Part shown: piece by piece, positions 1-27,453 of the stretch
How positions within the stretch are numbered: position 1 is the stretch's first letter
Layout: each line of letters starts with the position of its first letter
Assembly (NCBI GenBank): GCA_965372795.1
Contig: CBDVDR010000028.1
Coordinates: forward strand, 1 to 27,453
Source: an uncultured bacterium
Lineage (GTDB): Bacteria > Zixibacteria > MSB-5A5 > GN15 > FEB-12
DNA length: 27,453 nt
Direction: 5' to 3'
Made by a program: the position numbers and the translations under genes
The notes under the pieces: generated by a model
Databases searched by the model: none
The model's input: the letters and a program-made list of their open reading frames with translations, nothing else
Told to the model about the DNA's origin: nothing

Positions 1-51
1 AGATGTCGTCGGTTCCCCCCTAAAGGGGATACAAGAATCCTCTCACCCCGA
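1..51 (+). repeat. tRNA-Pro-derived 3' fragment, copy 1 (truncated by window edge), with hairpin insert in T-loop
   Basis: AGATGTCGTCGGTTC-[CCCCCTAAAGGGGATACAA]-GAATCCTCTCACCCCGA; 49/51 identical to 2097..2147; ends like tRNA-Pro (GAATCCTCTCACCCCGA). Confidence 0.85.
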
Positions 52-148
52 TTTTTTTAATTAATATAATCCACTATTACTATTGTTAATTATATCCTAC
101 AATGATATACAAGTACATGAACCTACAATTTTAACTCTATTTAAATTA

Positions 149-177
149 TTGACAACAATATAACATTTACTTAATCT
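149..177 (+). promoter_or_regulatory. sigma70-type promoter of the DUF6044-like gene
   Basis: TTGACA-17 nt-TAATCT about 100 nt upstream of ATG 278. Confidence 0.55.
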
Positions 178-277
178 TCGAAATCAATTATGAAGTTTTC
201 AAATTTTAGAAACTATCTATATCAATAAATAGTCTAATATTTTGTTATAGAGGTGAATGAGGTAACAATTAAGAATT

Positions 278-2011
278 ATGAAATATATACATCAACGTTT
301 TCTCGAATTTTTTGAAGACTTTAGTCTTTACGGCTTCTCCATGTTATTTTTCTTATTTCTATTACCGGTCCTTATTTTGAGAGAGAATGCTTACTTCATT
401 GTCCACGACAACCTTGACTCTCAAGTAGCTTTACGAGCTGTTTTAGCGGCAAGTAATACATTGTTTAACAGTGACGCATTAATAATGCAAATCATGAATG
501 GGCTACCTCGTTCAATGGTTGGCAATACTCTTAATATCACAACTTTTTTATATTCAATATTTCCATCTTCAACTGCTTATTTGAGTAATTACTTCCTCAT
601 ACATATAATAGCTTTTGTAGGAATGTATCTATTAATTTCCAAACATTTCGAAGTAAACAATAAAATCATATCAAGTGGTGTAGCATTTTGTTTTGGTGTG
701 CTTCCTTTTTATTCAATTTTTGGTTTATCTATAGCTGGACTTCCATTACTTGTTTATGCAATTCTAAACATAATAGGCCAAAAAAGCCGAATAACCGATT
801 ATTTTATTATATTTATCTTTGCTCTCTATTCATATCTTTCTCTGGTTGGGTTGTTTATCATTACATCTTTATTTGTTTGGTTCGTTATTGACTGGATAAT
901 TCACAAGCATCCTAATCTAAAATTTGCATACCCTATAGTAATTTTATCTATTACTTATATGATTGTTGAATACAACCTTATTGAAGGAATTTTATATGGC
1001 AATAAATATGTTTCAAATCGAACAGAATTCGCTTACCAATCTATAGCAATACCTTGGCGTCAAGCTGTCACAAAAACAGGATCATTCTTTTTAAGTGGTC
1101 AATATCACGCTTCAAGTTTACATAAGTATATTTTGATTTTGATAGTCCCACTAGCTTTTATAATTGCTACATTCAACAAAAGACGAAAAGAGTTAGTAAT
1201 CATAACTTCAATTCTTTTCATAAATTTAGTCCTGGCAACTATAGCAGGGTTTCAAGACTGGGATCAATTGATACCGATTAAGAGTACAATAAACTTATTG
1301 TATATGTTCCAATTTGGTAGATTTCACTTTCTACATCCACTGACATGGTACATACTTTTTGCAATTTCACTGGGAATGGTTTATCGGTTCAGATTCAAAG
1401 TTTTTAATGGACGATATTTAGTATGTATATTGATATTGTTTCAGGGATTTTATATTCTAACTCATAACAAAGAATTTATGGGATCGGTAAGAATTTTAGT
1501 TAACAATGAAAACAATATTGATGAAACTAAGAACACTATTGCTGGTTTTTATTCTGAGGATTTGTTTCATGAAATAAACGAATATATTGGCAAGTCGAAA
1601 AACTCATATCGAGTCGTTAGCATAGGAATTCATCCAGCCATTTCAGCCTATAATGGCTTCTATACTTTAGATTTTTATACTGAAAATTATCCACTATCAT
1701 ACAAACACCATTTTAGAGAAATAATTGCTGGCGAATTAGAGAAAAGCAAAAGGTGGCGAGATTACTTTGACGGTTGGGGAAATCGTTGTTATGTTTTCTC
1801 AAGTGAACTGAATGATTTCATGACCACCAAACAGCAAGAGGCTAAAATAAAAGATTTTCAATTTAATACCCAAAGTTTTAAAAATATGGGTGGCGAATAC
1901 ATTTTCTCTGCTGTTGAAATTCTTAATAGCAATGAGAATATGCTACAACTAGAGAGAATTTTCACCAATGACAACTCTCCATGGCGCATATTCCTATATA
2001 GAGCATTATAG
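278..2011 (+). CDS. DUF6044/YkoS-like polytopic membrane protein (possible GT-C type glycosyltransferase)
   Basis: 577 aa, many TM segments; motifs HDNLDS, MNGLPR, FQFGRFHFLHP, YRVVSIGIHP..YNGFYTLD, YKHHFREIIAGEL, WGNRCY. Confidence 0.75.
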   Translation: MKYIHQRFLEFFEDFSLYGFSMLFFLFLLPVLILRENAYFIVHDNLDSQVALRAVLAASNTLFNSDALIMQIMNGLPRSMVGNTLNITTFLYSIFPSSTAYLSNYFLIHIIAFVGMYLLISKHFEVNNKIISSGVAFCFGVLPFYSIFGLSIAGLPLLVYAILNIIGQKSRITDYFIIFIFALYSYLSLVGLFIITSLFVWFVIDWIIHKHPNLKFAYPIVILSITYMIVEYNLIEGILYGNKYVSNRTEFAYQSIAIPWRQAVTKTGSFFLSGQYHASSLHKYILILIVPLAFIIATFNKRRKELVIITSILFINLVLATIAGFQDWDQLIPIKSTINLLYMFQFGRFHFLHPLTWYILFAISLGMVYRFRFKVFNGRYLVCILILFQGFYILTHNKEFMGSVRILVNNENNIDETKNTIAGFYSEDLFHEINEYIGKSKNSYRVVSIGIHPAISAYNGFYTLDFYTENYPLSYKHHFREIIAGELEKSKRWRDYFDGWGNRCYVFSSELNDFMTTKQQEAKIKDFQFNTQSFKNMGGEYIFSAVEILNSNENMLQLERIFTNDNSPWRIFLYRAL

Positions 2012-2082
2012 GTTTTTCGTCAATTTACTTAAATTAGTACTTGTATGTACATAATGTGATTGCGAACAGATTCAATAAATAA

Positions 2083-2147
2083 TTGCTTTGGGAGTAAGAT
2101 GCCGTCGGTTCCCCCCTAAAGGGGATGCAAGAATCCTCTCACCCCGA
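2083..2147 (+). pseudogene. tRNA-Pro(UGG) 3' half, copy 2, with 19-nt hairpin insert in T-loop
   Basis: Anticodon arm TTGC-TTTGGGA-GTAA (TGG at 2089-2091), variable loop, GGTTC..GAATCC interrupted by an insert, acceptor 3' strand CACCCCGA; no 5' acceptor strand or D-arm upstream. Confidence 0.8.
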
Positions 2148-2188
2148 TTTAATAATTAATTACAAATTTTCAGTATATATCACAGATA

Positions 2189-2524
2189 TTATTCATTTTC
2201 TTTTGAAGATGGGTTTTGTTCAAGTTTGAAAAATCTGTAAATTATTATTACCAAAATAGTCAGAGTCGTGGTAAATAAAAGGGCGTTAAGCAGAATATTC
2301 AAATCAATCGTTTTCATCAAATAAATATTCCTGCCAATTTTTGGTGATAAACATAATAAGAGAAATAATCCTATTATGCTTTTTCCTGTTTTGGGAAGTT
2401 TTACTAAAAAACCGATAATTCCCCCGATAAGAATACCAACTATAACTGAAAGAGGTGAAAGAATTATAAATTTATAAATTACTTGAAAGTACGACACTAA
2501 ACCAAACATAATAACAATATCCAT
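2189..2524 (-). CDS. small hypothetical membrane protein
   Basis: 111 aa hydrophobic ORF with 3-4 TM segments; very AT-rich, no clear RBS. Confidence 0.4.
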   Translation of the reverse strand: MDIVIMFGLVSYFQVIYKFIILSPLSVIVGILIGGIIGFLVKLPKTGKSIIGLFLLLCLSPKIGRNIYLMKTIDLNILLNALLFTTTLTILVIIIYRFFKLEQNPSSKENE

Positions 2525-2627
2525 TATTTGGATAATTATTCAATTAAAAATCAAAATAATGTAATAATTCTTAAGAATTAAACTTTGGCTACTTCTAAAA
2601 TAATATTATAACACTACGATTTGGTTT

Positions 2628-2649
2628 ATAGCCGGGTCTCCCCGGCTAT
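2628..2649. terminator. 9-bp hairpin, near copy of the 4075..4095 terminator
   Basis: ATAGCCGGG-TCTC-CCCGGCTAT (GAGA tetraloop on minus strand), downstream of 2721..3845. Confidence 0.6.
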
Positions 2650-2720
2650 TTTCATAAATACAAATTCAAAACTTTAATTATTTTTAAAAGACAACTATTA
2701 TTAAAAATTAACCTGATTAG

Positions 2721-3845
2721 TTAATAGCTAATCATATTGATATCATCACTGCCTTGTAGATTCTGTCCATCGAAAGTATTACCTGTTAGCAAACCTTCAG
2801 TAGATTCACAGGAAAGCGTTGTTTCACAAATACGGAAATGAAAGAGAGCATCAATATCACCGTCACCGTCTACATCTTCAAGATGACGTCTGGGATCTCC
2901 ACTTTCTGTGTCAATATGAGCCTCTCCTGCTCCTTCGAAAAATACTGTAGCTGGATTAACGGAAGTGGCGTCAAAATCATCAGTGGTCAGAACTGCCACC
3001 GGGATCATACCGTTTTCATTTTTGCAATTAAATGGATTTAGCTCAGAGCCCGGTTTTATATCAATTTCTATATCTAAGGTGCTAATGTCCTGTCTGGTTA
3101 TTCTAAGCTTCCCTGCTAAGTCGTTAGTTGCTGTCCAACCGGTATTGATAGAACCACCAGTACCAAAAAGTTCTTTTGATTCATAATGACCAGTTCGAAT
3201 ACTAATCTCAAGGCTGTTATTTTCCGGATCGGTAAGAAACAACTTAGCATTACAATTGGGGTTAGTATGATACTCGGGATTAAGATAAAAATCGACCTGA
3301 ACATCAAAATCACCATGAATATAGTAATCTCTTGTGTCGTACCCACCAACATTATTCCATCCGACCGAATTGGGTCCGGCTAGTATGTCAATGTTTAACA
3401 CACCATTTGCTTCAACTACACTTACCCCTGAAGTTTGACCTGCCCACCAAATTGAGCGAGTTATTCCATCCTCAAAGTTATCGATAGTATCCCCAACTAA
3501 CGCAATTGGGTCAATATCTCCGGACACAATTACATTGTCGAATTTCACATTCATTGGTGAATATTCTGGTTCCCAGTCCCAGACATCAATTGTGATCATG
3601 AGGTCAGAACCAATGGATGAGATCCAACTTGCATGCTCGACCCAGCCGTTATCCCAGTAATAAGTCGTAATCAATGCTTCGTTTTCAAGCGACTCTAAAC
3701 TCATCAAACCTAATTGGAAATTTGATTCATCCTGAACCGTTTCTTCGGTAACGGATGTAGGTGTATCTGTCCGATCACAAGCTAACATAATAACTAAGAT
3801 TGTAATTAAGAGTGTCAGCAGTTTAGTTTTCGCTAAAATTTTCAT
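2721..3845 (-). CDS. lipoprotein with ConA/LamG-like beta-sandwich and C-terminal IDIKPGS/DxDGDG domain
   Basis: Lipobox MLAC, RBS GGAGG; GDFDVQVDF; C-terminal DIKPGS..NP..IPVAVLT..FDA..DVDGDGDID (Ca-binding-like loop). Confidence 0.7.
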   Translation of the reverse strand: MKILAKTKLLTLLITILVIMLACDRTDTPTSVTEETVQDESNFQLGLMSLESLENEALITTYYWDNGWVEHASWISSIGSDLMITIDVWDWEPEYSPMNVKFDNVIVSGDIDPIALVGDTIDNFEDGITRSIWWAGQTSGVSVVEANGVLNIDILAGPNSVGWNNVGGYDTRDYYIHGDFDVQVDFYLNPEYHTNPNCNAKLFLTDPENNSLEISIRTGHYESKELFGTGGSINTGWTATNDLAGKLRITRQDISTLDIEIDIKPGSELNPFNCKNENGMIPVAVLTTDDFDATSVNPATVFFEGAGEAHIDTESGDPRRHLEDVDGDGDIDALFHFRICETTLSCESTEGLLTGNTFDGQNLQGSDDINMISY

Positions 3846-3988
3846 AGCGAACCTCCTTCAAATAAATTAAAATTTTAAAAAGAAGGACCCTGTACTAAAC
3901 ATCAGAGGCTATATTATAGTCCTATGGATAATTTCTTAGCACTGCGCGAGTGCTTAGGGCTAGGAGTACGTGTAGTGCTAACACCATT

Positions 3989-4017
3989 ATACTAACAGCA
4001 AATCTTTTCTGTGTCAA
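3989..4017 (-). promoter_or_regulatory. sigma70-type promoter for the lipoprotein gene
   Basis: Minus strand TTGACA-17 nt-TAGTAT with extended TG. Confidence 0.5.
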
Positions 4018-4067
4018 TGATTTTCATCATAGGCGAGCGATTAACTCTCCTTTACTCTTGCCGTTAT

Positions 4068-4092
4068 AAAAAAACCGGGTTTCCCCGGCTAT
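4068..4092 (-). terminator. Rho-independent terminator of ECF/anti-sigma/DUF1573 unit
   Basis: Minus strand CCGGG-GAAA-CCCGG followed by a T run, about 30 nt after the stop at 4121. Confidence 0.75.
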
Positions 4093-4120
4093 TTTATAAG
4101 TGATATTTATTACAAATTAA

Positions 4121-4855
4121 CTACATCTTCGTTGAAGAACTATGCTGGGCTCCGCTTCGAACCACCCGTTTCACTGGGATTGTAAAGCGACTGTTATTTT
4201 CATCATCTACTGAAAAAGTAATCGATTTTTCAAAAGACTCACCAAGCTTATCGGCATTTATTTTCAAAATAGCTTCAGCTTTACTACCGGGAGCTATAAT
4301 TTTTGGAAGTTCAAGATCAAAATATCCATCGGGGCTATAAACCAGTTTGGGGTGCAAGTCATCATCGCTGACATTACTTATCGTAAACTTAATTTCATCT
4401 CTAACTTTATCAGTAAACTGCGACAGATCAAGTTTGTAAGGGCTTATAATAATCGGATAGGTAGAATCCGGTCGACTGACAACATGGGTAATAATCCTTA
4501 CTTTCTTTGATCTCCCTCCTTCATTTGTGTCGATTCGGGGTGCTTTTGAAATTCTGTTTTTATACTTCTTAGTGCTGAAAATCACTTCTAAACGGGTGCT
4601 GTCACCCGGAGCCAGGACATCTTTTTCAAGCGGCGTTTTGGTGCAACCACATCCCGGAACAACTTTTAAGATTTTTAATTCTTCATCTCCGGTAGATTTC
4701 AGCCAGAAGGAATAACTTACCTTGGAATTTTGCGGAGTATATCCAAAGTTAAATTCATTTGTTTCAATTGTAAGTTTCGGTGCAGCCTGAACAGACATCA
4801 CAGTCATTAGTACAAACAATAAAGACATAGTAATTATTGTGTTTAGATTTCTCAT
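4121..4855 (-). CDS. DUF1573 domain exported protein
   Basis: Signal peptide; FNFG..F.LKSTG..L.I..V.PGCGCT..LAPG motif; ATG 4855 with GGAG RBS preferred over TTG 4867. Confidence 0.8.
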   Translation of the reverse strand: MRNLNTIITMSLLFVLMTVMSVQAAPKLTIETNEFNFGYTPQNSKVSYSFWLKSTGDEELKILKVVPGCGCTKTPLEKDVLAPGDSTRLEVIFSTKKYKNRISKAPRIDTNEGGRSKKVRIITHVVSRPDSTYPIIISPYKLDLSQFTDKVRDEIKFTISNVSDDDLHPKLVYSPDGYFDLELPKIIAPGSKAEAILKINADKLGESFEKSITFSVDDENNSRFTIPVKRVVRSGAQHSSSTKM

Positions 4856-4937
4856 TACTTTCTCCAATCAATATTTGAATGATTCTTGTTAAGTGAATGA
4901 ACAAAACAAAAACGTTTGAAAGTAAGCTGTTTAATAT

Positions 4938-5549
4938 TTAAATTGTCCCATCATGAAGCTGTTCATATTCGCGTTTCATGATTGGAACGACACTTGAATT
5001 CATCGCACCCGGATTCATCAAACTGATAGCCGTAACAACCAGTTGGATCTCTTTTTCATTTTTCAAATCAAAGATTGTCAGATCGCAGGTTGCTGAACAA
5101 TCGCCAACATCAACCCCTGCTTCAATCAAGCCCATCTCAAAAAGCATATCGCAGATAAGATCATTATCAAGCGCAATCTCTTTTGCCACACCGTTAAGGG
5201 TTAAATTATAGCCAACAATAGAATCGTTACTAAACGGCAGCATTGACAAGAAAAACAAAGCCAACATCGCCGCGATGCCATAAGCAATTTTAAGAGATAT
5301 AACTTTTTTTGGTTTCTTATTTTCAAGCCGAGCATCGATCTTTTTAAATTGTTCAGAAAGGGGCATAATATCTTCATCATCATCAACAGAAGCCGATTTG
5401 AAAACATTAGCCATCAATTGTTCAGTTTGAAGCATCTCACAACACTTTGAACAGTGGTCTAAATGCCTTAGAATCTCACTGTCTGTTATTTCAGGTCTTT
5501 GAGTAAAATTCAACTGCTCAATTCTATTTTTTACTTCTTCGCATCGCAT
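4938..5549 (-). CDS. zf-HC2 anti-sigma factor, single TM
   Basis: MRCEEV..HLDHCSKC (HxxxCxxC), TM helix, directly downstream of the ECF sigma. Confidence 0.8.
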   Translation of the reverse strand: MRCEEVKNRIEQLNFTQRPEITDSEILRHLDHCSKCCEMLQTEQLMANVFKSASVDDDEDIMPLSEQFKKIDARLENKKPKKVISLKIAYGIAAMLALFFLSMLPFSNDSIVGYNLTLNGVAKEIALDNDLICDMLFEMGLIEAGVDVGDCSATCDLTIFDLKNEKEIQLVVTAISLMNPGAMNSSVVPIMKREYEQLHDGTI

Positions 5550-5550
5550 C

Positions 5551-6081
5551 TTATTTCCTGACGATTTTAATTCTTCTATCGTTTTTATAAGCTTCCCCCA
5601 AAGCTATCTTCATTTTCTTTCTAGCTCTAAAAAGCCGAACTTTGATAGCACTTTCCTGAATTTTCCAAACATGAGCCAACTCTGAAATCGTCCATCCTTC
5701 CAATTCATGAAGGGTAATCAAAGCCTGCTCATCGGCTGATATTTCTTTGAATGCGCGGTTCAACCATCTTCGAGCATTGTATTTCTCAGTCGGATTTTCG
5801 CCGATTAATTCAAACTCTCCTTTTTCTGAAAACGACACAAAATTTTTCCAGCGGCTTTTTTTGCAACTGGTATTAAAGTTGTTAACAATAATTCGATAAA
5901 ACCAGGCTTTAAAAGCGTCCTCATTTTTTAAATTTTCCAGAGCATTCATAGCCGCTATCGATGAATCCTGAAACAGGTCGTCAGCTTCTTCCCTGTTTCC
6001 AGTCAGTTTACGGCAGAACAATATTGCTCTTTTATATTCCGGTTCAATCAGCTTCCAAAAGCGTTTCTGAATTTTGTTCAT
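5551..6081 (-). CDS. ECF RNA polymerase sigma factor (sigma-70 family)
   Basis: EADDLFQD, FKAWFYRI..N (region 2); ELA..IQESAIKVRLFRARKK (region 4). Confidence 0.92.
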   Translation of the reverse strand: MNKIQKRFWKLIEPEYKRAILFCRKLTGNREEADDLFQDSSIAAMNALENLKNEDAFKAWFYRIIVNNFNTSCKKSRWKNFVSFSEKGEFELIGENPTEKYNARRWLNRAFKEISADEQALITLHELEGWTISELAHVWKIQESAIKVRLFRARKKMKIALGEAYKNDRRIKIVRK

Positions 6082-6090
6082 TCTAATCTA

Positions 6091-6118
6091 AGACTTCATT
6101 TAGGAGCATCTGGTTACA
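6091..6118 (-). promoter_or_regulatory. putative autoregulatory ECF promoter (near-leaderless)
   Basis: Minus strand TGTAACC-16 nt-AGTCT ending about 10 nt before the sigma ATG; no RBS. Confidence 0.55.
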
Positions 6119-6191
6119 GATTAAATAAATTAATTTCAATATATATTGTACATAACAGCTTTGGCTATGTTCAACTTTCTATAAACTGAAC

Positions 6192-7730
6192 TTACTTAAG
6201 CCGTTCGGTTATGTTATAAAATAAATAAGGTTTGCTTCGGGTTGTGTAATAATGAGCATTAGGGAGCAGTTTAAGCTCTATCTTGAAATAATCATTCAAG
6301 ATCAACCTGAAACTGTTGACCGGCGATAAATCATGCGTCAATAAAGATTTATTTTTAAATTCCGGCAGATATAAAGCATTGAGAATTGAAAATCGTTCCT
6401 GTAGATCGGTTTGAGACAGGTTTTCCCAATACAATCCTGACCCGGGACCATGGTCACCCTGAATTATAATTATCGGCGGATTATCTGAGTTTTGCAAAAT
6501 CTCATCAATCGAAGCAAGAATCCGTTGCGAGATATATTTGAGCTGGTTCTTGTACCCGTTTCTATACTCCTCGGTTGTTCCCCCTTGGATCGTATAATGA
6601 TCACCATCGGCAAACGTAAAGGGCCATTTACGTTCGATTGGCTCGCCGGTTGCAGAAAACACAAACGGCGGGTGGGGACTGATGAGATGCCCAAAAACAA
6701 TTTTCGGAGAGTTAATCTTTTCGAGGTTTCCAATTTTATCAAGGATATATGAAATCCTGCTGCGGTGAATTTCGAACTGCGATTTTGTCTGACTTAATAA
6801 TAGAGCAAGAGGCGTCGTGTTTATCAGAATATTCTGAAACTCACTCAGGGTTGCCCCCGGTTCAAAGTAATAGTCAGCGTTTTCAATTTGGGTCGGAGAA
6901 TGACCGGATTCAAAAGCTATTGTTTTGTAACCGAAATCTTTTAGGAAATTAAAAACTCTGTTATTGCCCAGCATTATTGCAAGGGGCGTGCGGTCGAAGG
7001 CTTGCGGATTAAAATTCCCTAATGATTGCAGATAATCAAAATTTAGTGACGAGGACAACGATTGCACCGTAGCGCAGTAGTTTGAATAGCTGCTGTCAGC
7101 CACAAAAAAACCGCGTTCTCTTAACTCATTAATAAATCCTGAATTGTCGTATTTATAAATTTCTTTTAATACATCTTCCCTGCCGTATCCGTCAAAAATC
7201 AGGTAATAAATATCAGGAAGTTTCTCTGGCACATAAACCGAAGAACCAAGATTCTCTAATTGAGAGGTTTGCTTCAGTCGTTCAACATGAATATCAGCAA
7301 CCAGTCCAAATTGTAACAGGACCAGCGCCAAAGCAGCTACATTAAGAAACTGAGTTAAGCCCTCAAAACTCTTTTTGGTTTTTCTAAGATAAACAAAAAA
7401 GATCATAGCCAGGGATAGGATCAGAGCCAGAATAATAAAGTCGAGCGTTTGTGAGATTTCGCTAAAAAACCCCACATCCCGTAAAATCCCGGTAAGATGA
7501 CCAAAGGAGAAAAAGCCGATAGACAGTAAAGTTACAACTAATGAAGATTTAATAAAGCTTTGCAGTACCGGCTTAAATATAAAAAGAAGCATCCCTGTAG
7601 CAACTAAGGCTGCCGCCAAGGGATAGAATATTTCTGTGAAATTCATTTCGGTCGCGTTTTGGGCGTACAAAAACAGAATCGGAAAGATTGAAAAAAGAAA
7701 CGAGTGTAATACTAATCGTTTCATATTCAT
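6192..7730 (-). CDS. membrane-anchored sulfatase/LtaS-like (alkaline phosphatase superfamily) transferase
   Basis: About 5 N-terminal TMs; PDIYYLIFDGY, SNYCAT..SLSS, H..SPHPPF, IIQGDHG. Confidence 0.82.
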   Translation of the reverse strand: MNMKRLVLHSFLFSIFPILFLYAQNATEMNFTEIFYPLAAALVATGMLLFIFKPVLQSFIKSSLVVTLLSIGFFSFGHLTGILRDVGFFSEISQTLDFIILALILSLAMIFFVYLRKTKKSFEGLTQFLNVAALALVLLQFGLVADIHVERLKQTSQLENLGSSVYVPEKLPDIYYLIFDGYGREDVLKEIYKYDNSGFINELRERGFFVADSSYSNYCATVQSLSSSLNFDYLQSLGNFNPQAFDRTPLAIMLGNNRVFNFLKDFGYKTIAFESGHSPTQIENADYYFEPGATLSEFQNILINTTPLALLLSQTKSQFEIHRSRISYILDKIGNLEKINSPKIVFGHLISPHPPFVFSATGEPIERKWPFTFADGDHYTIQGGTTEEYRNGYKNQLKYISQRILASIDEILQNSDNPPIIIIQGDHGPGSGLYWENLSQTDLQERFSILNALYLPEFKNKSLLTHDLSPVNSFRLILNDYFKIELKLLPNAHYYTTRSKPYLFYNITERLK

Positions 7731-7737
7731 CCCTCCC

Positions 7738-9120
7738 CTATCGGGAGATTTTTTTCATCAGGTAAAGGGTTCGCACGGTCTGCTCGACTTTGTCTTTTTT
7801 GACTATCGTGAAATATTTATTAAACTCATTTTCAAAATTTTCAATATCGTAATTTTCAAAAATATCTTCACGGCTTGATAACAACCGCTGAACCTGTGAA
7901 TCAATCTTTGGCACAAATTCGATAATTAAGTTTTGACATATTGTAGAGAAAAACGAAGCAATCATATTCAATGGCAGGTTATTCGATATTGCCAGATGAT
8001 GAATCAATGCCAGTGCCATAATGGTACCTCCGCTTGAACGCTCGGCAAAAGAATTCCGTTCTTTGTTCTCCCACCCTATCGGAGGCGAAGGATTGGTTAG
8101 ATCAAGCAATAATGGCAGGATGTTGGTTTCTTTTTTGTTTTTACATTCCAGATAATTTTTCTCAACTGCTAATGGATCGATATCGAATGAAACGGTCGGG
8201 ATATTATTTTTAGATGCCACTCTGCTGAACAAACCGGTGTTGGCACCAATATCCCAGACATTTGATGGTTTCAGCTCACTCAAGTAATCATCAACAAGCT
8301 TCAATTTGTAACCGAGTGCATCCCGGGAATAATTTGTATCATCATAATAATCACCCCACTCAGTCGACCCATGTTTCCATTGCAATTTATTTATTGTCGA
8401 TTCTAAGTTGTCGATCAAGCCTTTCATCGCCTGAAGGGAAACTTTCCGGCTGATCTTCTTTGATGAACTGCTTTCATATTTTTTTTGACTCTTGGCATGA
8501 AGATGGATATGAGTTAGAATTGAAAACCGAAAATAAGTTGATCTTGGTAGAAGTTTCGACACCATATCAAGCGGTAAACCATCAATGAAAACTCGCAGCA
8601 ACTGTCCCAGCCGAACATCTTTGTAAGACATTAACAATAAAGGTGCAAAAAAATGTTGGCAAAACTGCCGGTAGGCTATCCACGGCTGACCTTCGTTATA
8701 GATATCAAACGACAAGCTGTCAATCAGAAGCGGTCGGCCTTGATGAAATTGTATATTGTAAGCCGATGCATCTTTAAGGGTCATCCCATATTCTAAGGCT
8801 ATCTTTTGAATCTTGATCGTGACCAGAGCGGCATCTTTTAACTGACTGAAACAGAACTCATACGGATAGGCAATAAAATTTATCAGTTCCGGTTCGATTA
8901 TTTTATAGGCTTGGTCGTTATAAGCATTATCTATGCTAATTTCCTGATGCGGGATAATGAGATTTTTTTTAATCAGCTTATCATAAAGTCCTGATTCGAT
9001 TAGTTTGGAATATTCGGTTGTGTATGACTTATTGATTTGTCGCAGAAGACGATTATTTTTTTTATAAATAAAGCCGCTTGGATCACGGAATGAACTGGGC
9101 AGAATTCCCTCTCTGCTCAT
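7738..9120 (-). CDS. class I SAM-dependent methyltransferase with kinase-like N-terminal half
   Basis: SFRDPSG, LKDASAYNIQF, IDSLSF; C-terminal VWDIGANTG, ALALIHHL. Confidence 0.82.
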   Translation of the reverse strand: MSREGILPSSFRDPSGFIYKKNNRLLRQINKSYTTEYSKLIESGLYDKLIKKNLIIPHQEISIDNAYNDQAYKIIEPELINFIAYPYEFCFSQLKDAALVTIKIQKIALEYGMTLKDASAYNIQFHQGRPLLIDSLSFDIYNEGQPWIAYRQFCQHFFAPLLLMSYKDVRLGQLLRVFIDGLPLDMVSKLLPRSTYFRFSILTHIHLHAKSQKKYESSSSKKISRKVSLQAMKGLIDNLESTINKLQWKHGSTEWGDYYDDTNYSRDALGYKLKLVDDYLSELKPSNVWDIGANTGLFSRVASKNNIPTVSFDIDPLAVEKNYLECKNKKETNILPLLLDLTNPSPPIGWENKERNSFAERSSGGTIMALALIHHLAISNNLPLNMIASFFSTICQNLIIEFVPKIDSQVQRLLSSREDIFENYDIENFENEFNKYFTIVKKDKVEQTVRTLYLMKKISR

Positions 9121-9348
9121 TTAGTTCTTTTCCTCATTATCTGAAGGTTTTTTACTGAAGAAACCTTTAACATTTCGCCAATAGGTTTTGAGTACAAAGA
9201 GCGCCCCCAAAAGACCGGCTACAAGCATTTGGATTATATAACTTCCGGTAGAGGGATCAATATAAGCCCAGGCATAGTCGTATAATATTACCAGAATTGC
9301 CATCGTTAGCAGCAGATATTGTTTGAAAAAGGCGTTTAAAAACTTCAT
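9121..9348 (-). CDS. small membrane protein with YIDPxTGS motif
   Basis: AYIDPSTGSYIIQMLVAG; abuts the methyltransferase start. Confidence 0.75.
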   Translation of the reverse strand: MKFLNAFFKQYLLLTMAILVILYDYAWAYIDPSTGSYIIQMLVAGLLGALFVLKTYWRNVKGFFSKKPSDNEEKN

Positions 9349-9470
9349 TAACTTAATACTCTCAATAATTTACTCAATTATGGTAAACATAGCCAAATAT
9401 CTTACTATTGCAAGATTTTTGTTATTATCGGTTAGTTGGGGTCAGACCTGATATATTCTGGATTTTTTTA

Positions 9471-9499
9471 TTGCCGAAACTGGAAAACTAACCTATTAT
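9471..9499 (+). promoter_or_regulatory. sigma70-type promoter of tRNA-Arg
   Basis: TTGCCG-17 nt-TATTAT about 50 nt upstream of the tRNA. Confidence 0.5.
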
Positions 9500-9551
9500 G
9501 ACTCCACATATTTGAGTCACTTACAGTTATTATTAAGTGATTCGGTTATTT

Positions 9552-9625
9552 GCCCCCGTAGCTCATCTGGATAGAGCATCTGCCTTCTAAGCAGAGGGTA
9601 ACAGGTTCGAGTCCTGTCGGGGGTA
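9552..9625 (+). tRNA. tRNA-Arg(UCU)
   Basis: Cloverleaf: GCCCCCG/CGGGGGT, GCTC/GAGC D-stem, TCTGC-CTTCTAA-GCAGA, ACAGG-TTCGAGT-CCTGT; CCA not encoded. Confidence 0.97.
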
Positions 9626-9691
9626 TTTTTTTTATGTTTTACTTTCGTTAAATATGAAAATAAATAATCAATTTAGTTGAATTTATAATGG

Positions 9692-10471
9692 CTATTTTTC
9701 ATTTGCTTTATGAATTTTCAACTCAACTTCATTTACCCCTTTTGGTGATATTCGTACACGATTTTTACCCTTGTCGAATTCTACTAAACGATCTTTGTGA
9801 AGAGGTGAAAGAATTCGAGTTCGAAACATACTAACACTACTATATTCAATCCAAGTTGATAATTCAGAGTCATTTACCCAGCCATACTCATGATGCAAAA
9901 GAAGTAATGCTTGATTACGTTTGGACATTGATGAATCTAAGACTCTCTTTAAATCCCCAACTTCCCAAATTAAAGGATGTTTTCTCTCAACAATAGTATC
10001 TACAACATCTTGGGCTTCTGCAGTTGTAATATTATGAAAAATACGTATAAGCTCAGCAAGTATCCAACTAGACATGCTATATACAGCAGTAGCATCTAAA
10101 TAATTAGGATCAACTTCACCGCCTACATGCCCTACTCCCCTATTATTTCGAATTTCATACAATATTGGTAAAACGCGTGGAATTAGAATTCGAATACTTC
10201 TATCTCCAATGCGATTAGGATCTTTCGGAGTGTTTTCAAGCGTTTGACAAGCTTGTAGCATATTTTGGGGCTTGGATGGTTTTGAAGGAAATTTGCCACT
10301 TAAATAACCATTAATAATTGAATATACAACTTCACATAACTTACCGCCATTGAGTTCAGACGGTTCCCATTTATGGATTGTAAAATTTAAAGCAATTTCA
10401 TTATAGTTTGCTATTAATGGGTCCCGCAGACCATAAGGAAGACCTGCTAGAATTTTTGAAGTTTCAATCAT
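9692..10471 (-). CDS. HEPN/Abi_C-like protein with C-terminal winged helix
   Basis: RNNRGVGH (R-x4-6-H) preceded by helical GKLCE; C-terminal wHTH-like ..ISPKG. Confidence 0.65.
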   Translation of the reverse strand: MIETSKILAGLPYGLRDPLIANYNEIALNFTIHKWEPSELNGGKLCEVVYSIINGYLSGKFPSKPSKPQNMLQACQTLENTPKDPNRIGDRSIRILIPRVLPILYEIRNNRGVGHVGGEVDPNYLDATAVYSMSSWILAELIRIFHNITTAEAQDVVDTIVERKHPLIWEVGDLKRVLDSSMSKRNQALLLLHHEYGWVNDSELSTWIEYSSVSMFRTRILSPLHKDRLVEFDKGKNRVRISPKGVNEVELKIHKANEK

Positions 10472-11028
10472 TATTTGTCTTCACTCAATTCTTTTACCAA
10501 TTGTCCTCCACGTTTAAGTCCAGGTGACGTTAAAGTCCATCCTCTATCCTTTGTACCTGTAAACTCATTTTTTTTATTTCTCAAGTGTTTTGCGTGATTC
10601 TTAGAATCATAAACTCCCGAAGTCTGACAAAGTTTTCTTGCAGACTCATCAGTGAATTTAGCTTCTCCATTCAATAATAATTGAGCAATTCCTGTAAGAA
10701 TATATGCACTATATGTCTTAGCTTTCTTATCTTTCCCAGGGATTTCTGATGCTATAATTGCAACTTCTCCATCATCAAAATGAAAAACTTGTTGTAGTTC
10801 TTCGAATGAGATTTTGTTTTGTTTCATCCAAGTTTGTGTACGAACAGTGAGATTCTTTACCTCATTATTATCTAAACCGCCATCTATATCATCTACGGGA
10901 GGGGTTATCTTAGTTTCACCAAGTAATGTCATTGTAGCTTGCACAACACGCAGCCTTTCTTCAGATTCAAGTGGTGTTAAAATTTCGATTAGTTTACCTA
11001 CAATTTCAGCAACATTAATTTTTGACAT
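10471..11028 (-). CDS. hypothetical protein with C-terminal winged-helix-like region; partner of the HEPN gene
   Basis: 185 aa, GWTLTSPG wing motif; TAATG stop/start overlap with 9692..10471. Confidence 0.7.
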   Translation of the reverse strand: MSKINVAEIVGKLIEILTPLESEERLRVVQATMTLLGETKITPPVDDIDGGLDNNEVKNLTVRTQTWMKQNKISFEELQQVFHFDDGEVAIIASEIPGKDKKAKTYSAYILTGIAQLLLNGEAKFTDESARKLCQTSGVYDSKNHAKHLRNKKNEFTGTKDRGWTLTSPGLKRGGQLVKELSEDK

Positions 11029-11223
11029 AATTATTCCCTATATAATTAATTATTTGTAACCATTGGACTAAACTCATTCTCCATATGTAAGGAATTTCAT
11101 CACTTCGCAAAATTCCATTTAATTAGTACTTCTAACATATATTATTCAAACAATAATGTCTATAACAATCCCGCATAATTATAGATAAGTTAGTTTAATT
11201 TACTAGAAGAATCAAGAAATAAT

Positions 11224-11252
11224 CCCCCCCCTCCCGCGCCTGAAAGAGGGAA
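11224..11252 (-). terminator. possible terminator of the patatin operon
   Basis: Minus strand TCCCTCTTTC..GGGAGGGGGG (GU-rich stem) followed by ATTATTTCTT, about 60 nt after the stop at 11312. Confidence 0.4.
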
Positions 11253-11311
11253 CGAAACAAATGACTTTCTCTAATTTTTTCTATTCACAATCAACCGTTC
11301 ATTTACAACCA

Positions 11312-13642
11312 TCACTTATAAAAATCGACCTGAACAGTTAGTGTTTTTAAATCATCACCGATCTCTCGGGTGTAATCCTCGTCGACTTTCAGAACTCTGG
11401 CAAACCAATCAAATTCATCTTTAGAAGTTCTGTCAATCCGGGCTGCCAAAACTCCTAATATTTCATAAAGACCCAACCTGCTTGCTTCTTTGGGATTATC
11501 AGCCCCGACAATCAATTCTATTTTATCATCAATGTTATTAAGGAAGCCCCTGTCCATCAGCGCCTGATCCAAATATTTTTCCAGACACATTTCTGACTGG
11601 TCACTTGTTCGTGCAAGGACTGTCCACCTGATTTCTTCGGGAGTAAAGTCAGCTACGAATATAAGACTATCATTGAATTCATTTTCCATTAATTGTTTTT
11701 GTGATTCTTTATCTTTACTGTTTACCCACTTGATGCTTGCCGAGCGAAGTAACACCCGCAGATTTTCAATCACAATAGCACGCCTTTTATTTATATCCTG
11801 ATTTCTTATGAGAACCCTCAAATTTTCAAAATCTGTTTCTTCAGTTATGAAAATGCTTGTGAATGTCACATTTTTTTCACTTGAGAATAAAGACGTAAAA
11901 GGTTTCTTAATTAACCCAACAGCCCGTCCTAAAGTCTTATCAATTAAATTTGGTTTCTTTTTTATAAACTCTATAATTGGAATCTTCAAAACAAACTTTT
12001 TTTGTGCAACCGGATTTATATACCAGGGGCGAGTATTTCTAAGTTTCAAAAAATCAGACAGTAAGCCCGAGTTCTCATGAGACATAATTCGGTCAGGGAC
12101 TATTCTCTCAAAGATATTTTCAGCAGTTTCTATAAGAGCCCATTTAATAAAATTTTCCACCCAATTCAATTTTAGTGAATCAGCCTGATAGAAATTACCC
12201 GCATCTTCGTAAACCTTAGCCAGAAGATTTACGACCACAGTGGTTGCATTCGCATTACTCAGGTATTCATCTTGAACCTCAAAATCACCCAACTCAGGAG
12301 TTGATTTATCCATCACGTTATAAGCGATATCAAGTGCCTGTTCTAATTGATAAGTGACCATGGCCACAGACAAACTGTCTTTACTCCCCTGCTTTGAAAT
12401 CAACAGATTCATCGCCAAATTGTAGTGAAATTCAAATTCATCAAATAAATCATTAAAAAACAGCTTATCAATTTTATCATTGGAAATTCTGGCTCCGTAA
12501 GATTCTATCACCGGAACTAAATTCACCGAATCTTGCTGGCGAGAAAGCAATTCCACCCACTCAATAATCACATCCGGATTCACCCTTGGTTGAAGAAACT
12601 CTGAACTCAGCTTGTAATAGTTAAGCGCTTTGGGAAGGTCTCCCTCACGTTTGTAATATCTGGCTAAACCTGAGGTAAATTCGTGAATTGCCAATCGGGG
12701 GTTTAACTTTCCAAAAGAAGTCGCAAGTTCATATTGATCTTCCATCCAGAAACCATAATCATTTATTTGGAAAGAATTAGAATGACATAAACTAACAAGT
12801 TGAGCCAGCCCGTGTCTGGTATCAGTATTAATAATAAGGGAATCATTTTTAAGCCACTCCAAAAAAGTACTATAGGCTCCTGCCCTAGATACAGAGACAA
12901 CCGTCATAATGACAATATCAGGTTCTACAAATGAGCCATCAGGACTTTGCTGCAGAGCCGCCATGCCTAATAAAACGGCTCCATAAGGTTTACCGAGTAC
13001 AATTAAAGTGTCCATATAATTTGGTATATTCGAATTCTCGTCCCAGGAGTCGGATCGTATAACTCCATCTCGGAAATAACTGTTTTCCGGTTCGGAGAGA
13101 TACCAGGTTTTCAAAAATTCCTTGCTTGAATTATTACTGCCTGTTTCTACTCGTTTAGCATAATTCATCTGGTATCGTCTTGCCTGAACTTTATCCTTTT
13201 TCATAGCATCAAGAAATATCTCTTTGGCAGCATCAGGAGAAAACAGACCCCATTCTTCATACAGCAAGGCAATGTTGTTTTCCACTCCGGCAAAGTTTGG
13301 ACTTAGCAATCTGGAATTTGTATAGGCTTTATACGATTTATTCCGATAGTCAGTTGCCAGGTCTGCATCCTTAATAGAATTAGCCTGTTTTTGAAATGCA
13401 AGACCTTTGTAAAATCTAAAGGCAGCCATATAAGTTGTATCATTATTATCATTTGCAGATTTATAGCCAAGTTCACAATTTGCAACCGCAACCTGAAAAC
13501 GACCCTGTTCAATTGCACTTTCAGTCTTAACTAATAGTGTTTTCAAAAAAGAGCCTTTAACAGCTTCGCTTGCAAAAGTATACGTTGATAGAAAAACACA
13601 GAATACTAATAGAAATAATATATTAATGGAAAATGTTTTCAT
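11312..13642 (-). CDS. large exported TPR-repeat protein
   Basis: Signal peptide from MKTF (AGGA RBS); TPR-like motifs FYKGLAF, NNIALLY, LARYYKREGDLPKALNYY, LAKVYEDAGNFYQA. Confidence 0.72.
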   Translation of the reverse strand: MKTFSINILFLLVFCVFLSTYTFASEAVKGSFLKTLLVKTESAIEQGRFQVAVANCELGYKSANDNNDTTYMAAFRFYKGLAFQKQANSIKDADLATDYRNKSYKAYTNSRLLSPNFAGVENNIALLYEEWGLFSPDAAKEIFLDAMKKDKVQARRYQMNYAKRVETGSNNSSKEFLKTWYLSEPENSYFRDGVIRSDSWDENSNIPNYMDTLIVLGKPYGAVLLGMAALQQSPDGSFVEPDIVIMTVVSVSRAGAYSTFLEWLKNDSLIINTDTRHGLAQLVSLCHSNSFQINDYGFWMEDQYELATSFGKLNPRLAIHEFTSGLARYYKREGDLPKALNYYKLSSEFLQPRVNPDVIIEWVELLSRQQDSVNLVPVIESYGARISNDKIDKLFFNDLFDEFEFHYNLAMNLLISKQGSKDSLSVAMVTYQLEQALDIAYNVMDKSTPELGDFEVQDEYLSNANATTVVVNLLAKVYEDAGNFYQADSLKLNWVENFIKWALIETAENIFERIVPDRIMSHENSGLLSDFLKLRNTRPWYINPVAQKKFVLKIPIIEFIKKKPNLIDKTLGRAVGLIKKPFTSLFSSEKNVTFTSIFITEETDFENLRVLIRNQDINKRRAIVIENLRVLLRSASIKWVNSKDKESQKQLMENEFNDSLIFVADFTPEEIRWTVLARTSDQSEMCLEKYLDQALMDRGFLNNIDDKIELIVGADNPKEASRLGLYEILGVLAARIDRTSKDEFDWFARVLKVDEDYTREIGDDLKTLTVQVDFYK

Positions 13643-13652
13643 ATTCATATTC

Positions 13653-14603
13653 CTAAAATCCATTAGTTGAGATGGTTGAATCGATAGGCACCGATGTGAC
13701 ATGAGATTCTACCCGATCGCCAATAGTTATATCCTGCACATAATCGAAAAGATGTACTTCGGTGGAACTTGAATCTCTTTCCTTAAGCAACTTGAAAATC
13801 TGTGAATAATTTGTTACATCATTCACAGCATCGTGGCGTCCGAAGAAAAATATCACAGAGATCATGTTTGAATCTGCCTCAGCGGGATATTGCAAATCTA
13901 TGATTCCAAGCTTTCCTAAATAATCAAATTTAATCTTAACCTTGGTTTTGTTTACATCAGGTTTTATTTTATCATGAGGCAGATTCAAAGTTATTTTTTT
14001 AGTGAGAGTGTCATCATAAACAATCAATGAGTCTGTTAACGAAATATGACTTAGAATTTCAGAGGAGAAATCTCTTTTATAATCTTCCTTGTTAAAACTG
14101 TTTGACACCTTGTTTCGTATTCGTTCTATCAGTTTAAATTCATCACCTAATTCACTCGGCATATTTTCACCGGAATTATACAATCCGACATCCAGTTTAC
14201 TATCAAGGTCATACCGCTGACGATTGAACCAAAAAACAAGTTTAAGCTTTATTGAACAATAATCCGGAAATCCTTGAATGCATGAATCAATTAAATATAA
14301 TTCAAGGAGACAATTATCATCACTACTATCCAAGACGTTGGCAAAAGAATTCCATTCAAGGAAATCAAGTACATGTAAGGCGGTATCGGTTACAATGCTG
14401 TCCCATATATTTGGCACTGAATCAACTAATATTGATAAGTCGTAATCGACCTCTTTATCGAACAGTTGGAGATTGCATTTAATATCAACGGTTGGCATTA
14501 TTGATTCTGAATGGAGCACTGATGATAACCCCAACATCAGAATTATAATGGTAATCAGCCTAATGCGATTCCTGCTCTTTTTCCTAATTTCCGAGGAAAA
14601 CAT
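13653..14603 (-). CDS. hypothetical exported or membrane-anchored protein
   Basis: 316 aa, basic N-terminus plus hydrophobic helix; overlaps the upstream gene by 20 nt. Confidence 0.7.
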   Translation of the reverse strand: MFSSEIRKKSRNRIRLITIIILMLGLSSVLHSESIMPTVDIKCNLQLFDKEVDYDLSILVDSVPNIWDSIVTDTALHVLDFLEWNSFANVLDSSDDNCLLELYLIDSCIQGFPDYCSIKLKLVFWFNRQRYDLDSKLDVGLYNSGENMPSELGDEFKLIERIRNKVSNSFNKEDYKRDFSSEILSHISLTDSLIVYDDTLTKKITLNLPHDKIKPDVNKTKVKIKFDYLGKLGIIDLQYPAEADSNMISVIFFFGRHDAVNDVTNYSQIFKLLKERDSSSTEVHLFDYVQDITIGDRVESHVTSVPIDSTISTNGF

Positions 14604-15669
14604 AATGTATATCCTTATTCTTTATCAGCAATGTTTCTGAATTCTCGATTCTTGGTTCCTGATTTGGGAGCTTTGATGTTAGCACAATAGAAATCTTATC
14701 TCCAATTTCGTAACCTGAACAACCCAACATATAAGGTTCTTCCAGCATCATTTTGATGTTTTCTTTAATATCATTTTTCTTATTCGGATTAGTTTCAATC
14801 ACTTGGGGAGGGAGCTTTTTTATTAATCCACGAGCAGCATCATTTACAATTTCATTTAATTCAATTTTATTAATGGCATATGGTATTAGCGGACTCTCTG
14901 TACCGGTAAACACGATCTGTTTAAATAAATTCATTTTAGTATCAAAAACTGTCTCGCCGCTAATTGATAATGTATATTGCCTCCCGCTGGTATCGTTTAC
15001 AACTGGTAATCGATTAAATAGTTTGTCCGAGGGAACTATACAAACAAGATGAAGTTTTTTCTTTGTAAGATCATCAGGAATATTTAGCTTCACAACCGAC
15101 CCCGATTTCAGATGAAGATTATATGGTTCATACAAAGGTAACAAATCACGCATAACCGTTAAATTAGCTCCGTCACCTTCAGAATTCCATGGGTAAAACC
15201 AGTGGAGAATTCTCTTACCTTCCCTTTTAGTGAGTTCTTTAACTGAAATTGAATCCATATAAAAAGGGGCTGACTCTCTTTTCATTGTAACAAGGAATTC
15301 AGGATTGTCAGCTGAGTTATCATCGTATACCAAATACAACGAACTGACCATCATGTTAGCAAGAAACACTACGATAAAAATAATCATGAATACCCAGGAA
15401 GTTTTCCCCGAGACCATGATATTGTTAATTATATTCTTATTTAATTTCTTATCGCTTTTATCAATCAACCAGGGGATTAATCGCAAAATTGTCAAAATAC
15501 CTACAGTTCCAAAAGCTGTCACATTGCGATTTAGTTCAGTGTAAAGATGATTATTGTAAAATAGTAAGCAGGTTATCGTAACAACAATCAAGGTCAGGAT
15601 ATTCCAGATCAAAGCGAGCTCAAGTTTTTTTGGTTTTTTGATTTCATCCTCAGGTAATTTCTCATTCAT
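14584..15669 (-). CDS. hypothetical membrane protein (3 N-terminal TMs plus extracytoplasmic domain)
   Basis: 361 aa; AAGGAG RBS. Confidence 0.72.
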   Translation of the reverse strand: MNEKLPEDEIKKPKKLELALIWNILTLIVVTITCLLFYNNHLYTELNRNVTAFGTVGILTILRLIPWLIDKSDKKLNKNIINNIMVSGKTSWVFMIIFIVVFLANMMVSSLYLVYDDNSADNPEFLVTMKRESAPFYMDSISVKELTKREGKRILHWFYPWNSEGDGANLTVMRDLLPLYEPYNLHLKSGSVVKLNIPDDLTKKKLHLVCIVPSDKLFNRLPVVNDTSGRQYTLSISGETVFDTKMNLFKQIVFTGTESPLIPYAINKIELNEIVNDAARGLIKKLPPQVIETNPNKKNDIKENIKMMLEEPYMLGCSGYEIGDKISIVLTSKLPNQEPRIENSETLLIKNKDIHYVFLGN

Positions 15670-15707
15670 CAGTTCCAGTCTCCTTTTATGAATGCATTAA
15701 TCAATTT

Positions 15708-16808
15708 TTATAAAAGGCTGCGTATAAAAGGATCGTCTGTATCCAACTCGCCAAACTCCATTGGATTTCCATCTTCAAAGTATTTCTCAGCATCCAGTCT
15801 GCCATTTATAAAATAAGTGTACATTTCTTTAGGATCGAACTCCAAAGAGGCTGACATCGCCCTCGAAGGACTAATCACATACAAGCCGTTTGCCTGATCA
15901 GAAGTGAATGGAAAGACATTATCAAGCAGCTTAAGTAATTTTTGTTTTTGAATAGCATTCAATCCAAAATCATCGGTCAATTGAGTTAACTCTTTTCTTG
16001 CCCGCCCAAGTCTGGAATAAGCTACGCCGCGAAACAGATCGCCACGTTCGACTTCATTCAGAGTAGAATCAAGCACCCACTTCAAAACCGACAGGATATT
16101 GACATCATCAGGTGCTTTTGTTCCACCCCAATCAGTCTCATTAAATTTTGGTTTATGGGTTGAGATCGCCCAGACTTTAGTGGCACCATTTCTATATGCG
16201 TATGTGAGCGGTAAGAACTCTTTAACCCCGCCATCATAAAACAGATCTTTCTCATTCGGATGCCCGGGTTCGTCTTTATAAACCTGAATCGGCTGACAAA
16301 ACACCGGTTCCGATGCTGAGGCAAGCACACCTCTCACATATGTTTCCGGATTTTGATAATCAATCCCTAAATCACCACTGGACATAAATTGTATTTTACC
16401 TGTTCGAGTATTAACCATGGTGACAACGCACAATTTAGCCTTATTGCGAATTAATTCGAGTTTACCATTTTCAATGTAGTAAAGTTTCAAGAGCTGATAG
16501 AGCGGGTCCATATCAGCCTGAACAAGAATAGGAGTGCTAAAAATAAGACTCGCAAGTTTTCCAAACCAGGAATTGTTTAAGATATCGTTATTGGTTACAC
16601 CGACATAGCTGTCACGAAGATCATATCGTTCTCCCAATAGGGCTGGACCGGCGACAAGTGATCCGGTTGAAGTACCAATCGCAAAATCAAACGGAGCTTT
16701 TTCGGCGTCATTTGTCGCTGCATGCTGCCGTACTTTGAGCATATGATAAACAACTCCTGCCGTAAAAGCACCCTTGGCTCCCCCTCCGGATAAAACTAAA
16801 GTTTCCAT
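15708..16808 (-). CDS. patatin-like phospholipase
   Basis: LVLSGGGAKG, GTSTG nucleophile, ASAS, DGG catalytic Asp; no signal peptide. Confidence 0.93.
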   Translation of the reverse strand: METLVLSGGGAKGAFTAGVVYHMLKVRQHAATNDAEKAPFDFAIGTSTGSLVAGPALLGERYDLRDSYVGVTNNDILNNSWFGKLASLIFSTPILVQADMDPLYQLLKLYYIENGKLELIRNKAKLCVVTMVNTRTGKIQFMSSGDLGIDYQNPETYVRGVLASASEPVFCQPIQVYKDEPGHPNEKDLFYDGGVKEFLPLTYAYRNGATKVWAISTHKPKFNETDWGGTKAPDDVNILSVLKWVLDSTLNEVERGDLFRGVAYSRLGRARKELTQLTDDFGLNAIQKQKLLKLLDNVFPFTSDQANGLYVISPSRAMSASLEFDPKEMYTYFINGRLDAEKYFEDGNPMEFGELDTDDPFIRSLL

Positions 16809-16828
16809 AATTTTATTCCTTCCGTTTG

Positions 16829-17269
16829 TTACTGAATACCAATTTGGATAGCATGATTAAAACCGCATTTTATTAATTCGGCTTTTTTAGCGTCTTGCAG
16901 GGTGATGGTTAAATCCGATAATCGAAGCTCCGCATCGGCATGTTCATCCTGATATCTGGTCCAAAGATCAATGGGTGCTGTACTCTCTTGTAACTTTTGT
17001 TCAATACAATCAACGGTTGCACAGTTATTAATATCATCATTCAGAATCACAAAATTTTCAAGGCGATCCCGTTGTAAACTCGTATCAGTCGGAGTTTGGA
17101 CCCACAGCCGAACGGCATCGGTGTGATTAAGACAATACTGGCGCTCGACAACAAGAGGTATGCGATTCTCATCCTGACAACAAAACTTCGTCCCTCCGTT
17201 ACAACCAATTATGAAAACGGCTAAGAGAGCTATCAGATACAGCCGTTTAAACTGTATTAATTCTCTCAT
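16829..17269 (-). CDS. cysteine-rich lipoprotein
   Basis: GGAGG RBS before ATG 17269 (MRELIQ); lipobox IIGC; several additional Cys. Confidence 0.7.
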   Translation of the reverse strand: MRELIQFKRLYLIALLAVFIIGCNGGTKFCCQDENRIPLVVERQYCLNHTDAVRLWVQTPTDTSLQRDRLENFVILNDDINNCATVDCIEQKLQESTAPIDLWTRYQDEHADAELRLSDLTITLQDAKKAELIKCGFNHAIQIGIQ

Positions 17270-17319
17270 ATAAGACCTCCATTTAAAATGATTAATAGTT
17301 ACCATTAAATGAAATTGAT

Positions 17320-17741
17320 TTATTTGGGTGCTCTTATAATTGGTCCCTTGTGAGATGGATTAGCGGAACCACTCCCGAATTTGTCTACTCCTAAAAATAC
17401 CCACCAGAACCTTATTAAAAACATCCCATCTTCTCGACCCATCTTTTTAAGCAATCTATCTGCAGGTTTTCGGAATTTATCCACATCCAACTGCCCATCC
17501 CGCATCAATTGATAGAGAGCATCATGCACCAATGATCCTCGCAAAAAATATCTTTTGTATCAATTGTTGGTCCGGAAGGACCATCCCAGGCATAACCCTT
17601 TTTTATTGTTAAATGACCTGCAACTGTTAACCTAACATAAATATTTTGATTAGTATCTTCTTCTGGAATAATATCAATAGTTGTTACATAATTTTCATCA
17701 AGCTGATATTTGTACCCTTTCTTATAAGTAATATATTCCAT
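17320..17741 (-). pseudogene. DUF1353-like protein split by a frameshift near 17543-17550
   Basis: MEYITYKKGYKYQL..GYAWDGPSGPTIDTK continues in another frame as RGSLVHDALYQLMR..ADR; junction GAT-A-TTTTTT-G-CGA. Confidence 0.75.
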
Positions 17742-17959
17742 ATAATCCCCTAATACATTATTTGGAACTTGATTCACATCATAATTTTAAAACAAAATTA
17801 TTATTCTATTTAAAAGTCATTGAGGTTTACTACCAGATCAAGTTGTTGCGTTTTCAACTTAGTGATGAAAAATGCTATAATCGACTTATCTCGTACATCA
17901 TAACTAACAACAGTGTCAATTTTGGCATTGATAACTTGAAAATATTAAAAAAAACAAAA

Positions 17960-17990
17960 GAAAGGGAGCAGGCAAAACCTGCTCCCTTTC
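17960..17990 (-). terminator. Rho-independent terminator of the porin gene
   Basis: 13-bp perfect stem GAAAGGGAGCAGG/CCTGCTCCCTTTC with a long T run on the minus strand. Confidence 0.88.
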
Positions 17991-18027
17991 TGGATACAAT
18001 CTTTCAATTATAAAATTCGAAGATTAT

Positions 18028-19446
18028 TTAAAATCCTGCAACCATCTGGAAGATAGTATGATTATCATCACTGGTTTCATTGATTATGCTTTCTAATCTA
18101 AGCGATAACCCTTCTGTGATAGAATAACCGGCACCTATTGAGGCTTGCCCGACCCATTCAGCGCCATCTGCTTTAAATGAGCCATAACGGGAAGTCACAA
18201 AGGCACGGTCTAAGATATTATAAGTTAGATGAGCGTAGTAACCTTTATTCTTTTCTTCTGTAAGGGAACGGTTCACCGAATGAGAAATATACTCACCCTT
18301 GAATTCAAAATTGTTCACTGCCAATTGTAAATCAGCGCCTAACAAGCTCATCTCACTCTTACCGTCGGCATTCCAACCGGTTGAGAATGAGGTACCTACT
18401 TCAATCCACTCAAATGGAGCCACACCCAAACGTCCACCAATAGCGTTTGAAGGTGATGTATCAATTTCTTCACCAACCTGAACGCCTAAAGAAAGAGCCT
18501 GAGCATCATCAATTATTTCAAAAGATGATTCAAAACCATTTACTAAATAAAAAGTAAAGTTGCCATGAGTAGCATCCATACTAAATTGAACACCATAATC
18601 ATTCCAACCACCATGGGTAAGATCAACAACTGACGGTGCAGTAACCAAATTACGTTCTAATGATGGGTAAACATGGTAATCAACACCAAAAGGAACATCA
18701 AATTGTCCAGTTGAGATGTCTACAGAAGAAAGGAAAGTTTCTTCTGTAGCATAAACATTGATACCAATAATTGCAGCACCTAATTCGAAGAGACCTTCAT
18801 GAGCGTTGTATGCAATTGCTGCTTCCACAGCTATATTTTCAGCGATGTCACTTGCCAGATCAATTTCAGCCTGACCCAAACCAAATTCGGTTTCATCTTC
18901 TGCTGAAGTATGTATTCCACCATTTACATCGAAGAAACCGGACCATTCAATACCACCAAAAGCACTTTCAGATTCTACTACTTCAGTACTATTATGTTTC
19001 ATGGCTGCGGCAAAACTGGCTGGGTCTGTAGAAACCAATTGTGGTGGATTTTCATCCAACTTTGTTTCTAAACCAGAAATTTCTGCTCTAAGAACAGCTA
19101 ATTCACTAACAATATCAACCAGAGCCTGATCATCAGCCTGCTCTAAATTAGAAGCCAGCCTAATCTCTTTAATGGAAAGCTTTAACTCCGCTAATTGAGC
19201 ATTAATTTTTAATAAATCAACTGGTACTTCTGATCGCTGTGAACCAGATATCTTTTTCACCGTTGCCTGTAATTCCGCAATCTCTTTTGTCCGTTGTTGT
19301 TTCTCCAGCTCAACGAGCTGTTTCAAATTAGTTTCAATTCGATCAACAGCATCCATTAATGCTGAGAAGTCCTGCCCGAATGCAGTACTTGTTCCGAGGA
19401 GCATGGTCAATACCATACACCAAATTACTAAAGATCGAGTTCTCAT
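18028..19446 (-). CDS. outer-membrane porin/beta-barrel with N-terminal coiled coil
   Basis: Signal peptide, heptad-rich N-terminal region, GQFDVPFG, alternating beta strands, terminal Phe (QMVAGF). Confidence 0.8.
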   Translation of the reverse strand: MRTRSLVIWCMVLTMLLGTSTAFGQDFSALMDAVDRIETNLKQLVELEKQQRTKEIAELQATVKKISGSQRSEVPVDLLKINAQLAELKLSIKEIRLASNLEQADDQALVDIVSELAVLRAEISGLETKLDENPPQLVSTDPASFAAAMKHNSTEVVESESAFGGIEWSGFFDVNGGIHTSAEDETEFGLGQAEIDLASDIAENIAVEAAIAYNAHEGLFELGAAIIGINVYATEETFLSSVDISTGQFDVPFGVDYHVYPSLERNLVTAPSVVDLTHGGWNDYGVQFSMDATHGNFTFYLVNGFESSFEIIDDAQALSLGVQVGEEIDTSPSNAIGGRLGVAPFEWIEVGTSFSTGWNADGKSEMSLLGADLQLAVNNFEFKGEYISHSVNRSLTEEKNKGYYAHLTYNILDRAFVTSRYGSFKADGAEWVGQASIGAGYSITEGLSLRLESIINETSDDNHTIFQMVAGF

Positions 19447-19598
19447 TTCAAGCCTCCTTTTACCGTCTTGTTAATAAACTTTAACATATTTTCATTTTTC
19501 CTTTTAAAGCTCTCAAACTATCCCCGGTTTGATATCCAATAAAACCGTGCAGCAATCTTTGATAATAAAATCGTTACAATTATCTTCAATTTGGTTTA

Positions 19599-19614
19599 AG
19601 CAGAAATTATGCCT
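19599..19614 (-). promoter_or_regulatory. sigma54-like -24/-12 promoter for the porin
   Basis: Minus strand AGGCATAATTTCTGCT (GG-N10-GC), about 150 nt upstream of the ATG. Confidence 0.5.
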
Positions 19615-19929
19615 TTAACCTTTTTATTGGAAAAAATTAATAACTAGCCGGACATGCTCCGACTCACCAACACTTTAGAGGAGACATAAAATGAAATTAC
19701 TTACTTCTAAATTTCGATAAATTCAAGACGGAGAAATTTGTATGTGATTTTTCCAATATAAATTGAACCAGGAACATAGTGACAACTCTGTACCAGAATT
19801 GCAATTACCGTAACTTCAATTATTCCGATCATCTATTTAATAGCCCATAAGACCATGATCGATGTCAGAAGTTGTCACAAATTAGACTTGACTGACTTTA
19901 TTAGAAATTATTACTGATAATGAAAATAA

Positions 19930-19958
19930 AAGCCCTGTTTCAAATTGAATCAGGGCTT
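19930..19958 (-). terminator. terminator of btuB
   Basis: AAGCCCTG..CAGGGCTT stem with T run on the minus strand. Confidence 0.75.
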
Positions 19959-20008
19959 GTATTAATCTACTATGGATTTGTATTACAAAATTGTTTTTAT
20001 AATGAAGA

Positions 20009-21937
20009 TTATGACTTCAATTTAAATCCGACAAAAACAGATCTTTCCGGAGTACCATAGGTAAACACTTCCTCGTATTTTACATCAAATAAATTTTGTA
20101 CCCTGCCTTGTATTGTCATCCAGCTTAAAAGATCATAACTCATGGTAAAATTAGTTAGGGTATAATTTTCAAGTGATACTAACTCAGCCGGGAAAGGACG
20201 GAAATCAAAATCTTCACGGTCGCCGACATAAAGCAAATGAATCGACAATCCAACCTTGCTTACCGGGCGGAAAGATGATGTCAGACCAAATTTATTTTTG
20301 GGACGTCTAATTATAGGTGCATCGTTGGTTTTGTTCTTTGTATCAACATATGAGTAGTCAAAACTGACAGAATATTTCTCCTTTGAATATGTGGCAGAAA
20401 TTTCGATTCCTGATGAAATGACTTTATTGATATTGATTGATCTAAATGTATTTTCATCCAACGTTATCAAATTTTCATACTCATTGTCAAAATACGTCAC
20501 CGACAGATCAAAACCTATTTGCCTGAACGATTTTTCAAAACCGATCTCCCAGCCTTTGCTCTCTTCCGGCTCTAAATCAACATTACCATACAACTGGTGA
20601 AACATCTGGTAAAGAGACGGCGATTTAAAACCGGTTCCGTAGTTTGCTTTCAATTTAAGATCAAGTTCATCAAAGCGATAAGCCGAAGTTAACCGGTAGG
20701 TTACTTTTTCCTTAAAATTATCCTGATAATCATACCGCAACCCGACCGTTGCATAAAGTTTATTATTGAATGAATATTCTTCCAATAAATAGGCACTTGA
20801 AATTCGACTGTCAACTTCCCTTACCGTATCGGCATATGGTCCCCAGGCAGAGACAGATTCATAGGTGGAATTGAATTCTTCTGATTCTGTTTCCGCGCCA
20901 AAGGTCAATGAACTGTTCGAGGCAAAATCGAAGGCATGCAGAGTAGATAATTTAATTTTACGTCCATCAGTATTAAAAATGCTTGAGATATCAGGATGAT
21001 CTGAGTCAAATTCATCGATTGAGTTGAATTTTTTATCATAAATGGACAATCCTATTGAGGGTTTCCAAAGCTTATCAGGCTCAACCCGGCTCAAGGCTAC
21101 CGATACCGAGCGAGCTTTTGAATCGTTAGTGAAATTAGGATCATCTAAAATCCCGGATGATTGATCGATATCGGCCTTTGCATTTACAATCCTCGAACTG
21201 ATCGACAAATCAATATTACGCGGCAGGCTTATCCCAATCCGGCCTGAAAACTCTGAATTCTCATAACCGTCTTTTTCTACCGAACCTAAATGTTTGTTTG
21301 AGGCTGAAATACCATCGGTATCTTTCCGGGCGACAAATAGCGCGTAATCAATCTCCCCAGAACTTCCGGAAACTATTGCTGATTCATTAAAAGAATTAAA
21401 AGAACCCCCTTCAACATTAAACTCAGCCTTTGGCAGTCCAAATCCACGCTTGGTGAATATCTGAATAACTCCGCCAACAGCATCCGAACCATATAGCACC
21501 GATTGCGATCCGCGTAGAATTTCTATTCTTTCGATATTGCTGACATTTAGATGAGCAAAATCAAAATTACCATTAGGTGACGAAGGGTCATTCATCTCAA
21601 CCCCGTCAATAATAACCAGAGTGTGGTGTGAATTAGCACCTCTTAAAAAGATCGAAGTATTTCTTCCCAGTCCGCCGCTTTGAACAACATCGACTCCGGG
21701 AACAGCCCGAAGCAAATCTGACACCATCAACGATTGGCTTTTCTTGATATCATCTTCATTGATTACAGTTACAGAACTTCCAATCTGACTGACTGGAGTT
21801 GGTTTCCGGTTGGCAGAAACTATAATTGAATCCGGAATTAAGCGGGGGTTTGTAATAGTTCCAATCTGATTTTCTGCATTGGCTCCCGTCGCGCCAAAAG
21901 CAATAACCAGGGCAACGCTAAAAAAAATGCGCTTCAT
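20009..21937 (-). CDS. btuB: TonB-dependent cobalamin receptor
   Basis: IIVSANR, plug motifs (LRGANS.HTLVIIDG, IERIEILRGSQSVLYGSDAVGGVI), NLFD; start MKRIFF with AAGGAG RBS; B12 riboswitch upstream. Confidence 0.88.
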   Translation of the reverse strand: MKRIFFSVALVIAFGATGANAENQIGTITNPRLIPDSIIVSANRKPTPVSQIGSSVTVINEDDIKKSQSLMVSDLLRAVPGVDVVQSGGLGRNTSIFLRGANSHHTLVIIDGVEMNDPSSPNGNFDFAHLNVSNIERIEILRGSQSVLYGSDAVGGVIQIFTKRGFGLPKAEFNVEGGSFNSFNESAIVSGSSGEIDYALFVARKDTDGISASNKHLGSVEKDGYENSEFSGRIGISLPRNIDLSISSRIVNAKADIDQSSGILDDPNFTNDSKARSVSVALSRVEPDKLWKPSIGLSIYDKKFNSIDEFDSDHPDISSIFNTDGRKIKLSTLHAFDFASNSSLTFGAETESEEFNSTYESVSAWGPYADTVREVDSRISSAYLLEEYSFNNKLYATVGLRYDYQDNFKEKVTYRLTSAYRFDELDLKLKANYGTGFKSPSLYQMFHQLYGNVDLEPEESKGWEIGFEKSFRQIGFDLSVTYFDNEYENLITLDENTFRSININKVISSGIEISATYSKEKYSVSFDYSYVDTKNKTNDAPIIRRPKNKFGLTSSFRPVSKVGLSIHLLYVGDREDFDFRPFPAELVSLENYTLTNFTMSYDLLSWMTIQGRVQNLFDVKYEEVFTYGTPERSVFVGFKLKS

Positions 21938-22014
21938 GGCAGGCTCCTTGTTGCCGACTGTTAGCGCAGCTAATTTCCGATAACCCGCGCTATCGTCAGC
22001 TAATATTGATTTGA

Positions 22015-22180
22015 CTCCGGCAGGTTTCCTGACTCTGGCATCTAACCATATCGAACGCCTTCCCAACCATTAAGATCAGTGGCAATTATTCGATAAGTAG
22101 CCAATACAGTAGCGGGGCTGTGACGGGATTGCACCGTCTTCCCTATTATCCGCAAATTTGCGGCACCAAAGTGATTGTAA
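22015..22180 (-). ncRNA. cobalamin (AdoCbl) riboswitch
   Basis: Minus strand GGTG..AATAGGGAAGACGGTGCAATCCCGTCACAGCCCCGCTACTGTA..GCCACTG..TGGGAAGGCG..GAGTCAGGAAACCTGCC. Confidence 0.95.
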
Positions 22181-22268
22181 CTCTACAATAATTTTAATAC
22201 GAAGTGAAATCAAGCTTTTTCAATAATTAAATAGACTTCCTAATTAAGTCGCTTATATTAAACCTATT

Positions 22269-23378
22269 ATGAATAAAAAAATTATCCCGATATCAGTCAT
22301 CCTACTAATTTCATTTTCAACCCTGACAACCAACGCCGAGGACACAATACCTCTTATTATTAATGATGGACCATACGTCGTCTGGGAAAATGACACCACC
22401 GCCGTGACATTTTATGTGTGTGATGATAAAATCGACAGCCAGACTTTTTTCACGAGTGACACTTTCAGTTTTCAAGGAAGGTGCTACGATTCTTTAAGTA
22501 GTTACAAAATCAGAAATCAATTTGAAACTCCCCCCTCAATATATGAGAATGTCAATAAATTCATTGCCCTGAGTGACCTTCATGGTGAGTACGAATATTT
22601 GGTTGAAATATTAAAAAATAGTAAAGTTATTGATGATAATCTAAAATGGATTTATGGCACCGGCCATCTTGTTATAGATGGCGACATTTTTGATCGGGGC
22701 GATATGGTCACCGAGTGCTTATGGCTGATTTACCGACTTGAACAGGAAGCCATAACAGCCGGAGGTTTTGTACACTATTTGTTAGGCAACCATGAACTGA
22801 TGGTTCTTCGTGGTGACAACCGATATATACACGAAAAATATTTAAAAGGCATCACTCGTAAAACAAGAATCAAACATGAAGAAATTTTCGGTCCCGAATC
22901 TGAGTTAGGGCGATGGTTACGTACAAAAAATGTTGTCGAAAAAATTGACGGAATCCTTTTTAATCATTCTGGAATTTCACCTGAAATCACCGAATTAAAT
23001 ATTACCTTGGATGACTTAAATAACGAAGCCAGAAATTATCTGGACTTAAGCTCACTTGAGTTAGCATTTAATAAAAAAGCAAAATTATATTTTGGTAGTT
23101 TGGGACTATTCTGGTATCGGGGATATTTTGAAGATATTAAAATGCATTATCCACCGATAACTTTTGATCAGTTAGAAAATTTATTGTTATATTTTCAAGC
23201 TTCGGCAATAGTAGTCGGTCACTCCGAACAGGATAAAATCAGTATCAGGCACAACCGTAATGTCATTGCAATTGATGTCCCGGTTTTTGAGCTTGAGGGT
23301 TTCCAGGCGCTTCTATGGGAGAATGATTCGTTTTTTATTATTCATCCTGATGGCTCCCAGGAATCTCTTTTTGAATAA
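22269..23378 (+). CDS. exported calcineurin-like metallophosphoesterase (Shewanella-like phosphatase type)
   Basis: SDLHG, GDIFDRG, LGNHE, HSG, VVGHS; signal peptide. Confidence 0.9.
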   Translation: MNKKIIPISVILLISFSTLTTNAEDTIPLIINDGPYVVWENDTTAVTFYVCDDKIDSQTFFTSDTFSFQGRCYDSLSSYKIRNQFETPPSIYENVNKFIALSDLHGEYEYLVEILKNSKVIDDNLKWIYGTGHLVIDGDIFDRGDMVTECLWLIYRLEQEAITAGGFVHYLLGNHELMVLRGDNRYIHEKYLKGITRKTRIKHEEIFGPESELGRWLRTKNVVEKIDGILFNHSGISPEITELNITLDDLNNEARNYLDLSSLELAFNKKAKLYFGSLGLFWYRGYFEDIKMHYPPITFDQLENLLLYFQASAIVVGHSEQDKISIRHNRNVIAIDVPVFELEGFQALLWENDSFFIIHPDGSQESLFE

Positions 23379-23441
23379 TTGTTCAGTAATCGAGTATATA
23401 TTTTAACCGTTAATTATTTCTGTAAATAAAAGGAAATTATT

Positions 23442-23858
23442 ATGCCATTCTGTCCAGAATGTAAATATGAATACAACAGCAACATCTCTCTTTGCCCTGA
23501 CTGCAATGAAACGTTAGTCTCAAAATTACCTGATGAGAACAACAATCAGGATATTGAAGAAATGGTTAAAGATTGGATTCCTCTGGCACGCTTTACCTCT
23601 GACCAAATTTCTGCGATGGTCTTAGATAGTATGCATAAAAAAGATATCCCGGCAGTAATCTTATCAGGTACGGGTCATTTCGGCTCCACCGGTCAAATGG
23701 GAATCTCTTCTTTTCGCCCGGTCGGCGGTTCATATACTCTGATGATTCCTAAAGAACATATTGTCGTTGCTGATTTGGAAGGTCGGGGAATTATGGGTGA
23801 GCATTGGGAAACTTCATTACTGGTTGACTTAAAAGAGATTGACAATCCCGACAATTAA
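23442..23858 (+). CDS. zinc-ribbon plus DUF2007-like protein
   Basis: MPFCPECKYEY..CPDC..LV; AAGGA RBS. Confidence 0.78.
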   Translation: MPFCPECKYEYNSNISLCPDCNETLVSKLPDENNNQDIEEMVKDWIPLARFTSDQISAMVLDSMHKKDIPAVILSGTGHFGSTGQMGISSFRPVGGSYTLMIPKEHIVVADLEGRGIMGEHWETSLLVDLKEIDNPDN

Positions 23859-23971
23859 TAATCAAATAAATTATTTTTTTCACAAAATAAAGAGGGATTC
23901 CCTTATCTAATCACTCACTTTGCCGATATGTTGAATACGAGAACAATTGTATTTAACCTTCGGAGCTTAAT

Positions 23972-24361
23972 GTGGAAAACAGAAGATATGATCGGGTGGA
24001 TGTAATCTCATATGTCAGAGTTCAAGAGTCAAACTCCGATTCAACTTTAGGTTACGTAAATGATATTTCAATAGCTGGAATGCGTTTAAAAAGCCTTAAA
24101 TCATTTTCTCCTGAAAACCCGTGCCATCTAAGAATCTCATTGCCTTATGGAAATGAAATGATCGAAAGTGTTGATATTGATGCCAAAGTTGTTTGGTGCA
24201 ACGAAAGTGACATTGAGGGTTATTTTGATACCGGCATACAGCTTGAAAACGTTAAAGATGATGAATTAAGTGCTATTGAAAAATTCATTGAATATATTGA
24301 AGATTCCCAGCAATTCTTCTCAATGAGTCAGCAAACGATGTCTCAATTCGGAAATTATTAG
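23972..24361 (+). CDS. PilZ-domain c-di-GMP-binding protein
   Basis: RRYDR (RxxxR) and DISIAG (D/NxSxxG); GTG start with GGAG RBS. Confidence 0.88.
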   Translation: MENRRYDRVDVISYVRVQESNSDSTLGYVNDISIAGMRLKSLKSFSPENPCHLRISLPYGNEMIESVDIDAKVVWCNESDIEGYFDTGIQLENVKDDELSAIEKFIEYIEDSQQFFSMSQQTMSQFGNY

Positions 24362-24555
24362 TCAACTGAATCGAATGGTTTATTTGGCATTACCATCCAG
24401 CAGACCAGATAAGCTAACAGTCCGATTCCTCCCGAAAGAAACAAAACCATTGTTATAATTCTAACAAAAGTAGGGTCAATTTCAAAATATTCACCTATCC
24501 CGCCACAAACTCCGGCAATTTTTTTATCAGTATTCGATTTGTATAATTTCTTCAT
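24358..24555 (-). CDS. pspC: PspC domain protein
   Basis: KKLYKS..DKKIAGVCGGIGEYFEIDPT.VR..LAYL..W.VMP. Confidence 0.92.
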   Translation of the reverse strand: MKKLYKSNTDKKIAGVCGGIGEYFEIDPTFVRIITMVLFLSGGIGLLAYLVCWMVMPNKPFDSVD

Positions 24556-24629
24556 CTTCTTTGTCCTAATCTATTTTCTTTTTCTAATAGTACCCTAAAC
24601 AGATATAAAAATTCAACTATTTTTTATAT

Positions 24630-24664
24630 AAAAGAAAAATGACAGAACCGAAGTCCTGCCATTT
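24630..24664 (-). terminator. orphan Rho-independent terminator (cUUCGg loop)
   Basis: AAATGGCAGGAC-TTCG-GTTCTGTCATTT plus T run; GU pairs fix the minus-strand orientation. Confidence 0.78.
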
Positions 24665-24758
24665 CCCACACGGTACAGGATTCACCAAAGGGATTTCGAT
24701 TACCCATTTTTCAGCAAATCTATTGAACTCAAATAATTCAATTGATAAATACAACTAT

Positions 24759-24787
24759 TAGACGAAACAGCTAAATTAATGTTTATC
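24759..24787 (-). promoter_or_regulatory. ECF-type promoter
   Basis: GATAAAC-16 nt-CGTCTA. Confidence 0.55.
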
Positions 24788-25087
24788 ATTATGAACATTT
24801 TGTTTTTGCAATCATCAATAAATATGCCGAAAGATATATACCAGCCTTACGATAAGAGATTGGTTTTGTTTAGTCTTCTTCTCTCTTCTATCTGTACTGT
24901 TAATATTGCAACTATCTAATTCTAATTTACGTTTCAATTTAATTTTTGTTCGATAAATATTTGCCTGTATTATATTTTTTGATAGAGTAGAATTTTACAA
25001 AAATATAACAAATTTCTATAAATATTCATGTTGCAAATTTCTAAGAAAAATAGTAATCTACTATTAAATAATAAAACCGGATAGATT

Positions 25088-26338
25088 ATGAAAAATATTT
25101 TTAAAATTATATATGTTTCGATTTTTGTCTTGAGCATTAGTTCCTGTTCAAATTCAGTTAACTCCGCCCCTGGTGATAACCAGAACTCAAACTTAGTGCC
25201 GATTAATTTGACCGAGATCGAGAAATCAATAGCCGCCTCTGCTAATGATTTTGGAATTGAAATTTTCAAACTATCAAATTCCGATGCCGGTAATATTTTT
25301 ATCTCACCAATTTCTATATATTACGCTCTTGGGATGACCTATAACGGAGCCTCAAATGCGACCCGGGATTCTATCGCTATGACTTTAAACCTCGAGAGCT
25401 TTGATTCCGAACAAATTAACTCATCGTTTCAAAACCTGACTAATTCTTTAACCAATCTTGATTCATCAATTATTATTGATATCTCAAACTCTCTATGGCT
25501 TAGGGAAGGATTTAACATTAATCCCGACTTTCAACAAATTATTCGTAACTATTTTGTCGGAGAAGTCTCCTCAGTCGATTTTAATCAAGAGGCAGCTGCC
25601 GATTTAATCAATAACTGGGTCTCAGAAAGCACCAACAGCAAAATAACTGGAATCGTTTCTCCCCCAATTGATCCGGCAACAATCATGTTTCTTCTAAATG
25701 CCGTTTATTTTAAAGGCAATTGGGCGACTCCTTTTGATACCTCGCTTACCTTTGAAGAAACCTTTTATGGCGGTTCCGGTGAAATTGAATGTGAAATGAT
25801 GCATAAACAGGCTTCGTTTTCATATTATGAAAACGACCTGTTACAAATTGCAACCCTCCCTTATGGTAATGGCTACTACGAAATGATCGTAATTCTCCCT
25901 TCTAAAGATGTTAATATGTCAGCTTTGGTCGGAAATTTTAGTTATGAAGAACTATCAAATTGGCAAAATTTAATGACAGAGCAGGAAATTCGGTTAGCAA
26001 TCCCAAAATTTAAATTTTCCTATAAAGCTAATCTCGATGAATTTCTAAAAATAATGGGTATGGAAGTCGCTTTCAACCCACAAACGGCTGATTTTGGTAA
26101 TATTTTGGAAAATTCACCACTTTTCATCCAAAATGTCTTACATAAAACTTTCGTACAGGTTGATGAAATAGGTACTGAAGCGGCAGCTGTAACTTCGGTA
26201 GTTATCGGAACCACCTCGGTGGGACCTCCCATTAAAGAGATGCGAATAAACCGTCCTTTTATATTTCTTATTAAAGAAAGAACTACCGAATCAATTTTAT
26301 TCCTTGGTTCGATAAATAATCCCGTTTGGGACGAATAA
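25088..26338 (+). CDS. serpin family lipoprotein
   Basis: Lipobox ISSC; NIFISPISI, LLNAVYFKGNW, hinge EIGTEAAAVT, RINRPFIFLI. Confidence 0.95.
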   Translation: MKNIFKIIYVSIFVLSISSCSNSVNSAPGDNQNSNLVPINLTEIEKSIAASANDFGIEIFKLSNSDAGNIFISPISIYYALGMTYNGASNATRDSIAMTLNLESFDSEQINSSFQNLTNSLTNLDSSIIIDISNSLWLREGFNINPDFQQIIRNYFVGEVSSVDFNQEAAADLINNWVSESTNSKITGIVSPPIDPATIMFLLNAVYFKGNWATPFDTSLTFEETFYGGSGEIECEMMHKQASFSYYENDLLQIATLPYGNGYYEMIVILPSKDVNMSALVGNFSYEELSNWQNLMTEQEIRLAIPKFKFSYKANLDEFLKIMGMEVAFNPQTADFGNILENSPLFIQNVLHKTFVQVDEIGTEAAAVTSVVIGTTSVGPPIKEMRINRPFIFLIKERTTESILFLGSINNPVWDE

Positions 26339-26519
26339 ATAAGTAAAATCTTCTAATAATTTGCTCATAAATTCCAACTAATCGGTTGCTTCTAAGGCAA
26401 TTTTATATTTTATTTCGCGAATTGTGTTTTTATTAAATTTGGTTAGTCATTTTTGAATATAAAGCGTCTTCTTAATATTAGTTTAATGTTAAGAAATATT
26501 AGCATTTACAAGAGGGTTT

Positions 26520-27453
26520 ATGAAAAAGCAATTTATCTTCTCAGTTTCATTATTAGTTCTTGCAACATTTGTAATTTCCCATGCGAGAACAGCTTACGAG
26601 GTACCCAAAAACACCGGAACTATCACAAAATCAACAGCCTTCCCTGCTGATCAGGCGGCTGATCACAGCGTTGGCAAACTTCAGTTGACAGTATCAAATA
26701 TTGGTACTTTTGGCGATGGTTTTATTGGAGGAACAGACCCCTTTACCGGTCGAGCCGTTGTTGGGGGAATTTATCCAAAGGGTTCTGATGCCAAATATGT
26801 GTTTGCCGGTGCTTTTTGGATTGGTGCCGTTGTCGGTCGTGATACTCTGGTATCAACCGGTGCTGATGGTTGGACCCCGGCTGCTAGTGAATTACACCCT
26901 GATGTAATTGGAAAAGGCGAGTTAATCAGACGCTCTCAAATTGACCCTTCTTCTGATGAGTTTGAGGGTGCGATTTCTGAAGAAGATATCATTGCCGTTT
27001 ATACCGATACATTAACTGATGGTGTTGATTTGGATATGGTTGAGAACCGACCCCATAAACCTTTAAATATTAAAGTCAACGAAAGCAGCTATGCCTGGTC
27101 ATACTCTTATGCTGAAGATTTTGTTCTCTTTGACTACAAAATAACAAATATCGGTTTTGAACGGCTCAAAGAAGTCTACATGGGTATTTATCAGGATGCT
27201 GATGTTGGTGGCGCTGCCGATTGTTCCCAAACTTTGTGTTATACAGATGATATCTGCGGCTTCCTTCACACGATTCCTGAAACATTGCTTACTTCTACCG
27301 GTGACGAATGTGTCTATCTTGATACTGTAAATATCGCCTGGATTGCAGACAATGATGGTGATTTTGATAAAAATGTCGCAGCTCCTGATGTTACCGCGAC
27401 CAGAATTGTCAGAACCCCATCTGATAAACTTGAAGTCTCTTTTAACTGGTGGA
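26520..27453 (+). CDS. large secreted protein, N-terminal part (runs off window; absent from ORF track)
   Basis: Open from ATG 26520: MKKQFIF..HSVGKLQLTVSNIGTFG..YVFAGAFWIGAVVGRDTLVS..SYAWSYSYAEDFVLFDY..SFNWW; GAGG RBS. Confidence 0.85.
   Translation, partial: MKKQFIFSVSLLVLATFVISHARTAYEVPKNTGTITKSTAFPADQAADHSVGKLQLTVSNIGTFGDGFIGGTDPFTGRAVVGGIYPKGSDAKYVFAGAFWIGAVVGRDTLVSTGADGWTPAASELHPDVIGKGELIRRSQIDPSSDEFEGAISEEDIIAVYTDTLTDGVDLDMVENRPHKPLNIKVNESSYAWSYSYAEDFVLFDYKITNIGFERLKEVYMGIYQDADVGGAADCSQTLCYTDDICGFLHTIPETLLTSTGDECVYLDTVNIAWIADNDGDFDKNVAAPDVTATRIVRTPSDKLEVSFNWW

Follow-up and report, generated by a model that had tools for sequence, protein, structure and literature searches.

A 19-nt hairpin insert in the T loop of displaced tRNA-Pro(UGG) fragments that bracket an integrase-less islet

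CIMEs, known from the accretion of Streptococcus ICEs, are integrase-less, cis-mobilisable and att-bounded elements that lie in tandem at one site. The locus described here is like them in that att-type repeats flank its DNA, in its tandem accumulation and in its putative dependence on a recombinase encoded elsewhere, and unlike them in that no partner ICE or integrase was identified. For islands integrated in tRNA genes, the T-loop/T-stem region is one known crossover subsite according to the consulted parts of the Islander description (PMC4383910) and of PMC9897764. As in the tDNA-fragment islands of these sources, an intact tDNA is followed downstream by cognate 3′ fragments in the same orientation, and the repeat starts in the T-loop/T-stem region. 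The tandem units and the foreign composition of the islet recall the tandem tRNA/tmRNA island arrays that the consulted part of PMC3146451 describes at ssrA of Dehalococcoides. Unlike such islands, the locus has no integrase, a single-gene 2.1-kb cargo, 67-nt units without cargo and a 19-nt insert in the T loop. Measured against the Islander description as far as the consulted part of PMC4383910 gives it, the intact tDNA and the downstream cognate 3′ fragment are present and an integrase within the interval is absent; the repeat spacing around the islet (2,096 nt) lies just over the interval limit of at least 2 kb, and the 67-nt units lie below it. Displaced tDNA fragments, crossover in the T region and tandem accretion are thus known, and the missing integrase, the 67-nt cargo-less units and the loop insert are unusual. 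Hairpin inserts in the T loops of displaced tRNA fragments were not described in the main texts of the full-text literature searched.

The window, a stretch of 27,453 nt, starts at the first base of contig C28 of genome G000, from an uncultured bacterium. Its positions 1-51 read AGATGTCGTC-GGTTC-CCCCCTAAAGGGGATACAA-GAATCCTCTCACCCCGA (Table 1). An earlier note, made from the sequence of this stretch alone, had described a 19-nt insert within a T-loop sequence in both of two copies. We confirmed that GGTTC, 19 nt and GAATCC follow one another at 11-40, where GAATCC occupies 35-40, and again at 2107-2136. The 30-mer that spans the insert matches twice in the window versus 0 times in 100 shuffles. 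"Both copies" holds for the window, but the genome has four, the further two being at C17:78697 and C17:78764, at the end of contig C17. Aligned to the intact tRNA-Pro, the insert sits between C56 and G57 of the T loop, and its excision gives GGTTCGAATCC, which is also how the T loop reads in the intact tRNA-Pro(UGG) of the genome; the earlier note had likewise seen a canonical loop restored. Fragments C and D, which carry the two copies of the window, differ by two substitutions (T at 6 versus C at 2102, and A at 31 versus G at 2127), and D has a longer 5′ part.

The CCCC-TAAA-GGGG fold that had been proposed for the insert is present, but weak. Folded as DNA, the 19 nt reach -3.1 kcal/mol and the fragments -4.7 to -5.2 kcal/mol (ViennaRNA), with z values of -0.17 to +0.84 relative to dinucleotide shuffles. 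The folding energy is unremarkable, and structure lends the insert no statistical weight. The T stem of the fragments, GTCGG/CCTCT, does have two mismatches, where the intact gene has GGAGG/CCTCT. The suggested alternative 7-bp pairing of AGGGGAT with ATCCTCT can be drawn by eye as six Watson-Crick pairs and one G-T pair, but ViennaRNA did not choose it.

Table 1. Features of the tRNA-Pro(UGG) fragments, their inserts and the islet, in window coordinates
Feature	Position	Strand	Basis or remark
Fragment C, displaced 3′ fragment of tRNA-Pro(UGG), 5′ side cut by the contig start	1-51	+	last unit of the 67-nt tandem array begun on C17
GGTTC	11-15	+	T-stem end and first half of the T loop in fragment C; left junction of the insert
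Insert CCCCCTAAAGGGGATACAA, 19 nt, with weak CCCC/GGGG hairpin	16-34	+	first 17 nt identical to G229:C203 521-537
GAATCCTCTCACCCCGA	35-51	+	identical to positions 57-73 of the intact tRNA-Pro; direct-repeat core
Islet body: AT-rich leader, one gene, no integrase	52-2082	+	GC, Pfam
Cargo gene, DUF6044 family membrane protein, 577 aa	278-2011	+	PF19510, E 5e-178
Fragment D, displaced tRNA-Pro(UGG) fragment, anticodon stem to discriminator	2083-2147	+	alignment
Insert in fragment D, CCCCCTAAAGGGGATGCAA	2112-2130	+	one base off the other copies: G at 2127

The intact tRNA-Pro(UGG) lies at C17:78596-78671 (ARAGORN; 68.5 bits with Rfam). It is the sole UGG isoacceptor among the 45-46 tRNAs of the genome, which has one each of Pro(UGG), Pro(GGG) and Pro(CGG). 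The first insert-bearing fragment begins 15 nt downstream of this gene and is followed by another 15 nt, the second fragment and the end of C17. Tandem Repeats Finder reported an array with a period of 67 and 2.1 copies to the contig end, which starts exactly at GAATCC (G57) of the tRNA T loop. One 67-nt unit consists of the tRNA 3′ end, a 15-nt spacer, the tRNA-like AAGATGTCGTCGGTTC and the 19-nt insert; no fewer than two such units stand in tandem. C17 ends with the same 42 nt that open the window, and these ends are common to no other contig; the assembly therefore broke inside the array, C17 adjoins the window, and the number of array units is at least that seen. Units A and B, on C17, begin at AAGATG, past the anticodon stem. 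Fragment D begins within the anticodon stem and equals the tRNA at 26 of the 29 positions left of the insert.

The only tRNA that ARAGORN called in the window is a tRNA-Arg(TCT), and none was called at 1-60 or 2080-2150. With E values up to 1, Rfam scored the intact tRNAs alone; the fragments were unmatched, also by intron families. They have no 5′ acceptor strand, no D arm and no complete anticodon arm, and no promoter- or terminator-like signals above those of shuffles were found at them. The known bacterial tRNA introns are group I introns in the anticodon loop, and the 19 nt lie in the T loop. These features are displaced 3′ fragments of tRNA-Pro(UGG) that form att-type direct repeats, not tRNA genes. 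The earlier note had placed the insert in a tRNA T loop and had considered a mini-intron-like sequence. Neither an intron nor an altered tRNA is tenable: all copies are 3′ fragments, including the first copy of the window (blank in ARAGORN and Rfam), and an uninterrupted tRNA-Pro(UGG) stands directly upstream, 15 nt before the first of them. Its suggestion of a remodelled recombination site came close to the truth for the fragments, since att-type direct repeats bracket a small islet. Copies A-C and D all carry the diverged GTCGG stem plus the insert, with two substitutions between them, so one insertion event followed by duplication suffices. All four copies thus appear, from their sequences, to trace to one event, with no sign of repeated targeting within this genome.

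Fragments C and D bracket the islet, and the chromosomal flank continues beyond D. The GC content over positions 53-2096 is 30.1%, versus 38.0% for the genome and 36.5-38.6% for the flanks. Pfam searches gave no integrase or other mobility gene in the islet and no integrase in the window as a whole. There are four PF00589 (tyrosine recombinase) hits in the genome, on C6, C10 and C12, and none is at the islet sites. The lone island with its own integrase, at tRNA-Thr(CGT) on C6, has a repeat that covers nearly the whole tRNA and represents a different site type. A search for loci related to the DUF6044 cargo gave one irrelevant match, and blastn against phages and plasmids gave no match. Because it has no integrase, we did not file the locus as a classical island; it behaves as an integrase-less, att-bounded islet.

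The earlier note had proposed looking for the insert elsewhere in the genome and in relatives. A genome search found the hairpin at the tRNA-Pro locus only, and the 30-mer is absent from 60 relatives with up to 3 mismatches allowed. Of 61 genomes, 13 (G000 among them) contain the right-hand 17-mer GAATCCTCTCACCCCGA; G001 and G021 each have it twice. In G001 (same genus) and G021 (same family), tRNA-Pro is followed by 1.6-1.7 kb with a single gene and then by a fragment with the uninterrupted GTTCGAATCC. The G001 gene codes for a Fic-family protein, that of G021 for a membrane protein of 482 aa. The latter is unrelated to the DUF6044 protein (BLASTP E 0.84), and no homology of the DUF6044 cargo or of the right-flank gene to their G021 counterparts was found. 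Single-gene inserts have thus landed at this tRNA repeatedly, and since the fragments of G001 and G021 lack the 19 nt, these are peculiar to G000 among these genomes.

Five further tRNA genes of G000 (Gln, Ser-GGA, Lys, Ser-CGA and Leu) are followed by integrase-less inserts of 1.6-7.5 kb, with two fragments each at Lys and Ser-CGA. The cargo at these five sites comprises a peroxiredoxin-like gene, a cyclase/TPR protein with a cNMP-binding partner, and DUF488 with a dual-OB protein. Each insert ends in a copy of the tRNA 3′ end, with identity from (T)TCGA of the T loop. At Gln (about 85 nt of flank) and Lys, and in part at Ser-GGA, this copy continues with a duplicate of the sequence downstream of the tRNA; at Ser-CGA and Leu it does not. 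The Lys and Ser-CGA fragments bear a small hairpin, CAGG(C/T)TWTGCCTG, at the T-loop border. Of the three mini GIY-YIG genes that the genome also has, one directly follows the tRNA-Gln fragment; the tRNA-Pro locus has none.

Outside G000, GGTTC plus the first 15 nt of the insert has one exact match in a collection with one genome per species (~185,000 species), on contig C203 of genome G229; the sequence of this contig is identical to that match. G229 belongs to the same order as G000 (family f3). Recurrence across phyla is thereby ruled out, and the recurrence is within the order. The EF-G copies of the two genomes are 54% identical.

The G229 contig carries a tRNA-Thr(CGT), a 36-nt spacer and then GCGGTTC, 69 nt and GATTCCGCTCGGTGGCT. 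The next unit consists of the spacer, GCGGTTC, an insert of 85 nt in all that starts with CCCCCTAAAGGGGATAC and GATCCCGCT, and the same right part. The 17 nt are present in one of these tandem tRNA-Thr units and missing from its neighbour. This contig also carries a tRNA-Phe, behind which come TGTCCGCAGTTC, an insert of 51 nt that starts with TCCCTAAAGGGATTTCG, and AATTCTGCGGGGTGGCA; the junction in this tRNA-Phe fragment reads GCAGTTC and then TCCCTAAAGGGATT. In all three contexts, Pro in G000 and Thr and Phe in G229, the hairpin stands directly after TTC. The G229 inserts were seen on the one contig examined, and the array is found in none of 59 other relatives of G229.

The first 17 nt of the window's insert are identical in G229, or 23 bases if the preceding CGGTTC is counted. 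When the 19 nt were aligned locally to the 85-nt insert, the score was reached by none of 2,000 shuffles. An exact 20-mer match is expected about once by chance in the 596 billion bases of the collection, but chance would hardly place it at this very loop position in a tRNA fragment. A metagenome scan with the 19-mer that lacks the first G gave one match, at an unrelated GC-rich gene junction. The 16-mer CCCCTAAAGGGGATAC occurs at 95 genome loci; the 80 that were retrieved hold 83 matches, and among those only the one of G229 adjoins a tRNA. Viral sequences gave 13 matches to a Phe-like 18-mer and 16 to a 16-mer, none beside a tRNA. A pattern with a relaxed loop matched twice, in G229 and at an Actinomycetota site 25 nt behind a tRNA-like 3′ fragment. 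As exact matches, the 17-mer in a T loop is found only in G000 and G229 among the ~185,000 species genomes. The earlier note had listed a single locus, a fragmentary first copy and a normal tRNA-Pro(UGG) elsewhere as the marks of a one-off mutation in a dead att remnant. All three hold within G000, but the 17 nt recur in G229.

Similar units are repeated in a sister family, f14, where a single genome can hold as many as 29 copies of the 15-nt module GTTCACCCTGAAGGG. With one mismatch allowed, the Phe-type junction GTTCNCCCTAAAGGGATT matches in 12 of 285 genomes of the phylum (G229, G273 and 10 of the 20 of f14), and its reversed control has 2 matches in all 285. The f14 unit, (G/A)TTCACCCTGAAGGG, is 15 nt long and forms head-to-tail runs of 1-4. 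All 28 distinct runs are preceded by GG, and the units lie inside larger palindromic repeats. A Y1 (RAYT-like) gene of G292, which encodes 213 aa, lies between REP-type hairpins (GTTTCGGGGT...ACCCCGAAAC), some of which carry modules in the loop; among the four hairpins listed, two hold two modules each and two hold none. One f14 version ends in CCCTGAAGGGGATACAG, like the insert, and an f14 version ends in TTCACCCTGAAGGGGATACAG versus the TTCCCCCCTAAAGGGGATACAA of the window. The apparent likeness of the insert to the f14 module needs one gap and two substitutions. None of the 29 retrieved f14 loci has a tRNA beside the modules, the full f14-type element has 0 matches in G000, and Rfam had no match to the f14 elements. 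By these resemblances, the insert is probably a stray unit of a family of hairpin modules of ~15-19 nt, GG-(G)TTC-N-CCC(C)-TRAA-GGG(G)-AT, in this bacterial class. The tiny palindromic element targeting T loops of the earlier note gains from the 17 nt at the same T-loop position in the tRNA-Thr fragment of G229 and from the multi-copy modules of f14, but within G000 there was one event.

REP/REPIN elements, which RAYT (Y1 HUH) transposases mobilise according to the consulted parts of PMC3116915 and PMC3337134, are short hairpin units too; the f14 modules resemble them in being multi-copy and, in some cases, in lying in REPs that flank a RAYT-like gene. Unlike the REPs and REPINs of these sources, as far as those parts go, the insert occupies one locus in G000 and forms no inverted doublet, and its 15-19 nt are less than typical REPs. 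Its four copies are all at the tRNA-Pro locus and not dispersed. It also has a single weak hairpin, no terminal inverted repeat and no junction duplication, and in this it does not resemble MITEs or the PATEs of IS200/IS605 elements.

Among candidate enzymes, the three Y1_Tnp matches of G000 all lie away from the locus, on contigs that showed no similar hairpin. No Y1_Tnp match was found in G229, and Y1 transposase domains occur in all 20 f14 genomes, module-bearing or not. A palindromic repeat of Bacteroidetes contains the 16-mer; its link to RAYT was unsupported, with a copy near one of 8 Y1 loci (Bacteroidota). An integron attC site also seems unlikely, as no GTTRRRY core was seen by eye at the junction.

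We hold with moderate confidence that the copies are att-type remnants of tRNA-Pro(UGG) left by integrase-less islets, and that the 19 nt are one unit of a hairpin module that was inserted once at GGTTC and then duplicated. In this reading, small integrase-less DNA has lodged at the T-loop/3′ end of tRNA-Pro, as at the five other tRNA genes of G000, and each time the gene was restored and a useless fragment left behind. A module unit probably then entered the GGTTC of T-loop DNA, either in such a non-functional fragment or in the islet's own copy. It could have arrived through an enzyme that inserts after GG(G)TTC or through template switching on the common GGTTC. GGTTC is universal in T loops and also forms the left junction of the module, and the exact position of the insert would therefore be explained by an enzyme or by microhomology. 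Template-switch (quasipalindrome) or microhomology-templated insertion is a known process; the GGTTC common to T loops and to the module junction could place the insert without a T-loop-specific enzyme, but no donor copy is present in G000. As there is no other module copy in the genome, there is no donor or active family in it, and the insertion would be old or would have taken place in the islet's former host. The insert may have survived because the fragment was disposable; survival in spare fragments only would explain that an intact gene is always nearby.

The spread to four copies would have come about by duplication or unequal crossing-over between direct repeats. The 67-nt cargo-less units can be reconstructed along similar lines: the tRNA 3′ end with its flank and the fragment 3′ end with its flank form direct repeats, and slippage or unequal crossing-over between them may have amplified the right part, the spacer, the left part and the insert together. 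A broader conjecture, which we regard as possible though rather doubtful, is that ~15-nt modules of the form GG-(G)TTC-N-CCC-TRAA-GGG, a family so far undescribed, spread through insertion behind GG(G)TTC into the single-stranded loops of hairpins, such as those of REPs, larger palindromic repeats and tRNA T loops, and that in T loops they are tolerated only in displaced spare fragments.

The three T-loop contexts, Pro in G000 and Thr and Phe in G229, are independent and have the hairpin right after TTC. They could also reflect an active, enzyme-driven tiny mobile element that targets T loops, either HUH/Y1-dependent like IS200 or RAYT elements or mobilised by a small nuclease in trans, and that shows up in spare fragments alone, as an insertion into a working gene would be lethal. 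Enzymes of suitable kinds exist: G000 has its three Y1_Tnp matches and three mini GIY-YIG genes (one after the tRNA-Gln fragment), and REP hairpins flank the RAYT-like gene of G292, with modules in the loop of two of the four listed. We nevertheless consider such an element unlikely. G000 points to one event, with the hairpin nowhere else in the genome; G229 has three such inserts without Y1_Tnp; and with 0 of 29 retrieved f14 loci adjoining a tRNA, the modules are not tRNA-specific, nor do Y1 genes track them. IS200/IS605-type elements need two ends, which a 19-nt unit with one weak hairpin does not have.

The insert comes in two versions that differ by two substitutions, one (D) at the right end of the cargo islet and the other (A-C) in cargo-less units. 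This, together with the hairpins at the T-loop border of the Lys and Ser-CGA fragments, would suit an insert that is a working part of the islet's recombination site, lying beside the core GAATCC...CCCCGA and bound by a recombinase encoded elsewhere. The pairing of AGGGGAT with ATCCTCT points the same way: counted by eye, it pairs at 6 of 7 positions versus 5 of 7 for the native GGAGGTT and forms an inverted repeat with a 6-nt spacer. However, that spacer, ACAAGA, is absent from the tRNA and so cannot be the attB overlap region. The equivalent tRNA-Pro fragments of G001 and G021 do without the insert, and of two neighbouring units in G229 one has the 17 nt and the other does not. No integrase is encoded in the islet or the window; the four PF00589 hits are elsewhere, and the island on C6 has the other site type. 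We judge a role in recombination improbable, somewhat more so than the mobile element.

We find still less probable a random event in a dead att remnant, either a one-off insertion or the collapse of a repeat unit, in which case the likeness to G229 and f14 would be a coincidence. The single locus would fit, as would the roughly one chance match per 596 billion bases expected for the 20-mer and the unrelated metagenome match of the 19-mer. The ends of the insert (CCCC... and ...TACAAGA) also resemble the ends of the spacer region of the array, which has a 33-nt sub-period. Against this stand the 23 identical bases in G229, at the same T-loop position and in an array of the same build. That the copies are functional RNAs, be it a tRNA-Pro with an intron or an expanded T loop or a regulatory RNA resembling tRNA, is scarcely credible: all copies do keep the 3′ 17 nt of the tRNA unchanged, but the 5′ acceptor strand, D arm and full anticodon arm are missing, the T stem has two mismatches, ARAGORN and Rfam are blank, no promoter or terminator signal exceeds shuffles, and the intact tRNA-Pro(UGG) is present.

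In combination, the results resolve a seemingly interrupted tRNA into a stack of att-type remnants. Six tRNA genes of G000 are followed by small integrase-less islets whose repeats start in the T loop, which can help to annotate genomes and to map genes gained by horizontal transfer. The occurrence of a mini hairpin at the same T-loop position of different tRNA fragments in two genomes, together with the f14 modules, suggests a tiny repeat that lands in DNA hairpin loops. If so, the locus would offer a testable case for the minimal size of a mobile or templated insertion, and would explain why such inserts occur only beside an intact copy of the gene. Should the loop-inserting module prove real, it would be among the smallest mobile DNA units known and would represent a hidden mutational hazard for tRNA genes.

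Behind each of five further tRNA genes of the source genome G000, all on contigs other than that of the window, we identified a cargo of 1.6-7.5 kb that encodes no integrase. The far end of all five cargo stretches is a copy of the 3′ part of the tRNA that begins in the T loop. For tRNA-Gln and tRNA-Lys this copy extends into the tRNA's own downstream flank and for tRNA-Ser-GGA it does so partly, while the copies of tRNA-Ser-CGA and tRNA-Leu have no such extension.

About 170 nt surrounding the displaced tRNA-Gln fragment were found again around the tRNA-Ser-GGA fragment. A gene for a GIY-YIG protein of 89 aa lies about 200 nt behind the tRNA-Gln fragment. Another mini GIY-YIG gene, on contig C12, is surrounded by three copies of a palindromic repeat of roughly 32 nt, which has the core CGCGTTCGCG and the flanks GGATCCC/GAGGATGACA and occurs in G000 as four exact copies and one variant. 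On contig C6 (75954-91193), two copies of tRNA-Thr(CGT) are separated by 15 kb, and a tyrosine integrase gene (343 aa) adjoins the first copy. This region looks like a classical island, with a repeat that covers nearly the whole tRNA.

In the window itself, a Pfam search gave no match for six of the seven ORFs that follow tRNA-Arg(TCT), one of these six being 796 aa long.

Features of G000 and of the Actinomycetota contig (C-numbers, contigs of G000; L-numbers, loci fetched)
Feature	Location	Strand	Remark
tRNA-Gln-CTG and cargo	C1:65302-70434		L059
GIY-YIG gene, 89 aa	C1:67836-68105	minus	L059:2535-2804
tRNA-Ser-GGA and cargo	C3:71372-82016		L060
tRNA-Lys-CTT and cargo	C3:120060-127255		L061
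tRNA-Ser-CGA and cargo	C13:47048-52519		L062
tRNA-Leu-TAA and cargo	C18:4305-9172		L063
Palindromic repeat, roughly 32 nt	C12:59327-59930, C16:16648, C9:118060		
tRNA-Arg(TCT)	window 9551-9626		
Seven ORFs after tRNA-Arg(TCT)	window 9692-17305	minus	
Patatin-like phospholipase ORF	window 15708-16808	minus	Pfam
Bacterial serpin gene, 416 aa	window 25088-26338		PF00079, E 7e-109
GGTTC + CCCCAATTGGGGGATACGC + GATTC	CAVWWU010000010.1:501-529	minus	L192, Actinomycetota MAG

The 16-mer contained in the T-loop insert also occurs in other bacteria. In one Bacteroidetes MAG (record PMXD01...), it is included in the arms, GCCCCTTCCGTCCCCTAAAGGGGATACC, of a REPIN-like inverted doublet found at L107, L111 and six more loci. 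A CCCC run stands 4-6 nt upstream of the 16-mer in 27 of the 83 genome matches (counted by eye), mostly in Bacteroidota. The Actinomycetota site follows, at a distance of 25 nt, a tRNA-like 3′ fragment with a CCA end, and could be either a chance occurrence or a further case.

In the sister family f14 (genomes G278-G297, loci L199-L226) we found a dispersed palindromic repeat, which is roughly 110 nt long as read from the sequence contexts and holds one to four hairpin units of 15 nt, (G/A)TTCACCCTGAAGGG, arranged head-to-tail. One genome has at least eight such units in a row, adjoining a masked stretch. An Rfam search with the repeat gave no match.

Two of the cargo loci of G000 carry a mini hairpin unlike the insert, CAGG(C/T)TWTGCCTG, placed exactly on the T loop's 5′ border. 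It was detected in the tRNA-Lys fragments and in the tRNA-Ser-CGA fragment, the latter 90 nt behind the gene. It is a second type of small hairpin, occupying the same position in spare fragments from two distinct tRNAs.
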